Below are positions 1-64,000 of a DNA stretch of 64,000 nt, piece by piece. Source of the DNA: Desulfosudaceae bacterium (lineage in GTDB: Bacteria > Desulfobacterota > Desulfobacteria > Desulfobacterales > Desulfosudaceae). Positions within the stretch are counted from its first letter, which is position 1, and each line of letters opens with the position of its first letter. A program made the translations under genes and the position numbers. A model generated the notes under the pieces. It had not been told where the DNA came from. It worked only from the letters and a program-made list of their open reading frames with translations, and searched no databases. The DNA lies in contig CAXXDV010000003.1 in assembly GCA_963674745.2 (NCBI GenBank), positions 352,001-416,000 on the forward strand, read 5' to 3'.

Positions 1-3000
1 CGTGACGGTCTCCGCTTTCCCAACAGCGGACGCTTTGTCGTCGATATTTTCTGTTTTTAACTGGTCCCCGATGACGGATTCCAGGCCGATTACAATATCG
101 TTCAGCGTGACGCTTCTCCCCAGGCGTTCCCGGCCGGCATCGGTCATCTGGATATGGTGTTCCGCCAGTTTCTCCTCAAAGTGGGCCAACACCTCCATCC
201 GTTTGATGGAATCAATACCCAGTTCCGCGTCAATCTCCTGATCCAGTTCCAGCATATCGGCGGGATAGCCGGTCAGGTCGCCGACAATGGAGATCAGGGT
301 GGCTTTGATGTCAAACGGGGCGACGGTTGTGACGGCCGGGGCTGATGCGGCCACCTTACCGGCCGGTGGCCCCTGGGCTTCCGATACCAGGGCCTGCAGG
401 CCGTCCAGCAGGTCCGCCAGCGTATGACTGGCCACCAGGCTTTCCATTCTGCTTTCCTGAAGCGTGACGCCATGCTGCTCCAGGGCGGTCTCCAACTCCA
501 TCATGGCCTGCATCCGTTTGATGGAATCGATGCCCAGGTCGGCGTCAATTTCCTGGTCCAGTTCCAGCATTTCCACGGGGTAGCCGGTGCAGTCGCTGAC
601 GATTTCCAGCAGAATGGTTTTCACATCAAGGGATGGGATGCGTTCCTCTTTTTCCGGAACGGTTGTTTTCGTTGCCGAAAGGTCCGGGGAAGCGACCGGT
701 GGAACACTGAAGTCCGGTGGCCGGTCGGAAATGGGATGGTTTATATCCGGTTGAACCATTTCCGGCATGATTCCGTTTACTGAAACAGGGCCGATGGCGG
801 TCTCGTATCCCCGGCATTCCCCGAGCCCGGCGCGGTCTGACGATCCGCCGTTCAGCCAGGCTGTCATAACCGCTTTTTGTGTGTCCAGAAACTGACTCAT
901 TAAATCCTGAAATCTGGCAATCATCATATCATCCGTGGTCGCCGGATTCCTGTTTGTCTCTATGGGCACGGACTGGCCCTGTTGATCGGTTGGTGAAGGC
1001 ATGGTCTGGCTGTTCCACTCCCATTCAAAGGTATTAATGTTATTAAAATCCGTCGGGTTTTCGGTGTTCCCGGTTTCTGTCTCTTGCGCTTCATCGACAA
1101 AACCGACCGGTCGCGGAACAACGCGTTCCGGGGGCGGTTGGTCGGCGGGGCGAACCGTCCCGCTGCCGATGATAAAGCGGGCTTCAGGAATATCGGATTT
1201 TTCGTCAGAAAGCGTATCCTGCCGGTCAAATCGCCGGCAATCACGCCCCGCGAACAGCCGCTCCAGTTGCAACTCAACGCCGGCCACAAATATGACCGCC
1301 AGGGCATGCTGCAGTTCTGTTACGTCCGCCCTGCCTTTTTTGTTTGTGGCTACAGCCTGGTGTGGTTTGTCTTTAAGAATGGCTTTGATCAAATTGGTCA
1401 GAACGCTGTTGGCGCCGACCTCTATGAAAATCCGAGCGCCGGCTTCATACATGGCTGAAATTTCCGCTGAGAAGCGAACCGGGCTGACCAGTTGTCCGGC
1501 CATCAGTTTTTTGATTTCCGGCCCGTTTTCGGGGAAAGGGGCGGCAATGGTATTTGAAAAAACCGGTCTTTGAGGGACGCCAAAATCAATATTTTCCAGG
1601 AAATTTTCCAGTTTTGACTTCGCGGCGTCAACGAGGGGGCTATGAAAGGCGCATGCCACGGGAATTGTTTTGCATGGTATTTTCTCTTGTTCGAGTTTTT
1701 CCATAGCCGCTTTGACCCCGGCCCGGCTGCCGCTGATGACGGTCTGTGACGGTGCATTCAGGTTGGCGATCCAGACCCGATCCAGGTCTTTGAGCAGTGG
1801 GATGACTTCCGACTCAGATGCTTTGACCGCGGCCATGGTGCCGGGCTCTGACCCGGACGATTCGAGGATAAAACGCCCCCGGGCTTCGGAAATCCGGGCC
1901 AGGTCTTTTTCTGCCAGAACCCCTGCCGCAAACAGGGCGGGATATTCGCCGTAACTGTGACCGGCCGTCATATCGGGAACGACGCCCAGAGTCGTCAGCA
2001 ACTCATGCATAGCCGTGTCCACCGCGCCCATGGCAGCCTGGGTAACGTCGGCCCGGGTCAAGGCGGATTCATCGGCTTTTTTTTCTTTGTCGGTAAAATA
2101 AATCGGTGGATTAATAATTCGGCTCAGACCGGCGGGAAAAGCTTTTGCAAGATGCCGGTCGAAACGTTCCAGCGTTTCCCGGACCAGGGGAAAGGACAGG
2201 GCCAGATCGTTGAGCATACCGGGATACTGGGATCCCTGACCGGGATAAACAAAGGCGATTTTGCCTGTTTCCGAAACCGGCCTGTAGCTGAAATAGACAC
2301 CCGGGATGTGTCGGTCCCGGGTGTCTTGTTCGGCCAACAACATCAGGGCTGTCTTGATCTTGTTTTTCAGATCGTCTGTGGAGGAAGCTACGACGGCCAG
2401 GCGGACATTGTTCTCCGCCGATGGGGTCACGGCCATGGTGTAGGCCAGGTCTTTCAGGGGTGTTTCCGGATATCGGGCCAGCTGATTTTCCAGGTATTGG
2501 ATACGGCCGGTAACCGCCCCGGTTGTTTTCCCCTGAAAAACAAAAAGTTCCGATTCCCATTCCGGCTTGAAAGCCGTTTTTCCGGCGGATCCTGTCGGCC
2601 CGGAATATTCCTCCAGTACCGCGTGGAAGTTTGTTCCGCCGAAGCCGAAGGCACTGACGCCGGCCCGCCGGGGCCGGCCGGCGGTGGCAAACCAGGGCCG
2701 GGCCCGGGTGTTCAGGTATAAGGGATTGTCTTCACCGGTCAGATCGGGGACCGGTTTTTCCAGGCCTGCCGTCGGCGGGATCACCTTGTGGTGCAGGGCC
2801 AGAACGGTTTTGACCAGTGAAGCGATACCGGCCGCGCATTTGGTATGGCCGATCATTGATTTGATCGACCCTACGGCACAGCTGCGGGGGGGCATATCCG
2901 TCCCCGAGAAAAAGGCGTGCAGGGCGGCGGCTTCGGATTTGTCACCTGCGACTGTACTGGTGCCATGGGCTTCGATCAAAGAGATGGTTGCCGGTTCGAT

Positions 3001-3981
3001 AGCGGCCCTTTCATAGGCCCGGGCCAGGGCCGCGATCTGTCCCTCCGGCTTGGGAACGGTCAACCCCTTGCCGCGCCCGTCACTGGAAGCCCCGACGGAC
3101 TTAATAACGGCGTAAATCGGGTCGCCATCTCTTTCGGCGTCGGCCAGGCGCTTTAAGATAACCGTGGCCACCCCCTCTCCCAGAACAATACCATCGGCGT
3201 CCTGATCAAAGGGGATGCTTTTGCCGGTCGCGGACAGGGCGCCGACTTTGGAAAAACAGGTGTAGGCATAGGGGCTCATCAGCGTGTCCGTACCACCCAC
3301 GATGACCATATCGCTCTCCCCGGTCGCAAGCTCCAGGATACCCGTTCGCAGGGCGGCCAGGGCCGAGGCACAGGCCGCGTCAATGGTACAATTGGTGCCG
3401 CCGAGATTGAACCGGTCGGCGATCCGGCCGGCGGCAATATTGGTGATGATGCCGGTAAAGGCGTCTTCGCGCCATTCAGGGACCGCCGTACCGAGGCCGG
3501 ATAGAATATGGTCGGCACTTTCCCCGAAAAACCGGGGGACTTGCGATCGGAAACTGTATTGCTGACCCAGATCACCTTCGCCGGCGCCTGCGCCGACGAA
3601 CACGGATGTCCGGCTCCGGTTAAATTCGCGGTCCATGTAACCGGCGTCGTCCAGGGCCAGCCGGGTGCTTTCCAGGACCAGCAGCTGTGCTGTTTCGATG
3701 AATTTTAAAGCCTTGGGCGGGATGCCGAATTGAAGGGGGTTAAAAGGAATATCCGGCAGAAATGCGCCCCACTTGGATACAATACGGTCTTTCCCAGTGG
3801 GGGCGGTGTCGAAATAATACCGACTGTCCCATCTTTGAGGCGGGATCTCCGTAATCGATACAGTCCCTTTGACAATATTCTGCCAATAGGACTTTAAATC
3901 CGGTGCATCCGGAAAAAATCCGGCCATTCCGATAACAGCTATGTCAGTTACGGCACTGACATTTTGATCCGCGTGTGTCAT
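1..3981 (-). CDS. Iterative type I polyketide/PUFA synthase, PfaA-like (KS-AT-ACP-ACP...), partial, runs off the left edge
   Basis: Segments translated by hand from ATG 3981 (MTHADQNVSAVTDIAVIGMAGFFPDAP...): KS motifs DAACAS, EAHGTST, KSMIGHTKCAAG; AT motifs GHSYGE and AFHS; two tandem ACPs (TGYPVEMLELDQEIDADLGIDSIKR near 500-610, TGYPADMLELDQEIDAELGIDSIKR near 190-295). Absent from the ORF track, probably because it has no stop within the window. Confidence 0.93.
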   Translation of the reverse strand, partial: MTHADQNVSAVTDIAVIGMAGFFPDAPDLKSYWQNIVKGTVSITEIPPQRWDSRYYFDTAPTGKDRIVSKWGAFLPDIPFNPLQFGIPPKALKFIETAQLLVLESTRLALDDAGYMDREFNRSRTSVFVGAGAGEGDLGQQYSFRSQVPRFFGESADHILSGLGTAVPEWREDAFTGIITNIAAGRIADRFNLGGTNCTIDAACASALAALRTGILELATGESDMVIVGGTDTLMSPYAYTCFSKVGALSATGKSIPFDQDADGIVLGEGVATVILKRLADAERDGDPIYAVIKSVGASSDGRGKGLTVPKPEGQIAALARAYERAAIEPATISLIEAHGTSTVAGDKSEAAALHAFFSGTDMPPRSCAVGSIKSMIGHTKCAAGIASLVKTVLALHHKVIPPTAGLEKPVPDLTGEDNPLYLNTRARPWFATAGRPRRAGVSAFGFGGTNFHAVLEEYSGPTGSAGKTAFKPEWESELFVFQGKTTGAVTGRIQYLENQLARYPETPLKDLAYTMAVTPSAENNVRLAVVASSTDDLKNKIKTALMLLAEQDTRDRHIPGVYFSYRPVSETGKIAFVYPGQGSQYPGMLNDLALSFPLVRETLERFDRHLAKAFPAGLSRIINPPIYFTDKEKKADESALTRADVTQAAMGAVDTAMHELLTTLGVVPDMTAGHSYGEYPALFAAGVLAEKDLARISEARGRFILESSGSEPGTMAAVKASESEVIPLLKDLDRVWIANLNAPSQTVISGSRAGVKAAMEKLEQEKIPCKTIPVACAFHSPLVDAAKSKLENFLENIDFGVPQRPVFSNTIAAPFPENGPEIKKLMAGQLVSPVRFSAEISAMYEAGARIFIEVGANSVLTNLIKAILKDKPHQAVATNKKGRADVTELQHALAVIFVAGVELQLERLFAGRDCRRFDRQDTLSDEKSDIPEARFIIGSGTVRPADQPPPERVVPRPVGFVDEAQETETGNTENPTDFNNINTFEWEWNSQTMPSPTDQQGQSVPIETNRNPATTDDMMIARFQDLMSQFLDTQKAVMTAWLNGGSSDRAGLGECRGYETAIGPVSVNGIMPEMVQPDINHPISDRPPDFSVPPVASPDLSATKTTVPEKEERIPSLDVKTILLEIVSDCTGYPVEMLELDQEIDADLGIDSIKRMQAMMELETALEQHGVTLQESRMESLVASHTLADLLDGLQALVSEAQGPPAGKVAASAPAVTTVAPFDIKATLISIVGDLTGYPADMLELDQEIDAELGIDSIKRMEVLAHFEEKLAEHHIQMTDAGRERLGRSVTLNDIVIGLESVIGDQLKTENIDDKASAVGKAETVT

Positions 3982-4194
3982 TTACCCCCCCCAACTTCTC
4001 ATGAGAGTATTGATGATAACTGTGGATAAAACTGTTGCTTGCATATGCCGATATCAAGTGGTCATTTTTTTAAGAGCGCTTTTGATACCGAACTATTTTT
4101 AAGAAATCCCCTTTTTCTCCCCCATGGCGATCGATGACAGTATCATCAACCCCATTCTCCGATATGAACAAAAACCATAAAAAACGAACGGTTA

Positions 4195-4243
4195 AATAAA
4201 ACAAAAAGCCGGGCTGCCCGTTTTTAATCAGGGCAACCCGGCT
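4195..4243 (-). terminator. Intrinsic terminator (riboswitch expression platform) in the PKS leader
   Basis: Minus strand AGCCGGGTTGCCC-loop-GGGCAGCCCGGCT followed by TTTTTGTTTT; the 5' arm is the 3' end of the aptamer. Confidence 0.85.
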
Positions 4244-4310
4244 GTCTTTTGTTTAAAGATCCTGGGCTTTCCGTCATCCGGTCATCCGGATGTTGGCTTT
4301 TTCCTTAATT
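4224..4310 (-). ncRNA. c-di-GMP-I (GEMM-I) class cyclic dinucleotide riboswitch
   Basis: Minus strand AAGGAAAAAGCCAAC-ATCCGG-ATGA-CCGGAT-GACGGAAAGCCCAGGATCT...AGACAGCCGGGTTGCC has the GEMM-I hallmarks (P2 hairpin, GACGGAAAGCC junction, AGACAGCCGGGUUGCC 3' end) known from deltaproteobacterial examples. Confidence 0.85.
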
Positions 4311-4343
4311 TTGTACATTTGTACAGTTGTTATCTTTTTTGCA

Positions 4344-4373
4344 AACAGCGTTATTGTTAACGATAACGCTGTT
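4344..4373. promoter_or_regulatory. 30-bp near-perfect palindrome between the putative promoter and the riboswitch
   Basis: AACAGCGTTATTGTTAACGATAACGCTGTT (one mismatch); a minus-strand TTGACA lies at 4417-4422. Confidence 0.5.
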
Positions 4374-4780
4374 CCGCCTGATAACGATTTTTTAATTAAG
4401 TGTATTAAAAATCATTTGTCAAGAAAAAAATTGGACTGCCCAACATATTTTAGTTTTTCATATAACTGTTTCGATTTAAAAAGAAAATTGTTTTTCTTTT
4501 CCTTTTCAGGCACATCCTTCAAGGCTTTAAATCCGAACCGCACAGCCTTGTTCATGCGCTTTTATGGCGTGGCACGGGTCGGGACAGATGTCGAATAACA
4601 TTATGGAAAACAGTCGCTGATGATGTTTTCGAATCTGGACTATATAGTCAATTTATTAAAATGGTTTTTTATTTATTTTTTTTTATATCCCGTATATGGG
4701 TTTATGGGTGACTACGGTCCGGGCCGAGAAGTTTTTTACACGATTCGCATCCGTACAAAGACGGAGGTAAAACCGGCGTT

Positions 4781-5974
4781 ATGTTGGCGGTAGCAGACAG
4801 AAAAGTTTTTGCGACGCTTTTTTTTTCCATATTCAGTGCGGTGATGGGGGTGGGCATCGTCGTGCCGCTGATCCCCATTTATGCAGAAAGCCTGGGGGCC
4901 GGCGGTCTTTATATCGGTTTTGTTTTTGCCTCTTTTTCATTGTCCCGGTCTTTTCTGCTGCCGCTGTTCGGCAAGCTGTCCGATAAGACCGGGCGTAAAC
5001 CTTATATTTTTTTAGGGCTCTTCGGCTACACCCTGGTTTCGGTCGCATTTATCTTTTCCGATTCGGTCCAGGGCCTGATTGTTATCCGTTTTTTCCAGGG
5101 CATTGCCTCGGCCATGGTGATGCCCGTGGTTCAGGCTTATGTGGGTGATATCACACCTGAAAACATGGAAGGCCGGGTTATGGGCATGTTTAACATGTCC
5201 ATGTTCATCGGCCTGAGTATCGGCCCTTTGGCCGGCGGATTTATCAGTGATGCCCTGGGCATGCGGGGCGCGTTTCTGTGTATGGGCGTATTGACGTTTA
5301 CCGGGGCCTTGATGAGTCTGTTGTTCCTTCCCCCGGTGAAGAAAGAACCGGCCGGCCGCCGTGCTAAACAGTCACCGGCGGGCTGGGGCGTGCTTTTGAA
5401 GGATCCGGCATTATGGGCGATTCTTTCCCTTCGTTTTGCTCATGTTTTCTGCATCGGCGTTGTCTGGTGCTTTCTACCGCTGATGTCCAAGAATTTCGGG
5501 TTGTCGACAGGCACCATTGGCTTTTTGATCATGCTGGGCGTGTTCATGAGCGGTATCCTCCAGGTCCCCATGGGAAGGGTCGCCGATCAGGTGGATAAAA
5601 AAAAGATGGCCCTGCTGGGGGCGCTGATTGTGGCCCTGGATATGCTCGGCTATCAATGGGCCCGGGGGTTCTGGGGACTTCTGGCCGCCAGTATCGGTTT
5701 CGGCCTGGGCGGCGGTATTGCCATGCCGCCCTTGATGGCCATGGCCGTCATCAAAGGCGCCCGGACCGGAGCCATGGGGTCGGTCATGTCCCTGCTTACG
5801 CTGGCACACAGCCTGGGCATGCTTTTCGGTGCCCTGAGCGCCGGAATCCTGATGGATTTGTATGGCGTCCGGCAAGGCTTTTTGCTGGCGGCCATGTTTA
5901 TGCTGATGGGGGCGGTCTTTTTCGGGACCTGCTCATATCTTTATAAACGCCGGGCACAAAACGATTTACCTTGA
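4781..5974 (+). CDS. MFS transporter (DHA1-like)
   Basis: 397 aa, about 12 hydrophobic segments, motif A GKLSDKTGRK and its repeat GRVADQVDKK; RBS GGAGG. Confidence 0.92.
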   Translation: MLAVADRKVFATLFFSIFSAVMGVGIVVPLIPIYAESLGAGGLYIGFVFASFSLSRSFLLPLFGKLSDKTGRKPYIFLGLFGYTLVSVAFIFSDSVQGLIVIRFFQGIASAMVMPVVQAYVGDITPENMEGRVMGMFNMSMFIGLSIGPLAGGFISDALGMRGAFLCMGVLTFTGALMSLLFLPPVKKEPAGRRAKQSPAGWGVLLKDPALWAILSLRFAHVFCIGVVWCFLPLMSKNFGLSTGTIGFLIMLGVFMSGILQVPMGRVADQVDKKKMALLGALIVALDMLGYQWARGFWGLLAASIGFGLGGGIAMPPLMAMAVIKGARTGAMGSVMSLLTLAHSLGMLFGALSAGILMDLYGVRQGFLLAAMFMLMGAVFFGTCSYLYKRRAQNDLP

Positions 5975-6106
5975 TTGCGCCTGATTGACACCTTTATCGG
6001 GTTTCTATAAGATGTCGGGGCAATAAGCATAAGGGGCACCTCTAAAGAGTGATGTCGTCGGTTATCGCGCTGTGTCGAAAATGAATTTGAATTGCGGATT
6101 GCTTAT

Positions 6107-6826
6107 ATGTGGAAAATGGTCATGCTCATGATGGCGTCTTTTATGCTGATGCCCCCTCCGGACGGCCGGGCCGGTGATTCTCCGGACGAATGTGTTATCC
6201 TTCTGCACGGATTGGCCCGGACAGAGCGCTCGATGGAAAAGCTCGGCCGGCACCTTGCTGCCCAAGGCTACGGCGTTGTTAATGCCGGCTATCCCTCTCG
6301 AACGGCAACTGTTCAGGAACTGGCCGAAGAAACCATTCCATCGGCTGTGGCCGGGTGCCGTGACAACGGCGCCAAAAAGATCCATTTTGTCACTCATTCC
6401 ATGGGCGGTATCCTGGTCAGATATTATCTTGCTCATAACAGCCTGCCTGAACTCGGGCGGGTGGTCATGCTGGCACCGCCCAACAACGGCAGCCCGGTGG
6501 TTGATAAACTGAAAAACAATTTTACGTTCCAGTGGCTTAACGGCCCGGCCGGGCAGCAACTGGGCACCGGCGAAAGCAGCCTGCCGAAAAGCCTGGGCCC
6601 GGTCGATTTCGACCTGGGTGTCATTGCCGGGGACCGGTCGGTTAACCTGTTGTTGTCCCGGATGATCCCCGGCCCTGATGACGGCAAGGTGGCGGTGGCC
6701 GATACACGGGTCGAAGGCATGAAGGACCACATTGTCATTCATGCCACGCATCCGTTTATTATGAAAAACGCACAGGTCATTGACCAGGCACTCTTTTTTT
6801 TGAAGAAGGGGGCTTTCAAAAGATAG
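6107..6826 (+). CDS. Secreted alpha/beta hydrolase (lipase/esterase-like)
   Basis: LLHGL oxyanion region, THSMGG nucleophile elbow, DDGKV Asp and ATHPF His; signal-like N-terminus. Start uncertain. Confidence 0.85.
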   Translation: MWKMVMLMMASFMLMPPPDGRAGDSPDECVILLHGLARTERSMEKLGRHLAAQGYGVVNAGYPSRTATVQELAEETIPSAVAGCRDNGAKKIHFVTHSMGGILVRYYLAHNSLPELGRVVMLAPPNNGSPVVDKLKNNFTFQWLNGPAGQQLGTGESSLPKSLGPVDFDLGVIAGDRSVNLLLSRMIPGPDDGKVAVADTRVEGMKDHIVIHATHPFIMKNAQVIDQALFFLKKGAFKR

Positions 6827-6840
6827 GGGGAGGGCCGGGT

Positions 6841-7356
6841 ATGAATCGAAAAGCAATCAATATCAGCTGGGCCTTTATTGCCCTGGGTATGCTGGGGGTA
6901 TTTTATTCAAACCTGAATCCCGATGCCTTCTCCCGCAACATGGTTACGGATTATTTTAAAAATAATAAATCGATACTCCAACCGTATTTAAACGCTGATG
7001 CCATATATGACAATTACGCCAAAAGCGGAAATGTCTTTGTCGGGTTTTCCGGTTTTGATCTTTCAGATGAAATCCAGATGGGCATGATGGAAACGTTTTA
7101 TTTTCGTGGCGCTTATTCTTTATATCCCAGAAAAGTTTATATCGCGGACAAGGACAAGGTAGTCAATAATGCCCGGGATATGGCACGGCATAACGTCATG
7201 CCGTCGATTGATATGATCCAGAACAACCGGATAGAATACGTTCTGTTTTTAAAAAATGGATCGGATGACGGCGGTGTCGGGCTGAATGTATATACGGCTC
7301 CGAGATTTATTGAAAAGTTAAATAAAGTGCAGATAAAGCAAGGTATTGAGCGCTGA
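6841..7356 (+). CDS. Hypothetical membrane-anchored protein
   Basis: 171 aa ORF with an N-terminal hydrophobic helix, in operon-like spacing with its neighbours. Confidence 0.65.
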   Translation: MNRKAINISWAFIALGMLGVFYSNLNPDAFSRNMVTDYFKNNKSILQPYLNADAIYDNYAKSGNVFVGFSGFDLSDEIQMGMMETFYFRGAYSLYPRKVYIADKDKVVNNARDMARHNVMPSIDMIQNNRIEYVLFLKNGSDDGGVGLNVYTAPRFIEKLNKVQIKQGIER

Positions 7357-7358
7357 CC

Positions 7359-8726
7359 ATGACGCCTGTTTACGCATTAACATATATGATGTTGATTGTC
7401 TTTTTCGGCTACGTCCTGCTGGCTTTTATCTTCAAGGGTGAAAGCCTTCCGTTCTCAGAGTGTCTCGGCTTGTCCCTCGCTGTCGGTGCCGGCGCCATGG
7501 GCAGCCTGCTTTTCGGGATATCCCTGTGCGGCTTTTCGCCTTCGAGAATGGTGTTTTTATTGATTATCATACTTGTTGGCTGCCTTTACTTGATCGGGGC
7601 AAAATATCAATGGCTGGTGAAAATACAGCCTGTGGATTCAAAAGGCGATGTGGTTAATCTTGCCAACGTGATGGTGTTCTGCTCCTTTTCCCTTTTGATG
7701 GCCGGCATCGCCATCCACGCTCTCGGGTTTCCGTTGTATGAATGGGATGCCTTCAGTATATGGGGGCTCAAGGCCAAGGTGTTGTTCTATGAAAGCCTGG
7801 CCCATAAACCGGATTATTTTTATGACCTTTCTTTAAGTTTCAGTCACCTGGACTACCCCCTGGGTGTTCCCTTTCTTATTTCAGGTTTTTACGGGTTACT
7901 GGGCGAGGTAAATGATACCTGGGCAAAAATCATATTCCCGTTTTATTACCTGTCGCTGGCCCTGATTTTATACAATGGCTTTCAATGGAAACTTGATAAA
8001 CTCAAGGCGGCCTGTCTGGTATTGATCACACTGGGTGCCGGGGGCTTTGTCCGGTGGGCGGGTGCCGGTACGGCTGACCTGGCCCTGACGGTATTCTACG
8101 GGTGTGGTGTCTGTTATCTGTTAAGATACCTGGACGATCAAAAGCGCTGCCACCTGATTCTGACCGTCCTGTTTGCATATTTTTGCACTTTTACCAAAAA
8201 CGAAGGTATGGTGTTAGGCTGTTTCATCGTTTTGGTGATGTTCCTGTTTAATCTCCTTAACAGGGAAAAATCAGACTGGAAACAATTCATCGCCTGTACC
8301 GGTGTGTTTCTGGGCCTCCTCCTGCTCTGGTTGTATTGGCGTCGTGATCTGCCGCGAACCAGTGAAGATTACGCGCAACTTGCAGGGATCAAGCTTTTGC
8401 TGAATAATTTTTACCGGCTTAAAATTATATTACCCGCGTTTATCGAGCAATTGTATGCTTTCAAGCTCTGGGGCGGGATATGGGTGCTCCTGGCAGTATT
8501 CGCAATTCTTGGCAGAAAGGCCTTCAAACATCGATATGTGAAAGCCGCCTGGCTTTTGCTGGTGCTGCATGCAGGGCTCTATATGTTTGTTTTTATCATT
8601 ACCCCCTGGGATGTCCGGGAACTGCTTGACGTTTCACTGGACAGATTGATACTGCATTTCATACCCGTCACCGGCTTGCTTATCGGCCTTCACTGGGCAC
8701 GGATATCGTCTGACAGCTCAGGCTAA
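7359..8726 (+). CDS. Polytopic membrane protein, GT-C fold glycosyltransferase-like
   Basis: 455 aa, many TM helices; WDAFSIWGLKAK, HLDYPLG and TKNEG motifs resemble ArnT/PMT-like GT-C proteins. Confidence 0.65.
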   Translation: MTPVYALTYMMLIVFFGYVLLAFIFKGESLPFSECLGLSLAVGAGAMGSLLFGISLCGFSPSRMVFLLIIILVGCLYLIGAKYQWLVKIQPVDSKGDVVNLANVMVFCSFSLLMAGIAIHALGFPLYEWDAFSIWGLKAKVLFYESLAHKPDYFYDLSLSFSHLDYPLGVPFLISGFYGLLGEVNDTWAKIIFPFYYLSLALILYNGFQWKLDKLKAACLVLITLGAGGFVRWAGAGTADLALTVFYGCGVCYLLRYLDDQKRCHLILTVLFAYFCTFTKNEGMVLGCFIVLVMFLFNLLNREKSDWKQFIACTGVFLGLLLLWLYWRRDLPRTSEDYAQLAGIKLLLNNFYRLKIILPAFIEQLYAFKLWGGIWVLLAVFAILGRKAFKHRYVKAAWLLLVLHAGLYMFVFIITPWDVRELLDVSLDRLILHFIPVTGLLIGLHWARISSDSSG

Positions 8727-8758
8727 AAAAATACGCGAATTGGTGACGAATATATCAG

Positions 8759-9472
8759 TCAGGCTTCAAGCCGGCCGGCCTCGATGCGTTGGGCGTCTTC
8801 GGTTTCCATTATTTGAAGAATACGGGCATAAAGCATGGATTTCATAACGCCGACGATTTTTCGGCTTTTGCTGTGGGCCTTGCCCCAGGCGATGGCCTGG
8901 TCGGTCAGTTCGTCGATGTTATAGGCACCCAGCATAATCCCGGAGGCAACGCCCTGTTCCGCCGTCATCCGCTTGGCGGTCAACGACATCTCCCGGAAGT
9001 CCAGCGGTGGAATGATGTCCCGCAACAGGGCCACCATGCCCGGCAGAAAGGGCATGCCCAGATCGACCTCCGGAAAAAAGAAATATCCCCGGCCGGTTCG
9101 CATAAAGCGGAAATCAAAAGCGCAGGCGGCAATGGCCCCGCCGGCCGCCGCGTGGCCGGTAATGGCCGCCACCGTCAGCAGGGGCGACGTCATTAACCGG
9201 CGTAGAAATTCATTTAATTGATGGAAAAAGGCCTTGTAAACAGTTTCTTCGCCCGCTTCCATGGTCGGCAAAAGCCAGGCCAGGTCCAAACCGTTGGACC
9301 AGATTTTTTCGTGGGCCGATTCAACCACCAGTACCGTGGCTTCAGTCCTGGCTTCAATTTCATCCATGGCCGTGAGGATGGCGGTTAAGAAATCAGGGTT
9401 AAACCGGTTTTCGCCATTGTGCCAGGTCATCACAGCCACGTTCTCATCAAGACGATAATCTAACAGTGCCAT
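8759..9472 (-). CDS. Enoyl-CoA hydratase/isomerase family protein
   Basis: Crotonase motifs WSNGLDL, AAITGHAAAGG, FFPEVDLGMP. Confidence 0.9.
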   Translation of the reverse strand: MALLDYRLDENVAVMTWHNGENRFNPDFLTAILTAMDEIEARTEATVLVVESAHEKIWSNGLDLAWLLPTMEAGEETVYKAFFHQLNEFLRRLMTSPLLTVAAITGHAAAGGAIAACAFDFRFMRTGRGYFFFPEVDLGMPFLPGMVALLRDIIPPLDFREMSLTAKRMTAEQGVASGIMLGAYNIDELTDQAIAWGKAHSKSRKIVGVMKSMLYARILQIMETEDAQRIEAGRLEA

Positions 9473-9530
9473 TTTTATTCTCCTTGTTTGTCGGGCCGGA
9501 TTTGCCCAATCCGGCCGATGCTTCGAATAG

Positions 9531-10841
9531 TTACAGCAACCCGTAATGTTTTGCCTCTCCGGTCAGTTGGTCTCTGAAATCCGGATGGGCGATGGCAATC
9601 ATGGCCTTGACCCGCTGGGAGGTGGTCTTCTGCCATAAGTCGGCAATACCGTGCTCCGTGACCACGTACATGACATCGGCTCTGACAGTAGTGACGGCCG
9701 TTCCGGGAAGAAAGCTGGAGGTGATTCGGGAATGCAGGTTGCCGTCTTTAGTGGAATAGGTCGATTTGAGTGCGATAAACGATTTGCCGCCATGGGACTG
9801 GGTGGCGCCCCGGACAAAATCGGCCTGCCCGCCGGTACCACTGTACATGCTGAAACCGATTGATTCCGAGGCGATCTGTCCGGTCAGGTCGACCGACAGG
9901 GCATTATTAATAGAGATGAAGTTGTCGTTGCGTTCAATGTGCCGCCGGTTGTTGACATAGTAAATCGGGCAGAAACACATCATGGGATTATGATCGACAT
10001 AGTCGTAGGTCGCCTGTGACCCGATGCAGATCCCGCCAATCACCATTTTGCCGTGATGAAAGTTTTTGGCCCTGTTGGTAATCACCCCGCGCTGGGCCAG
10101 ATCAACCATCGAGTCGGTCAGCATTTCGGTGTGTACGCCCAGATCTTTCTTATTATCCAGAAAGTGGCCGACCGCGTTGGCTACGCCGCCAAGACCGATC
10201 TGGATGGTGGCACGGTCCGGGACCCGTTCGGCAATCAGCGCGCCGATGGTTTTTTCATCCTCTCCAATGGGAATTTCCGGGATATTCGGCAGGACATGGC
10301 TGTCTTCCACGATGTAATCCACATCGTTGACATGAATCATGTTTTCAAATCCATGCACGTAGGGGGTATGCTCATTGACCTGGACGACGATTTTTTTGGA
10401 TACATCACGCATCAGGCTGTTGTGATACACGCCCGTTGGCCCGAAACTCATGAACCCTTTATCGTCAGGAGGAGATACCTCCATCAGGAATACGTCCACA
10501 TCGATTACACCCAGGCAGGCTTTGTCGGCATTTGAAAAATGAAAGGAAAAGTTTTCGACGTTGCCTTCGGCGGCAAACATGCGCTCTACCGGACCATAAA
10601 AAATGGTCACGTAGTTGATGTGCCCGCGGTATTCTTTTTTTAGGAACTCAAACGGGTACATCAACAACCCTGACCAGAGCGTAACGTTTTCCAGCTCCTG
10701 GTACCGGGCGCAAAGCGTGTTAATTAACGCCGGCGGAGCGCTGTTGGCGCCGGACATCATCACGTCATCGCCTGATTTGACAATAGACACAGCTTCTTCG
10801 GCGGTTACCAGTTTTTCTTTATACGCTTGTCTCCAATCCAT
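9531..10841 (-). CDS. Acetyl-CoA hydrolase/4-hydroxybutyrate CoA-transferase family
   Basis: MDWRQAYKEKLVTAEEAV start with RBS GAGGTGAG; motifs IQIGLGG, LGVHTEM, SGTGGQADF, VVTEHGIA, IAHPDFR. Confidence 0.92.
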   Translation of the reverse strand: MDWRQAYKEKLVTAEEAVSIVKSGDDVMMSGANSAPPALINTLCARYQELENVTLWSGLLMYPFEFLKKEYRGHINYVTIFYGPVERMFAAEGNVENFSFHFSNADKACLGVIDVDVFLMEVSPPDDKGFMSFGPTGVYHNSLMRDVSKKIVVQVNEHTPYVHGFENMIHVNDVDYIVEDSHVLPNIPEIPIGEDEKTIGALIAERVPDRATIQIGLGGVANAVGHFLDNKKDLGVHTEMLTDSMVDLAQRGVITNRAKNFHHGKMVIGGICIGSQATYDYVDHNPMMCFCPIYYVNNRRHIERNDNFISINNALSVDLTGQIASESIGFSMYSGTGGQADFVRGATQSHGGKSFIALKSTYSTKDGNLHSRITSSFLPGTAVTTVRADVMYVVTEHGIADLWQKTTSQRVKAMIAIAHPDFRDQLTGEAKHYGLL

Positions 10842-10955
10842 AATGCTCACCTCATGCTTTAAAATTTCTGTTAACCCGGATACCTCGCGGGTTGGTTTGA
10901 ACCCGAATTCCCGGCCCCTTCTGCAAGGCACAGAACATGCTGATAAGCATTCATG

Positions 10956-10970
10956 GCAAAAGACGTGCCA
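10956..10970 (-). promoter_or_regulatory. Sigma-54 (-24/-12) promoter of the CoA-transferase/crotonase operon
   Basis: Minus strand TGGCACGTCTTTTGC is a canonical TGGCACG-N4-TTGC (GG-N10-GC). Confidence 0.75.
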
Positions 10971-11133
10971 GCCTTTCGTAAAAATATAATATCAATAATT
11001 ACGGTTGGTTATGGGGATTGCGCTCCGGGGCAAAAAAATGGAAAGGCCGGTGGGCTGTAAGCATCCTTGACGGGTTGTCAAAAAATATACCACAGACTGT
11101 TGCTTGCCGGGTCCGGCCGGCTGCGTTTTTTTC

Positions 11134-11180
11134 TTGACAGAAGATGGCTGCCGGGTAAATAATTAACTAACTGGTTAGTT
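11134..11180 (+). promoter_or_regulatory. Sigma-70 promoter and palindromic TetR-type operator
   Basis: TTGACA 11134-11139, AATAAT 11158-11163, palindrome AACTAAC-TG-GTTAGTT 11165-11180 just before the TetR gene. Confidence 0.65.
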
Positions 11181-11206
11181 GTTAATGTCCACGTATTGGA
11201 GTCACA

Positions 11207-11866
11207 ATGGCAAAGGCTGCAAAAAAGGAAGACAAAACAAAAACGCGTGATCTGGAAAAAACCCGTCGGCTCATACTGGATGCCGCTGCAGACGAATTTT
11301 CAGAATTCGGTTTTCCCGGCGCCCGGGTGGACCGGATCAGTCAGCGGGCCGGCTGCAACAAGGCCATGATCTATTATATTTACAAAGACAAGCAGGAGCT
11401 GCACCTGGCTGTCCTGGAAAACCTGTTCGAAGAAAAAGTACACGAAGTCAAAACCCATCTGGACAAAGACAAAAGCGGCCTGGAAGATCTTTTCCCCATG
11501 CTGCAGGGATATTTAAAGATATTCATTGAAAAATCAGCCTATGCCAGAATCATTCTCTACGATATCGCCACCGGTGCCGGGACCCTGCGCGAACTGAAAA
11601 AGCGCCGGCCGGACCTTTTTGCCGAACTGGATGTCATTGCCGCCATGTTCGAAGACATGGGAGAATCGGGCGTGATCCGTAAAACAGATCCCGACAAAAC
11701 CGTCACCATGATTGTGCTGCTGGTGATCGGCATGGCCAATGTACTGCCGCACATGGACTTGATCGCGCCTAAAAACACGGCCCGATATAAATCACTGTCC
11801 GACCAGAAAAAGTGGCAGGCCTATCTGTCGGAGATCATGGGACGGATTTTGACGCCCGATGATTAA
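11207..11866 (+). CDS. TetR/AcrR family transcriptional regulator
   Basis: ILDAAADEFSEFGFPGARVDRISQRAGCNKAMIYYIY HTH. Confidence 0.93.
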   Translation: MAKAAKKEDKTKTRDLEKTRRLILDAAADEFSEFGFPGARVDRISQRAGCNKAMIYYIYKDKQELHLAVLENLFEEKVHEVKTHLDKDKSGLEDLFPMLQGYLKIFIEKSAYARIILYDIATGAGTLRELKKRRPDLFAELDVIAAMFEDMGESGVIRKTDPDKTVTMIVLLVIGMANVLPHMDLIAPKNTARYKSLSDQKKWQAYLSEIMGRILTPDD

Positions 11867-11950
11867 GGCGTTTTGATTGCATCAAATATGGATAACACGT
11901 TTGTTTTGTTTCAGGCCGTTCGAGAATGATGTGGGCCGTTCGAAAATGTT

Positions 11951-12009
11951 GTAGGGGCGGCCCCCTGTGGCCGCCCGACAAAAGGGCACCCACAGGGGGG
12001 TGCCCCTAC
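11951..12009. repeat. GTAG-type REP doublet (inverted pair)
   Basis: GTAGGGGCGGCC...GGCCGCCC paired with GGGCACCC...GGGTGCCCCTAC; related units at 13351 and 15035. Confidence 0.75.
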
Positions 12010-12085
12010 GTCAGCATGCGTTAAGAACCCGGACCAGATCAACCCGTGAAAGATTCGGCATAAGACAGAAAAATCGTAATGGAGG

Positions 12086-13348
12086 ATGGGAACCATGAAC
12101 AACGACAATATTTTATTCGAACCCCTGACTTTGGGCAAACTGACCCTTTCCGGCCGGGTCTGCAAAACCGCCACGTCAGAAACCCGGGCCTCCGAGGACG
12201 GGTTCGTCACCGATGAACTGCTCGAATTTTACGAGCCCATCGCCAAAGCCGGAACACCCCTGATCATTACCGGTAACCTCTATGTAACCGACGAAGGCAA
12301 ATCCACCTACCGCATGTGCGGAGTTGACGCGCCGGACAAGATCCCGGGATTGAAACGATGGGCGGATCTGGCCCATGAGCATGGTTCCCTGCTGTTCGGC
12401 CAGATCAACCATTGCGGCCGCCAGGTGTTTGCCCGGGCCATGGGGCTGGATTCAGCGGTTTCCGCCTCGAATGTAACCGAAAAGGTCATGGGCACCAAAC
12501 CCCGCCCCCTGACCGGGGATGAAATCAAGGAGACAATCAAACGGTTTGCCGACTCCGCCCAATACTGCATGGAAGCCGGTTTTGACGGAGTCCAGATCCA
12601 TGCCGGCCACGGTTACCTGATCAACCAGTTTCTTTCGCCCTACACCAATCGCCGCAAAGACGATTACGGCGGCAGTTTTGACAAATGTATGCGCTTTTTA
12701 CTGGAGGTCTACCGGGCCATACGCGAACGCGTGGGCGATGATTATCCCCTGATCGTCAAGATCGGCGGTGCCGACGCACTGACCGGCAGGGCCGGCCTGA
12801 AAACATCCGAACTGGTCGAAGTGGCCCGGGTTCTTCAGGAAGAAGGGCTGGACGGGGTCGAGATTACGGTCGGTCACTATGAATCCGGGTTCCCCATGAT
12901 CCGGGGCACATTCGGTGATTTCTTCAAAGGGCTCATGAAAGAGGGCATCGGTTTTCAGATGACCCCATTCAGAAAAGCGGGCGTGACCCTGTTCCGGCAT
13001 CCCATATCATGGATGTTTAATGTGATCTGGCCCCATTACGAAGGTTTCAACACCCACTATTCCCTGGCATTCAAGAAAAAACTGTCCATTCCCGTCATCT
13101 GCGTGGGCGGTTTTCTGACCCGTCAGGCTGCCACCGACGCCATTAACAGCGGGCTCTGCGACGCCGTTTCCGTGGGCCGGGCCATGATCGCCGATCCCTA
13201 TCTGTACAAGCATTTTAAAGAAGGCATCACCGGCCCGGAATGCACCTTCTGCAACGGCTGTATTGCCCGGGCCGGCCGCCTGCCGGTGGATTGTTATGAC
13301 ATGGAGGTTAAAGAAGCCCAGAAAAAAATGCTGGCGATGGCTTCATAA
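12086..13348 (+). CDS. NADH:flavin oxidoreductase (Old Yellow Enzyme family)
   Basis: QINHCGRQ, AGFDGVQIHAGHGYLINQFLSPYTNRRKDDYGG, GRAMIADP; C-terminal CTFCNGC. Confidence 0.93.
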   Translation: MGTMNNDNILFEPLTLGKLTLSGRVCKTATSETRASEDGFVTDELLEFYEPIAKAGTPLIITGNLYVTDEGKSTYRMCGVDAPDKIPGLKRWADLAHEHGSLLFGQINHCGRQVFARAMGLDSAVSASNVTEKVMGTKPRPLTGDEIKETIKRFADSAQYCMEAGFDGVQIHAGHGYLINQFLSPYTNRRKDDYGGSFDKCMRFLLEVYRAIRERVGDDYPLIVKIGGADALTGRAGLKTSELVEVARVLQEEGLDGVEITVGHYESGFPMIRGTFGDFFKGLMKEGIGFQMTPFRKAGVTLFRHPISWMFNVIWPHYEGFNTHYSLAFKKKLSIPVICVGGFLTRQAATDAINSGLCDAVSVGRAMIADPYLYKHFKEGITGPECTFCNGCIARAGRLPVDCYDMEVKEAQKKMLAMAS

Positions 13349-13350
13349 AT

Positions 13351-13430
13351 GTAGGGGCGACCCGCCGGTCGCCCGAATCACTGGTGCCACAATCAACCTC
13401 GTCATCCTCTGGCTTGACCAGGGGATCCAG
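13351..13430. repeat. GTAG-type REP plus CGTC-type palindromic repeat
   Basis: GTAGGGGCGACCCGCCGGTCGCCC (13351-13374) and CGTCATCCTCTGGCTTGACCAGGGGATCCAG (13400-13430). Confidence 0.65.
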
Positions 13431-13465
13431 AAAAAATAAGATTATTCATTTTATGAGATAAAAAA

Positions 13466-14851
13466 ATGACCCAACCCGCAACCGATAACATCGTCGTCGC
13501 CAACACCGACCACGAACAAAGCCCGTATCAACTGCTCGAACAAACCCTAAACGAGGCCAACTTCCTCCAATCCGTGGAAAACGCCTGCCAGGCGTCGGGC
13601 AAAAACAAGGCCGATTTTTTGATTGTCATCAAACCCAACATCTCCATGATGCTGCGGCGGGCGGATATCGGCACCTACACCGACACCTTTATGGTCATCC
13701 ACCTTCTCCGGCTGCTGCTGACCGCCGGCTATACCCGCCTGACCGTGGTGGAAAGCGGCAACCTTTACGGCAACTGGTTTAAAAACCGGTCGGTCGTTCA
13801 GGTGGCGGCCCGGGCCGGGTATTTTGAAGAATCCGTTATCGAAGAATATCAGGGGGAGGCGAGCTGGGACATTCATGTCCGGGGCAGCGGGGTGGATGCC
13901 AAGGTACCGCTGATGGATCTGGAACTGGATACCATCAGCCATGATTTTGGTGATGGCGCGGCACCCATCGGCCGGGTCTGGGCCGAGGCGGATTTCCGCA
14001 TCGGCATTTCAGGCTTAAAATCCCACTTTTATTCCTATTACACGGCCGCCATCAAAAACATTTACGGCTGCCTGCCCGAGCAGGACAAGGTCACGGCCTA
14101 TCACTGCAAAAGAAAGGTCGGGCCCTGGACGGCCCGGCTGATTGCGGATTTTCCGGTTCATTACTCTATCGTGACGGCCTACTCGGCGGCCGACGGCTGG
14201 ATGGGCGTGAAAATGAAGGCCATCTTTGTCAAGCCCCACACCGTTGTTGCCGGTGCCGATATCCAGGCCGTGGACAGCGTGTGTGCCGGTTTGATCAACC
14301 TGCCCCCGGAAAAGAGCATCATGTACCGCTGCCTGGCAGAACTCAATCCCCCCAGACCTTATCAGTTAAAAGGAAACGCCCAAACGCCCGATCCCTGGCG
14401 CAATGTGCCCACAATCCTGCCCCTGTTCTCCTGGCTCATCGAAGCCAACGCCAACCTCATGGATTTCGGCGGCTCCATTGCCACCGGCGGCAATGACGAC
14501 TGCTTTCCCGTCAAACAGTCCAGCCGGGGCTTTTTAAAAACCCCCCTGTATTATGCCTCTTTTCCGGTCTCGTTTTTCTGCGATATCGGCATTGTTAAGC
14601 TGAATTTCAGACGCCGGCAGTTCCAACGCGGCCTGCTACAAACAGGCGCCAAAACCCCCTTTATCATGAAGCACGCTTATATCACCGAGCGGCTGGAACT
14701 GTTTTCCCATGATGACCTGCAAGTACTGGCCGATCTGGCCCATCGCAACCCTCAGGATAAAACTACCTGTTCCGGTCACTATGTTTTCATAGATAAACAG
14801 CAGATCGATTTCCCCGGCCGTTTCTTCGTGGCCATCCTGGCCGCCGTGTAG
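13466..14851 (+). CDS. DUF362-like domain protein (possibly extends to 14983 past an amber codon)
   Basis: IVIKPN, LKSH...TAAIKNIYG and DIQAVD motifs typical of DUF362; a 43-codon in-frame extension follows the TAG. Confidence 0.7.
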   Translation: MTQPATDNIVVANTDHEQSPYQLLEQTLNEANFLQSVENACQASGKNKADFLIVIKPNISMMLRRADIGTYTDTFMVIHLLRLLLTAGYTRLTVVESGNLYGNWFKNRSVVQVAARAGYFEESVIEEYQGEASWDIHVRGSGVDAKVPLMDLELDTISHDFGDGAAPIGRVWAEADFRIGISGLKSHFYSYYTAAIKNIYGCLPEQDKVTAYHCKRKVGPWTARLIADFPVHYSIVTAYSAADGWMGVKMKAIFVKPHTVVAGADIQAVDSVCAGLINLPPEKSIMYRCLAELNPPRPYQLKGNAQTPDPWRNVPTILPLFSWLIEANANLMDFGGSIATGGNDDCFPVKQSSRGFLKTPLYYASFPVSFFCDIGIVKLNFRRRQFQRGLLQTGAKTPFIMKHAYITERLELFSHDDLQVLADLAHRNPQDKTTCSGHYVFIDKQQIDFPGRFFVAILAAV

Positions 14852-15034
14852 ATATTAAATTATGTCCGGAACAACTGCGGCAACAACGGATTCTCGGAGT
14901 TGGCCGATGAATTATCCCTGCTGCCGGAACGCCAACCCCGCCTCTTTAATCCCGACCAGCCTTATCCCTTCTGCTACCGGTAAAAATTCGGCTAACCCGG
15001 ATTTTATTCCGCAAGGCGCAGGTTGCATGGTAAT

Positions 15035-15150
15035 GTAGGGGCACCCTCCCTGTGGGAGCCTATTCAAAATCTAGCGGAAGGCTCTACAACATGCCTTACA
15101 TCCCGTCATTCCGGCCAGTGAAACGGAGCGGAACGTGAGCCGGAATCCAG
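15035..15150. repeat. Degenerate GTAG REP and CGTC-type palindromic repeat
   Basis: GTAGGGGCACCC...CTCTAC (15035-15087) and CGTCATTCCGGC...GCCGGAATCCAG (15104-15150). Confidence 0.6.
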
Positions 15151-15365
15151 GTATAAATTGATATGATTCATTACGATATAAAAAGGCACGGTGTTAAATG
15201 CCTATCGTTGGGGCAAAGCCGCAATGTTGACATCAGTAGCAAAATAAGATAAAAAATTTTCAATATCTTTTCCACTTAATTCGCGGGGATGGGGTTTACC
15301 ACCATGAAAATAAATTTAACGCTTAATCCAGTGGCAATAGGTGTGCTCAGTAATACCCTTTCAGC

Positions 15366-15553
15366 TTTCCATGTTTGCCCCCTTAATATAGTGATTAATG
15401 GAAAAGTAAAAAAATAAATATTGGAAAAACAAACATGGAAAATATGGGGGAATATTTTCCATGTTTGGGGGGTTAATATCATGATTAATGGAAAATTTTC
15501 CACCTATATACTCCAATAACATGGAAAAATTTTCCATTTATTAAACGTTATGC
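15366..15553 (+). promoter_or_regulatory. Putative attI-like cassette attachment region with TGGAAAA repeat array
   Basis: Ends in the core GTTATGC (15547-15553), complementary to the first cassette's GCATAAC; about 9 copies of TGGAAA(A) in both orientations upstream. Confidence 0.5.
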
Positions 15554-15578
15554 TCTAAAAAATATTCCCAATCATACT

Positions 15579-15809
15579 ATGGAACTTATGGGCACAATAT
15601 TCCAAATTATTCTTGGGCTTTTATGCGGGGTTTTTATAATCGCGTTTTTTGCGAGAAAATTTCACTTTGGACTTGAGTGGTTTGAACACGTCGGAAGGAA
15701 TGATGATAAAGCATTTGAAGCGTGGGGTAAAAGTTTAGATAAGTATAGCTGGACATTACTTTTAGGTGCAGTAGCATGTGCCTTGCTTTATAAATGGCTT
15801 TACATGTAA
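15579..15809 (+). CDS. Cassette 1: small two-TM membrane protein
   Basis: 76 aa, two hydrophobic helices, AT-rich, lies between GTTATGC and an attC. Confidence 0.7.
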   Translation: MELMGTIFQIILGLLCGVFIIAFFARKFHFGLEWFEHVGRNDDKAFEAWGKSLDKYSWTLLLGAVACALLYKWLYM

Positions 15810-15824
15810 CTAACAGAAATAAAA

Positions 15825-15947
15825 GCATAACAACACCATGCACTTGACTCGCAAGGGCGGGCGGCTTTTACATTATCGAGGTTCGGTGTTAACGTGGCTT
15901 TAGGAAAGTCACAGTTCCTTGCTCCCAAGTGACGGTGGACGTTATGC
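15825..15947 (+). mobile_element. attC site 1 (123 bp)
   Basis: GCATAAC ... GTTATGC termini with internal imperfect inverted repeats CACTTG/CAAGTG and GCAAGG/CCTTGC. Confidence 0.88.
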
Positions 15948-15961
15948 TTTATGAGGTAATA

Positions 15962-17326
15962 ATGAAAAATATTGTCTTAGCTATAGTTTTAATCATGTTG
16001 GTGTTTATGGCTTCATGTAACGATAAACATAGCAGCAATGATGAGCCTTCTGACATTTACGATTTGAATTGGAAACTTTCAATTATAGGCACTTCTGGAG
16101 AAAGTGTGGACACAATCATTACTGGCAGCACAGTAACCCTTATGCTGGAGATTATCAACGATACCCTTGAAGATATTGAGATTACATATGAGCATTGCAC
16201 CCCATATGATTTCCGTATTTACATGGGAGAAGAGTTGATTTGGGAATCGGATGCGGCAGATTGTTGGTATCTTGATAACGAGTGCATAGAAGCAGGAAGT
16301 AAACTTGTATTCACAGAAGAATTTACTGCTGTTCAATGGAATACTGACGAGCAACAATATTATGATTTACCCCCTGGGAAATATACCTTCCAGGCTAAAT
16401 TTTCAGGCACATCGGTGATTAACGCCGATTTAAACCTGACTATAGATGAGACGCTTGATTTTGATAATAATCCCAGCAGCAGTACAACTGAACCTAATTA
16501 CTCCAGCAATAGCACAGTTGACACCAATAACTCCGGCAGTAGCAAATTAAACACCTATATAGATCTTAGATATGCAGAATTTATGAATGAATCATATTAT
16601 TCAATAGCAGAAAATCTTGCTGGAATTTTAGGTGTTGCGCCAGTATTTTTTAATCAAAATCTTTTGGGTGATATTAGAGGTTCAGCACTTGGAGACAATA
16701 AATGGATTAAAGAAGGATATGAATATACTACCGCGAATGGCGCTTATATTACCGTTTGGGTGGATCATGATGATCAGCCGTATATTATAACATATCTTTT
16801 AAGACGTTTCGGGGCATTGGACGGTTTGTTATACGATCAGGATGAAGCTAATTCAAAAATTCAGACGGTATTAGAACAAATGGGAATACGGTTTGATGGG
16901 ACAGAGGATCTGAAATCAGGAGGACTTTCTTTTGGTGTTTTTCATATTAAATGGTACGAGATTAAATTTCAGCAAACATTTCAAAATGACTCTTTAGCAT
17001 ATCCCTACATTTATGCTGAAGTCGAAGGAAATACCGGAGAAATTAATTTTCTTAAAATTCACAGATGGTATTACAATTTAAGGGAAATAACTGCATTCTT
17101 ACCAGACGATAAATTAATAGAAATAGCAATTGATTATTATGAGTCGAGAGATGCGTATAGGTTTTTACGCGAAAATATAACATGTTATGGATATTATATA
17201 GTCAATGAAGTTTTGTGTAAAAAAGTGGGAAAAGCTAAAACTGGTCAATGGGGTTCTGAGGTATATGTATTTATAGATATTCAGAATGGAGAGATTGTAG
17301 ATACTGAAATAATTGCCTTCGGTTAG
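15962..17326 (+). CDS. Cassette 2: lipoprotein with a BsuPI-like N-terminal domain, Ser/Asn-rich linker and second domain
   Basis: Lipobox VFMASC, RBS GAGG, YDFRIY..ELIWES resembles BsuPI; AT-rich; flanked by attC sites. Confidence 0.7.
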   Translation: MKNIVLAIVLIMLVFMASCNDKHSSNDEPSDIYDLNWKLSIIGTSGESVDTIITGSTVTLMLEIINDTLEDIEITYEHCTPYDFRIYMGEELIWESDAADCWYLDNECIEAGSKLVFTEEFTAVQWNTDEQQYYDLPPGKYTFQAKFSGTSVINADLNLTIDETLDFDNNPSSSTTEPNYSSNSTVDTNNSGSSKLNTYIDLRYAEFMNESYYSIAENLAGILGVAPVFFNQNLLGDIRGSALGDNKWIKEGYEYTTANGAYITVWVDHDDQPYIITYLLRRFGALDGLLYDQDEANSKIQTVLEQMGIRFDGTEDLKSGGLSFGVFHIKWYEIKFQQTFQNDSLAYPYIYAEVEGNTGEINFLKIHRWYYNLREITAFLPDDKLIEIAIDYYESRDAYRFLRENITCYGYYIVNEVLCKKVGKAKTGQWGSEVYVFIDIQNGEIVDTEIIAFG

Positions 17327-17452
17327 TTGAAAAATATTGTTTAATTATAAATTAACCCAAAACCCTTCTTTTTTTGAAGTGTATTTAAACGCTGATATTT
17401 ATAAAGCGAATATATTTACCGAAGGAATTGTGAAGGGGCGATGATTTATATT

Positions 17453-17510
17453 GCATAACAATTCTCTTCACCAGATCGCTTACAGCGCCTGGTGAGCGAA
17501 GACGTTATGA
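17453..17510 (+). mobile_element. attC site 2 (58 bp)
   Basis: GCATAAC ... TCACCAG-ATCGCT-TAC-AGCGC-CTGGTGA ... GTTATGA; GCATAAC complements the GTTATGC that opens this cassette. Confidence 0.85.
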
Positions 17511-17539
17511 AACCATATCAATGAAAGTAAGGTCCAGGT

Positions 17540-17887
17540 ATGAATAAATTACTATTTATTATCGCTGTCATTGTTTTAGGTTTTTTTGCATATCAAGAAT
17601 TTGTTGGGAAAAAATTAGAGCCTTTATATGAAAAACCGTATGTTATCTTGTATGGAAAGCCAACTTGCGGTTGGTGTAAGAAAATGGAAAATGATTTGGA
17701 AGCACGAGATATCCCATATGAATATGCAAACCTGAAAGAACAGGCAGCAAATGATGAACTGCATCCAAGAATGCAAAAGGCTGGATTAAGAATAAGCAGT
17801 TATAAATTACCTGTAATGGACATCAACGGAAAGCTTTATATACGTCCCGAAATAGAAATTGTTGCAAAAGCCTATCAGGACATTTGA
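17540..17887 (+). CDS. Cassette 3: membrane-anchored glutaredoxin-like protein
   Basis: CGWC motif, LPVMDING cis-Pro region, N-terminal TM helix. Confidence 0.85.
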   Translation: MNKLLFIIAVIVLGFFAYQEFVGKKLEPLYEKPYVILYGKPTCGWCKKMENDLEARDIPYEYANLKEQAANDELHPRMQKAGLRISSYKLPVMDINGKLYIRPEIEIVAKAYQDI

Positions 17888-17924
17888 AATTTATATGTTG
17901 TTGTTAAACAATGGTAAAAATATT

Positions 17925-18048
17925 TCTCAACAACGCCACCCACACGCACTGGCAGGGGTGCGCGGCCTTATTTTTGGCATAGTTTGGTGTTAAACACACT
18001 TTAGCGAAATCCGAAAATCCTGCTCGCCGGTGGCTGCCGCCGTTGAGT
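17925..18048 (+). mobile_element. attC site 3 (124 bp)
   Basis: TCTCAAC ... GTTGAGT, internal GCAGG/CCTGC and GCCACC/GGTGGC, central GGTGTTAA...CTTTAG shared with attC1. Confidence 0.75.
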
Positions 18049-18065
18049 CGAGAAGAAAGGAAAAC

Positions 18066-19004
18066 ATGAAACATCTTGTATTGTTTCTTTGCCTGTTGAT
18101 GATGTTTGTGGGTTGCGGAAGGGATCACTTTCAAATTGTAAAACAAGACACCGTTGCGAATGGCGATGCTGTGCTTCTTCGTTGGAATATCCCCAAAGGC
18201 AAGGCCGTGGCCTTCAAGACAGCCATCTCTCCCGTTGATCCCTCAAAGGACAACGTGATGAAAATTAATCTCGAGAACATGTTTGACGGAATATCGGAAG
18301 ACGAATCACCTCCTGAAGAAATAACGAAGGCCCTCAACCGTGAACTCCGGTTGCCGAAAGACTACTCTGAGGTGACCATACTGCGAGGCAGGGACACGGA
18401 TACCATTTCTGTCGCGATGATTTCGGGGGATTTTAATCCGCCTGAACCGGCTGAAGGCATCGCCGATGAAGCCTATCAAAAAATTATTGCTCAGATGGAG
18501 GGTTCCGTCCAGTTGCGTGGGGATATCACGCCCAGTGGATCAATTCGGACATTTTATCTCGAGTCCAGGCAAAAGAATCTACTGTCAATGTTTTTTGAAT
18601 TGCCCCAATCGCCTGTCCGAATTGGAGACTCCTGGGAGCTGGATGTCAATTTTGTTTCGATGGGACATGGCTTTATTTGTGATTCGGCAAAACGGGTCAA
18701 CCGGGTCACGCTGGTGTCTTTAGAGCCAACTGATTTTCAAGATCAAATCGCTACACTTGAATACACCCTTTCTGAAAGTGTCAAAGGGAAGTTTTCTGTT
18801 CCAATGTTGGGAGAGGATAAGCCGACAAACATGTCGTTCAGTTTCATTGGCAAGGGAGAGTTTCTCGTCCGAAAAGGCATTTGGAAGAGTTTTGTAGGAC
18901 GGATGGAAATGAAGGGAACCGGAATGATGACTGCAGACGTACAGCAGGTGTTTGCCATGGAGCCGATGAAAAAAATCCCAAAGGAATATCTGAAATTAAA
19001 GTAG
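18066..19004 (+). CDS. Cassette 4: lipoprotein, beta-rich, unknown function
   Basis: Lipobox MFVGC, RBS AAGGA, starts just after attC3. Confidence 0.7.
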   Translation: MKHLVLFLCLLMMFVGCGRDHFQIVKQDTVANGDAVLLRWNIPKGKAVAFKTAISPVDPSKDNVMKINLENMFDGISEDESPPEEITKALNRELRLPKDYSEVTILRGRDTDTISVAMISGDFNPPEPAEGIADEAYQKIIAQMEGSVQLRGDITPSGSIRTFYLESRQKNLLSMFFELPQSPVRIGDSWELDVNFVSMGHGFICDSAKRVNRVTLVSLEPTDFQDQIATLEYTLSESVKGKFSVPMLGEDKPTNMSFSFIGKGEFLVRKGIWKSFVGRMEMKGTGMMTADVQQVFAMEPMKKIPKEYLKLK

Positions 19005-19020
19005 AGAAATTCAGGAAGGG

Positions 19021-19091
19021 GGAGGGGGGCAGCAAACAACTTTAAAATAAACGGTGGAATCCCAGGCCCCCTCTGGCTGCCGCCGTACTAC
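19021..19091 (+). mobile_element. Degenerate attC remnant
   Basis: GAGGGGG/CCCCCTC stem and 3' end TGGCTGCCGCCGT identical to attC3 (18031-18043), but the core reads GTA instead of GTT. Confidence 0.45.
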
Positions 19092-19110
19092 CGGCTGACA
19101 GAGAAACGTA

Positions 19111-19476
19111 ATGAGAAGATGGGTTCTCCTTGGCTTGTCCGTAATGCTTTTGACTGCTTGTGCTCCGGCCCGCAGGACGCCGGACACGATGTTCGACCAT
19201 CAAACGATGGTGGAGATGCTTGATCGAATCAGTCTGACGGCGCCACCCGATCCGAGCAGCAACAGCGCATGTGCGGAGCCGATTCACATGGCGCTAACTA
19301 TTAGCGACGGCGTACACATGGGAACATGTTGTGCCGACGGTCTCGTGTGGTCGTATCGTTCGGATAGAGGCTGGTACCAGCCGACTAAAGCAGAAATGGT
19401 AATCTGGCACAGGGCTCGCACCGTGGGTATGCAAAACCCATGTGAAGTTGAGGCGCGGACCGAACAAACAAACTGA
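19111..19476 (+). CDS. Cassette 5 (probable): small Cys-containing lipoprotein
   Basis: Lipobox LLTAC; follows the degenerate attC. Confidence 0.6.
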   Translation: MRRWVLLGLSVMLLTACAPARRTPDTMFDHQTMVEMLDRISLTAPPDPSSNSACAEPIHMALTISDGVHMGTCCADGLVWSYRSDRGWYQPTKAEMVIWHRARTVGMQNPCEVEARTEQTN

Positions 19477-19743
19477 TATCTATGGACGAATTTCGGGGGC
19501 AGTATATCCATTTATCATTGTGCAAAATATAAGCACACTGTTCTCAAATTTCGGATTTTTCAGGGTTTCGGGTTATACACAATTCGCTGAGTACCTCTTC
19601 CGGAACTGCGATTGGTTGTGTTTTGATTTTTATCTTTTTTTATAGAGAGAATTTCTGTTATATAACAGAAAAGGTGTAATCGACTTGCGAAAAGAATAAA
19701 TACCTGTGGGTGGAGAGGGCATTATTCAACAAGGGGAGATGCG

Positions 19744-20328
19744 GTGAGACAAAGCAGATTCATCAGGGTGCTTATAGTGGTATCGGCGGTTTTTGCCTTT
19801 CTGGGAAGTATGGTCTGTCTGCCGGCAAAGGCTGAAACAAAACCCGGTGCGGTGGCCGAAGGTAATATCCTGCCGAAATTTAAACTCGATACACCGACTG
19901 ACCCGGAGATAAAACAGTATCTGGGGGTCGACGGGGAAAGGGATTTTACCCTGGATCAGCTTCCTTCCAGGCTGATTGTTGTTGAGGCGTTCAGCGTTAT
20001 GTGCCCGGCCTGTCACCAGAACGCGCCCAAGGTTAACCAGCTGTATAATATTATTTCAGGTGATGCGGAATTAAAATCAGATATTGTGATGATCGGCATC
20101 GCCCTGGATAATGAGGAAAAACTGGTCAGCGCCTTTCAGAAAAAATTTAAGGTGAAATTTCCATTATTCCCGGATCCGGACGGTAAAATTGATAATGCCC
20201 TGACAGGTGTATCAACCCCCACTTTAATGATTATGGACAACACCTGCAAAGTGCTTTTTGTCCATGGCGGGATTATCGATGATATGGATTATATCCTGAC
20301 GGTTATACGTTCTCTAAAGGAGAGCTGA
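19744..20328 (+). CDS. TlpA/ResA-like thioredoxin-fold (redoxin) protein
   Basis: Signal peptide, CPAC motif, FPLFPD and STPT cis-Pro. Confidence 0.85.
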   Translation: MRQSRFIRVLIVVSAVFAFLGSMVCLPAKAETKPGAVAEGNILPKFKLDTPTDPEIKQYLGVDGERDFTLDQLPSRLIVVEAFSVMCPACHQNAPKVNQLYNIISGDAELKSDIVMIGIALDNEEKLVSAFQKKFKVKFPLFPDPDGKIDNALTGVSTPTLMIMDNTCKVLFVHGGIIDDMDYILTVIRSLKES

Positions 20329-20372
20329 AAAACGTTTATACGTTTCTTGTCCCATTCTGTTAGAAGGCGTCG

Positions 20373-21269
20373 ATGCAGAGCGATATAGAAAAAATTGACC
20401 ATCCGGTTTTAAAAAACCTGCCACCGGCGATTAAAGCTGAAATCGCGAAAATGGCTCAAGAAAAATACGTATCCGCCGGCCAGACTGTTTTTGTCCAGGG
20501 AGATCCGGGCGACAGTTTTTTTATGGTCAAAGCGGGATCGCTTCGCGTATTCAGGCGGATGGATGAGATCGAAACCGAGCTTTCAGTGCTCGGTCCCGGC
20601 GACAGCTTCGGCGAAATGGCCCTGCTGACAGGCGCACCACGTTCGGCCAGCGTTGAGGCGTTAAGCGATACCCGCCTGATTACACTTTCAAAAGAACAGT
20701 TTGACAATATCCTGAAAAATTACCCGGAAGTTTCATTAACGCTGATCCGGCAGATGTCCGTCTGGCTGACCGACAATGACCGGATGCTCGAGCAGAAGCA
20801 CAAAACCCAGTATCGTCATCCAAAGTTGTCTCTGTTCGATTTTTTCTTTATCATTTTCTTAAGCTGCTTTTGTGCGATTGTTTTTAATCATACCAATCCG
20901 AACGGAATCACGCTTTTCCCTAAAACCGAACTGAATGGTCATATCGGTTTTATCTCTCCGTCGGCGGCGGTCCGGGAACTGGAAAACGGGGATGCATTGT
21001 TTGTCGATGCCATGCCGTCGAATTTTTTTGATCAGGAACATATTGCCGGAGCGCTCAATATACCGTTGTCCTTTTTTGATATCATGTATTTGATGAATTT
21101 AAGCGACGTCGATAAATCCCGAATGGTTATCGTTTACGGCCGAACCATCAGCAGGTATTATGACGTGGCTGTGGCCAACAAGCTGTATCTGCAGGGGCAC
21201 AAAAATATTAAGCTTCTGGAAGGCGGACTGCCTGCCTGGAAGGATGGGGGGTATCCGCTGGAGCCATGA
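20373..21269 (+). CDS. cNMP-binding domain - TM - rhodanese-like fusion
   Basis: FVQGDPGD...GDSFGEMALL..APRSASV (cNMP); TM helix; FVDA..HIAGALNIP..LEGGLPAW (rhodanese). Confidence 0.85.
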   Translation: MQSDIEKIDHPVLKNLPPAIKAEIAKMAQEKYVSAGQTVFVQGDPGDSFFMVKAGSLRVFRRMDEIETELSVLGPGDSFGEMALLTGAPRSASVEALSDTRLITLSKEQFDNILKNYPEVSLTLIRQMSVWLTDNDRMLEQKHKTQYRHPKLSLFDFFFIIFLSCFCAIVFNHTNPNGITLFPKTELNGHIGFISPSAAVRELENGDALFVDAMPSNFFDQEHIAGALNIPLSFFDIMYLMNLSDVDKSRMVIVYGRTISRYYDVAVANKLYLQGHKNIKLLEGGLPAWKDGGYPLEP

Positions 21270-21727
21270 AACCTTTCCTGCAATTTATCAAAGACGTGAT
21301 CACCAGCGAGTACCTGTCGTTTATTTTACGGATATATGTCGGTGTTGTGTTTATTTATGCCAGCATGAGTAAAATTCCCTATCCGGCCCAATTCGCGGAA
21401 TCGGTGGCCGCGTATCAGATTGTGCCTTATTGGGGGATCAATCTGGGGGCGGTGATTTTACCCTGGCTGGAGTTGTTCTGTGGAATCTGTCTGATCATCG
21501 GTTTGAGGACACGAGTGGTTGCTGGTATCACCGGCGGTCTGCTGCTGATGTTCATTGTTTTCATTCTTATTAATATGTCCCGGGGGGTAGAGATCGGTTG
21601 CGGCTGTTTTGATACCACCGGTGAAATCATCGGCTGGAAGAAAGTCATTGAAGATACGATCTGGTTTTTTATGGCCGTACAGATATTTTTATATGACCGA
21701 AGGCTCGTATTTAGAAATCGATTATGA
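21266..21727 (+). CDS. MauE/DoxX family membrane protein
   Basis: LRIYVGVVFIYA..KI, LPWLEL, and the CGCF motif typical of MauE. Confidence 0.85.
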   Translation: MKPFLQFIKDVITSEYLSFILRIYVGVVFIYASMSKIPYPAQFAESVAAYQIVPYWGINLGAVILPWLELFCGICLIIGLRTRVVAGITGGLLLMFIVFILINMSRGVEIGCGCFDTTGEIIGWKKVIEDTIWFFMAVQIFLYDRRLVFRNRL

Positions 21728-21775
21728 AGATATGCCAGGCCGTTTCTGTCAGAATCCTGAACTGGGAGAATAAAA

Positions 21776-22135
21776 GTGAAGTCAACAATTATCATTTCTG
21801 TTTTTTTGCTGCTCATCGGTTTACTTGTACTGGGTTGTCCGGCGTGTAGTTCCAAAGATGATTATATCGGTACATATACCGCGGTTGATGACGATGGCCC
21901 GACGCATAAAGAAAATATCATCGTGCTGAAGGAATCCGGTCAGGGCACCTGGAAATGCTGTGGTGAAGAATCAGATCATGAGGTTTCTTTCTCCTGGACC
22001 ATCAAAGGCAAAGAAATGAGAATTTATACCAAAGGCGGTGGCGTTATGACCGGCGAACTGAGGAAGCATTCTTTTGTTATGCGTCTTCCGGAAAGAAAAA
22101 CGCTTACTTTTCATAAAACCGGTGATGTCGAATGA
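21776..22135 (+). CDS. Hypothetical lipoprotein
   Basis: Hydrophobic N-terminus with LGC/PAC, YIGTY beta-domain start. Confidence 0.6.
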   Translation: MKSTIIISVFLLLIGLLVLGCPACSSKDDYIGTYTAVDDDGPTHKENIIVLKESGQGTWKCCGEESDHEVSFSWTIKGKEMRIYTKGGGVMTGELRKHSFVMRLPERKTLTFHKTGDVE

Positions 22136-22240
22136 CTTGTAATCGGGGGCCAGGCAACTTCATGGAACCATAAAAGGCCGGGCGGGCAGAATGCTTGAAG
22201 CCCTTTTTCGGCAAGATCTCCAGGCGGGGGGGACAGCACG

Positions 22241-22480
22241 ATGAATGAACATCCTTTTGATAAGAATGACAGGGCGCAGGCGTTAATGGCGAAGGCGAAC
22301 AATCTGGATGAATTAAAGACGATTATCAAGCGGAATAAGATTGTACTGCAAGGCGGAAGCCAACCCTTTAACGCACACATGCTAATCCTGGCAATTGACC
22401 GTTATCTGGAGGATGGGGATACGCGTCATTTAACAACTGCCGGAAATTTTCGATCTACGGTGGACAGGTTAAAGCCGTAA
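22241..22480 (+). CDS. Small hypothetical protein
   Basis: 79 aa ORF with a GGGGGA RBS. Confidence 0.45.
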   Translation: MNEHPFDKNDRAQALMAKANNLDELKTIIKRNKIVLQGGSQPFNAHMLILAIDRYLEDGDTRHLTTAGNFRSTVDRLKP

Positions 22481-23284
22481 TCAAGCCCTGTGACGCCGGA
22501 CGATCTTCTCAAACATCAATACCAGCCCCTCGTTCATTGTATAGTTGGATTCAATATCAAGGTTCTCATCGGAGGCGGCATCAAAATAGATGTGAAGACT
22601 TGATTCAAGGCCTTCTTCCGGTTCCCAGTAGCAGACCATGATGGGGAACAGGGGCAGGGGATGCAGGACAATTGAAACATCCGAATCGATATGGCTGTCA
22701 ATCTTCTTTCCATCAAAAATATCCAGCATGTCCTTAAACAGGTCGGTATAGGAGTCCGCCAGTTGTTTTAACGGTTTTTCACATCGTTGTTGAAAATGGG
22801 CATACCGTTCAGGTCCGCCGGCGAGTTCCCGGAATGTGATCCAATTGCCCCGGGGCGGTATCCCCGCCCCGTTTAAGATGTAGTTCAATGCCGGCACAAC
22901 CATATAGGCATTGATATGCACCTCGGACGACAAATTGCCCTGCATGTCAACACTGAAATCCTTGCCGAAAATTTTTATGGTCAGTTTATTGTCGGCAAAC
23001 CGGGCGCCCAGGCGTTTGGCCGCCGCAGAAAGATCAATCAAAGAAACCTCGTGCTTCAGTGTTTCAATGGCCTCCAGCTTGTATTCATCAACGGTATTGG
23101 GCTTTTCAACCGTGCCCCCATACCGCTCAATCACCTCCCGGTCCAGATGCGGGCATACATCTATGGGTTTTTTCCCTTTGAACACGGCCACGGCAAATGC
23201 CATGCAGGTCTGTTCATTACAGTCCCTGCAGTTGGAACCATTCAACAACTTATATATTTCCATTGGATTATTGATATGTGACAT
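22481..23284 (-). CDS. Fe-S domain plus DUF3786-like protein
   Basis: N-terminal NCRDCNEQTCMAFA...CP 4Fe-4S motif; WITFRELAGG and LPLFPI..W..EE domain. Confidence 0.8.
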   Translation of the reverse strand: MSHINNPMEIYKLLNGSNCRDCNEQTCMAFAVAVFKGKKPIDVCPHLDREVIERYGGTVEKPNTVDEYKLEAIETLKHEVSLIDLSAAAKRLGARFADNKLTIKIFGKDFSVDMQGNLSSEVHINAYMVVPALNYILNGAGIPPRGNWITFRELAGGPERYAHFQQRCEKPLKQLADSYTDLFKDMLDIFDGKKIDSHIDSDVSIVLHPLPLFPIMVCYWEPEEGLESSLHIYFDAASDENLDIESNYTMNEGLVLMFEKIVRRHRA

Positions 23285-23525
23285 TCAGAAATAGTCCTTT
23301 TCTTTTGGCTCTAAACAGGGCTCTTACGAAGCCATTAAGATTGATGTAGCAGTTTTTAAATCCCAGCGCAACAACCCGGACGCTGGTATTCTCTGAAAAG
23401 CGCAAGATGCGTGCTATGTAGCCCCCCCCCCCCCCCTGTGGGTACCCTTTCATCAAATATTCGGGTTGGCCTTTATCTCCTCAAATGCGCTCAAATTCGT
23501 CGCCGGGTCGAAGCGATAATGTTGC

Positions 23526-23719
23526 GGAGTTACCCACGAAAAGTAGACACCCCATTCAATTAGGTTTATATACCTAAAAGGAGGTGTCCAATGGCTAAAA
23601 AGAAAACAATATATTCAGAGTTTTATCGGAGAGAGGCGGTCCGGTTAGCCGATTTACCGGACCGGACAGCCGCTGACGTGGCCAGGGAGCTGGGGAAAAT
23701 TGAAATTTTAAAACCATAA
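23526..23719 (+). mobile_element. IS3-family remnant (left end plus truncated orfA, 23591-23719)
   Basis: IRL-like GGAGTTACCCACGAAAAGTAGACA, RBS GGAGGT, MAKKKTIYSEFYRREAVRLA...TAADVARELG (HTH_Tnp_1-like), stop after 42 aa. Confidence 0.7.
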
Positions 23720-23765
23720 TCAAGGCGGAGTTAGCCCAGGTCGCCCTTGGCTGAAGACGTTGTGG
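23714..23765 (+). mobile_element. Partial attC upstream of the TA pair
   Basis: CAAGG...CCTTG stem and the end GAAGAC-GTTGTGG, sharing GAAGACGTT with attC2. Confidence 0.45.
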
Positions 23766-23780
23766 CTTTTAAATAAACAG

Positions 23781-23820
23781 TTGATTGTACCTAATATTGT
23801 ATGTTATTTTGTACAAAATA
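23781..23820 (+). promoter_or_regulatory. TA promoter/operator
   Basis: TTGATT -35-like element, repeated TTGTA(C) and the perfect palindrome TATTTTGTACAAAATA (23805-23820). Confidence 0.6.
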
Positions 23821-23839
23821 AACACAAAAGAGGTGCAAA

Positions 23840-24121
23840 ATGCAAAAGTTTAAAATCGATCAAGACATCAGATCAATGTCGGAAGTCAGAAATGCCATGG
23901 CTTCTTACATCAAACAAGTCCATGACACCAAACGTCCGGTTATAATTACGCAGCATGGCAAAGGCGTAGCTGTACTTTTGGGTGCGAATGAATTTGAAGC
24001 CATGCAAGAAAAGATTGATCTTCTTTCAGACATCCAAACCTCTCTCAACCAACTGGCAAAAGGAGAAGGGATTCCCCACCAAAAGGCAAAAGCCAAATTA
24101 TTGAAGAGAGTCCCCAGATGA
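23840..24121 (+). CDS. Phd/YefM family antitoxin
   Basis: SMSEVRN...RPVIITQHGKGVAVLL; ATGA overlap with the toxin. Confidence 0.9.
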   Translation: MQKFKIDQDIRSMSEVRNAMASYIKQVHDTKRPVIITQHGKGVAVLLGANEFEAMQEKIDLLSDIQTSLNQLAKGEGIPHQKAKAKLLKRVPR

Positions 24122-24414
24122 AAATCGTATGGTCTCCCCTTGCTGTTGAAAGAGCCTCAGAAATAGTTGATTACATTTCACAAGATAAGCCTTTGGCAGC
24201 AGACAATTGGATTAATTCTGTGTTTACAAAGGTTGACCAGCTCAAAGCTAATCCAGAAATTGGACGGATCGTCCCTGAAATTAATGAACGTCAATTCAGG
24301 GAATTAATTTACGGAAATTATCGGATCATTTATTACATCGGAACAAAACAAATATCCATACTTACTATTCGACATGGGAAACAGATATTGCCAATAGATG
24401 AAATTAAGGCATAG
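24118..24414 (+). CDS. RelE/ParE family toxin
   Basis: MKIVWSPLA...YISQD...PEIGRIVPE...RELIYGNYRIIY...ILTIRHG. Confidence 0.9.
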   Translation: MKIVWSPLAVERASEIVDYISQDKPLAADNWINSVFTKVDQLKANPEIGRIVPEINERQFRELIYGNYRIIYYIGTKQISILTIRHGKQILPIDEIKA

Positions 24415-24468
24415 CCAGGCCATTCAGCAGACCGCAAAAACCACGGCTGCTGATGCCCGCCGTTCTTA
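24409..24468 (+). mobile_element. attC site downstream of the TA pair (60 bp)
   Basis: GCATAGC (contains the toxin stop) ... TCAGCAG-ACCG-CAAAAACCA-CGG-CTGCTGA ... GCC-GTTCTTA. Confidence 0.7.
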
Positions 24469-24578
24469 TAAATGTATGTATGGATAAGGGGAGACCTTAA
24501 TGGCTTATCAACGGCTCATGATTAGCACATTGAAAATTATGAGCTACACGTTACGAGGTGGCATAAAAGGAAGACGTT

Positions 24579-25643
24579 ATGCCTAGAAAGATAGATATTG
24601 TCGGGGCAGGATTGGCGGGACTGGTTGCGGGCATCAACCTTGCCAGTCAGGGCTTCAAGGTGACAATTCACGAGGCGAAGAACGATATCGGGGGAGATAT
24701 ATCCTTTGCCGATGCCACCCTGATGTATCCACTAGTGCTGGAAAGGGAGCTTGGAATCAGCATCCGCGAAGCGCTCGAGCCCTGGAAGTCCGCCCGGATT
24801 CTGGCTTATGGAAAGAGATTCGAGTTTGCCCTGCCTCACCTGACCGAGGCCTATACCATGGAGAGGGGAACGGGAGAACGCTCTCTGGAGAATGTCCTTT
24901 ACAGGCAGGCGCTGGAGAAAGGGGTAGAGGTGATCCCGGGCAGGAAACTTTCCATGAAGGAAATATCGGAAATGCCGGCAGGAACCATCGTTGCAACAGG
25001 TTTGAACAAGAACTCCTTCGAGCTGTTCAATATCCCCCATAGACCCTTCTACGGACACATGGCCACCGGCAGCAGCGATCCTTCCCGTCCCCAGGTAATT
25101 GTATCTTTCGACCGGTTCACCCGGGAGTACGGTTATTATGCCCAGTGTGGTAAATCGTCGGTTGCTTTGGTTTTCAGAATGGACCGGCCTCTGCTGGATG
25201 AGGAAAAGGCTGCCTTCCGTAAACAGCTTGCAGAAGATAACGGTATCGAAATGGACGGCTGGAATGACGATATTTCCGGATGGGCAGCCTGGCCGTTAAA
25301 GGTCTGGAACAATATGAACCTGTCAAGGGAGGGAAAGATATTAGCCGGTACCTTGGCAGGAGTTGTAAGTCCGGTACTTAACTTCGGTGTGAACGGGGCC
25401 TTGGTATCCGGACGGATAGCCGCCATGGCGGTCACTGACCAAAATGCTGCCCGGCGGGAGTTCAGTCGGCTTGCCCCTCTTTATCTGCCCCAGTTCATCT
25501 TCCGAAGATTCCGGGAGTACGCTCCGATATCCCTTCTGAAACTGGGAACCTGGGCGATCCTTTCAACCTATAGCCCCAGAAGCTTCCATCATTTGCTGTC
25601 TTTCGCGCTCTGGCCACCCGGCCTGAAACTAAGAAGGGGATAG
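24579..25643 (+). CDS. NAD(P)/FAD-dependent oxidoreductase (geranylgeranyl reductase-like)
   Basis: IVGAGLAGL Rossmann motif, IVATG, LAGTLAG..SP..FGVNGALVSG. Confidence 0.8.
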   Translation: MPRKIDIVGAGLAGLVAGINLASQGFKVTIHEAKNDIGGDISFADATLMYPLVLERELGISIREALEPWKSARILAYGKRFEFALPHLTEAYTMERGTGERSLENVLYRQALEKGVEVIPGRKLSMKEISEMPAGTIVATGLNKNSFELFNIPHRPFYGHMATGSSDPSRPQVIVSFDRFTREYGYYAQCGKSSVALVFRMDRPLLDEEKAAFRKQLAEDNGIEMDGWNDDISGWAAWPLKVWNNMNLSREGKILAGTLAGVVSPVLNFGVNGALVSGRIAAMAVTDQNAARREFSRLAPLYLPQFIFRRFREYAPISLLKLGTWAILSTYSPRSFHHLLSFALWPPGLKLRRG

Positions 25644-25827
25644 AATGTGATCTCAACTATAGTCATGTTGGTAATTATTGTTTGGATGTTGATTGCAAAG
25701 ATGCCAACCATTTATTTGTGTCGGTTTGGGTTGTCGGTCCGAGGTCTGTTGATAAAAACAGGCAAAAGCATATATTATGAACATGAAACATACGGGCTAA
25801 CCGCAGACATTTTTAAAAAGGAGAATT

Positions 25828-26253
25828 ATGAAACGGGTCACGGAATATGTATTATGGATTATTGTGTTTGTCTCTATTTCAGCCACCGCTTTTTATTGTG
25901 GTGGGTGTATCGGTTTTTCTCAGGGATACAACTATGCCATCGCTAAAGATGCCCCCTATGATGCCAACACGTCCGTCACGGTCTTAAAAAAGATTAAAGA
26001 TAATGAAATTGAATCGATAGAGGATTATTTTGAAAAACAATTGGACAATGCCATTAACAGGCATTGGTACCATAAACAAAACCCGCCGGTATTTTATGGG
26101 GTGCGTTTTTACGACCAGTCGCAACTGATTGATGAAAATTCAAAAAAGATGATCATCAGTGCTTGTGAATACAGAAAAGAAAATCCGGATCAAAGCGGTG
26201 GCATGGCCCTGGATAGAATCGAAACAATATTAAATTATTATCTCAAAGACTAG
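25828..26253 (+). CDS. Hypothetical membrane-anchored protein
   Basis: 141 aa, RBS AAGGAG, N-terminal TM, AT-rich. Confidence 0.6.
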   Translation: MKRVTEYVLWIIVFVSISATAFYCGGCIGFSQGYNYAIAKDAPYDANTSVTVLKKIKDNEIESIEDYFEKQLDNAINRHWYHKQNPPVFYGVRFYDQSQLIDENSKKMIISACEYRKENPDQSGGMALDRIETILNYYLKD

Positions 26254-26273
26254 TGCCTCATGAAATATTCGGG

Positions 26274-27311
26274 TTAGTTATGCCACACCACTCGGGCCTG
26301 CTCCCGTTTGACGACGTTGTCGATTTTGCCTTTGGGATAGCCCAGGGTCAGGGACGTCACGATTTCAAAGGGCTCGGTGATGCCAAGCTGTTTTTTGAAT
26401 TTTGGAAACCCCTGGAGCCCGTCGATCAGGCTGACCCAGCAGGTGCCCAGCCCCAGGGAGTGAGCCGCCAGGACCATGTTCTGGCCGCAGATACCGGTAT
26501 CCAGTTCGACTGACCCGATCCCCCGTTTGTCGGCCAACAGGATGATCAGCACCGGAGCGTGAAAGAAGGTGTGGTAGTCCGGGTCGCTGGCAATGGCGTT
26601 GATGCCGCCCCGGGCCCGGGGATCGAGTTCGTTGGGGCCCCTGAGGCCAATCAGCAGCCGGAGAATGGCTTTCTGCCACAGTCTCAGTGATGCGGTTTTA
26701 TCGCCCGGGACTTGTTTGTCCACCCAGGGCCGGGGCATGGTGGCCTTCATGACCAGCCGGCAGAACTTTTTGCATTTGAGGTCAATCTCATCGATCAGTT
26801 CCTTGTTCCGGATGACAATGAATTTCCAGGGCTGGTTGTTGCCGGCCGAAGGCGCGAAGCGGCCCGCTTCAATGACCCGGTGAACCAGTTTTTGCGGGAC
26901 GGGCTTGCCTCTATAGAGCCTGATGCTGCGACGGTTGTATATCACCTTTTCGGTTTCCGTCAGGTCGGGCTCACATTCTTCGTAGTCTTTTCTCCCGGAG
27001 ATCGGCAAGGGTAGTGTTTTGCCGTTTTCAAAAAGATGGCTGTTTTTCCAGTACCCTCCGGGCACACGATATTCTCCCTCAATGGTAACGGCGTTTTGAG
27101 GGCAGGCGGCCACGCAGTTCTGGCAGGTAATGCAACGGAAATGATCGTAGCGGTCGTTGGAAGCCGCTTTTTTCTCCGGAGTTATCATCAGCAACTGAAT
27201 GGGACAGGAATTTACGCACCTGCCGCATCCGGTGCATTTTTCTTCATCAAGGATAAAACGGGCGTAATCGGCAGGGGGCAGGGTAACCAACCGGTGTTTT
27301 TCAAACAGCAT
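26274..27311 (-). CDS. Nitroreductase family protein with N-terminal 2x[4Fe-4S] ferredoxin domain
   Basis: CTGCGRCVNSCP and CITCQNCVAACP; RRSIR, APSAGNNQPW, LAAHSLGLGTCW. Confidence 0.92.
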   Translation of the reverse strand: MLFEKHRLVTLPPADYARFILDEEKCTGCGRCVNSCPIQLLMITPEKKAASNDRYDHFRCITCQNCVAACPQNAVTIEGEYRVPGGYWKNSHLFENGKTLPLPISGRKDYEECEPDLTETEKVIYNRRSIRLYRGKPVPQKLVHRVIEAGRFAPSAGNNQPWKFIVIRNKELIDEIDLKCKKFCRLVMKATMPRPWVDKQVPGDKTASLRLWQKAILRLLIGLRGPNELDPRARGGINAIASDPDYHTFFHAPVLIILLADKRGIGSVELDTGICGQNMVLAAHSLGLGTCWVSLIDGLQGFPKFKKQLGITEPFEIVTSLTLGYPKGKIDNVVKREQARVVWHN

Positions 27312-27406
27312 CAGGCCTCCTTAGCTTGGCTTCATTTTTGAGGTGCCCTTCAGGCAAAAACTGGTACAGATTTGAGTTTGAATGTAGGTGATGTTAATAC
27401 TAAAGA

Positions 27407-27422
27407 TAGACTGTCCAGTCAA
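27407..27422. promoter_or_regulatory. Palindromic operator TAGAC-N6-GTCAA overlapping the -35 of the nitroreductase promoter
   Basis: TAGACTGTCCAGTCAA; the same motif recurs at 28691-28706. Confidence 0.55.
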
Positions 27423-27606
27423 GTATTTTTTTTGTGGCTGACGATATTCTGGGCCAAAAGATTTTTGGTCTAATAAATGTATTATTTTATAAAATCAAAA
27501 TGTTATTTATATGGAAGAAGCGTAGTGGGTTTGTGCCGGTTATTTTTTGGTTGTTTTCTGACAGTGGGTATGTTATGTATAGTTACTATTTAAAAAATAT
27601 AAATAT

Positions 27607-28557
27607 ATGATAAGGAGATGTATCATGACTGCCAGTCATCAGCGTTTATACCGTATTGCGGAAATAGAACGGATAACAGGAATACCCAGAAGAAGAATCC
27701 ATTTCTATATCCAGTCCGGTTTGCTGAACAAGCCGTTGAAGACTGGTAAAACCATGGCCTACTACGATGAGTCGCATATCGAGCAGTTGCAGTTGATCAA
27801 GCGGGCCAGGGAGCAGGGTGAATCGCTGTTTTCGGTTAAGGACCGTGTTAAAGACATACAGCCGAGAAATGATCGGAAAATTTCGGATTATTACCTGGCT
27901 GACGAAACCGAGGACGTCCGGGTGGCGGAATCACGAAAAAAGCCCCGGGGCCGTAACAGCGTTAAAACCCGTGAACGCATTCTGCGCACCGGATGTGAAA
28001 TGTTCCGCGAATGTGGATATAAAGAGACCAAGTTAAACGATATTACCCGGAAACTGGATATCGGCAAGGGGACCTTTTATTTTTATTTTTCCGACAAAAA
28101 GGAACTGTTTTTAGAGTGTGTGCCGCGGATTTTTGAAGAAATGTTTTCCAGCGGCTGGGATGACATCCGAAAACTGTATGATCCTCTGGAACGGCTCGAA
28201 ATGCGTTTTCAGCTCGTTTTAAAGGAGCTAAAAGGGTTCTGTGCCATTCTTCAACTGGCCAAGGAGGCGATGGCGGATACCGACCCCAAGCTCAAAGAGC
28301 TGGGAAAGAAAACCTACCTCTCTATCCGCGGACCGGTCGAAGCCGACATCAAAAAAGCCATTTCCAGGGGTGCCATAAATACCGTTAATGTGGAAATGAC
28401 GGCCAGTTTCATGATCGCGGCAGTGGAGAACATGTATTATATGCAGGAGATTAATGGAGAGCTTTCCCAGGAAGAGATGAAGGTGCATCTTTTTAATCTG
28501 CTGGCATACGGCCTAGTCGGCATTGGAGAACGAATACCGCTGCCTGAAAAGAAATAA
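27607..28557 (+). CDS. MerR-HTH / TetR fusion transcriptional regulator
   Basis: YRIAEIERITGIPRRRIHFYIQSGLL (MerR HTH) and TRERIL...GYKETKLNDITRKLDIGKGTFYFYF (TetR HTH); start may be 27625. Confidence 0.9.
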   Translation: MIRRCIMTASHQRLYRIAEIERITGIPRRRIHFYIQSGLLNKPLKTGKTMAYYDESHIEQLQLIKRAREQGESLFSVKDRVKDIQPRNDRKISDYYLADETEDVRVAESRKKPRGRNSVKTRERILRTGCEMFRECGYKETKLNDITRKLDIGKGTFYFYFSDKKELFLECVPRIFEEMFSSGWDDIRKLYDPLERLEMRFQLVLKELKGFCAILQLAKEAMADTDPKLKELGKKTYLSIRGPVEADIKKAISRGAINTVNVEMTASFMIAAVENMYYMQEINGELSQEEMKVHLFNLLAYGLVGIGERIPLPEKK

Positions 28558-28690
28558 TCCTTTTGGTAAAATATCCGGCAGTCAGTTTCTTGTCTACAAA
28601 CTAACCATCTGTGCCGCCCCCACCTAAACGCCAATAACTATTTGTTTTTAATCAATTTTCGAAAATATTAAAGTATTCGTTAATATTTAC

Positions 28691-28706
28691 TTGACTTAGC
28701 GGTCTA
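28691..28706. promoter_or_regulatory. Palindromic operator TTGAC-N6-GTCTA overlapping the -35 of the ferredoxin-thiolase-ligase operon
   Basis: TTGACTTAGCGGTCTA; matches the 27407 site in the opposite orientation. Confidence 0.55.
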
Positions 28707-28823
28707 CTATGTATAAGTATATAACCATGATTAGACGCGATTATATCAAGTGCCGTTATCCGTTGAGCAGACCGATCAGGCGTTACGGATATAATGATCG
28801 ATCGATTGATTTAAGGAGGGGTT

Positions 28824-29666
28824 ATGTGTTTGACCTGCGGTGAACATAATGCCGAAAAACTATGGTATCTGGACAAGGAAAAACATCGTATCCGGTCACT
28901 GGGTGTGTTCCGGGACATGGTCAGCAGGCGGTTGAATCCGCTGATCGCTGTCGGTCTGAATCTTATCCGGGCCAAGCAGCCGGATTACGCCGGCAGGCGA
29001 ATGCCTTTTGTCAGCCGGGAGTTGTTGAACTTTTTTGCCAAAACGCTTCATGGAATGCAATTTCTGCCGGACAGGGAGTCGGCGTTTAATATTATCGACA
29101 TGTCCAACGAGCTGGCCCTGACGCCCTGCCTCTGTCACCAGGTGATGGACAGGCACAAGGGGGAAGCACCCATTTACCGGTGCATTGCCATGAATATTGC
29201 GGCGGACATCTGGTTTAAAGATACCTCGAACCTGGATGTAAAACCCGTCACCAAGCAGGAAGCCAAGGACCTGGTGGCCAAATGGCGTTCACGAGGGGCC
29301 TGGCAGAGCGTCGGCTGGCTGTGGGATGCCAATGTGATCTGGGTCTGCAACTGCGACTGGCGGTGTGCCACCTATCGGGCCCCGGAAGCAAGATGGGGCG
29401 GGATTCCCAGCTTTGTGACGGCAACGGCCGCCAATCGAACCGCCTGCATCGGCTGTCGGGAATGCGCCAAGTGGTGTGCCCATGACGGTATTTCTTTCGC
29501 GGAAGACGGCAAAGTCGTGGTCAACCAGGGTAAATGCCGGGGCTGTGGGTTGTGCGTGGAGCATTGTCCCACAAGGACGCTCGGCTTTGAACCCCGGCAG
29601 GAATATTACGACGTACGCACCAAATCAGTCAAACGGTTGAGTAATCAGAAAGTGAATGTGACTTAA
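28824..29666 (+). CDS. 4Fe-4S binding protein
   Basis: N-terminal MCLTC..H, central CLC/CNC, C-terminal CIGCRECAKWC and CRGCGLCVEHCP. Confidence 0.85.
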   Translation: MCLTCGEHNAEKLWYLDKEKHRIRSLGVFRDMVSRRLNPLIAVGLNLIRAKQPDYAGRRMPFVSRELLNFFAKTLHGMQFLPDRESAFNIIDMSNELALTPCLCHQVMDRHKGEAPIYRCIAMNIAADIWFKDTSNLDVKPVTKQEAKDLVAKWRSRGAWQSVGWLWDANVIWVCNCDWRCATYRAPEARWGGIPSFVTATAANRTACIGCRECAKWCAHDGISFAEDGKVVVNQGKCRGCGLCVEHCPTRTLGFEPRQEYYDVRTKSVKRLSNQKVNVT

Positions 29667-29691
29667 TAAAATAATTCTGGGAGGAGTGCTA

Positions 29692-30915
29692 ATGCGGGAA
29701 GTTGCGGTAGTCGGTGCCGGCATGACCCGGTTCGGGAAGTTTGCGGATAAAGGGATAAAGGACCTGGTGGCCGAAGCGGTCAATGCGGCGGTTGAGGATG
29801 CCGGCATTGAATTTACGGATATCGAGGCCGCTTATGTCGGCTCGGCGGTGCCCGGTGTTATGACCGGTCAGGAGCAGATAAAAGCCCAGGTTTGCCTGAG
29901 CGCCATGGGGATTGACACCATTCCCATGTATAACGTGGAGAACGCCTGCGCCAGTTCATCCTCGGCACTTAACCTGGCCTGGACTGCCGTAGGCGCCGGT
30001 CAGTTTGATTGTGCCCTGGTGGTGGGGTTTGAAAAGCTGTATGACGAGAATAAGCTGAAATCGTTTATGGCGTTGGGGACGGCCGTTGATATCCAGATGG
30101 TGGAAAAGTTCCTGGCCGATTTCCAGAAAAGGCAGCAGTCCGATGAACAGATTTTGAGCGAAGGCAGCGGGAAAAGCAAAAGTATCTTCATGGATATGTA
30201 TGCTTATTATACGCGACAGTACATGAAGCGGTACGGACTGACCCAGGAACATTTCGCCAAACTGGCGGTAAAAAGCCATAAAAACGGGGCCAACAACCCC
30301 CATGCCATGTACCAGAAAGAAGTAACCCTGGAGGATGTGATCAATTCCGGAGAGGTGGCCTTTCCGCTGACGCGGATGATGTGTTCACCGATCAGCGACG
30401 GTGGCGCGGCTGTTATCGTGTGTTCTGCCGACAAGGCCAGACAGTTTACCGACAAACCGGTCTGGATCGCGTCATCGGTCGTGGGCAGCGGCAAAATCTG
30501 TGACGATCTGTCCGATACCCTGACCCGGCGCCTGGGCCCCAAAGCTTTTGAACGGGCGGGTATCAGTCCGGGTGACTTGGACGTGATCGAAGTCCATGAC
30601 GCCACTTCTCCGTCGGAAATTATTACCCTGATTGAACTGGGCGTCTGCCCGGGTGAAGAGGCGCCCCAATGGATCGATGAGGGGAAACTGGAAGTAGACG
30701 GTACCATTGCCTCGAACCCTTCCGGCGGGCTGGCCGCCAAAGGCCATCCCATTGGCGCCACCGGCCTGGGGCAGGTCAACGAGATCGTTCATCAACTTCA
30801 GGGCAAATGCGGAAAGCGACAGGTCAAAGACGCCAAAATCGGCATGACACATAATGGCGGCGGTATTCTGGGTGTTGACGCGGCGGCCATGGCGCTGCAT
30901 GTTTTTAAACGCTGA
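29692..30915 (+). CDS. Thiolase family protein (SCP2/non-canonical type)
   Basis: VAVVGAGMTRFGK, VENACAS, CSPISDG, EVHDAT, NPSGGL.AKGHPIGATG. Confidence 0.92.
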   Translation: MREVAVVGAGMTRFGKFADKGIKDLVAEAVNAAVEDAGIEFTDIEAAYVGSAVPGVMTGQEQIKAQVCLSAMGIDTIPMYNVENACASSSSALNLAWTAVGAGQFDCALVVGFEKLYDENKLKSFMALGTAVDIQMVEKFLADFQKRQQSDEQILSEGSGKSKSIFMDMYAYYTRQYMKRYGLTQEHFAKLAVKSHKNGANNPHAMYQKEVTLEDVINSGEVAFPLTRMMCSPISDGGAAVIVCSADKARQFTDKPVWIASSVVGSGKICDDLSDTLTRRLGPKAFERAGISPGDLDVIEVHDATSPSEIITLIELGVCPGEEAPQWIDEGKLEVDGTIASNPSGGLAAKGHPIGATGLGQVNEIVHQLQGKCGKRQVKDAKIGMTHNGGGILGVDAAAMALHVFKR

Positions 30916-30945
30916 TATGGTCGGAACGGTTATGATGAGATTTTA

Positions 30946-32328
30946 ATGAAGATGGGGGAAATAATGGAGAATACGGACAGAACATACTGGAATATGGAAG
31001 TCGAGCCCAAACTGAATACAGAAGAAATGCGGGCCCTGCAACTGGAAAAACTGATTAAAGCCTTGCACTGGCAGTACGAACATACCCCGTTTAACCGGCA
31101 ACGGTTTGATCAGGCCGGTGTTAAACCGGACGACATCCGTTCATTTGAAGATTTTGCCCGGGCCATTCCGCCGGCCGGTCAGGCGGAAGTCCGTGAAGCC
31201 ATCAGCGAGATCGGCTTTGACATGGATAAGTTGATGCGGCATATTTTCGGTGACCAGCGCGTGGATGACCTGTACCTGTTGACCACCACTTCCGGTACGA
31301 CCGGCATCCCTACACCGTATCCCAATTTTAACGCCGCCATTACCGACGCCCAGGAGATCATGTGCCGGGCGGCCTGGCGGATGGGGTTCCGTCCGGGCGA
31401 CCGCATGGCCATTTGTTTCGGGTTGTCCATGCACGCGGCCGGTACGCCCCAGATCCTGTGGTTCAAGAATTTTCCGGGGCTGACCCTGGTTCCCATCGGG
31501 GCTGAAGCCGGGACCGAAAAAATTTTGCAATTCATGCAGTTGTTCAAGGTGAATATTTTCGCCGGGACCCCCTCGCTGGCCCTTCATCTTATCGAGCGGG
31601 CTCCGGAAGTGCTCAACGCGCCGGTTAAATCACTGGGCATAAAAATTCTCATGCTGGGCGCAGAGCCGGGCGCGGGTATACCCGAGGTCAGGCAGAAACT
31701 GGAGTCCGAATACGGGGCCCAGGTATTTGATGCCGGCGCCGGCTACGGGGTCTCCTGCGACCACCCGATCTACCAGGGCATGCACTGGATTGCCGACGAC
31801 TACGCCTATTACGAACTGATCGATCCGGAAACCAAAGAAACCGTTCCACTGGAAAACGGGGCCACCGGTATCATGGCCGGTACCTCGCTTAATCCGCCGG
31901 GTGCTGTCTGGTTTGATATGCGTTTTACCATGATGGATATTCACCAGGTGTTTACCGATCCCTGCCCCTGCGGTCGCAGCGGATTCCGATACAAGGTGGT
32001 CGGTCGGGCCGACGATATGCTGAAGGTCAAGGGCGTGCCGGTTTATCCCGCGGCCATCGAAGGCGTCATTCATTCCTTCCCGGATAAACTGACCGGTTCT
32101 TTCCGGATCATTTTAGATGAGCCGCCTCCCAGAGTGGTCCCGCCGCTCAAGCTTAAAATCGAGCATGCGGATACTGTCAGAGAAGAAGATCTGCCGGCCA
32201 TTGAAAAAGAAGTGTCCGACAAGATGCACTCCCTGCTCAAGATCCGACCGGCCATCACCTGGCTGGCGCCCGGAACCCTTGATCGGGCCACCAAGAAGAC
32301 GCAGCTTCTGGAAAAAACATTCGAGTAA
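30946..32328 (+). CDS. Phenylacetate-CoA ligase family (acyl/aryl-CoA ligase)
   Basis: TTSGTTGIP, GAEPG, DPCPCGRS, GRADDMLKVKGV; start may be 30964. Confidence 0.88.
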   Translation: MKMGEIMENTDRTYWNMEVEPKLNTEEMRALQLEKLIKALHWQYEHTPFNRQRFDQAGVKPDDIRSFEDFARAIPPAGQAEVREAISEIGFDMDKLMRHIFGDQRVDDLYLLTTTSGTTGIPTPYPNFNAAITDAQEIMCRAAWRMGFRPGDRMAICFGLSMHAAGTPQILWFKNFPGLTLVPIGAEAGTEKILQFMQLFKVNIFAGTPSLALHLIERAPEVLNAPVKSLGIKILMLGAEPGAGIPEVRQKLESEYGAQVFDAGAGYGVSCDHPIYQGMHWIADDYAYYELIDPETKETVPLENGATGIMAGTSLNPPGAVWFDMRFTMMDIHQVFTDPCPCGRSGFRYKVVGRADDMLKVKGVPVYPAAIEGVIHSFPDKLTGSFRIILDEPPPRVVPPLKLKIEHADTVREEDLPAIEKEVSDKMHSLLKIRPAITWLAPGTLDRATKKTQLLEKTFE

Positions 32329-32336
32329 TTTCTTTA

Positions 32337-32400
32337 AAGGGTTCGAGGATTCAAGGGCTCAAGGATTCAAGTGAAAGACGACTTGAACTCTTGAGCCCTT
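32337..32400. repeat. Inverted octamer tandem-repeat hairpin
   Basis: GGGTTCGA-GGATTCAA-GGGCTCAA-GGATTCAA facing TTGAACTC-TTGAGCCC. Confidence 0.65.
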
Positions 32401-32678
32401 TATCTTTTTTTGCCGTTGACCGGATCATCTTGAGCACACCTGTTGTTTTGCCGTGCCCCTACATAAATTCGCATCCCGCGAATTTATCCCTGCCCCCCTT
32501 TGGGCTCTGCTTCACATCCGGTATGTTTGTTTTCAGGTCACATTCACAAAAAAAAGATCATCTCATGTATGCCTGAAGGTCATTATATGAATATGTAAAA
32601 CCTATTCTTCTATTCTTCTATTCTTCTGTAATTCTCGAATCTTTTTTAAAAACAAATAGTTGTTCTTTCCGGTCGGTT

Positions 32679-32693
32679 CGGCACGCTTATTGA
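32679..32693 (+). promoter_or_regulatory. Possible sigma-54 promoter
   Basis: CGGCACGCTTATTGA (GG-N10-GA, -12 box imperfect), preceded by IHF-like AAACAAATAGTTG. Confidence 0.4.
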
Positions 32694-32749
32694 TTTATGC
32701 TTTGAACAGTATCGGTTTGACACCTAACAAATCATAAGGAGGCCGAACA

Positions 32750-34858
32750 ATGAAACTTTTCAAAATGATTCAAAAAGGCATGAAACGGGTGCCCAAGGTT
32801 GCGGTGGCCGCGATTATGCTGGCGGCCATGATGGCGACGCTGCCAAAGGCGGAGGCTGCAGGACTTTTGATCGCCGACGGTGGATTTGGCGGTGTACTTG
32901 AAATCAAAGAGCATGATGTTGATGTCACCATTAACAACGGCATCGCGGTGACGGATGTGACCCAGGTGTTTTTGAATACCGAGAACCGGCAGGTGGAAGC
33001 CCTCTATACGTTCCCGGTGCCCAAAGGCGCTTCGGTGGCGAATTTCAGCATGTGGATCAACGGCAAGGAGATGATCGGAGAAGTGGTCGAGAAGGAGCGA
33101 GCCCGCGAAATTTACAACAGTTATAAAAGAAAACGGCAGGACCCGGGACTCCTGGAGCAGGTGGATTACAAGACCTTTGAGATGCGGGTGTTTCCCATCA
33201 ACGCCAACGCGGAACAAAAGGTGCGCATCACTTATTACCAGGAACTGAACATCGATCATGACCGGGGCACTTATGTGTACCCCCTGGCGACCGTTACCCG
33301 GAAAGGAATTGATTCTAACACCACGGGTAAGTTCGCCATCAACGTGGAAGTAAAATCCGCCATACCGCTGGTAAGCGTAAACAGCCCCAGTCATGGGGAT
33401 GCTTTTGTGGTGGCCAATCATTCCGAAGAATATGCCGCGGCCAGTCTGGAGAGCAACGGCGGCAGCCTGGCATCGGACGTGGTCATCAATTATGATATTG
33501 CCCGGCCGAACAGCGGTATTGACATGATCGCTTCCAAAAAAATGGCCGAAGACGGTTATTTCTGTATGGCCATCACAGCCGGCAAAGAACTGGCACAAAA
33601 GGAAACCGGCATGGATTATATCTTCGTTCTTGATGTGTCAGGCAGTATGGCCAATGACGGCAAGCTCATTGTTTCCAAAAACGCGCTCGATGCCTTTTCC
33701 AACGAGATCAATGAAAACGACCGTTTTGAAGTCATGACCTTCAATGTCACGCCCCAGGTGTTGTTCGGTGAACTGAAACCCGGCATCGAAGCAGCCAAAG
33801 CCGAAGCGCGGGATTTTATGGCGACCCAGAAGGCCCGCGGCCGCACGGAACTGGTACCGGCCATGACGACCGCCTACAAATACGGTGATGCCGACCGCAC
33901 CCTGAACGTGGTGATTTTAAGTGATGGCATGACCGAACAGGGTGAAAGACAGACCCTGCTGCAGATGATCCAGTCACGTCCCCGAAACGCCCGGGTGTTT
34001 TGTGTCGGTATCGGAAATGAAGTCAACCGCCCGTTGCTGGAACAGATGGCTGAAGACTCAGGTGGTCTGGCGGCGTTTATTTCCCGGGGGGATGACTTCA
34101 AACAGGCGGCCAGGGGGTTTAAAAGAAAACTCATGCGGCCGGTGGCAACCGATCTTTCGATCGATTTCGGTGGTCTGAATGTATATGATGTTGAACCCCG
34201 GGTGCTGCCGAATCTTTTCCACGGGTCCCCGATTCGGATTTACGGCCGTTACAGCGGCGGCGGGGATGTTGATGTTACGCTGGCCGGCAATATCCAGGGG
34301 GTTGACATGAAACAGACGGCGATCATGTCTTTCCCTCAAAAGGATGACCGGAATCCCGAAATCGAACGCATGTGGGCCTGGAAACGCGTTGACCGACTGC
34401 TGAAAAACGCGGACCGGACCGGTGACCGGGGGCAGGTTCTGGATGAAATCATTGCCCTGGGTGAAGAATATTCCATTGTCACCGAATATACCTCGTTCCT
34501 GGTGCTGGAGAATGATGCCGAATACAAGCGGTGGAAAATCGAACGGCGTAATTCGGATCGTATTGCACGAGACCGTGACGCTCAAACCAAAAGAAAAGAG
34601 CAGATGGACATAATCCGGAAGAAAGCCATGGCCAATATCGGTCCGCAGGATATGGTCAAAACGGTTAAGACCGTTGAAAAACCGAACCGCCAGGCTCAAC
34701 CGGCAACCTCCGGACAGCAGCCGCAAACCCGGCCGACCTCCTCCTCCAGGAGAAGTCGGGGTGTGGATTTCAACTTCGGCGGCGGGCCGGTAGGGCCCCT
34801 GTCCGCAGGCCTGATTCTCTGGCTGAGACGACGTCAGATGAGAATCCGTAAAAAATAA
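32750..34858 (+). CDS. VIT + vWA domain protein with GlyGly-CTERM-like sorting signal
   Basis: Signal peptide; VIT (VTQVF.N...EALYTFPVP...GLLEQ); vWA MIDAS DVSGS and LSDG; C-terminus FGGGPVGPLSAGLILWLRRR. Confidence 0.88.
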   Translation: MKLFKMIQKGMKRVPKVAVAAIMLAAMMATLPKAEAAGLLIADGGFGGVLEIKEHDVDVTINNGIAVTDVTQVFLNTENRQVEALYTFPVPKGASVANFSMWINGKEMIGEVVEKERAREIYNSYKRKRQDPGLLEQVDYKTFEMRVFPINANAEQKVRITYYQELNIDHDRGTYVYPLATVTRKGIDSNTTGKFAINVEVKSAIPLVSVNSPSHGDAFVVANHSEEYAAASLESNGGSLASDVVINYDIARPNSGIDMIASKKMAEDGYFCMAITAGKELAQKETGMDYIFVLDVSGSMANDGKLIVSKNALDAFSNEINENDRFEVMTFNVTPQVLFGELKPGIEAAKAEARDFMATQKARGRTELVPAMTTAYKYGDADRTLNVVILSDGMTEQGERQTLLQMIQSRPRNARVFCVGIGNEVNRPLLEQMAEDSGGLAAFISRGDDFKQAARGFKRKLMRPVATDLSIDFGGLNVYDVEPRVLPNLFHGSPIRIYGRYSGGGDVDVTLAGNIQGVDMKQTAIMSFPQKDDRNPEIERMWAWKRVDRLLKNADRTGDRGQVLDEIIALGEEYSIVTEYTSFLVLENDAEYKRWKIERRNSDRIARDRDAQTKRKEQMDIIRKKAMANIGPQDMVKTVKTVEKPNRQAQPATSGQQPQTRPTSSSRRSRGVDFNFGGGPVGPLSAGLILWLRRRQMRIRKK

Positions 34859-34921
34859 CATTTAAACCCTGCCGGGGCATTTTAACAGAATGCCCCGGCT
34901 TTTATACACCGGGATAATCAA

Positions 34922-35614
34922 ATGAACGTCTTTTTTATTTACCAGAATTTTGAAAAAATGATCGAGCAATCCGGACGTCTTCTGGCGAAAACCAGATTTT
35001 CTGGCCTGTCCCTGGATATGGTTTTTCTGTTGATAATGATCGGATTCTGTAATTTTCATCTCCTTACCGGTGACTCCTGCCGGAATTTGATATTCAGGTT
35101 TGATGATGTGGTTGCCGGAGATGTTTATCGCCTGCTGACGCACCCTTTTGTGCATGTCTCCTGGTATCATTTTCTGCTCGATGCCGGGGCGTTTCTTCTT
35201 TTATACACGGGCCTTAATGAAAAGCGGGCATCGAAAAAACTGTTGACGGTGTGTATCTGCGGCGGCACCGGCCTGCTGGCGCCCCTGCTGTTTGCCCCTG
35301 ACATATACGCCCAGGGCCTGTGCGGCCTTTCCGGAATCGCCCATGGCCTGATGGCTTATTCCGGGCTGGAGATGATGAGGGAAAAAACCACCGAGAAGGC
35401 CGGCCTCGTCTGCCTGACGATGGTGGTGGCAAAATCAATATATGAGGGCGTGACGGGAACGGTGTTTTTCTCTTTTTTATTGTTTGGCCTGTGTGGTATC
35501 CCCATTGCCGTTTGTCACCTGGGTGGGGTGCTGGGCGGCATCATTTCGTTTCTGGTGTTTGGCATGAAAAAAAGCGATGTTCATGACAATAAATGGAATA
35601 TCGGTTTAGTTTGA
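34922..35614 (+). CDS. rrtA: Rhombosortase (rhomboid family intramembrane protease)
   Basis: YRLLTHPFVH..WYH, GLSGIAHG catalytic Ser, CHLGG catalytic His; adjacent to a GlyGly-CTERM-like target. Confidence 0.8.
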   Translation: MNVFFIYQNFEKMIEQSGRLLAKTRFSGLSLDMVFLLIMIGFCNFHLLTGDSCRNLIFRFDDVVAGDVYRLLTHPFVHVSWYHFLLDAGAFLLLYTGLNEKRASKKLLTVCICGGTGLLAPLLFAPDIYAQGLCGLSGIAHGLMAYSGLEMMREKTTEKAGLVCLTMVVAKSIYEGVTGTVFFSFLLFGLCGIPIAVCHLGGVLGGIISFLVFGMKKSDVHDNKWNIGLV

Positions 35615-35645
35615 CAAATATCCGCTCTGTTGTTAAAGAAAAATT

Positions 35646-35793
35646 TAAGGACACCTCGAAAAATTGTCTTTTGGCCCGATGTCGGCGTTGTGCTCGAATT
35701 TTAATCCTCGAAATACCGTTATGTATACCGCCGGTTAAAATTTTCACACGCCTTGACCTCAAACCAAACTTTTGATTTTTTGGGATACCCTTA
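35646..35793. mobile_element. MITE-like element, about 148 bp
   Basis: Imperfect terminal inverted repeats TAAGGACACCTCGAAAAAT / ATTTTTTGGGATACCCTTA, with internal GGCGT...ACGCC and ATTTTAA...TTAAAAT pairing; related ends near 6030 and 27336. Confidence 0.6.
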
Positions 35794-35821
35794 TATATTT
35801 TTTTTAACAAGGAGGGGGGAT

Positions 35822-36301
35822 ATGGAAAGTCAAACTGCACTTAAACTGTTTGTCATCATTGGGGTTGCCGGCCTGTTGTTGCTGGGTAACGGCATTGTCT
35901 CCACCGACATCGGAAACCTTTTTTCCGGCGTTGCGTTTTGCCAGCCGGAGGAAGAGGAAGAACCCGTTCAAGCCCGCCCGCGGCCGGACGTCATGCCGTA
36001 TCAAGGTCAGCAGGGGCCTTTGGGTGCCCGAATCATCGGCGACTCGGGCAAGCCAAAGATGATTGGTGACACGGGTAAGCCGACCGCCGCGCCGGCCCCA
36101 ATCCCGATGCCGCCTCAACCGGATCCGGAGGACTCTCGTACCGGGATCATCGGTGACACGGGTAAGCCAAGTGCCAAGGATGATGGCAATCATGGTGATG
36201 GTATGACCACCATGCAACCTGCTCTGGGCACGCAAACCATGCAGCCTGCCACGCCTCAACACAATCCCAACTGGAAAGAGAATACATCGATTCCGCGCTG
36301 A
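35822..36301 (+). CDS. Secreted low-complexity protein with IGD(S/T)GKP repeats
   Basis: RBS AGGAGG, hydrophobic N-terminus, 3x IGD[ST]GKP, 2x TMQPA, Pro-rich. Confidence 0.7.
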   Translation: MESQTALKLFVIIGVAGLLLLGNGIVSTDIGNLFSGVAFCQPEEEEEPVQARPRPDVMPYQGQQGPLGARIIGDSGKPKMIGDTGKPTAAPAPIPMPPQPDPEDSRTGIIGDTGKPSAKDDGNHGDGMTTMQPALGTQTMQPATPQHNPNWKENTSIPR

Positions 36302-36895
36302 TGCATTCTTTCCGGTTGAGCATAGCGATCCTTGCCGGGTTGCTTGCCGTCTTTTTTCTGGCCGGCGGCACCTGTTGGGGCAATAGTGCGTTTAATGAGG
36401 GCCGGTTAAAGCCCCTGCTTTCAAAGAAGCCGGGGCAGACCGTGATCACCGCTGTCGGTGATCTGATTTTCAGGCGCAGAATTTCCCAATTGGATCAGCC
36501 GGACCGTGCGGGTCTTTACAGAATCCTGCAGGCGTCCGATATCACCTACGGCAACCTGGAAATGTCTTTGAATTCAAAGCCGGACACGGGTGTCTATACT
36601 TTAGTCACTGGCGCCGGACAGGCAACTGGTCGTTCCCGGAAAGGAAGGTTTTTTTGAAGCCCTGGAAAAAGGCGATTTTTCTTTTACCAAAAAGACCGTC
36701 CAGGATACCGGCGCCCAGGCAGCCTATCACACCGATGTTTATTTAAGCCCCGGCCATGAGGAAGAAGGACAGCGGGCGCTGTTCGTTTATGAGGTCATAT
36801 ATATTCACGGGTTGCTGACCAATGCCTTAACATCACGTCAATATGGGAAGGGGCTGGATTGCCTGACCTCGGAAATCCGCCACCCGGCTCAATAA
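36301..36895 (+). pseudogene. Truncated CapA/metallophosphoesterase N-terminus joined to another gene fragment
   Basis: Signal peptide, ITAVGDLI and ITYGNLE motifs, then loss of similarity; a start-less frame (..VPGKEGFFEALEKGDF..) continues to TAA near 36894. Confidence 0.55.
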
Positions 36896-37077
36896 GCCGG
36901 TGAACCGCAGGTGTTTTCAAACAACATTACGGGGCGAGGACTGTTTAAAACAAAACAGTTTCATTTTATTGTTTTATGTGCATAAAAAAAGTGGGGGGAT
37001 GAAACGGGAAAGCATATTGCCAGGTGTTGCTTTTCTGAAAAAATGCCTTCACTGCAAACGCAACTTAAACGAGAGAT

Positions 37078-39069
37078 ATGAAAATGACCGTTTCCAGATC
37101 TGCTGTGACGATTAATGCCGTTGACAGGCAATGGAATCTGTGGCGGTATCCTTTTATTCTGTCAGCCGTTATCGCGCTTATGTTGGTTGTTCCAACGATG
37201 GTCGTGGCAACTGGCCAGGTGATGCCCGAAGTTGAATTGATCTCTCCGGAACCCGGAGCGGAGGTCGTTGCCAAACGACCGAAAATTGTCTTCCGGGCGG
37301 CGTCTCTGGCGGCGTTTCAAAACGTCCTGGTGCTTTTTGACGGGGCGGATGTCACCGGCATTATCAACACCACGCCGGAAGGTTTCTTTTTTATCCCGGT
37401 GGAAATCCTTCGTCCGGGTGTCCACACGCTGTCTGTTATGATGACAGGTCCCGACGGCGAACCCATACAGATGGATTTTACGTTTTCCACACGGCATTCA
37501 GGAATGTTTGAAGAAGCCGGTACCACCAATAACCTGAGTCTGGGCTGGGAGAAAACCGTCGATAAGACGGATGAGGCGACATTCCAAAACAGTTATAAGA
37601 TGGAGTCGAATCTGGGCCATGACAGCGTTATCCGGGAAAAGGCCTGGGAGATGCGTTTTACCACCAATCTGCGTCATTTGACGCAACACCTGACGGCCCA
37701 GCCGCCCCAGGAAGAAGGCATTAATCCGGCCAATTACCTTTTTACCGGGACCTATCAGGGGCAATCGTTTCAAGCCAGTACTCAGGTCGGTGATGTTACC
37801 GTGAGTGAAACCAGGAATACCGTTAATCTATCCCGTCGGGGCGGTACCTTCGCGGCTGATTACAAGAACATCAAGTTTAAAACCTTCATGGTCAACAGCG
37901 AAGAGGTTTTCGGGTTCAAAAAAGGCCTGGGTATCGGCGGCAGTTCCGATGACCATATCGTGGGGGCGTCGGGTGAAATCGGTCTGTTATCGGAGAAAGT
38001 CAAACTGAAAACCATTTATGCCTCCGGAGGTGAGGCAGGTGGCGGTTACAGCACCTACTGCGCCGGCGGCAATAAACGGGGGAATGTTCTGGGGCTTTTA
38101 CTGACGTCGGATTTTTTTAATAACAAATTGACTACCGAGGCCGAGCTTGACCTCTCTCATTATGATGCCGATACCACTGATGATTTTTCCCGGGAGAAAG
38201 ACAAAGCCTGGAAACTGGGTGCCGGCGGATCCTGGAATACCTATTCATACGGGATTTTTTATGAACATCTCGGAACGGATTATCAGGTGATCGGCAACCC
38301 CTATGTCCAGGCAAACATGGAGGGCGGGGGGGCGAATTTTTCGGCATCCTTTCCTGTTCAAAACGTCAGTGTGGCATTTACCCGATACCGCGACAACGTG
38401 GACGATGACGAACTCTATGCCAGGACGGTTGCCACCCAGGGACAGGCCCAGTATATGTTTACCAAATTTTCAAGCCTTCCGCTGGGATTGGCGTACCAGT
38501 TTTCAGAAGTCAAAAGCCAGGATGAGCCGGAATACGCCTACCCGGTGGACAATACGACCAATACGGTGTCGGCTACGGCTAATTATGTCCTGGGTGCATG
38601 GAATTTCGGCGCTCAGGCGGGCTTTTCCGATCAAAATGACGCCACCGCCTACAGTGCCGACACGGAGACGGTGAACTACATGCTGTCTTCCTTTTATGGC
38701 GGCAGAAATATCAGCTTTTCTCCCTCGGTTTCATTGAACCGAACCCGCAATAAACCCGCCCACGTGCGGATGGATACCTACACCACCACCCTGGACCTGA
38801 GGGGGAATTTATGGGACCAGCGTATTCACTATGAATCCGCGGGGACTTTCAGCCGGTCGGAATCAAGTGACGATGTCTCAAAACAGGACAGTTACAATAT
38901 AAATTTCCGCGTGACATACACGTTGCAGCGAAAAATATGGGGGATCAACAATCCTTCAATGGGCTTTGCCGGCTATTATACGGCCATGGAAGATTACGTT
39001 TATAACAACCGGAGCCACGAATTTACGCTTCTTTTTGTGTTCTCGGCCGGTATACCTTTTGCTTATTAA
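37078..39069 (+). CDS. Outer-membrane beta-barrel protein with N-terminal Ig-like domain
   Basis: Signal-like N-terminus, SPEPGAEV...LRPGVHTL Ig-like segment, alternating amphipathic beta strands, terminal aromatic residues (PFAY); start uncertain. Confidence 0.65.
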   Translation: MKMTVSRSAVTINAVDRQWNLWRYPFILSAVIALMLVVPTMVVATGQVMPEVELISPEPGAEVVAKRPKIVFRAASLAAFQNVLVLFDGADVTGIINTTPEGFFFIPVEILRPGVHTLSVMMTGPDGEPIQMDFTFSTRHSGMFEEAGTTNNLSLGWEKTVDKTDEATFQNSYKMESNLGHDSVIREKAWEMRFTTNLRHLTQHLTAQPPQEEGINPANYLFTGTYQGQSFQASTQVGDVTVSETRNTVNLSRRGGTFAADYKNIKFKTFMVNSEEVFGFKKGLGIGGSSDDHIVGASGEIGLLSEKVKLKTIYASGGEAGGGYSTYCAGGNKRGNVLGLLLTSDFFNNKLTTEAELDLSHYDADTTDDFSREKDKAWKLGAGGSWNTYSYGIFYEHLGTDYQVIGNPYVQANMEGGGANFSASFPVQNVSVAFTRYRDNVDDDELYARTVATQGQAQYMFTKFSSLPLGLAYQFSEVKSQDEPEYAYPVDNTTNTVSATANYVLGAWNFGAQAGFSDQNDATAYSADTETVNYMLSSFYGGRNISFSPSVSLNRTRNKPAHVRMDTYTTTLDLRGNLWDQRIHYESAGTFSRSESSDDVSKQDSYNINFRVTYTLQRKIWGINNPSMGFAGYYTAMEDYVYNNRSHEFTLLFVFSAGIPFAY

Positions 39070-39087
39070 ATAACAAGGAGTCCTGTC

Positions 39088-40998
39088 ATGAGAAAATATT
39101 TTTTTCTTTCAGCGCTTATCTTAGGTTTATTGTTTGTTTTTCAGGGCCTTTCCCGGGCGGTCATGATCACGGCCTCTCCCAGCCCGGCTGTTGTCGATCA
39201 GCCCGTGACGATCACGGTTAATTCTTCTTACAACACCGGGCCGACCGGTGCCAACCCCCAGTGCACGCTTGGTGTGGATTTCGGTGACGGCGCCGTGGAA
39301 CTGTTGCCAATCTGCCTGACGGATCCCTGTGTTCACACCGTCGTTCATACTTACACGACGCCGGGCCAATACACCATAACGGCCGGCAGCAAGATTGGCG
39401 GGACCTGTCAAATCTCACCCATAGTGCCGGACCCGGGCACAGTCAACCTGAAGGTCGGATGTACCGGTCTGGTGCTTTCTTCATCCGCCACGCTTTTACC
39501 GGGCGCGTCGGGTACAAGTTATTCCTATGTATTTCAGGCGACCGGTGGACAGGCGCCTTACACCTGGTCGGTGACGGGCGGTGCTCTGCCGCCGGGACTT
39601 ATCCTGTCTTCTGCCGGTCAGCTTACCGGAACACCAACAACGTCCGGTGCATATAATTTTACGGTCGGTGTCAGCGATTCCTGCCCGATCGGAACCCAGA
39701 TGGTGCAAAAACGGTTTGGCCTGTCTGTAGGATGCCCGTCTGTCAACATTACTTCTGCTGCCGTCTTACCGGCCGGAAAAGGGGGGCTGGCCTATTCACG
39801 GCAAATTCAATTTACCGGCGGGCAGCCGCCGGTTTCGTTCTCGGTCGTGGGAGGAGCGCTGCCACCGGGCCTTATATTGAGTACCTCGGGACTGCTCGCC
39901 GGCATCCCGACCATGGCCGGTACCTATAATTTTACCATTTCTCTTACGGATTCATGCGCCATTGGCGCGCAACAGGTGCAGCAGGCGTTTACGCTGGGGA
40001 TCAGCGGCGATCTTCAGGTGACTGTTTCTCCGGCCGTGCTGTATATACCCCGGAATATGGGCTCGACCCGGACGCTTGCCTATTCGTTTTCCGATAATGC
40101 GGCCGGTACCAATACCCTGATATCCCCCAGGGGGGTTTTTACAATCGGTGCTCAGGTGATCGGTGAAGCCTTGACGCCCCTGACCGTTTCGCTTGGCAAT
40201 GGCAGGGGCCTGCTCTCGGAGACCCTGGACATACCGGTTGCCGTTTCCCTGCGAGCGGAAGAGATCGGTACTTCCCGTATTTTTTACAGCAGGACATTTA
40301 CGGGTGGCGCTGTGCCTGTCACGGCTCAGGTGGAACTGATTGTCGGCACGGAAGCGACGGCCGGTTTTTCTATCAACAGGCTTCAATTGTATTTCGAGAA
40401 TCGGCGGGCTGAAATCACTGTTAAACGGAACCAGCCGGGTCTCAAAGCGTTTGCCGACATCCGTCTTGCGGGTAACGGCCTGCTGACCGGATACTGGGAG
40501 GTTGACGGACGTATTCTGGATTATGTGAACCGGCACCTGGTTTATGGCACGCCGGTCACCATTTCAACACCGGATGTCCCCCCTCTGCCGACGTTTTCGC
40601 CGGGTACGCATATTGTCCGGTTTGTTGTTACCAGCCCGTCTTCTGATATTCCCATTCCTCAGGCGCTTTACTTTGTGACTGCCGAGGCCTTTGGGGAAAT
40701 ACGTCCGATCGATCTGGACTTCCCGAAAGACCGGAGCCGGGTGCCTTATGAGTCAGTTGATTTCATCTGGCAACCAGTCAAATGGGCCCAGACTTATCTG
40801 ATTGTATTTTCCAGTAGCAACGACGAAAAGCCGGTCTTCTCCGCCTATACACGGGAGAACACGTACCGGTTGCCGGCCATGATCCTCATAAGCCTGTTCC
40901 AAAGGGATGAAAATTATCGCTGGCGCGTCAAGGGATACAACGCGGACGGCAATGTGCTGGGCGAAAGTGATATTTATCAGGTTGTATTCTCAGAATAG
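39088..40998 (+). CDS. Secreted multi-Ig protein (PKD + 2 putative Ig/He_PIG + FN3-like C-terminus)
   Basis: VDFGDG..HTYTTPGQY (PKD); two ATGG..PY.W....G.LPPGL.L...G.L.G.PT..G.YNFT repeats; C-terminal YRWRVKGY. Confidence 0.8.
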   Translation: MRKYFFLSALILGLLFVFQGLSRAVMITASPSPAVVDQPVTITVNSSYNTGPTGANPQCTLGVDFGDGAVELLPICLTDPCVHTVVHTYTTPGQYTITAGSKIGGTCQISPIVPDPGTVNLKVGCTGLVLSSSATLLPGASGTSYSYVFQATGGQAPYTWSVTGGALPPGLILSSAGQLTGTPTTSGAYNFTVGVSDSCPIGTQMVQKRFGLSVGCPSVNITSAAVLPAGKGGLAYSRQIQFTGGQPPVSFSVVGGALPPGLILSTSGLLAGIPTMAGTYNFTISLTDSCAIGAQQVQQAFTLGISGDLQVTVSPAVLYIPRNMGSTRTLAYSFSDNAAGTNTLISPRGVFTIGAQVIGEALTPLTVSLGNGRGLLSETLDIPVAVSLRAEEIGTSRIFYSRTFTGGAVPVTAQVELIVGTEATAGFSINRLQLYFENRRAEITVKRNQPGLKAFADIRLAGNGLLTGYWEVDGRILDYVNRHLVYGTPVTISTPDVPPLPTFSPGTHIVRFVVTSPSSDIPIPQALYFVTAEAFGEIRPIDLDFPKDRSRVPYESVDFIWQPVKWAQTYLIVFSSSNDEKPVFSAYTRENTYRLPAMILISLFQRDENYRWRVKGYNADGNVLGESDIYQVVFSE

Positions 40999-41088
40999 AA
41001 GGCGGCAATACGATGGCCCCGGCCAGGCAGCGTTTAACAGCAACGGTTTTTTAATATAATGCGATTTTATGTCTTGTCGGGCTGGTCA

Positions 41089-43371
41089 TTACTTTAAAGG
41101 CCTGTTTCCGGCTACCTGTCTCAATTTTGCGCTTAAGAGATCCTGATTGATAGGTTTTGAAATATAATCATCCATTCCGGCCGATAGAAAATGTTCCCGG
41201 TCACCTTTTATCGCATGGGCGGTCAGGGCGATGATGGGGATCCGTTCTTCAGAAGGTGACCGGGCTTCTATCTTTCGTATTTCCCGGGTTGCTGAAAAAC
41301 CATCCATGACCGGCATCTGTCCGTCCATCAGGATAAGATCAAAGCGGTTGCGCCGGTATCGGTCAACGGCCTCCCGGCCATTTCCCACCACCGTCACCAG
41401 GTGACCCATTTTCTCCAGTATTACCTGGATAACCCGTCGATTTAGGGCGTTGTCTTCGGCTACCAGGATTTGCATGAGGGACGAACCGGTATCGGTTTCC
41501 CTGACGGTTTCATGCGCCTGCCCGTTTCCGTCAAAAAGAGGTGTTTCTTGATCGGTCGGGGAAACATTCACGTCAACAGGATCGTCAGAAACGTCCTGGT
41601 TAAGCGCGCGGGACAAGACGTCTTTGAGCATTTTTTTCTTTATTGGTCGGGTTAGACAGTATGCACCCGGCATATTTTTTTTTATGGCTTCCAGAATGTC
41701 TGAAGAATCAGGAACCAGGACGATAGAGGGGGCGGAGGTGATGTCTTGCGAGATCAGTAGCGGCTCAACAGCCTGTATATCGTTAAGGCCCGATCTGATC
41801 AGGATGACGTCAAAAGTTGTTCTGTCCGGGGACTTGTCGTTCAGGCGTTTTTGAGCCGATGGTATATCGCGTGCAATTTCCAGCGAACACCCCCAGTCAC
41901 GTAAATACGTTTCCAGTATTTTCGTGGTAATGGTCTCTTCGCCAATCAGCAGCGTTGAAATACCGTTGAACAGGTTTTCATCTTCCGTATAACCGGTCGG
42001 CCGGTTTTCTGTCGTTGCCAGGTTATATGGCAAAGAAAAAGAGAAATCGGAACCTTTACCGGGTTGGCTGCTGACCAGGATGGTGTCGCCCCCCATTAAC
42101 AGAACCAGCTGGTTGGAAATGGCCAGACCCAGTCCGGTACCGCCATAAAGGCGCGTTGTGGAAGCATCGGCCTGGGTAAACGGTTCAAATAACAGTGGAA
42201 GCTGTTTTTTTTCAATACCGATACCGGTATCTGAAACAAGAAATTCAAGGCAGACGTCGTCATCTTTGCGGTATTTTACTTTGACGTAGACGGCCACCTC
42301 ACCGGTTTGGGTATATTTAATGGCGTTGTTGATCAGATTGGAAATCACCTGATGCAAACGCTCCGGGTCGCCGTTGAGATGGTCGGGCACCTCTTTGGGA
42401 ACCAGGCAACCAAAATCCAGCCCCTTCCGGTAAGCCGAAAAGGAAAACATATCCGAAAGTTTTTTCATGCGTTCCCGGAGGCTGAAGGGAATGTTTTCTA
42501 CATCATATTTTCCGGCCTCAATTTTTGAGAAATCAAGTATATCACCGATCAATGATCCCAGAACCGTCGCGCTCTGCTTGATACTGGCCGTATACTCCCG
42601 TTGTTCCTCTGTCTGCCCGGTCATTTCCAGGAGGTCTGCCAGTCCAATAATACCGCTTAACGGAGTTCGCAGTTCGTGGCTCATATTGGCCAGAAAGCTG
42701 CTTTTGGCTTTATTGGCGGCTTCGGCTTTTTCCTTTTCGATCTGTAAGGAAAACAGCAGATCATTGTTTTCAAAGGTCAGTTGAATAGTGGCGGCCAGGG
42801 TACGACTCATGCGGCGGGCGGTGAAGGTGATGACCAGGCCGAATAGTATGATCATCATGCCCATGGTGACGTGCATGGTGCCGCCGGTGACAAAAAACAT
42901 TGTTGTCAAAGGTACCAGTGCGGGAACCACAAAAAGATAATAGGTCTCCATTCGAATATAATAGGTGGTCATTCCCCCGGCTGCCATACCGGCGATAACA
43001 AAGGCCAGAAAAACCTGATACGTAATTGAGTCGGAAAAGAGGAGGACGCCGGCAGCCCCCCAGGCCACGCCGCCGGCAGAGACGCCGGCCATCATCAGGT
43101 GGAACCAGAATTTCGTATTCTCTATCTGCTGGGGAGCTCTGCGGTAGGTGAAACAGGCGGTATAACGCAGGGTGGTGACCAGTAGTATCATGGCATACCA
43201 GCCGAAAAGGACGGTATGGGATATGTTTTGCCAAAACAGGGCGACCAGAATAGTGCTATTGATGATCGTGCTGAGCATACTGAAAGGCAGGTGGCTGTAG
43301 AGCTGTTTTGTCTGTTCGCCAAGTGTGCGCCGGGCGGCCCTGCTGGGATTTTCTTTTGGGGAAGCAACCAT
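41089..43371 (-). CDS. Membrane-bound hybrid sensor histidine kinase/response regulator
   Basis: About 6 TM helices, [14 protein letters not shown]-box, N/G1/F/G2 boxes, degenerate REC, then intact REC (LILMDGQMP). Confidence 0.93.
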
Positions 43372-43529
43372 GATTTTCCCGGAGTTAAGGGGATAAAAAC
43401 AGTAGATGAATAACTATTTGTTTTAATACATTATATATAAATAGTTATAATATAAAAATGTATATCGTGTCAATGTTTTTAAAAAGGCTGAAAATTATTG
43501 ACATTTAATGCCTATTTTAATAATACTTA

Positions 43530-43710
43530 AATAATTTAAAGATCATCAAGAAGGTGATCGCGGTTAACAGATTATAACCAACTGAAAAGCAAACAAGTCC
43601 CGCCGGTATCGTCTTGAACCGGTGGGCGAAATATTAAATAGCACGAAAAAATAAAGCCATGAAGGTGATCAGGCTGAATGCCTGTTTTACTTTCGTGGCT
43701 TTTTTTATTG
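43530..43710 (+). promoter_or_regulatory. Structured 5' leader with terminator-like hairpin (candidate attenuator)
   Basis: TTGACA at 43498; hairpins at 43562-43579 and 43599-43626; 14-bp stem 43653-43702 plus U-tract just before the RBS. Confidence 0.55.
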
Positions 43711-43716
43711 GAAGAG

Positions 43717-45111
43717 ATGAAAAAATATTCAATCGCTATTTATGCTGTGATTCTTTTTTACTGCCTGTCTGCCTCAGCCGCCGATCGGCAAATAGCCGAA
43801 GACACCAACAACGATGGCCGGACAGACCGAATCATTTTTTATGACCGCGCCGGCAAAATCGAACACCTGGAGATGGATACCGATCATGACGGTGCCATGG
43901 ACCGCTTTCAATATTACGAAAAGGAAGCCCTTGTACGAATGGAAAGAGACACGGATGCCGACGGGCATTCCGACTGTCTGGATTATTTCAAAGACGGCAA
44001 AAGAGCCCGTCAGGAGCGTCTTGACAAGGAGAACCGGGTATACCAGGTGACGTTGTTTGATGAGAAGGAACAGCCCGCAGAAATTAGAAAAGACACAACC
44101 GGCAGCGGTGTTTTTGATGCGGTTTATTATTTTAACGACGGTGAAATCAACGCCGCAACACGTGACACGGACGAGAACAGTGTCGTTAATATTCATGAAA
44201 CATTTTCAGACAACCTGCCGGTAAAACGGACGGTAGATGATAACGAAGACGGCCGCCCGGAGCAGATTACGCTGTATGATGACCAGGGGCTGGTTCGGGA
44301 GAGCCGCCAGGACACTTCCCATTGCGGTTTTCTAGACAGGCGCACGGTTTTTAAAAAGGGCAAAATGCGTCTCCAGACAATGGACAACAACCAGGACGGT
44401 AAGGCCGACGACACGCTTTTGTTTAATGATCGGGAAGAACGCCTGCGGATGGAGAGCGACACCGACTTTGACGGAACCATCGATACCCGGCAGTTTTTTA
44501 AGGGCAATCGGATTGTCCGCATGGAAAAAGATGATAACCATGACGGCCGGGTGAACCTGAAGGTTTATTACAACAACCGGGAGGAGAAAGAAAAACTGAT
44601 CAAGGACGCCGATGGTGACGGCTTTTTTGAAATTACCCAGTGGTATGACATCCCGGAATGGCCCCTGGTGATCGAGGTCGACAAGGACCAGGATCAGAAG
44701 CCCGAGGCCCGTTTCTGCTATATCGACGGCGTGCTTCGGGAAAAATCCCTGGATGAGGACCATGACGGCACCATCGATCTGATGGAATTTTTCGATCGGG
44801 ACGGGCGGCTGATCAAAAGCCGGGAAGACGAAATGGGTACCGGTGTATTGACCCTGACCTGGTTTTATGACGATGCGGAACAGGCTGTTCGGGCGGAAAA
44901 AGACACCAATGCCGACGGTCTGCCTGATGTCCGGTTTTTTTATGAGGCAGGCCGGGTGACGTCTGTAGAGGAAGACAGCAACCATGACGGTAAGCCCGAC
45001 GTCTGGGAAACCTATGACAATGCCGAAGCCCTGATCAAACGGGAAAAAGACCTGGACTATGACGGTCAGCCCGATGTCACGGAGACGGCAAAAGAAGAAA
45101 AGAAAAATTAA
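43717..45111 (+). CDS. Secreted repeat protein with about 18 DxDxDG-type acidic repeats
   Basis: Signal peptide (ASA-AD), about 24-aa units such as DTNNDGRTD, DTDHDGAMD, DSNHDGKPD. Confidence 0.8.
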   Translation: MKKYSIAIYAVILFYCLSASAADRQIAEDTNNDGRTDRIIFYDRAGKIEHLEMDTDHDGAMDRFQYYEKEALVRMERDTDADGHSDCLDYFKDGKRARQERLDKENRVYQVTLFDEKEQPAEIRKDTTGSGVFDAVYYFNDGEINAATRDTDENSVVNIHETFSDNLPVKRTVDDNEDGRPEQITLYDDQGLVRESRQDTSHCGFLDRRTVFKKGKMRLQTMDNNQDGKADDTLLFNDREERLRMESDTDFDGTIDTRQFFKGNRIVRMEKDDNHDGRVNLKVYYNNREEKEKLIKDADGDGFFEITQWYDIPEWPLVIEVDKDQDQKPEARFCYIDGVLREKSLDEDHDGTIDLMEFFDRDGRLIKSREDEMGTGVLTLTWFYDDAEQAVRAEKDTNADGLPDVRFFYEAGRVTSVEEDSNHDGKPDVWETYDNAEALIKREKDLDYDGQPDVTETAKEEKKN

Positions 45112-45126
45112 AAAGGGACAAGAACA

Positions 45127-45732
45127 ATGTTTGATTTTTTAGCCAAAGGTGGGGTGCTGGTCATCCCCATTCTGCTCTGCTCGGTATTTACCGTGGCGAT
45201 TTTTTTGGAACGCGTCATCACCTTCGCCCGTATGCGTACCCGGGGTGCGGGTCTGGCCGAAAAAATAGCCGGTCTTTTGCTCAAAGGCGAAAAAGAGGCG
45301 GCCCAGAAAACAGCCCGGGAAAGCGATTCCCCCATGGGCCGAATACTGGCCCAAGCCATTGAAGTCAAGGACAGTGACCGTGAATTGCTGGAAACCGTTA
45401 TGGTCAACGCCACGGACGAGGAAGTGAGAAACCTGTCCACCTACGTACAGACCCTGGCCACCATCGGCAACATTGCTCCTTTGCTGGGGCTGCTGGGTAC
45501 GGTCATCGGCATGATCAAGGCCTTTATGGTCATCCAGCAGATGGGCGGTAAGGTCAATGCGGCTGTGCTGGCCGGCGGTATCTGGGAGGCTATGCTGACC
45601 ACGGCCCTGGGCCTGGCCGTGGCCCTGCCCACCATGATCGCCCACAGCTATCTGGTAGCCCGCATCGACAGTTATGAAGCGCGACTGCAGAACGGGTCGG
45701 TCACTTTCATGAAAGCCATTACCCGGAAATAG
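45127..45732 (+). CDS. exbB: MotA/TolQ/ExbB proton channel protein
   Basis: APLLGLLGTVIGMI, LAGGIWEAMLTTALGL. Confidence 0.9.
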   Translation: MFDFLAKGGVLVIPILLCSVFTVAIFLERVITFARMRTRGAGLAEKIAGLLLKGEKEAAQKTARESDSPMGRILAQAIEVKDSDRELLETVMVNATDEEVRNLSTYVQTLATIGNIAPLLGLLGTVIGMIKAFMVIQQMGGKVNAAVLAGGIWEAMLTTALGLAVALPTMIAHSYLVARIDSYEARLQNGSVTFMKAITRK

Positions 45733-45741
45733 GAGGCAGAT

Positions 45742-46149
45742 ATGCTGGTTCATCGGAAAAAAAGACCGCGTTATGCCATCCAGGCACCGCTGACCTCATT
45801 GATCGATATCGTTTTCATGCTGCTGATCTATTTTTTGCTGACCACCAACTTTATGGTGGACGAAGGCATCAAGATAAAATTGCCGCAGGCCCGGGCGTCG
45901 GCGCCGCAGACGCAACAGGAAATAACCGTCTATGTGGACAGGGAGGGGCGGGCTTATATTAACAACAAGCCGGTCCCGGAAGAGATCCTGTTTACCAGAA
46001 TCAAGGAAATGATCGGCGGCCAATCCGACCGGCTGGTGGTGGTCAAGGCCGACCGGGAAGTTGTGTTGAACAAAGCCGTCAAGGTCATGGACCTGGCCAA
46101 GGCCGCCGGCGCCGGCCGGCTCTGCCTGGCCACGGAGAAGGATTTGTAA
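45742..46149 (+). CDS. exbD: Biopolymer transporter ExbD
   Basis: LTSLIDIVFMLLIYFLL, IKLPQA, VKADR. Confidence 0.9.
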   Translation: MLVHRKKRPRYAIQAPLTSLIDIVFMLLIYFLLTTNFMVDEGIKIKLPQARASAPQTQQEITVYVDREGRAYINNKPVPEEILFTRIKEMIGGQSDRLVVVKADREVVLNKAVKVMDLAKAAGAGRLCLATEKDL

Positions 46150-46152
46150 TCC

Positions 46153-46803
46153 GTGTCTGAATACAAGAAAAAGCCCAATCATCTGATGCGGGGCATGATT
46201 ACCGTGTCCCTGGCCCTGCATGTGTTGATATTCCTGCATATCGCCGGTATCTACCGGTCCAGTGCGCTGACCTATATCGAACTGACACTGAACGATATAT
46301 CCAAACCATCGGCACGCGCCATTCCCAGGCCACGGAAACGGCACCAGGCCCCCAAAGCGGAGACGGTCAGCCGGCCGGAAGTGTCTCGGGACCCCATACC
46401 CGTGTCGAACATGGCGCCCGCGAACCAACGATTTTCCAAGTCTCTTATGGCCGACATCAGCGCGCCGTCGGTACCTGTTAGCGGTTGGAACATGAACGGC
46501 GCGCCGGTGTTCGCCACCAGCGCCGATTATTTCGACATGGTACGCATGAAGATTGAAAGTCGCAAGCAATACCCGGAATCCGCCCGGGACAAACAGATCC
46601 AGGGCCGCGTCCGGGTCGGGTTTGTCATTACGCCCGACGGGCAGATATCCTCCCTTGAGATCGTTAAAAGTTCACGGCATGGCATCCTGGACCGGGCCGC
46701 TCTGGAAGCGGTCAGAAATGCCGCTCCTCTTCCCCGACCGCCGGCAAATCTGTTTAAGGAAAAACTGCTGGTGGAAATAACCATATTATTTGAACTGATG
46801 TGA
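46153..46803 (+). CDS. tonB: Energy transducer TonB
   Basis: N-terminal TM with SLALH, Pro-rich linker, YPESAR..IQGRV...SSRHGILDRAA C-terminal domain. Confidence 0.88.
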   Translation: MSEYKKKPNHLMRGMITVSLALHVLIFLHIAGIYRSSALTYIELTLNDISKPSARAIPRPRKRHQAPKAETVSRPEVSRDPIPVSNMAPANQRFSKSLMADISAPSVPVSGWNMNGAPVFATSADYFDMVRMKIESRKQYPESARDKQIQGRVRVGFVITPDGQISSLEIVKSSRHGILDRAALEAVRNAAPLPRPPANLFKEKLLVEITILFELM

Positions 46804-46826
46804 CAACTAAACGGAAGGAGAAATAA

Positions 46827-48905
46827 ATGATAAAAAACGTATTCAAAAAACTGTACTGTTGTAAAAAAGCATGTCTGATGTTTTTATTCGTGCCGGCTCT
46901 TTTTTTGGGGATTTTACCCTCAGCCGGGGCCGCTGACGATACGTCCAGTCCCACGGTTTATAAACTGGATAATATCGTTGTATCCACCACCCGCAACGAA
47001 ATACCGGTCAGTGACGCGGCGCAGACTGTCACGGTTCTGTCTAAAGAAGATATCATGGCCTCACCGTTTGACCGGGTAGAAGACATTATCCGCAGCGTTC
47101 CCGGCGTTTACAATACCCGGCATTTCGGCACCCAGACCAGCGGTGTCTCCAATCCCATCACCGTCCGCGGCGTCGGCGGCAACCGGGTCCTGTTGCTGGT
47201 GGACGGTGTCCCCCAGAACGACAATTTTAACAACTCCATCGCCTGGGTGGCCTGGGGTCATATCCCCAAGGAGGCCATCGAACGGATTGAAATCGTCCGC
47301 GGTCCTTCTTCGGCCATGTACGGTTCGGAAGGCATCGGCGGTGTGGTCCATATCATTACCAAAACGCCGGACACGGTCCGCAATACTTCCGTCCGGGCCG
47401 AAGCCGGTACGTCCGACACGTATGCCGGATACGGTTTTCACAGCCAGACAATGGATAATCTCGGCCTGCTGATCGCCGGCGGATATGAAGAATCGGACGG
47501 TTTTTACATGACGGAAGACCCTGAAAGCTACGAGATCAAACGGCATCGGGAGGTCGGTAAAGTTTTCGGGAAAGTGCGCTATGAGCTGGATGATACCGCC
47601 AGTCTCGAAATTTCAACCTTGTATTATGACCATGAAACCGGTAAGGGGCGGAAATATTTTTATGATGAACTCCAGCTCAACCATTACACCGTGAATTATA
47701 CCCGGCAGGCCGACACCGGTCTGGGGATCAAGGGCCTGATGTATTACAACCGGGCGGATAAGTTCGCTTACCAGGACAGTTCCAAAGACAACTTCGCTTC
47801 TCTGCTTCGCAAGGAAGATTCGCCTTCTTCAACCTGGGGCGCGGACCTGCAGGGTATTGTGCCGATCAGCGATCGTGCGGATTTGACGCTGGGGGCGGCG
47901 TTTAAGAAAACCGCCTGGGATTATGACGACAAATTCGTCAACAACCCCCGTGATGAAGGGGCGGAAGGCACCCAGCAGTATCTGGCGCCTTTTGTCAACC
48001 TGAACATGAAATTTTTGGCCGATGACCGGCTGGTGGTCGACCTGGGTGCCCGGTATGACTGGATCAAAACCAGTGACGGGGCCAACTGGGATGATGATCC
48101 GGATGCAGGGGCACCCTACAGTAACGAATACGGATCCGAGAATGAGAGCAGTTTTTCACCAAAAATCGGCGTCGCCTTCCATCCGGACGCCAAAACCACT
48201 TTGCGGGCGTCAGTCGGCAAAGGCTTCCGGGCGCCCAGTCTGTTTGAACTTTACAAGGTCCATGTGCGCCAGGGCGGGCGGTCATACCGGCACGCCAACC
48301 CGAATCTGGAACCGGAAGAAATCTGGGCTTACGATATCGGTGTGGAACGGATGCTGTTGGACAGGCTGCGGGGCAGCCTGACATTTTATCAGTCTTTTGC
48401 GGATGATTATATCGGCACCCGGCTGATCAACAGCTATGAAAAAAACGGCAAAACGTTTAATGAGTATATCCTGGACAACATCAGCCAAGTGGAAATGCAT
48501 GGCGTCGAGGCGGAATTGAACTGGTATCCGCGAACCGACCTGGCATTTTTCGGCAATTACACCTGGAATGTGTCTGAAATCGAAAAAAACGAGGCGGATC
48601 CGTTTGAAGAGGGCAAATACCTGACCAATGACCCCAAACATAAAATCCATGTCGGCGCGACCTACAGCAATCCTGATCTTGTCAACGTCACGCTGCTTTG
48701 GAACCGTTATATCGACAAGTACTATGATATTGACGAACTGACCCAGGGAAAGGACAGTTTCTGGAGCGTTGACCTTCAACTTTCCCGCCGTTTTTTGGAT
48801 CGTCTGACCGCCTACGTGAGCGCGGAAAATATTTTTGACAGCGTGGACAATGAAGCTATCGCTCCCGGTGCCATTTATAAGGGCGGCGTGAAACTTGAAT
48901 TTTAA
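46827..48905 (+). CDS. TonB-dependent receptor
   Basis: TonB box DNIVVS, plug LLLVDGVP and IERIEIVRGPSSAMYG..GGVV, NPNLEPE, ENIFD, terminal F. Confidence 0.93.
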   Translation: MIKNVFKKLYCCKKACLMFLFVPALFLGILPSAGAADDTSSPTVYKLDNIVVSTTRNEIPVSDAAQTVTVLSKEDIMASPFDRVEDIIRSVPGVYNTRHFGTQTSGVSNPITVRGVGGNRVLLLVDGVPQNDNFNNSIAWVAWGHIPKEAIERIEIVRGPSSAMYGSEGIGGVVHIITKTPDTVRNTSVRAEAGTSDTYAGYGFHSQTMDNLGLLIAGGYEESDGFYMTEDPESYEIKRHREVGKVFGKVRYELDDTASLEISTLYYDHETGKGRKYFYDELQLNHYTVNYTRQADTGLGIKGLMYYNRADKFAYQDSSKDNFASLLRKEDSPSSTWGADLQGIVPISDRADLTLGAAFKKTAWDYDDKFVNNPRDEGAEGTQQYLAPFVNLNMKFLADDRLVVDLGARYDWIKTSDGANWDDDPDAGAPYSNEYGSENESSFSPKIGVAFHPDAKTTLRASVGKGFRAPSLFELYKVHVRQGGRSYRHANPNLEPEEIWAYDIGVERMLLDRLRGSLTFYQSFADDYIGTRLINSYEKNGKTFNEYILDNISQVEMHGVEAELNWYPRTDLAFFGNYTWNVSEIEKNEADPFEEGKYLTNDPKHKIHVGATYSNPDLVNVTLLWNRYIDKYYDIDELTQGKDSFWSVDLQLSRRFLDRLTAYVSAENIFDSVDNEAIAPGAIYKGGVKLEF

Positions 48906-48930
48906 AAATATAAAAAAGGAATTTTTGATC

Positions 48931-49638
48931 ATGAAAAAAAGTGTGCTATGGATAATGACCATACTGTTGTTAACCACCCCGGCTTCCGCTCATTATCTGT
49001 GGGTTTCCGTTCAAGACGGTCACTATGCTGTCAATCGCGGTATACTCTCAAAGCCTCAGGAAGCCTATGATCCCTCTTGTGTCAAAACCATCAAAGCTTA
49101 TGGCCGGGATGGAATGACCATACCTGTTCAGGCCGTTGCCGAACCTGAACAAATGATTTTTAAAGCGGATCGGCCGGCAGCTATGGCGGTTGTCGTCAGT
49201 GACTGGGGATATCGTGTTAATACCACATCCGGAAAGAAATTTATGACCCGGCAACAGGCCGAGGAAAAAGGGTTGAATGTTATCAGCGCTTTTTTTTCAA
49301 GGCAGTTTTCAAAAACGATTTTTACTTTTTCAGCCGAGCAGCTTAATCCCGCAGGTCTGACGTTTGAAATTGTTCCCCTGGCTGATCCGACCGCTGCCAA
49401 GCCGGGTTCTTCGATTCCGTTCAAGCTGCTTTATCAGGGCCAGCCCCTGGAGAAGATTACCATTTATACCCATGACCGGCAAAAGATCGATACCAATGAA
49501 CAAGGCGAATTTCAGGTGCCCGTTCAACAGTCCGGATTCCACTCTTTTTATGCCAGATATAAAATCCCTGAAAAAAACAATCCTGAAATGGATTACCTGC
49601 AGTTAATGACATTCATGACCTTTACAACAAAGCAATAA
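48931..49638 (+). CDS. DUF4198-like periplasmic protein (Ni/Co uptake associated)
   Basis: Signal peptide then AHYLW (His at the mature N-terminus), FEIVPLADP, LYQGQPL, TNEQG. Confidence 0.78.
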   Translation: MKKSVLWIMTILLLTTPASAHYLWVSVQDGHYAVNRGILSKPQEAYDPSCVKTIKAYGRDGMTIPVQAVAEPEQMIFKADRPAAMAVVVSDWGYRVNTTSGKKFMTRQQAEEKGLNVISAFFSRQFSKTIFTFSAEQLNPAGLTFEIVPLADPTAAKPGSSIPFKLLYQGQPLEKITIYTHDRQKIDTNEQGEFQVPVQQSGFHSFYARYKIPEKNNPEMDYLQLMTFMTFTTKQ

Positions 49639-49760
49639 ACCTCATCCGCCTTATTCGTGTCAAAAAAATGACAGGACATGGACACGGATTAACACGGAGA
49701 ATATAAACAGCCTTCTTGAGAAAAAAATGATATTTTAAGGCTCAGCAGGGGAAGACACAT

Positions 49761-50216
49761 ATGATGCGATTGTTTTTATGGATAACGGTTATAATGCTGA
49801 CGGCGGTCTCGCCGGACCTTTCTTTTGCCCATGGTATGGTTCATCATTTTACGCAGGAAGAGGCCGTGGTTATTCGGGCGGCCTATGACGACGGCGAACC
49901 CATGAGTTATGCCGCGGTAAAAATTTATGCCCCGGACAACGCGAAGATCGAGCACCAGAACGGCCGCACCGATAAAAACGGCTGTTTCGCCTTTATCCCG
50001 GATGCCCCCGGCCAATGGCATCTGACGATTGACGGCGGCATGGGGCATATGATCACCACCGACGTGACGGTTGATGAAGACCTTGCCCTGCCAGCCGAGC
50101 CGTCCGAAGTGTCCCACCAACTGCCCCGATTTTATGGCATGGCCATGGGGTTGAGTATTATTTTCGGGCTGACCGGCTTTCTGGCCTGGTTCAAAAGCCT
50201 CAAGCAATCACCATAA
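49761..50216 (+). CDS. Nickel transport accessory-type protein (carboxypeptidase-regulatory-like fold, C-terminal TM)
   Basis: AHGM mature N-terminus, YDDGEPM, GRTDKNGCFAFIP..PGQW, GGMGH, C-terminal GLSIIFGL helix. Confidence 0.72.
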   Translation: MMRLFLWITVIMLTAVSPDLSFAHGMVHHFTQEEAVVIRAAYDDGEPMSYAAVKIYAPDNAKIEHQNGRTDKNGCFAFIPDAPGQWHLTIDGGMGHMITTDVTVDEDLALPAEPSEVSHQLPRFYGMAMGLSIIFGLTGFLAWFKSLKQSP

Positions 50217-50227
50217 CCGGTGTCCGG

Positions 50228-51055
50228 TTATTGAACGATATTGACCTTGAACTTAACGCGGTCGTTAAAACTCCGGGCATCGTTGACCGGGTTCCGGATG
50301 ATGATCTCACCCATCTTCACCCCGGGTGTCGTCCATGTCATATAGGTATAGTAAGGGAAGAATTTGCCGGGGGAAATTGGCGGTATCTGCACGGTCAGCG
50401 GCCATTGCTCCGGAAAGTTCAAGTCCATGGAGCAGGCGGGGCTGATGGCGCATCCATAATTATATACATCCAGGCCGATGAAAATTTTATCGTTGACGCC
50501 GCCATTGATAAATTTTTCCTGACAGATGCTGGGATTTTTGCAGAATCCCACATCCGGGCGGTTTTGGACGCCAATGCTGTAAGTGGCGGTATTATTGTTT
50601 TCATTGGACTCATCAACCTGGTGATGCGCGTCCAGGGTGACGGTATACGAGACCGCCAGACACCGATCAACCGACACGCCGAGTTCTCCTGAAAAGGTCA
50701 GGCTCTGGTTCGGACCGGGCACATCTAAATAATCACTTCTTCCGGTTTGGGGGGTTTCATTGAATCCGACCAGCATTTTACTCACTGTTGAAGGGCCACC
50801 GTTGTTTCTGATCACCAGTTGATAGGAACAGGTGGCACCGTTTTGAACTGTAGCCGGTTCCAGCTTGAATGTCTGGACCATAAGATCGGGTTTGGCGGGT
50901 GTGGCCGGCGTTACGGCGCCCGGAGGCCTGTTTTTGATTACAGAAGGTGTAACTTGTCTGGATGGCGCCGGCTTCAGTCTGACGTCCGCGCCATCGGCCT
51001 GGAATAAAAAAACCATTGATAAAATTAGGCTGAGAATAATCGGTCTCACGTTCAC
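50228..51055 (-). CDS. Secreted CARDB domain protein
   Basis: KPDLMV...IRNNG...LDAHHQVDESNENNN CARDB signature plus a second degenerate copy. Confidence 0.8.
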   Translation of the reverse strand: MNVRPIILSLILSMVFLFQADGADVRLKPAPSRQVTPSVIKNRPPGAVTPATPAKPDLMVQTFKLEPATVQNGATCSYQLVIRNNGGPSTVSKMLVGFNETPQTGRSDYLDVPGPNQSLTFSGELGVSVDRCLAVSYTVTLDAHHQVDESNENNNTATYSIGVQNRPDVGFCKNPSICQEKFINGGVNDKIFIGLDVYNYGCAISPACSMDLNFPEQWPLTVQIPPISPGKFFPYYTYMTWTTPGVKMGEIIIRNPVNDARSFNDRVKFKVNIVQ

Positions 51056-51147
51056 CCCCCTGAGATATACGGTTATTGTTTTCTCAACCTACCACCAAAT
51101 CTGAAAAAGGTGCAAACGCTTTTATTTGTCTGACTTCAGAGGCACTT

Positions 51148-52878
51148 TTATTTTTCGAACAGCGACAGGTAATTGTTGTAAAGCGCAGGATGTACACGGG
51201 AATAGGCGTCAAAGTCGCCGAGCAGTTCCATGCCGGGTATGATCGCCCGTACGACCGGCAGGCCGATATCTTTCCGGGTCAGGTCAACATAACAGGGCTG
51301 ATAGTGGTTTTTAATGAGCAGGGTTTCCAGCAGGACAAGGTCGGATGCATGATCATTGGTGGAATAGTCGGGCAGGTTTTCGTAACCCACCATGACCAGT
51401 TCCGTTGACGCCGGTCGAGTGGGCGGCGGGTTGGGAAAAGGGCAGGTCGTTTCGGTAATGGCTGAAATAATGGCACGCCGGGCATCCAGGTGAGCCGCAG
51501 TACCGGTGTGTATGATACCGGATTGTTCAACAACAAAACAGCGGCAGCAGGGAACGCCCATAGCCGGCGTAATATCCTGAAACCAGAGATCAATACCGGC
51601 CCGGCCGTAAGCCTCAAGAAGGGCTTCGATTCGGGCATCATGGGCCACCAGCCGGAAGCAGGTCGACAGGTCGTAGGGCACCGTGGCCGCCTGGTGCCGC
51701 TCAATAACTTCCAGCAGTGCGGCAACCCTGGCCTGGGCCGGGGTATTGCCTGATGCCAGGCCGGTAGATCCCAGTCCGGAAAACAGGGACGGTTCATCCA
51801 GGTTGCAGAACAGAAAGAGGCACTGGGCTGGAACCCATATCGGCCGGGTGTTTTCGTTCCGGTCGTGTGGATCGGGCGTTACACCCTCAACCCAGTGCAG
51901 GGTCTGATCACGGTAAGCAACTTCCAAAGACAGGCTGGAGGGATCGATGGCATTACCAACCCGTATTTCGTTGAACGTTGCCCGGCGCAACGGGTAGTCG
52001 TTCTGATAATCCGCCAGGCCGTCGTCCGATACCGCGGCAAAGGCCGAACAGCGCTCTACGATTTCCATCATCAATGAGGCCCGGGCCGCGTCCAGGGACA
52101 GCCCTCTGCCGTAACTGGTCTGTTCCCCTGAAAGGGAAAACCGGTTTCGCCGGTGATCAACCCGGCGGGCAAATTGCCATGATCGCAGAAGGCCGATGGG
52201 ACTTAAACTGGCTTCATGCCGCATGAGTTGCCCCAGTTCCACGCCGGCCTTTTCCAGCCGTTGGGCGGCGGTTGCTGCCGTCTGATCCGGGGATGGCGTC
52301 CTGGGTGGCGAGGTGCTGTTTTGACGGGTCGATACGGCCAGTTCGGATAAGGTCGCCGTCTGCCTGGTCGGTTGATTCTCAATAGTCAGTGGCGGCAGAC
52401 CCGTCTCTTCGGGGGGTATCAACGGCTTGTGTTCCTGCAGGTTGGTTCTGAAAAAAGTCGTCCATTGCCGATGAAGGGACTGATCCGGTTCCAGAAACGA
52501 ACGCAGATAAATCAACGGGGTGTGGCGGCTTATTTCGTCAATTGTTTCCGGCGAAAACTGTCCGGCCAGAGCGTCTCTTCCCTTTGTCAGCAGCAGGTGC
52601 TCGGCAACCAGGGCCCGGTAGACAGGGTTTTCTGCTTCACTGCTTTGGTTTAATAGCTGCTGCAGGGCATCGGTGGATAGTGAAGTAATACGCGTCAAAA
52701 CGTACTGGTGTAAGAAATCATCCATGGGCCGGGATTTTAACAGTGGCAACGCGTCTTCTGTGGACAACGCCTCATCCGGTGTCACGACGAAGAAGCCTGT
52801 TTGGTGGCGGGTTGTTTCCCGTGTTAATGTATAAGCCAGTTTTTTATTTTTCAAAAAGACCTCGTCTATTCGAATCAC
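51148..52878 (-). CDS. YcaO-like family protein
   Basis: YGRGLS..AARASLMMEIVER, STGLASGNT..QA..AALLEVIER, AITET, DLTR.DIGLPVVRAIIPG. Confidence 0.85.
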   Translation of the reverse strand: MIRIDEVFLKNKKLAYTLTRETTRHQTGFFVVTPDEALSTEDALPLLKSRPMDDFLHQYVLTRITSLSTDALQQLLNQSSEAENPVYRALVAEHLLLTKGRDALAGQFSPETIDEISRHTPLIYLRSFLEPDQSLHRQWTTFFRTNLQEHKPLIPPEETGLPPLTIENQPTRQTATLSELAVSTRQNSTSPPRTPSPDQTAATAAQRLEKAGVELGQLMRHEASLSPIGLLRSWQFARRVDHRRNRFSLSGEQTSYGRGLSLDAARASLMMEIVERCSAFAAVSDDGLADYQNDYPLRRATFNEIRVGNAIDPSSLSLEVAYRDQTLHWVEGVTPDPHDRNENTRPIWVPAQCLFLFCNLDEPSLFSGLGSTGLASGNTPAQARVAALLEVIERHQAATVPYDLSTCFRLVAHDARIEALLEAYGRAGIDLWFQDITPAMGVPCCRCFVVEQSGIIHTGTAAHLDARRAIISAITETTCPFPNPPPTRPASTELVMVGYENLPDYSTNDHASDLVLLETLLIKNHYQPCYVDLTRKDIGLPVVRAIIPGMELLGDFDAYSRVHPALYNNYLSLFEK

Positions 52879-52907
52879 AATTCAGGATGACCGGCCCAAA
52901 GAGGTTC

Positions 52908-55214
52908 TTAATTCCGGTATATGTCCGGAGACGGCATTTTTTCTTTCAGAAAGGCCGCGATTTCATCCCCGGTTTCCATTTTCAGGCAGGCCCTCAAAGC
53001 GGTTTGAGCATCTGACTGCCTGACAGCACAGATAAATTGTTTGGCGGCCGGAATGGAAGAGGGAATCATGCTGAGCTGATTCGCTCCCATCCCGATGAAC
53101 AGAAAAATACTTTCCCTGACGGATGCGGCTTCACCGCAGATACAGACCTGTTTGTCGAGTTGCCGGCAGGTGGACATGACCTGTTCCACCGTCGCAATAA
53201 CGGCCGGGTGGAGGGAATTGAAGTGCCGGGCCACTTTTTTGTTGTTCCGGTCCACAGCAAGCAGATATTGCATCAGATCGTTGGTGCCGATATTGACAAA
53301 ATTTACGTAACGCAGCAGGCGGTCCAAAATAGGTACGGCCGCCGGCACTTCGACCATAATACCCAGTTCGATGTCCCGGTCAAACGGTATGCCGTTCCGG
53401 TCCAGATTCCGTTTTTCATCCGCTACCAGTGCCACGACCTGTCGGATCTCTTCAACCTGGGTGATCATGGGGAACAGTAACCGGGTCTTGCCGAGGGCTG
53501 AAGCCCGCAGGATGGCCCGGATCTGGATCCGGAAAATGTCTTCCAGGTCAAGACTTAATCGAATGGCCCGCCACCCCAGAAAAGGGTTGTTTTCTTTGGG
53601 GTAATCCAGGTAGGACAAAAATTTATCACCACCCACGTCAAAGGTCCGGATGGTCAGTTCTCGACCGTCCGCTTTTTCCAGAGCCCGGGTATAAAGGGCG
53701 ACCTGTTCTTCTTCCGAAGGAAAGGTTTTGCGCAGGAGAAACGGGAACTCCGTCCGGTACAGGCCGATATGATCCGCCCCGTATTTCCGGGCCAGGAGCA
53801 GATCTGACAGGAGCCCGATGTTGGCGCCGAGCCTGACCGCAAAACCGTCCTGTGTTTCCGCCGAACGGTCCCGAAGTCCTTCCAGTTGTTTCAGTACGCG
53901 CCTGTGTTCCTCCTGGCGGTGTTCATATTTTTCGCGGATATCCGGGTCAGGATTGACGTAGACGATTCCGGATACCCCATCAACGATCAGAAAATCATTG
54001 GCGCGGACATTGTCGAATACATCCTCCACACCGATAACAATCGGGACCTCCAGGGACTTTGCCATGATAACCGTGTGTGAGGTTCGTCCTCCCCGGGCCA
54101 GCACAACGCCTTTCAGGTGCGGTTGGCGGGTGGCCAGCAGGTCTACCGGAGAAATATCCGAAGCAATGATAATCGTGTCGCGGGTAAACGCCTGGTCCGA
54201 CACTTCGTTGATGCCGACCAGGTTGCCCAGCACCCGGCGGCCGATATCCAGGATATCGGCATAACGTTCGTTCAGATAAGGGTCGTTTATGGCTTTAAAC
54301 AGGGTTACATATTTTAAAACCACCTGCTTTAAAGAGTACTCGGCACTTTCGCCCTGATTGATGAGGGCCACAATTTTTTTGCGCAGGGATTTATCGGCCA
54401 GGAACATGAGGTGCGCGTCGATAATGGCTTTTTCCTGATCCGAGAGGCTCGGGACGTTTTCAACCACCTGTTTTATCTGTCTGGCAGCGGCATCAAAGGC
54501 CTCCTCCAGACGAAGGATTTCTGCGGCCGTGTCGGTAACGGCGGTTGAATGAATATGCTCGAATTCGATGGTTTCCAGCATTAAATGGGCAAATCCGGTA
54601 GCCACCCGGTCGGAAACCGCCTCTCCGCGCAGGTGTTTCTGGTTAAGGGTGGTTTCTTTGATGGCGTTTTTCTTCCCGGTCGGCTTCAGCTTTATTGATT
54701 TGCCGGTTTCCTGCCGCTCCTCCTGAAGCATGGTAAAGGCAATGGTCGCGGCAATCTGACCGGCAATGTTATTCAATAACTGAATGTCCTCATCGGCGAT
54801 ACCTTCCTCAGCCCGGGTCTGGACAACCAGTGCACCGAGAACCTTTTTATGGTAGATCAGCGGTATCCCCAGATAGGTGTTGTAAACCTCTTCACCACTG
54901 CCGCCGTAATACTTGTACCGGGGGTGAGCGGCGGGGTTTTTGATGAAAACCGGGGCCATGGTTTCAATCACCAGACCGGTCAGCCCTTCACTTACGTCCA
55001 TTTCGATGGCACCGACCGATTTCTGGCTTAACCCGATCGTGGCTTTTAACATCAACGTGTTGGTGTAAGGATTGTAGGCATATACCGAGCAGGCATCGGT
55101 TTTAAAACGGGCCGCAATCATTCTGACAATTCGGTCCAGGGACTGATCAGGGCTGTCCGAATCGGCGATGGTTTTCAGGATACTTTCCAGAATATGGTGT
55201 CGCGCTTCATTCAT
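52908..55214 (-). CDS. ptsP: GAF-containing PEP-protein phosphotransferase (EI-Ntr type)
   Basis: N-terminal GAF, GGRTSHT phospho-His, IGLYRTEF, RTFDVGGDK, NPFLGWRAIR, MVEVP, IGTNDL, CGE. Confidence 0.93.
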   Translation of the reverse strand: MNEARHHILESILKTIADSDSPDQSLDRIVRMIAARFKTDACSVYAYNPYTNTLMLKATIGLSQKSVGAIEMDVSEGLTGLVIETMAPVFIKNPAAHPRYKYYGGSGEEVYNTYLGIPLIYHKKVLGALVVQTRAEEGIADEDIQLLNNIAGQIAATIAFTMLQEERQETGKSIKLKPTGKKNAIKETTLNQKHLRGEAVSDRVATGFAHLMLETIEFEHIHSTAVTDTAAEILRLEEAFDAAARQIKQVVENVPSLSDQEKAIIDAHLMFLADKSLRKKIVALINQGESAEYSLKQVVLKYVTLFKAINDPYLNERYADILDIGRRVLGNLVGINEVSDQAFTRDTIIIASDISPVDLLATRQPHLKGVVLARGGRTSHTVIMAKSLEVPIVIGVEDVFDNVRANDFLIVDGVSGIVYVNPDPDIREKYEHRQEEHRRVLKQLEGLRDRSAETQDGFAVRLGANIGLLSDLLLARKYGADHIGLYRTEFPFLLRKTFPSEEEQVALYTRALEKADGRELTIRTFDVGGDKFLSYLDYPKENNPFLGWRAIRLSLDLEDIFRIQIRAILRASALGKTRLLFPMITQVEEIRQVVALVADEKRNLDRNGIPFDRDIELGIMVEVPAAVPILDRLLRYVNFVNIGTNDLMQYLLAVDRNNKKVARHFNSLHPAVIATVEQVMSTCRQLDKQVCICGEAASVRESIFLFIGMGANQLSMIPSSIPAAKQFICAVRQSDAQTALRACLKMETGDEIAAFLKEKMPSPDIYRN

Positions 55215-55480
55215 AGCAATGCTTTTAAAGTTAATCCAGCCCCGATACCTTTCAGCACGGTTTTGAATGTCGGTGTTTTTTTCATCCTTTTATATCATAG
55301 GTCGGGTTTTATTTTAAGAGATACTCTTATGGGAAAGGCGATGTGATGAAAGCGTTTACCGCGAAAACATGCAAAGGAAAATTAAACGGGGGGAATTGAA
55401 ATGAAAATTTACGATTTGTATTACCGGTCTATTGTTGCAGCGCCTGTGGCAGGTATGCCGGCTGCATCCGGCAGGAGGGG

Positions 55481-56386
55481 TTAAGGCTGTGTAATGAGAA
55501 TCGAATTCGGGTCCTGTTTCTGAATGGTATCTATGACCATTTTAATTTTTCCCAGGATGTTGTCGACCGTAATCCCGTCGCCGGTGGCATCAACAATACC
55601 AAGGCTGATGGTGATGTTGATGGATTCATCATCATAAGAAAAACTGCTTTTCTTCACCAGTTCCTGAAGCTGTTCAGCAACGTTCAGTGCCGACTGGGGT
55701 GTTGTCTCCGGAAGGATAAGGCTGAATTCTTCACCGTTGTACCGGGCTACCGTGTCCACGATGCGCAGGCGGTTGATAAACAGGGAGGCCAGTTGGATTA
55801 AGACATTGTCTCCGGCCTGGGAGCCGCATTTTTCGTTAACCTGTTTGAAATTATCAATATCAATTGCAATCAGGGACAGGGGCCGTTTATAGCGTTTATG
55901 GCGTTCGATTTCATGTTTGAGTTTTGCTTCAAAATATCGCCGGTTATATATTTCCGTCAGGGTGTCCCGGGTGTTGATGTCCAGCAGTTTGGCCTCGTAG
56001 GCGGCCACTTCCGTCGCATCCTGGATGATCATATATATGTATTCGATCTCTTTGTCTTTATTATAAAGCGGTCCCAGGGTGCAATTCTGCTGCATATATT
56101 TGAATTCCGGGTCAAAATGGTGAACCGGTGATATGGGGATGATATAATTATGTAATTTTTGAGAAAAAAAGGAGAAGTTGCCGAAGCTGAAAACAGATTT
56201 GCAGTTTTTGATAAACCAGTTTTTATTGAGATTCGGAAAATAATCAAAAAGCGGTGCGCCTACAATTTCTTCAGCAGGGATCCTGGTATGCATCTCCAGC
56301 CATCTATTCCACTTTTGGACATTCAACTCACTGTCCAGAATAATAATGCCAAGATTCACCATATCAAACAGTTGTGAGAAGAACAT
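55481..56386 (-). CDS. PAS + degenerate GGDEF domain protein
   Basis: DTLTEIYNRR, DIDNFKQVN, RIVD I-site, active site NGEEF. Confidence 0.88.
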   Translation of the reverse strand: MFFSQLFDMVNLGIIILDSELNVQKWNRWLEMHTRIPAEEIVGAPLFDYFPNLNKNWFIKNCKSVFSFGNFSFFSQKLHNYIIPISPVHHFDPEFKYMQQNCTLGPLYNKDKEIEYIYMIIQDATEVAAYEAKLLDINTRDTLTEIYNRRYFEAKLKHEIERHKRYKRPLSLIAIDIDNFKQVNEKCGSQAGDNVLIQLASLFINRLRIVDTVARYNGEEFSLILPETTPQSALNVAEQLQELVKKSSFSYDDESINITISLGIVDATGDGITVDNILGKIKMVIDTIQKQDPNSILITQP

Positions 56387-56482
56387 GCGTTGCCCTCCAT
56401 GAAATTAATAGGCGATTTTAAGTATTTTTAATTATCATAAAAGGTATTAAACGTCAAACTGATAGATGGCTCAACGGAAAGT

Positions 56483-56520
56483 AAAAAAAAAACCGTAACC
56501 TTGAAAAAGGTTACGGTTTT
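56483..56520 (-). terminator. Intrinsic terminator after tRNA-Leu
   Basis: AAAACCGTAACC/GGTTACGGTTTT hairpin with a long T-tract on the minus strand. Confidence 0.85.
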
Positions 56521-56527
56521 GTTTGCG

Positions 56528-56614
56528 TGGTGCCGAAGGGGAGATTTGAACTCCCACGAGGGAACCCTCACTAGACCCTGAACCTAGCGCGTCTACCAAT
56601 TCCGCCACTTCGGC
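56528..56614 (-). tRNA. tRNA-Leu(CAG)
   Basis: GCCGAAGTGGCGGAATTGGTAGACGCG-CTAGG-TTCAGGG-TCTAG, long variable arm, GGGAGTTCAAATCTCCC-CTTCGGCACCA; 87 nt. Confidence 0.96.
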
Positions 56615-56731
56615 TTCAGCCGGACTCGATCAATTAATGATTGCGTCTTTAACTGAATTTTTCTATATAAAAAGATTATAACATTCTGTCAAGCAATAAT
56701 GTGACTTTGAAAGAGAGGTTTGCAAAAAAAA

Positions 56732-57661
56732 ATGCAACTGGTTGAAGGGCTGGATAAAATAAACGGGCCTTATACAAAAGCGGTTGTCACCATCGGCAAC
56801 TTTGACGGTGTCCATAAAGGGCACCAGGCGCTGTTTCGGATATTGTGCAATAAATCCGCACAATTAGGCGGCACGTCAGTGGTGATTACCTTTGAGCCGC
56901 ATCCGGCAAGGGTTGTGGGGGGAAAATCCAGTTTGCCGCTGATTACCATGTATGAACAGAAAATTGAACTGATTGCCGCTTTGGGTGTGGATGTCTGCCT
57001 CTGCATTCCTTTTACTGAAGAATTCGCCGTCATGTCCGCACATGATTTCGTCAGCCATATTCTTGTTGATCGTCTTGGTATGGCCGCCATTATTGTGGGA
57101 AAGGATTATGCCTTTGGTAAAAATCGTGAGGGTGATGTCGAGTTCCTACGTAAATATTCAGAAATTCAAGGTTTTGAGTTGATCTGCCTGGATGAGGTGC
57201 CGTCGGCCGACGGTCTGCCGCGTATCAGCAGTACCATTATCCGTGAAACTGTCGGGCGGGGTGATATGGGGACGGCATTTGAACTGCTGGGACGTTATTA
57301 TCAGATCAGGGGCAGGGTGGTTTCCGGCCGCGGGCGGGGCGGCCGCAGCCTGGGGTTTCCCACGGCCAACCTGGAGCTGGTTGATGAGTTGTGCCCCCCG
57401 TCGGGTGTTTATGCTGTTTATGTCGAATACCGGTCGGAGCGATTCAAGGGCGTCGCCAATATCGGTTACAGCCCTACCTTTGATGACCATTTGTTTACTG
57501 TTGAAGTTCATATAATGGATTTTGATGATCAGATAAGAGGTCAGAACATAAAGGTCGATTTTGTAAAACGGTTGCGCGCGGAAACGAAATTTCCGGGAAT
57601 CGAGGAGCTGAAAGCACAAATTTTTAAAGACATTGAACAGGCCAAAGCCCTGCTGCAATAA
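56732..57661 (+). CDS. ribF: Bifunctional riboflavin kinase/FAD synthetase
   Basis: IGNFDGVHKGH, TFEPHP, ISSTIIR, LGFPTAN, GVYA, VEVHI. Confidence 0.96.
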   Translation: MQLVEGLDKINGPYTKAVVTIGNFDGVHKGHQALFRILCNKSAQLGGTSVVITFEPHPARVVGGKSSLPLITMYEQKIELIAALGVDVCLCIPFTEEFAVMSAHDFVSHILVDRLGMAAIIVGKDYAFGKNREGDVEFLRKYSEIQGFELICLDEVPSADGLPRISSTIIRETVGRGDMGTAFELLGRYYQIRGRVVSGRGRGGRSLGFPTANLELVDELCPPSGVYAVYVEYRSERFKGVANIGYSPTFDDHLFTVEVHIMDFDDQIRGQNIKVDFVKRLRAETKFPGIEELKAQIFKDIEQAKALLQ

Positions 57662-57676
57662 CGGAGGTTAAAAATC

Positions 57677-58186
57677 ATGTCAATTCTTGAAATCGTCACC
57701 TATCCGGCTGATATTCTGCGGGACGGTGCCAAACCGGTCGAGCAGATTGATGAGCGGCTGCAGCAATTGATAGATGCCATGGCTGAGACCATGTATGCCA
57801 ATGCCGGTGTCGGGCTGGCGGCTGTTCAGGTGGGCAGCGACCAACAGGTGATTATATATGATATATCGGAAGAGCGGGAGAAACGGTGTTATAAGGCTTT
57901 GATAAATCCACGGATTATTGCCTCCGAAGATGAGTTTTTATCCGAGCGGGAGGGCTGCCTGAGTGTTCCTGAATTGCGGGTTGACATTAAACGGTCTTTC
58001 TGCGTTGGTGTGGACGCAATGGACCGGGACGGAAACCCTGTCCGCATTGACGCCGAAGACCTGGAAGCCGTGGTCCTTCAGCATGAAATCGATCATTTAA
58101 ACGGGGTCCTGATCCTGGATAAGGCCAGTCGTTTGAAGCGGCAGTTGTACAAGAAAAAATGCGCAAAAAGGGCCGCACAGAAATGA
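57677..58186 (+). CDS. def: Peptide deformylase
   Basis: GVGLAAVQ, EGCLS, QHEIDHLNG. Confidence 0.96.
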   Translation: MSILEIVTYPADILRDGAKPVEQIDERLQQLIDAMAETMYANAGVGLAAVQVGSDQQVIIYDISEEREKRCYKALINPRIIASEDEFLSEREGCLSVPELRVDIKRSFCVGVDAMDRDGNPVRIDAEDLEAVVLQHEIDHLNGVLILDKASRLKRQLYKKKCAKRAAQK

Positions 58187-59130
58187 CCGGGAATTTGAAG
58201 ATTCTGTTTTTCGGGACTTCGGAATACGCGGTTCCCGGTATTAAGGCGCTGGTTGACGAAGGCTGTCATGTGCCACTGGTCATCACCCAACCGGACAGGC
58301 CCCGGGGACGCGGTCGGCGTCTGTCGCCGACACCGGTCAAAGTGGCCGCACAGGAGTTGAATATCGAGGTGGCACAGCCCGAATCGGTTCGTGGCCAGGA
58401 ATTTATCAATGATATTTCCGCCCTTTCCGCGGATCTGATGGTGGTCATTTCATATGGCAGGATTCTGCCCAGGGCTGTGCTTGACGTTCCCCGTCTGGGA
58501 GCTGTCAATATTCATCCTTCTCTTTTGCCGGCCTACCGCGGTCCGTCACCTATCCAGTGGGCTGTGGTCAACATGGAACCCGTCACCGGCGTGACGAGTA
58601 TTTTTATGGATGAGGGGATGGATTCGGGCGACATTATTCTGTCTGAGACCACCCCGGTTGACCCCGGTGAAACCGCCCAGGTGCTTCATGACCGTCTGGC
58701 TGTTGTAGGGGCAACGGTTTTGATAAAGACCGTCAAGTTGGTGGCGGAAGGTAAGGCCCGGCCGGTTCCCCAGGATCATTCCCGGGCGACCCTTGCGCCG
58801 CTGTTGACCAAGGCGCACGGCCGCATTGACTGGCAAAAATCAGCGCGGCAGCTGGTGGCCTTCATCAATGGTATGACACCCTGGCCCGGGGCATTTACCT
58901 GTTTGGACAACAAACGATACAAAATTTTAAAGGCAGAGCACATCCCTGCCAGCGAAACCAGTTCGCCCGGAACCGTGTTGAAGAGTTTTCCCGGTGAGCT
59001 CAGGGTCGCGACCGGTGAGGGGGTACTTTCTGTTCTGATGATCCAGGGCGCATCCGGAAAGGCGCTTTCAATCGCTGATTTCCTGCGGGGTTCGCCTATC
59101 CCGGAGGGTTCGGTTTTTTCAAATGGTTGA
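58183..59130 (+). CDS. fmt: Methionyl-tRNA formyltransferase
   Basis: TQPDRPRGRG, NIHPSLLPAYRGPSPI, MDEGMDSG, PWPGA; ATGA overlap with def. Confidence 0.96.
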   Translation: MTGNLKILFFGTSEYAVPGIKALVDEGCHVPLVITQPDRPRGRGRRLSPTPVKVAAQELNIEVAQPESVRGQEFINDISALSADLMVVISYGRILPRAVLDVPRLGAVNIHPSLLPAYRGPSPIQWAVVNMEPVTGVTSIFMDEGMDSGDIILSETTPVDPGETAQVLHDRLAVVGATVLIKTVKLVAEGKARPVPQDHSRATLAPLLTKAHGRIDWQKSARQLVAFINGMTPWPGAFTCLDNKRYKILKAEHIPASETSSPGTVLKSFPGELRVATGEGVLSVLMIQGASGKALSIADFLRGSPIPEGSVFSNG

Positions 59131-59140
59131 TGCCGGTCCG

Positions 59141-59282
59141 GTGATTAAAGTTTTATGTGTTTAAGTGTTTACGTGATTAGCGCCCAAACCGGGCACAGTC
59201 TGCCTTCAAACCGGTAAGTAATAGTGTTGTTTAAAAGTTTATGTGCTTAAGTGGTTATGTGATTAGGTGATTAAGTGATCAT
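59141..59282 (+). repeat. Octamer tandem repeats GTGNTTAN (two blocks)
   Basis: 59141-59180 and 59227-59282: GTGATTAA, GTGTTTAA, GTGTTTAC, GTGATTAG, GTGCTTAA, GTGGTTAT and similar units. Confidence 0.8.
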
Positions 59283-59399
59283 CGTCCCACCCGGCTGTTT
59301 TTCAAAACCAGATCTGCAAAAATAAATAGTGTTATAACTTGGGAAGTGGTTAAAGGTTTAATGTTATGTTTAAAAAAAACAACGCCTCTGGAAGAGTAT

Positions 59400-59609
59400 A
59401 TGAAAAATAATGATGATTCTAAGATAGTGTTTTCGGGGACGACAATTTCTAAGAAAAATGCAAATAAAGTCGGCCTTGGATTTATCTTTGGTCTAGCAGG
59501 AGTTGTCTTTTCCGTGGTTGTATTTGATAATAACAAACCCGCCGCATATGTGACATGCACAATTTGCATAGTGGCCGGGTTTGTTGTTGGGAATAAAATA
59601 TTTAAATAA
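59400..59609 (+). CDS. Solo cassette gene: small two-TM membrane protein
   Basis: 69 aa, AT-rich, two hydrophobic helices; core GTTATGT at 59363-59369 upstream and an attC downstream. Confidence 0.65.
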   Translation: MKNNDDSKIVFSGTTISKKNANKVGLGFIFGLAGVVFSVVVFDNNKPAAYVTCTICIVAGFVVGNKIFK

Positions 59610-59613
59610 TTTA

Positions 59614-59734
59614 ACATATCAACACCATGCATTTGATTCGCAGGGGCGGACTGTTTATAGTATCGTGGTTCGCTGTTAACGTGGCTTTGCAAAGGTCACT
59701 GTTCCCTGCGCCCAAGTGACGGTGGACGATAGTA
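59614..59734 (+). mobile_element. attC site, near copy of attC1, with ATC/GAT cores
   Basis: Aligns end to end with 15825-15947 (AACACCATGCA..TGTTAACGTGGCTTT..CCCAAGTGACGGTGGAC). Confidence 0.85.
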
Positions 59735-59775
59735 GTAAGGTTGTATGGGTGGGCAAGAACTTTGGAAGGGATAAC

Positions 59776-59823
59776 CTAACCACTTAAACACCTAATCACT
59801 TAACCACATAACCACAAAATCAT
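59776..59823 (-). repeat. Inverted copy of the GTGNTTAN octamer array
   Basis: CTAACCAC-TTAAACAC-CTAATCAC-TTAACCAC-ATAACCAC on the plus strand. Confidence 0.8.
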
Positions 59824-59888
59824 AATATGGCTTTTGATGAACGTCTTCCCACTTGTTTTCCGAATGCCTTTGAGAAAAGACTGATTCC

Positions 59889-61253
59889 ATGAAATCCGAT
59901 CCGCGCGTCACGGCAGTAAATATCCTCATTTCTCTTGAATCCGGGCGACGGACACTCGATGACCTTGTCGATACGCTTCTGACCCGACAGGCTATCCCGG
60001 AAAAACGGGACAGGGCACTGGCGACGACCCTGTTGTACGGTGTGTTACGACACCGGATGACACTGGACTGGGTGATCCGGCAACTTTCCAGCACCGCCTT
60101 TGAAAAAATAGATCCGGTTGTTCTGTCCATCCTCAGAACCGGTCTTTATCAGATCCTGTTTCTGGACAGAGTTCCGGATTACGCCGCAGTTGATTCGTCC
60201 GTCAGGATGGTCAAAAAAATGGCCGGTCCCCGTCTGGGTAATTATGTAAACGGCGTATTACGCGCTGCTACCAGGAAGCGCGATGCACTGGATTTCCCTG
60301 ACAGGTCAGCCGATCCGGTGAAATGGCTGTCGGTGACCCGGTCTTTTCCGGAATGGATGCTTCAACGCTGGATGAAACGGTATGGCCTGGCGGACACCAT
60401 CCGGTACTGTGAAATGACCAATCGTATCCCCGCCATAACCTTACGGGTGAACACGCTTAAAACGGTTTATGCCCGGGCCAGGGAAGCAATCGGCCGGGAG
60501 GCGGCACACGTTGAGGACGGGCGGTTTGCGCCCGACGCGATTTCGCTCTCCTCTCCGAAAGATTCAATAGACGTGCTGGAAAGTTTTGTGAGCGGCTGGT
60601 TTCAGGTCCAGGGTGAAGCAGCACAACTGGTCTGCCTGCTGCTGGATCCGCAACCGAAAGAGCGCGTGCTGGATGCCTGTGCCGGGTTGGGCGGTAAAAC
60701 GGGCTATATCGCGCAACTGATGGAGAACTGCGGAAAAGTTGTGGCGACTGATTCCGATAAGCGAAAATTGGGGCTGCTGGCCGGGGAAATGGACCGTCTC
60801 GGGGCATCAATCGTGGAAACCCGGCAGGTCGACTGGTTAAAAAAACCATCGACGATTCCGCTAACGGAAAAATTCGACCGCGTCTTGGCCGATTGCCCCT
60901 GTTCGGGCATGGGGGTGTTGCGCCGGAATCCGGATATCAAGTGGTCTGCCTCAGTAAAGGACTTTTCAAGGTATCAGAAAAATCAGGTCCGTTTTTTATC
61001 CGTTCTGGCTGATTATGTTCGAACCGACGGTTTTTTGATATATGTGGTTTGCAGCACGGAACCTGAAGAAAACGAAAGGGTGATTGAACGGTTTTTAGAT
61101 AATCGCCGGGATTTTTATGTGGACCGGAAGTTCGGTGGAAGGGAAGGCCGGTTGCGGCCGTTTATCAATGATACGGGTTATTTTAAGACATCGATTTATC
61201 CCCATGATCTGGATGGGTTTTTCGGTGTGCGGTTAAAGAAAAAACAATCATGA
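59889..61253 (+). CDS. rsmB: 16S rRNA m5C967 methyltransferase RsmB/Sun
   Basis: NusB-like N-terminus, VLDACAGLGGKT, DCPCSGMG..RRNPDIKW, CSTEPEENE, DGFF. Confidence 0.95.
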   Translation: MKSDPRVTAVNILISLESGRRTLDDLVDTLLTRQAIPEKRDRALATTLLYGVLRHRMTLDWVIRQLSSTAFEKIDPVVLSILRTGLYQILFLDRVPDYAAVDSSVRMVKKMAGPRLGNYVNGVLRAATRKRDALDFPDRSADPVKWLSVTRSFPEWMLQRWMKRYGLADTIRYCEMTNRIPAITLRVNTLKTVYARAREAIGREAAHVEDGRFAPDAISLSSPKDSIDVLESFVSGWFQVQGEAAQLVCLLLDPQPKERVLDACAGLGGKTGYIAQLMENCGKVVATDSDKRKLGLLAGEMDRLGASIVETRQVDWLKKPSTIPLTEKFDRVLADCPCSGMGVLRRNPDIKWSASVKDFSRYQKNQVRFLSVLADYVRTDGFLIYVVCSTEPEENERVIERFLDNRRDFYVDRKFGGREGRLRPFINDTGYFKTSIYPHDLDGFFGVRLKKKQS

Positions 61254-62212
61254 TGCGTATCCTCAAGCTGGTCATACTGTTTTTCGGTTTTTCCTTTATT
61301 ATCGGTGTCGGCGCTTATATGGCGGTTGTCTTTCTGGTCGAAAGCGAGGAAACCGTAATCGTTCCCGACCTGATCGGCAAGGATGTGGTTTACTGCCTGG
61401 AACTGTTGACTGACCTGGGGCTGGACATCAAGGTAAAAGATTCGCAATACAGTGATTCGGTGGCCAATCATCATGTTATCAACCAGGACCCCGAGCCGGG
61501 TGCCGTCATCAAAAAAGGCCGGGACATTAATCTTTTCCTATCCAAGGGGAAAAAGTTTATTCAATTGCCGGATCTGCGAAAGGGATTGTTGAGCCAGGCA
61601 CGTCTGGTCCTCGAAGCCAATGGATTGCATACGGGCATTGTTTCCGAAACGTATCATGAACGGTACGCACAGCAAAAAGTGCTCGCCCAGGAACCCGTCC
61701 CGGGAACAATAGCGGCCAGGGGATCGGCTGTCAATCTGCTGATCAGCAAAGGGACCAGGCCGGTCGCGTACCTCATGCCGGATTTAACGGGTATGCCCTT
61801 TTCCTCGGCGGCGATTGTCCTGGAACAATGCGGCCTGTCGGCCGGTGACATTAGATCGGTTTCGGATGACAAGTATCCCCGGAACACGGTCATCAGCCAT
61901 GAGCCGGAAGCCGGGTACCGGGTTTTTGAAGGCAGTCATGTTAACCTGACCATCAATCGGGTTGAAGAACAGAGCCCTTATCGGTTTCTAACGGGAAACG
62001 GTGTGGCCCTTTTTCGCTATAGACTTGAAAAAGGCTTTTTGAACAGGCATATTAGAATACTGTTGAATTGCTACGGCTTATCAATGTCTGTCGTGGATGA
62101 TTTCAAAAAACCGGGTGACGAGGTGTGGGTATTGGTGCCGTCCCACAGGGACGCCACTATTTTTGTGTATGTGGATCATGAACTGGTTATGACTGAAGTT
62201 TTTGGTGGCTAA
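61250..62212 (+). CDS. PASTA domain protein (3 PASTA repeats, no kinase)
   Basis: TM helix, then [43 protein letters not shown]. Confidence 0.88.
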
Positions 62213-62223
62213 GGAGAAAAAAT

Positions 62224-62877
62224 ATGAAACGAATCGCACCGTCGATCCTTTCTGCGGATTTTACAAAACTGGGTGAAGAGATTAAGGCAGTTGAACAGGC
62301 CGGTGCCGACTGGATCCACTTCGACGTTATGGACGGCCGTTTTGTACCCAATATTACGATCGGACCGATGATCGTCGACGCGGTCAAGCGGGTGACCGAT
62401 CTGCCCGTGGACGTGCATCTCATGATCGTGGAACCGGAAAAGTATGTTCAGGATTTCGCGGATGCGGGAGCGGACCTGATTGCCGTCCATGCTGAAACCG
62501 GAGGGCACTTGAACAGGACCATTCAGCAGATTAAAGAAGCCGGGGCGAAAGCCGGGGTGGCGCTGAATCCGTCTACGCCGGTTGAATCGCTTTCATGGGT
62601 TCTGGAATATCTTGATCTGGTCGTTATCATGAGTGTCAACCCGGGGTTCGGCGGGCAGAAATTTATCCCCAATTCACTGGAGCGCATCCGGTTGCTGAAA
62701 TCAATGATCACGGAAAGGAATCTGCCAACGCTGATCGAGGTGGATGGCGGGGTAAACGCAAAAACCGTGGCGGCTGTGGCCGAGGCCGGTGCGGACGTGC
62801 TGGTGGCGGGATCGGCGGTGTTTAACAGTGATGATTACAAGGCCACGATCGGGGAATTAAAAAAACTGGCGGGATAA
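62224..62877 (+). CDS. rpe: Ribulose-phosphate 3-epimerase
   Basis: [37 protein letters not shown]. Confidence 0.97.
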
Positions 62878-62899
62878 AACAGGGAGGGGGATTAACATC

Positions 62900-63346
62900 A
62901 TGGCGGACAGGAAACGCAGAGTGCTGGTCATTCATGGGCCGAATCTGAACATGCTGGGTAAGAGAGAACCCGAGCAATACGGCCGGGATACCCTGGCGGA
63001 TATTGACGCCGCCATCAAAGAGGCCGCTTCCGGTTACGGCCTGGATGTGGAATGCTTTCAATCCAACAGTGAATCGGTCCTGGTGGACAAGATCCAGTCC
63101 CTGGTCGGCAGTGACGTGGGCGGACTGATTATCAACCCCGCGGCATACACCCATACCAGTGTGGCGATTCGGGATGCGGTTCTGCTGCTGGATATGCCGG
63201 TGGTGGAAGTCCATCTGTCCAACATTTATGCCCGGGAGTCGTTCCGGCACAAGTCCATGATTTCCGGGGTGGCCACCGGCCAGGTGGCGGGGTTCGGCAA
63301 GACGGGTTACCTGATGGCCTTGATGGCCCTGGCGGAACGGATATAA
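62900..63346 (+). CDS. aroQ: Type II 3-dehydroquinate dehydratase
   Basis: [36 protein letters not shown]. Confidence 0.96.
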
Positions 63347-63352
63347 GACAGC

Positions 63353-63524
63353 GGGACGGGGGGATTTTTTTGCGACGGATCGTTTTTGGGATTCATCAAA
63401 TGCCTTCGCTGAAATTGCTCAAACTCGGGCTTCGCCCTCAGACAGTGAGCAATCTCAACGCTTCGGCATTGGATGAATTTATTCCCAAAAACAATCAACG
63501 CCGCTTCAAAAATACCCCCGTCCC
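63353..63524. repeat. Long imperfect palindromic element (MITE/REP-like, about 170 bp)
   Basis: GGGACGGGGG..ATTTTT / AAAAATACCCCCGTCCC termini with nested pairings TTTTTGGGA/TCCCAAAAA, AATGCC/GGCATT and ATTGCTCA/TGAGCAAT. Confidence 0.7.
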
Positions 63525-63675
63525 TATACCAGGCATTACATTTTTAAGGACTTTTGATCAGTGTTATGAGCAATAATGTCATTGACAGGAATTATTAGTA
63601 AAATTTTTATAGTTAAGTTGTTGTTAGGCTTGTTCACGCAATGGTGATAAGTGATAAGCCAGATAAGGATTTTTT

Positions 63676-64000
63676 ATGAGAGCGGTGATTCAACGGGTTA
63701 AACAGAGTTCGGTGACGGTTGATGGAAAGGTGATCGGCGAAATCGAGGCCGGACTGATGGTGCTGCTGGGGGTAAGTGTCGATGACGGGGAAAAGGATGC
63801 CGATTTTCTGGCGTCCAAGATCGTTAACCTGAGAATTTTCGAGGATGAGGCCGGTAAAATGAATCGCTCGCTTCTGGACAGCGGCGGCGCCATGCTGGTG
63901 GTCTCCCAGTTTACCCTGATGGGTGACTGCCGCAAAGGCCGCAGGCCTTCTTTTATCAAGGCCGCTTTGCCTGACAAAGCCATCCCATTGTATGAATATT
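63676..64000 (+). CDS. dtd: D-aminoacyl-tRNA deacylase (partial, runs off the right edge)
   Basis: Hand translation: [17 protein letters not shown]...[12 protein letters not shown]...[18 protein letters not shown]. Confidence 0.95.

Follow-up and report, generated by a model that had tools for sequence, protein, structure and literature searches.

The RNA encoded at positions 4307-4229 (minus strand) of the 64,000-nucleotide stretch of DNA analysed here (the window) is a c-di-GMP-I (GEMM-I) aptamer whose 3' strand is also the left arm of an intrinsic terminator, and it probably works as a riboswitch of that class, placed in the leader of a cluster of seven genes headed by a PfaA-like type I synthase gene. 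The ON design itself is not new; what the locus adds is a new target, a PfaA-like lipid/polyketide synthase, for a known switch whose mechanism is otherwise ordinary.

The aptamer and its terminator

The sequence-only reading had placed a GEMM-I aptamer on the minus strand at about 4310-4224. In a cmscan search of the whole window, the covariance model RF01051 matched 4307-4229 over its full length (model positions 1-87 of 87) with 48.9 bits, above the gathering cut-off of 35 bits, with E-values of 1.6e-6 in the window and 3.2e-8 against the whole genome. By computation, membership of this RNA in the c-di-GMP-I class is thus confirmed. Two matches in the window reached the gathering score, RF01051 being one of them. 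The RF01051 alignment puts the equivalents of the Vc2 ligand-contact residues G20, A47 and C92, whose roles are those given in PMC5888326 and PMC6140456, in model columns 11, 38 and 83, and here they are G (4297), A (4270) and C (4233). The linker between the hairpins reads GACGG-AAA-GCC in the same alignment, and RNAalifold recovered both hairpins from ten local GEMM-I RNAs, a small set of related members, with 19 pairs, nine of them with compensatory changes.

The aptamer is nevertheless atypical. Hairpin 1 is capped by AUGA rather than a GNRA loop and is followed by the AAA linker, hairpin 2 is short and lacks the tetraloop receptor, the closing helix carries an A-G mismatch, and the score ranks only fourth among the six GEMM-I RNAs of the genome. 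A GNRA loop with its receptor is a typical feature of the class, not a universal one: as described in PMC1950547, the hairpin-1 loop is 'almost always' GNRA and the receptor occurs in about half of the RNAs. Two other genomes, G001 and G005, have AAAA and UAUGAA as the corresponding loops ahead of their orthologous synthase genes, again with no receptor.

The terminator (4243-4195, minus strand) is formed by pairing of the left arm AGCCGGGUUGCCC (4243-4231) with the right arm GGGCAGCCCGGCU (4219-4207) over 13 pairs, including a single G-U pair, that enclose a loop of 11 nt (4230-4220). The hairpin has a predicted energy of -27.3 kcal/mol and runs into a U-run (4206-4195), with U at eight of the nine bases directly after it. 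A simple terminator scan did not list the hairpin at 4243-4207 because its loop exceeds the tool's 8-nt limit. As had been noticed from the sequence, 4243-4231 belongs to both elements: the left arm spans RF01051 model columns 73-85 and overlaps the 3' strand of hairpin 2, takes in the C92 equivalent and reaches into the closing helix, so that aptamer and terminator have 11-13 nt in common. Because of this overlap, a ligand-stabilised fold and termination exclude each other, which is the logic of an ON switch, and the predicted folds agree with the earlier proposal that ligand binding blocks the terminator. The 141-nt leader folds at -49.7 kcal/mol (z = -5.8; 0 of 200 shuffles as stable), and when the right arm is blocked the aptamer shape is obtained at -26.0 kcal/mol, compared with -48.8 kcal/mol for the terminator fold. 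ON switches under kinetic control usually have such a thermodynamically dominant terminator. The arrangement is that of a terminator-based ligand-ON expression platform, and this function is predicted for it.

Synthase cluster, leader and orthologous loci

The synthase gene runs on the minus strand from 3981 to 1 and leaves the window, its remaining 2876 nt lying beyond the left edge. The part within the window encodes KS, AT and two PP-binding domains, and the full protein of 2285 aa has the order KS-AT-ACP-ACP-KR-DH, with a PS-DH domain and two ACP motifs. It matches the TIGR02813 omega_3_PfaA model with 1194.8 bits (cut-off 1010.1) and has the multidomain composition of the PfaA family (KS-MAT-ACPn-KR), so the KS-AT-ACP-ACP synthase of the sequence-only reading is borne out. 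The synthase heads a conserved cluster of seven genes, which also encodes a second KS-AT-PS-DH protein, a separate AT protein, a sulfotransferase (211 aa) and an alpha/beta hydrolase (294 aa) from adjoining genes, a PF01663 phosphodiesterase-family enzyme, and a conserved 661-aa protein that has no known family. Gene 2 starts 9 nt behind the synthase gene and is followed by a 301-nt gap. In the CurM/Ols olefin-forming module, a sulfotransferase and an alpha/beta-fold thioesterase act on the last beta-hydroxyacyl-ACP. The sulfotransferase of the cluster matched two solved structures, both aryl sulfotransferases (E 0.003), and the best 60 of 298 matches of the hydrolase were generic esterases or epoxide hydrolases; none of these chains was labelled CurM or Ols. 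The domain search found no enoyl-reductase or FabA-type family in any of the ten proteins scanned. The cluster does not match a canonical Pfa PUFA set, since such sets are defined by pfaC (KS-CLF-two FabA-type DH), the enoyl reductase pfaD and 4-6 tandem ACPs (PMC3098273), and it has no PfaD and no FabA-type dehydratase pair among its seven genes, and two ACPs.

The spacer between terminator and start codon (4194-3982, minus strand) is 213 nt long, with a G-rich ribosome-binding site at its end (GGGGGGGG-TAA-ATG). The distance from the aptamer's 3' end to the synthase ATG is 247 nt, close to the 240 nt estimated earlier, and that from the end of the U-run is about 213 nt. Upstream of the aptamer, a promoter-like -35 hexamer, TTGACA (4422-4417, minus strand), follows a T-run, and the three leaders with a riboswitch all have this combination at the corresponding place. 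The region 17-18 nt downstream of it is a poor -10 (TTAATT/TAATTA) and a sigma-70 scan did not call the site, its sole minus-strand match lying further upstream at 4474-4447; both points count against the presumed promoter. Between this site and the aptamer lies a perfect 11-nt inverted repeat, AACAGCGTTAT-N8-ATAACGCTGTT (4373-4344, minus strand), which may form a hairpin in the leader or serve as an operator for a protein. At the equivalent place, the leaders of G005 and G001 have looser AACG/ACAG...CTGT repeats. No gene on the same strand occurs for about 1.8 kb upstream.

On the plus strand, the intergenic region is bordered by a divergent MFS transporter gene (4781-5974), the first of a group that continues with genes for an alpha/beta hydrolase (6092-6826), a protein of no assigned family (6841-7356) and a PMT_2-like membrane protein (7359-8726). 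This group belongs to the surroundings of the switch rather than to the switch itself. The MFS gene is kept beside the riboswitch-bearing loci (76% identity in G005, 73% in G001) and was not found beside the riboswitch-less loci fetched.

The order aptamer, terminator, synthase recurs in G001 and G005, where the GEMM-I RNA scores 52.0 and 41.7 bits and the terminator has predicted energies of -20.3 and -27.0 kcal/mol, with the same overlap of aptamer and terminator arm. Together with the genome studied here (G000), switch-bearing synthase loci span two genera. Across the three leaders, identity is 84-87% in the aptamer-terminator unit, compared with 59-64% in the upstream leader and 36-54% in the spacer. 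The riboswitch is present at three of eight orthologous clusters, and no GEMM-I RNA was found at the other five, even at E <= 1 where this was tested; control by the switch is therefore a lineage-specific add-on. The host is a bacterium of the sulfate-reducer type.

We propose that the transcript begins within the intergenic region 4308-4780, and probably close to the conserved TTGACA hexamer. In the ligand-free state, the freshly made 3' strand of the aptamer (4243-4231) would pair with 4219-4207, and the 13-bp hairpin with its U-run would halt RNA polymerase ahead of the synthase gene. With c-di-GMP bound, 4243-4231 would be held in hairpin 2, the binding pocket and the closing helix, so that the terminator is blocked and polymerase continues into the synthase gene and, at a minimum, gene 2, which starts 9 nt after it; read-through past the 301-nt gap is less certain. 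The product would be a specialised lipid or polyketide, possibly sulfated, made at high c-di-GMP together with the large secreted repeat proteins under the genome's other GEMM-I switches. As the sequence-only reading inferred, the switch may serve the sessile state.

Ligand, alternative readings and a possible regulon

The ligand is most likely c-di-GMP, judging from the G at position 20 (4297), which the RF01051 alignment shows as the earlier reading had it. G at this position is associated with c-di-GMP selectivity and A with cGAMP sensors, as set out in PMC6140456 and PMC5888326. Assignment to GEMM-Ib, the 3',3'-cGAMP riboswitches, was rejected, as these require A at the equivalent of Vc2 G20 (A14 of Gs1761). 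The junction GACGGAAAG had been likened to that of a subgroup including cGAMP sensors; this likeness did not hold up as a guide, since GACGGAAAG is near-universal among the GEMM-I RNAs seen in the bacterial family, all of them with G20, and says nothing about cGAMP. GGDEF domains are encoded at 22 places in the genome, a point in favour of the c-di-GMP switch. One of its proteins, a GAF-GGDEF protein, carries the Hypr signature (described in PMC6456294), with Ser at the position of GacA Ser348 together with GGDEF; among solved GGDEF structures, the GacA Hypr domain 6D9M is its best match (108.5 bits), and its gene lies 1.7 kb from a sister riboswitch of the same subclass. These features of the Hypr-type gene favour a switch that senses 3',3'-cGAMP, or both dinucleotides, instead of c-di-GMP alone, a reading that we regard as the least likely of those considered here. 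Against it, all six of the genome's GEMM-I RNAs and every family relative examined have G at position 20, known cGAMP sensors have A20, and wild-type Vc2 (G20) is reported in PMC6140456 to bind cGAMP at only 10 uM. Moreover, G001 and G005 have the synthase riboswitch, yet no Hypr-like gene was found in either of them, while G002 has that gene and no synthase. In the GAF-GGDEF protein itself, Val stands at the Asn339 equivalent.

The departures from the GEMM consensus could also mean that the aptamer has decayed and lost ligand binding, with the terminator acting constitutively or as a protein-controlled attenuator. The non-GNRA loop, its drift among the three leaders, the missing receptor, the weak closing helix, and the 31.8 bits of the sister RNA in the genome, below the Rfam cut-off, would fit such decay. 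We hold it to be very improbable, as the aptamer scores 14 bits over the cut-off, all six subclass members keep the ligand-contact positions and both junctions unchanged while differing in the loops and the terminator's right arm, and roughly half of GEMM RNAs are described as lacking the receptor (PMC1950547). It is quite doubtful, too, that the cluster is transcribed mainly from a promoter of its own in the 213-nt spacer, with riboswitch and terminator yielding a short leader RNA or minor read-through. The spacer is long (385 nt in G001) and poorly conserved, one weak sigma-70-like match occurs in each of the G005 and G001 spacers, and the orthologous clusters of G006, G009 and G012 do without any riboswitch. 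Those two matches, however, score 9 of 12, near shuffle expectation, and their positions are not conserved; the scan found no sigma-70-like match on the minus strand of the G000 spacer (3982-4194) and no minus-strand promoter-like site inside the synthase cluster. A conserved aptamer-terminator unit before the same gene in three genomes would be hard to explain if nothing downstream were controlled. We favour the c-di-GMP-responsive switch.

Four of the genome's six GEMM-I RNAs are canonical switches and stand before genes for large secreted proteins of kinds typical of c-di-GMP targets (PKD, FG-GAP, Ig-like or transglutaminase), and the family's other GEMM-I RNAs likewise precede secreted surface proteins. 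The synthase riboswitch belongs to a local subclass in which GNRA loop and receptor are both missing and the ends, AGGAAAAAGCYA and GCCGGGWUGCCCUGA, are invariant. All six copies found precede lipid-type enzymes: the PfaA-like cluster, which has its own sulfotransferase and hydrolase, in three genomes, a secreted lipase-like hydrolase in two, and, in G000, an unlinked operon for a membrane sulfotransferase and a hydrolase, which the sister riboswitch precedes. Whether this lineage-specific subclass forms a dedicated RNA regulon for making and tailoring a specialised lipid is a tentative idea that we consider unlikely. The subclass was defined after its members were seen, and the six copies probably represent only three independent loci in related genomes. 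If the idea is true, a cyclic dinucleotide would turn on production of a polyketide-lipid, sulfated or exported, that forms part of the biofilm surface or matrix. A bolder version would have the subclass drifted to another ligand, for example the product of the neighbouring Hypr-type GAF-GGDEF protein.

Comparison with known systems

The ligand-ON layout was described in 2007 for 78 of 322 GEMM RNAs (Weinberg et al., 2007; PMC1950547). The platform there is the same, with the terminator's 5' arm set against the aptamer's 3' strand so that ligand is predicted to raise expression; the mechanism here is identical and only the downstream genes differ. 'Polyketide' and 'fatty acid' do not occur in the main text of that paper. 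The earlier reading presented this regulatory target as not known to have been described, and in the literature searched we likewise found no paper linking the GEMM-I class to a PKS or pfaA.

Vc2 of Vibrio cholerae (RF01051) shares the two-hairpin fold joined by AAA, the G20, A47 and C92 equivalents and the 5' regulatory position. Here, AUGA replaces GNRA, the receptor is missing, the GC pair at the base of hairpin 1 is flipped (GACGG, not GACGC), and the switch precedes a type I synthase gene. The Geobacter GEMM-Ib riboswitches, from a related lineage, have the same fold and are terminator-based and ligand-ON, as PMC6456294 showed with RNA-seq of a gacA deletion and with mutants of the terminators. 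According to that source, these RNAs (pgcA, omcAHG, omcST and pilMNOP leaders) have A20, sense cGAMP and control cytochrome, pilus and polysaccharide genes, whereas here position 20 is G and the target is a synthase.

The cluster has the PfaA-type KS-AT-ACP-KR protein, the second KS-AT-DH protein and the separate AT protein in common with Pfa synthases and with the deltaproteobacterial 'secondary lipid synthase' clusters, whose products are uncharacterised and which are reported from Desulfatibacillum, Desulfococcus, Desulfobacterium and Geobacter (Shulse and Allen, 2011; PMC3098273); riboswitches are not mentioned in that paper. It differs in the ACP count and missing components noted above, and in its additional sulfotransferase, alpha/beta hydrolase, PF01663 enzyme and 661-aa protein. 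Finally, c-di-GMP is described as controlling specialised metabolism in Streptomyces through the protein effector BldD (PMC7005675). The same second messenger would gate secondary metabolites in both cases; in the scheme proposed here, an RNA within the leader of the synthase gene itself would sense it, without a protein in between.

An atypical GEMM-I aptamer and its terminator

A cmscan search of the whole 64-kb window against Rfam 15, with the gathering score as threshold, gave two matches, one to a tRNA and one to the c-di-GMP-I family (RF01051). The latter lies at 4307-4229 on the minus strand, upstream of a PfaA-like synthase gene, scores 48.9 bits (cut-off 35, E 1.6e-6) and covers 87 of 87 model positions, which bears out the GEMM-I aptamer proposed in the sequence-only reading. 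In the model alignment, G 4297, A 4270 and C 4233 are the equivalents of the ligand-contacting G20, A47 and C92 of Vc2, the Vibrio cholerae type example, whose roles in the Vc2 structure are described in passages of PMC5888326 and PMC6140456; the G at 4297 is as first read. The aptamer is an atypical GEMM-I: hairpin 1 (CAUCCGG/CCGGAUG) is capped by AUGA and has no GNRA tetraloop, hairpin 2 is short and without a tetraloop receptor, and the linker between them is the usual AAA. When 10 GEMM-I RNAs of the family (six from this genome and four from relatives) were folded together with RNAalifold, both hairpins were recovered with 19 pairs, nine of which show two-sided changes that preserve pairing. 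The RNA upstream of the synthase is confirmed as a real GEMM-I riboswitch.

An intrinsic terminator with 13 pairs and an 11-nt loop is formed on the same minus strand by AGCCGGGUUGCCC (left arm, 4243-4231) and GGGCAGCCCGGCU (right arm, 4219-4207). Its hairpin energy is -27.3 kcal/mol and eight of the nine bases directly after it are U; our simple terminator scan left it unlisted because the loop exceeds the scan's 8-nt limit. The folding energy of the 141-nt leader is -49.7 kcal/mol (z -5.8), a value that none of 200 shuffles reached. The left arm occupies model columns 73-85, which span the 3' strand of hairpin 2, the C92 equivalent and the beginning of the closing helix. Blocking the right arm makes the leader adopt the aptamer shape at -26.0 kcal/mol, as compared with -48.8 kcal/mol for the terminator fold. 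The two folds are therefore mutually exclusive, with the terminator as the default, and the ON logic drawn earlier from the shared 3' end of the aptamer and left arm of the terminator is supported by computation.

The presumed promoter of this leader has a good -35 and a poor -10 element, and the site was not called by the promoter scan. Between the promoter-like site and the aptamer we also observed a perfect 11-nt inverted repeat, AACAGCGTTAT-N8-ATAACGCTGTT (4344-4373, minus strand), with looser counterparts in the leaders of two orthologous synthases; an operator or a hairpin in the leader are possible roles. From the terminator to the ATG the spacer is long and lacks conservation, with one weak promoter-like match in each of the corresponding spacers of two relatives, G005 and G001.

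The synthase cluster and the distribution of its switch

The window corresponds to C3:352001-416000 (C, contig) of this genome, G000. The synthase ORF (3981..1, minus strand) continues past the window edge and encodes 2285 aa in the genome, with KS, AT, two ACPs, KR and a PS-type DH; it passes the PfaA subfamily model TIGR02813 with 1194.8 bits (curated cut-off 1010.1). Gene 2 of the cluster, encoding a 1511-aa KS-AT-DH protein, lies 9 nt 3' of the synthase gene on the same strand. Beyond a 301-nt gap, and still on this strand, genes 3 to 7 encode a PF01663 phosphodiesterase-family protein, an alpha/beta hydrolase, a 211-aa sulfotransferase, a 661-aa protein that falls into no Pfam or NCBIfam family (L007:7238-9223 in the extracted locus, G000:C3:339238-341223 in the genome, minus strand) and a 510-aa acyltransferase, and a same-strand RND efflux trio follows. 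Within the cluster there is no minus-strand promoter-like site, and terminator-like matches are at shuffle level. The 661-aa protein is 68-70% identical in three other genomes, and every one of its atlas neighbours is labelled ‘hypothetical protein’; the first ~70 codons of its gene, which lie over the sulfotransferase gene, are unconserved, so its true start is probably later.

Synteny of the first seven genes, with gene order unchanged, extends to three other genomes (G006, G009 and G012), where the tailoring enzymes are 70-82% and the synthases 57-64% identical to those of G000; the RND genes were not found beside these three clusters. The cluster has no gene for an enoyl reductase or a FabA-type dehydratase, so that by the definition of PMC3098273 it does not encode a canonical PUFA synthase. 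We also looked for sequence support for CurM-like olefin chemistry and found none. The cluster is a candidate pathway for a new lipid, possibly sulfated.

Orthologues of the synthase, searched for with its first 500 aa, were found in 6 of 401 genomes of the same order, G000 counted (68-77% identity, E <= 1e-200). All belong to one family, in which five of the 12 other genomes searched carry an orthologue, and none is present in a 99%-complete member of the same genus. RF01051 has matches in 29 of the 41 relatives searched. One lies ~430 nt upstream of the orthologous synthase of G001 (same genus, 52.0 bits) and another ~220 nt upstream of that of G005 (another genus, 41.7 bits); the synthase contigs of G006, G009 and G012 gave no match. 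A species-genome collection held five synthase loci with 69-76% identity, three of which are the places in G005, G006 and G009, and the two additional loci have no GEMM-I even at E <= 1. Nor did four riboswitch-less loci match any other riboswitch class in Rfam at that E-value. The motif that the earlier reading would seek in orthologous leaders, aptamer plus terminator, is thus present at three of eight distinct orthologous loci and the other five have no GEMM-I, so that most orthologous clusters are without the switch.

Among the three switch-bearing leaders, identity is 84-87% over aptamer and terminator, 59-64% from the promoter-like site to the aptamer and 36-54% over the spacer to the ATG. 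All three keep the overlap of terminator and aptamer, with differing right arms. They also share the divergent MFS transporter gene, which is kept only beside them; in the window it belongs to a plus-strand group (4781-8726) with genes for a lipase/thioesterase-like alpha/beta hydrolase, a 171-aa unknown protein and a PMT_2-like membrane glycosyltransferase-family protein. The riboswitch-less loci, in contrast, have another upstream gene and another leader, and the switch was therefore gained or lost with a rearrangement of the upstream region.

At ~130 more distant PfaA-like loci from other phyla no GEMM-I was found, a result based on an nhmmer profile of eight local aptamers, which is less sensitive to divergent GEMM-I RNAs and may miss some, run over 146 loci (819,024 nt), and on Rfam for 20 of the 146. 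The profile matched only the G000 locus and its G001 and G005 counterparts, with one further hit at E 0.52; the only Rfam match was the G005 locus. A metagenome scan with an aptamer-derived pattern gave no stretches, and a metagenome protein scan gave 54 loci, all with <= 57% identity and so no further orthologues. Over the sequences searched, the synthase switch is confined to a small clade of Desulfobacterales-type bacteria.

Ligand and related GEMM-I RNAs

According to passages of PMC6140456, G at position 20 marks c-di-GMP sensors and A marks cGAMP sensors (GEMM-Ib), and wild-type Vc2 (G20) bound c-di-GMP at picomolar concentration and cGAMP at 10 uM only. Position 20 is G in all six GEMM-I RNAs of G000 and in every family GEMM-I RNA read. 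The sequence-only reading had likened the GACGGAAAG junction to that of a subgroup including cGAMP sensors. This likeness does not carry over to the ligand: the junction is common to nearly all GEMM-I RNAs read in the family, those of G000 included, and with G at position 20 throughout it is therefore a lineage trait and no hint of cGAMP. A source of cGAMP is nevertheless conceivable among the 22 places with GGDEF domains in G000. A 334-aa GAF-GGDEF protein (G000:C1:1003562-1004563, L160:1862-2866, plus strand) has Ser at the position of GacA Ser348, where canonical cyclases have Asp, an intact GGDEF and Val as the equivalent of Asn339; Ser for Asp with an intact GGDEF is the signature of Hypr GGDEF enzymes, which make cGAMP (PMC6456294). 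Its best solved GGDEF relative is the GacA domain 6D9M of that study (108.5 bits; best canonical cyclase 87.5). Of 40 relatives, 7 have orthologues with S/T at the Ser348 position and GGDE[FY], but we found no phyletic link to the synthase riboswitch, since none was detected in G001 or G005 and one is present in G002, which has no synthase. G000 also has no A20-type GEMM-I as a cGAMP receiver. The Hypr-like protein would keep a small chance for cGAMP alive, without supporting it, and c-di-GMP is the ligand that G20 points to. A degenerate GGDEF domain was also seen in the window (55514-55969, minus strand), with no motif by GGDEF regex and Ser for the His of the conserved GH (NEKCGSQAGD); its neighbour is a tRNA (56531-56614, minus strand) whose variable arm is long.

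G000 has six GEMM-I matches, five above the cut-off, and a terminator follows each. Four are canonical (C3:66575-66655, C3:904596-904675, C1:1388025-1388103 and C1:641517-641599) and precede large secreted repeat proteins (PKD, beta-propeller, FG-GAP, Ig-like) or a transglutaminase-like protein. In these four a separate terminator hairpin comes 15-20 nt later, its left arm repeats the AGCCGG of the aptamer, and the 5' strand of hairpin 2 would be an alternative partner for its right arm; the direction of these switches, ON or OFF, cannot readily be told from sequence. The sixth, a sister riboswitch (G000:C1:1001790-1001864, L006:1501-1575, minus strand; 31.8 bits, below the cut-off), has a non-GNRA loop, a directly overlapping terminator and invariant ends in common with the synthase switch. 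Downstream of it, also on the minus strand, lie genes for a 402-aa membrane sulfotransferase (L159:5529-6737; PF13469, solved relatives 2zq5 and 2z6v) and a 331-aa alpha/beta hydrolase (L159:4589-5584).

Across 401 genomes, a pattern made from the invariant ends of this subclass has six matches, in 5 genomes: three synthase leaders, the G000 sulfotransferase operon and two sites before a secreted lipase-like hydrolase (G008 and G011). First ORFs behind other family GEMM-I RNAs (19 scanned) encode transglutaminase-like, Lcl_C/PKD, FG-GAP, outer-membrane efflux, DUF6160, pilin-like and no-known-family proteins. A tie between the subclass, defined post hoc on related genomes, and lipid-type enzymes is no more than suggestive. 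Paralogy of the sulfotransferase and hydrolase of the cluster with the sister-riboswitch pair was rejected (superfamily-level similarity only), as was orthology of the divergent hydrolase (6092-6826) with the G008 hydrolase (27% identity). Single leaders with four GEMM-I aptamers in tandem were seen in G006 (L177, C13, ~13043-13390) and G009 (L185, C30, ~524-873), where they precede small secreted DUF6160 proteins.

Comparison with known c-di-GMP riboswitches

Known outputs of c-di-GMP riboswitches are motility, adhesion, pili, cytochromes and signalling genes. Altogether, the RNA described here is most likely, from its predicted folds and G20, a c-di-GMP-dependent transcriptional ON switch of a PfaA-like cluster whose product is possibly a sulfated lipid. 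Judged by titles and abstract starts, the papers returned by our searches showed no link between c-di-GMP or a GEMM riboswitch and a polyketide synthase or pfaA, as the earlier claim of an undescribed target would have it, and supplementary gene lists could hold an earlier listing; ‘polyketide’ and ‘fatty acid’ are absent from the main text of PMC1950547, and ‘riboswitch’ from PMC3098273. If true, such direct RNA control of a type I synthase would extend the outputs of c-di-GMP to the making of specialised lipids or polyketides. It would also offer a handle, through higher c-di-GMP or deletion of the terminator, on an otherwise silent cluster in hard-to-grow relatives of sulfate reducers, and it flags a conserved seven-gene PfaA-like cluster with a sulfotransferase, a hydrolase and a phosphodiesterase-family enzyme for discovery of a possibly sulfated lipid.

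The expression platform itself is exactly one already known from Weinberg et al., 2007 (PMC1950547), since a terminator over the 3' side of hairpin 2 was reported there for 78 of 322 GEMM RNAs and ligand was proposed to raise expression. Geobacter GEMM-Ib switches work in the same terminator-based ON mode in vivo (PMC6456294). Aptamer class, ligand and expression platform are all known, and the synthase as target is the new part; the mechanism being a textbook one, the gain is in biology and natural-product discovery rather than in RNA mechanism.

Follow-up and report, generated by a model that had tools for sequence, protein, structure and literature searches.

The spacer between the housekeeping genes fmt and rsmB in this Desulfosudaceae genome probably consists of two unrelated layers of non-essential DNA, a repeat element and a gene cassette inserted into it by an integrase. 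The first layer is one copy of a repeat element with arms of tandem GTGNTTAN octamers in inverted orientation, arranged here as array, module 1, array, module 2 and, beyond the cassette, inverted array; elements of this type abut gene ends and can fold into a long imperfect hairpin. The second layer is a single cassette, made of a gene for a small membrane ORFan and an attC site, placed inside the hairpin loop. Each component of the locus is of a known kind, and the combination of an attC cassette with an octamer array, which occurs once in this genome, looks incidental.

The window analysed is a stretch of 64,000 nucleotides, and coordinates refer to it unless a contig label (C1 to C3) is given. 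The spacer is flanked on the plus strand by two ORFs, at 58159-59130 and 59889-61253, which from their translations we take to be fmt (methionyl-tRNA formyltransferase) and rsmB (16S rRNA m5C methyltransferase), respectively. These names rest on the ORF translations, recognition of the proteins by eye and tblastn synteny in relatives; def adjoins fmt upstream, also by synteny. Two direct octamer arrays lie on the plus strand after fmt, as the initial annotation had described, both delimited with Tandem Repeats Finder. Array 1 (59141-59179) starts 10 nt past the fmt stop and has five units, two of them degenerate, with a strict three-unit chain at 59157-59180; array 2 (59239-59282) also has five units, with its strict chain at C3:411243-411282. 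Between them, module 1 (59180-59238, plus strand) belongs to a repeated "type B" element with the pattern TTAGCGYCC..CCGGGCA..CAAACCGRTAAGTAAYAGTG..TTAAAAGTTTA, homologous copies of which stand between or before arrays elsewhere in the genome (C3:220564, C3:2269564, C2:104462, C1:1986453 and others). The only structure common to these modules is a small hairpin of 5 bp, for which inspection by eye showed a single compensatory change; in the fmt-rsmB copy it is degenerate and broken.

Module 2, or the left core (CGTCCCACCCGGCTGTTTTT.., 59283-59363, plus strand), was delimited by alignment with about eight other post-array sequences. It ends in a third, degenerate direct run of octamers (about 59329-59363) and in the presumed target G of the cassette junction. 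The cassette itself (365 bp, 59364-59728, plus strand) opens with the TT of G|TTATGT and closes with the G of the attC R'. It is followed by the right core (59729-59773), a unique sequence whose first two letters are the AT of a presumed GAT target. The same octamers then return in the inverted orientation that had been reported for the right side (59774-59822, minus strand; the plus strand reads NTAANCAC), with a strict chain of five units at C3:411776-411815, minus strand. A three-unit octamer pattern with at most one mismatch had seven matches in the window, all within 59157-59815, and none in 100 dinucleotide-preserving shuffles. A search of the spacer and of both attC sites compared below against Rfam returned nothing at gathering score. 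The spacer scan gave eight promoter-like sites, where 1.9 would be expected in AT-rich DNA, together with two terminator-like sites, both weak; neither result was counted as evidence.

The sole ORF of the cassette (59400-59609, plus strand; likeliest start ATG 59400, stop 59607-59609) encodes 69 aa and stops 4 nt ahead of R''. The small AT-rich gene with two transmembrane segments of the initial annotation is thus recovered: its GC content is 0.35 against 0.56 for fmt, and reading by eye gives two hydrophobic stretches, 19 and 17 residues long. Homologue searches returned only the protein itself, with no Pfam family and, by tblastn, no paralogue in the genome, and its product appears to be a membrane ORFan. 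The cassette is co-oriented with fmt and rsmB, so that read-through from fmt could express it.

The attC site (59614-59734, plus strand; nhmmer E 4.5e-20, 74.1 bits) has R'' ACATATC at 59614-59620 and R' GATAGTA at 59728-59734, with the crossover point between 59728 and 59729. It is one of 90 sites in the genome, all of a single 119-nt family and lying in co-oriented arrays (nhmmer, converged), a census whose counts (90 attC, two of them isolated) depend on the custom nhmmer profile used to call them; its score is the third lowest of the 90. Three full-length intI genes score above the TIGR02249 cut-off, each adjoining co-oriented attC arrays. The comparison site attC1 (about 15826-15944, plus strand) lies within a decayed integron of the window, together with a second attC (17929-18044) and an intI fragment with two stops (15178-15351, minus strand). 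The fmt-rsmB attC had been called almost identical to attC1: they are of the same family, but identity is only 82-85% (BLAST 83.2% over 119 nt). With the consensus of its subfamily it shares 86.2% identity, ranking 13th of 16. When the bottom strand of the fmt-rsmB site was folded, the expected stem was the MFE structure at -15.1 kcal/mol (z -1.0, with 26 of 200 shuffles as good), as compared with -23.9 kcal/mol (z -3.9) for the attC at 15815-15955. The proposed origin of the cassette in the genome's own pool, outside any integron, agrees with this family membership and with the distances: the cassette is separated by 41.6 kb from the nearest other attC, by 44 kb from the intI fragment and by 383 kb from the nearest full intI, and no second attC, attI or intI trace was found within 41 kb around the cassette. 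Judged by its sequence context, the site is best classed as a solo attC without integrase (SALIN), which its well-formed boundaries and the absence of the insert from relatives further support.

It is the junctions that speak for an integrase. The left one reads G|TTATGT (59363-59369), as had been noted, and complements the cassette's own R'' at six of seven positions; a true cassette at C3:2330342-2331423, which starts G|TTATGTTTTAAAA, agrees with it in both the R'' word and the start. The insert therefore has the form of a cassette: a start complementary to its own R'', one ORF and an ORF end near the attC. The right junction reads G|AT, the only clearly read non-GTT among the 90 sites. Instead of the conserved AAC and GTT, the attC carries the triplets ATC and GAT, so that inverse core triplets of the usual kind are absent. 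In the alignment, the R' triplet is GTT in 87 of 90 sites and GAT solely in the fmt-rsmB copy; of the remaining two, one reads GTC, and for the other the flank print gives GTT. At R'', ATC occurs in seven of the 90, this copy included, and the six others pair with GTT. Only the R' change is thus unusual. A compensatory double mutation from AAC/GTT to ATC/GAT, reflecting selection on the stem, was considered and rejected, ATC being a natural R'' variant with GTT partners. Counted against the preferred explanation is that a simple point mutation, in a site undergoing decay, could equally have turned GTT into GAT.

The pair of G|TTATGT on the left and G|AT on the right is what integrase insertion at a genomic GWT site ("attG") predicts exactly. 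We infer that an integron integrase recombined the cassette's attC with a non-canonical genomic 5'-G|AT-3' of this consensus, which would yield a left junction of G|TTATGT and a right one of attC-G|AT, and that the array element came first and the cassette second. The target G|AT is a reconstruction, since no empty site was seen: both core stretches flanking the cassette lack a paralogue in the genome, and the relatives are too distant to align. Since its R' is no longer GTT, the cassette is probably fixed in place and decaying.

Integrases are described as inserting cassettes at genomic 5'-GWT-3' sites, cutting after the G, and 3400 SALINs are reported in 2469 of 21,105 genomes in the account given by 10.1101/2022.09.11.507474. 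The fmt-rsmB cassette resembles them as an isolated ORF plus attC far from any intI or att site, with a junction that fits 5'-GWT-3' cut after G, and in an insertion that avoids coding sequence and follows the direction of the host operon. It differs in that the integrases here are of a sulfate-reducer lineage rather than IntI1-3, in that the insertion is read from its junctions alone, and in that the target lies within a repeat element.

The fmt-rsmB spacers were compared across relatives, as the initial annotation had proposed. By tblastn, fmt was found in 30 of 30 fetched loci, and rsmB adjoins it in 21 of the 29 loci of relatives, with spacers of about -1 to 366 bp (for the two congeneric genomes, about 19 and 69 bp). 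None of these 21 spacers holds the arrays or the insert; a single-octamer match was seen in one (L043) and none in the other 20. The insert thus appears to be lineage-specific. The search for close relatives gave only two distant loci in JGI metagenomes (57% and 43%) and a best match of 71% among genome contigs. Sequencing run X3, which has the same organism label, yielded short identical pieces only. Run X4 contains a relative, roughly 92-96% identical, with arrays at the fmt-rsmB locus, in a 267-nt contig over 59087-59303, and its inverted array is one unit shorter; a 435-nt contig from this run matches 59737-60022 rightwards only, and its other 157 nt match nothing in 58300-60700. Coverage by X4 is nil over 59434-59595 and has a depth of 0.24 over 59353-59433 (the ORF stretch), that over 59596-59757 derives from other attC copies, and no contig of X3 or X4 bridges the cassette site.

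The arrays belong to a lineage-specific, genome-wide intergenic repeat family and not to the cassette. Five further genomes also bear such arrays. In this genome, 214 GTGNTTAN arrays of at least three units (1132 units in total) were counted, 212 of which are intergenic; they range from 3 to 19 units with a mode of four (83 arrays). With genes called by a crude longest-ORF method, a strand rule emerges: where the nearest gene presents its 3' side, GTGNTTAN lies in sense 104 times against 19, and at the 5' side the NTAANCAC reading prevails 56 to 35. This rule of gene end and strand also applies to single arrays, which make up 97 of the 144 loci with arrays. Among neighbouring arrays within 1.5 kb, 33 pairs are convergent and three divergent; the convergent pairs enclose heterogeneous cores with a median of 228 nt, of which 26 of 33 lack a 60-aa ORF, and four enclose AT-rich ORFan payloads devoid of attC. 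Outside many arrays, runs of (GGTTTTAG)n were seen. In polysaccharide clusters, arrays separate toxin-antitoxin and ATPase modules, and the flanking arrays there are direct rather than inverted. Given these modules and the ORFan payloads, a real relation of some kind may exist between the arrays and inserted genes. At C3:569905-570240, inverted octamer arms with a different word (29-36 nt, 81-93% complementary) surround a PF05635 (23S-rRNA-IVS-protein) gene; this case bears out, within this very genome, the statement in the initial annotation that inverted arrays surround small intervening genes.

An affiliation of the array elements with MITEs or TIR transposons did not hold. By eye, no direct repeats indicating a target-site duplication were found at the outer borders of the 33 elements, where fuzzy borders could hide short ones, and no transposase or reverse transcriptase was found between distant convergent arrays, the genes there being ordinary and unrelated, one of them IS110-like. 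The idea that the arrays, which are rich in G and T and point inward, might have a telomerase-like origin was considered. In viral contigs, 26 stretches match a four-unit pattern; most of them are monotonous simple repeats, and the viruses are unrelated. One group of five loci has (GTGYTTAA)n followed by a GC hairpin.

Several known repeats are comparable. The STRR heptamers of cyanobacteria are similar short tandem repeats. REP/BIME, BOX and Correia-type repeats are intergenic elements of modular build that form hairpins, vary in internal repeat number and in many cases directly follow a stop codon. The octamer elements share these traits, but their arms are tandem octamers instead of a single palindrome, and neither a transposase nor, by eye, a target-site duplication goes with them. 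In Geobacter metallireducens, a class 1 of four tandem GTTGCTYN octamers in 24 pairs, suggested to bind IHF/HU-type proteins, and a class 3 of five tandem MTYCTGA heptamers are described (PMC2700814). As far as that description goes, the likeness lies in paired tandem units of 7-8 nt on opposite strands at variable distance, lineage-specific and intergenic, that fill gaps inside housekeeping operons (proBA there, fmt-rsmB here; PMC2700814); the arrays described here differ in their word, in number (214 arrays against 24 pairs) and in variable length and conserved extra modules. The GGGNATC heptamers of Xanthomonas and Nostoc are reported to be genome-wide and enriched in non-coding DNA, in runs of 2-26 units with four preferred (Rehm et al. 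2015, PMC4692102); their G-rich strand is the sense strand where a stop codon precedes the repeat and the antisense strand where a start follows it (PMC4692102). Going by that account, the GTGNTTAN arrays share the gene-end and strand rule and the four-unit preference; in contrast, their units are octamers without any G run, as can be read directly, and hence unable to form the G-quadruplex proposed there for four units.

The annotated suggestion that the inverted arrays could pair agrees with RNA folding. In the MFE fold of the 758-nt spacer, array 2 is predicted to pair with the inverted array, enclosing the cassette, at -213.9 kcal/mol versus -189.3 +/- 5.2 in 20 shuffles (z -4.7). Ribosomal 23S RNA carries ORF-bearing intervening sequences that RNase III excises. 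The spacer resembles them in inverted flanks predicted to pair around a small inserted gene, as in the PF05635 case of this genome, but differs in being part of an mRNA operon and in having an integron cassette rather than a PF05635 gene as payload. It may be asked whether the arrays are a purpose-built bracket, a stem cut by an RNase III-like enzyme so that the payload of about 500 nt is removed or insulated as in a safe harbour. The predicted fold, the strong preference for convergent orientation (33 against 3), the PF05635 gene and the ORFan payloads in four of 33 pairs speak for such a function. Yet most convergent cores lack genes, single arrays could not form the stem, the arrays around modules in polysaccharide clusters are direct, and a cut by RNase III would split the fmt and rsmB messages and not rejoin them; we consider this bracket unlikely.

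The arrays were also supposed to mark cassette insertions, and this was not supported by the genome-wide search for attC sites flanked by them: one of the 90 attC lies near an array, the other 89 are at least 9.7 kb from the nearest one, and most convergent pairs enclose short gene-less cores. Of the two isolated attC sites of the genome, one sits in an array element, and such elements cover about 1% of the genome, which is a mild hint against pure coincidence. For the arrays taken by themselves, a role as binding sites of an abundant protein that binds DNA, either a nucleoid-associated protein or a global regulator, with the cassette merely caught between two of them, would suit the tandem 8-bp units with their four-unit mode and the opposite-strand pairs at variable distance, as described for Geobacter class 1 (PMC2700814). 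Against it, the strict relation to gene ends and the transcribed strand points at least equally to a rule at the level of RNA or insertion, and the number of units per array varies widely, so that we give this role little credence.

A further reading holds that inverted arrays of 7-8-nt units, GTGNTTAN included, serve as arms in a second cassette system, independent of integrons, whose swappable accessory modules (toxin-antitoxin pairs, DUF4143 ATPases, IVS-protein genes and ORFans) are parked between operon genes. Its arms would be preferred landing pads for integron cassettes because each octamer contains a GWT triplet. If true, the locus would be a physical link between two cassette systems and not an accident; this is improbable. 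Improbable as well is an origin with no integrase event at a GWT site, in which the cassette would be an old array remnant or captured together with its flanks and GAT an ordinary mutation: unrelated AT-rich payloads without attC in other convergent pairs, an attC among the most diverged of its subfamily and the decayed integron of the window would agree with it, but the junctions lie exactly at the integrase positions (the left complementing R'', the right after the conserved G), no integron trace surrounds the cassette and the spacer is short in relatives.

Taken as a repeat element with an integrase-inserted cassette, the fmt-rsmB spacer would offer a natural case, from an environmental sulfate-reducer lineage, of cassettes leaving the integron for GWT sites, with the junction signature still readable and the site within an operon of housekeeping genes. 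Of greater interest are the arrays, which represent a large, patchily distributed family of the old and unexplained tandem repeats of 7-8 nt. Since they share the strand rule and the four-unit preference and yet cannot form G-quadruplexes, they weaken the quadruplex explanation and argue against it for the class. Moreover, they mark the borders of defence-type and toxin-antitoxin modules within polysaccharide gene clusters, and this genome is well suited to testing what such arrays do.

The fmt–rsmB spacer spans 758 bp between the end of fmt (59130) and the start of rsmB (59889), and it contains all the items listed for it in the initial annotation. Read from fmt, two arrays of GTGNTTAN octamers (array 1, 59141–59179; array 2, 59239–59282) are separated by a 59-nt spacer (module 1), and array 2 is followed by an 81-nt stretch (module 2), the end of which consists of degenerate octamers and ...AATG. 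Then come TTATGT, an AT-rich ORF of 69 aa with two hydrophobic stretches (59400–59609), a 121-nt attC-like element (59614–59734), 45 nt of unique sequence and an inverted array of the same GTGNTTAN octamers (59774–59822). Across the 64-kb window, a three-unit octamer pattern matched seven times, always in this spacer, and 100 shuffles gave no match, so the observation is real. The favoured reading is that a solo integron cassette entered a GAT site within the loop of a hairpin element whose arms are octamer arrays, this being one copy of a lineage-specific element.

An nhmmer profile iterated until convergence on the 5.5-Mb genome gave 90 sites of a 119-nt attC (cassette recombination site) family. 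Its clusters are co-oriented, with 2 to 33 sites each, and three of them adjoin full-length, stop-free integron integrase genes scoring over the TIGR02249 cut-off. The fmt–rsmB attC is solo, the closest other attC being 41.6 kb off. It had been described as almost identical to an attC 44 kb away (15826–15944); the two belong to the same family, yet they are only 82–85% identical by alignment (83.2% by BLAST). Its R'' triplet is ATC, as in 7 of the 90 sites including this copy (AAC in 80), and its R' triplet, GAT, is the sole case: GTT is aligned in 87 sites, and the two remaining ones have GTT by flank print and GTC, the latter site being itself solo and decayed. The left boundary G|TTATGT complements the R'' word ACATATC at 6 of 7 positions, and a regular cassette ending at C3:2330342 (C3, the window's contig) has the identical R'' word and starts with G|TTATGTTTTAAAA. 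The cassette boundaries proposed initially are therefore credible, giving a cassette of 365 bp (59364–59728). A protein search with its ORF returned nothing except itself, and neither a Pfam family nor a paralogue within the genome was found. ORFs without relatives are common among cassettes.

Loot et al. (bioRxiv 10.1101/2022.09.11.507474) describe how integron integrases put cassettes into many genomic targets (attG), whose sole consensus is 5'-GWT-3', cut 3' of the G, and report 3400 isolated cassettes (SALINs) in 2469 of 21,105 complete genomes; the fmt–rsmB cassette conforms to this description. It would have recombined with a genomic G|AT target, whereby the left junction would consist of the target G and the cassette TTATGT and the right junction of the attC G and the target AT. 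No empty site was seen, so we infer the G|AT target; at the sequence level, both observed junctions match the prediction for such an insertion. The inserted attC shares 86.2% identity with its subfamily consensus (rank 13 of 16) and has the third-lowest profile score among the 90 sites, and its bottom-strand hairpin reaches −15.1 kcal/mol (z −1.0), compared to −23.9 kcal/mol (z −3.9) for the 15826–15944 copy of the window. It is thus more decayed than most, consistent with a site past recombining.

The window also holds a decayed integron (15178–18044), consisting of an intI fragment with two stops (15178–15351, minus strand) and two attC sites (15827–15944 and 17929–18044). Among its cassette ORFs are those for a 76-aa membrane protein, a 457–465-aa lipoprotein-like protein (weak BsuPI match) and a glutaredoxin-like protein, and a 66-nt direct repeat (15366–15431 and 15456–15521) lies where its attI region might be. 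A c-di-GMP-I riboswitch aptamer is present at 4229–4307 on the minus strand (Rfam RF01051, 48.9 bits, over the gathering score).

Scanning the genome for chains of at least three units with at most one mismatch per unit revealed 214 arrays (1132 units), 212 of them intergenic when genes are called crudely by longest ORF, with a mode of four units (83 arrays). The idea that the arrays are part of the cassette fails, as they form a genome-wide family and 89 of the 90 attC sites are at least 9.7 kb from any array; the genome-wide search for such combinations, proposed initially, left the fmt–rsmB copy as the sole case. The arrays are directed away from the nearest gene: 3' of genes, GTGNTTAN runs in the gene's sense (104 vs 19 arrays), and 5' of genes the reading is NTAANCAC (56 vs 35). 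Single arrays obey the identical rule, and most of them are no more than tens of nt away from a stop codon. Neighbouring arrays at most 1.5 kb apart form 33 convergent (+ then −) and 3 divergent pairs. The convergent cores are heterogeneous (median 228 nt) and contain an ORF of at least 60 aa in 7 of 33 cases, four of which are AT-rich, 490–905 nt long and carry an ORFan without a Pfam family (fmt–rsmB, C3:272789, C3:2269041 and C3:2590249). In many arms the parts succeed one another in a constant order, first (RGTTTTAR)n, then (GTGNTTAN)n, then GTGGTCGGGGTTTGAGG and a small GGCCCGCTTTGCGGGG hairpin, and other repeats often come after them. The fmt–rsmB spacer belongs to a "type B" form of about 8–10 copies, in which a short array is flanked by conserved modules 1 and 2, and C3:2268937–2269657 mirrors its layout with another ORFan payload and without attC.

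The borders of many arrays (e.g., C3:2180929–2180968 and C3:272709–272748) have outer runs of GGTTTTAG / AGTTTTAA octamers, i.e., (TTTTAGGG)n, with the G/T-rich strand always running 5' to 3' toward the element centre. GC-rich REP-like palindromes starting with GTAGGGGC (e.g., GTAGGGGCACGGCGTGCCGTGCCC) make up another repeat family; they are often nested in array cores genome-wide and occur in the window at 11995–12019, 15025–15049 and 32453–32480. In the convergent pair around the 905-nt core C3:272789–273693, a large, GC-rich compound palindrome (..GCACCCCGGCAACAAGTTGCCGGGG..CACTGACAACTTGTTGTCAGTG..) comes after a 57–66-aa membrane ORFan and falls outside the 119-nt attC family. On another contig, at C1:234460–235538, a 168-bp unit made of two ~60-nt modules, each ending in 2–3 octamers, is repeated in tandem about 7 times; comparable 60–68-nt modules with short arrays lie at C1:237709–237948 and C1:239288–239519.

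In the minimum-free-energy fold of the spacer RNA, a check suggested initially, array 2 is predicted to pair with its inverted counterpart, enclosing the cassette (z −4.7, 20 shuffles); the arms are able to pair because of their sequence. A less likely reading takes the arrays for a device that would loop the cassette out of the mRNA, and the predicted pairing is the one line of support for it.

A four-unit pattern matched 395 windows in the source genome, 49 (G001) and 27 (G002) in two genomes of the same genus, 4 in one of a neighbouring genus, 62 (G293) and 5 (G265) in two genomes of other families of the order, and none in the 27 other relatives. When the phylum was sampled evenly, 3 of 401 genomes had the pattern (the source genome, G265 and G293) and none of the 387 outside the order did; the reversed pattern matched neither relatives nor the phylum sample. 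The array family is thus young and patchy. Directly downstream of fmt, rsmB was found in 21 of 29 relatives' loci and was not seen in the fetched DNA of the other eight. As the initial annotation had advised, these 21 spacers were compared: they are short, from about −1 to 366 bp (about 19 and 69 bp for the two relatives of the same genus), and lack the arrays, with a single-unit match in one. A contig from sequencing run X4, of a relative ~92–96% identical in fmt, has the arrays at the same place, the right arm being one octamer shorter. The short spacers of two relatives (loci L021 of G002 and L022 of G010) carry CCTTGAACCC / CCTCGAACCC words, the complement of GGGTTCAAGG / GGGTTCGAGG at inner array ends in the source genome, a hint that the repeat vocabulary in the family may be older and wider. 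Repeated (GTGYTTAA)5–8 arrays, each with a hairpin, GTGGGGTCGCGGACCCCAC, and a T-run after it, occur on five related contigs filed as viral (L069, L071, L076, L088 and L091), in a style like that of the octamer arrays.

Array density is highest in polysaccharide/capsule clusters (C1:120–240 kb, C3:566–592 kb and C3:1097–1140 kb), where arrays of one orientation lie between sugar-pathway genes and interleaved modules: MazE/MazF, RelB/ParE, AbiE, HepT/nucleotidyltransferase pairs, DUF4143 ATPases, a Schlafen/AlbA_2 protein, a DUF1016/YhcG nuclease and a 23S-rRNA-IVS-protein gene. By eye comparison of coordinates, 9 or 10 of 15 DUF4143 genes are within ~1.5 kb of an array. Plain housekeeping genes, e.g., der and rarA, are also array-flanked. 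One of the two IVS-protein genes (PF05635; C3:569905–570240) is enclosed by inverted arms of another octamer, (GGTTGAGR)n / (CTCAACCC)n, 29–36 nt long and 81–93% complementary, the whole (C3:569817–570336) having an MBOAT gene on one side and glycosyltransferase genes on the other; the other sits between two direct GTGNTTAN arrays. The inverted short-repeat arrays that the initial annotation placed around small genes in operons of other bacteria therefore have a counterpart within this genome. In the window, a 34-nt inverted repeat (28633–28666 and 32631–32664; 82% complementary, ~4 kb between), with CTATTCTT x3, an 8-nt tandem repeat, just within it (32602–32627), may represent mobile-element ends.

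Comparable repeats are described in two studies. Geobacter metallireducens has 24 opposite-strand pairs of sites, each of four tandem GTTGCTYN octamers, as well as further heptamer classes and one pair between proBA, interpreted as places where unknown global regulators bind (PMC2700814). The GGGNATC heptamers of Xanthomonas and Nostoc (2–26 units, four preferred) lie within 50 bp past stops on the sense strand or ahead of ORFs on the antisense strand, and are mostly transcribed (PMC4692102). This gene-end rule equals that measured for the GTGNTTAN arrays; in contrast, GTGNTTAN has no G-tracts, and therefore the quadruplex rationale is not transferable. The GTGNTTAN arrays match this old, unexplained class of repeats. 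The cassette layer and the array layer are each of a known kind, combined once in this genome, and the array family, given how it relates to gene ends and to inserted defence-type modules, merits closer attention than the cassette.
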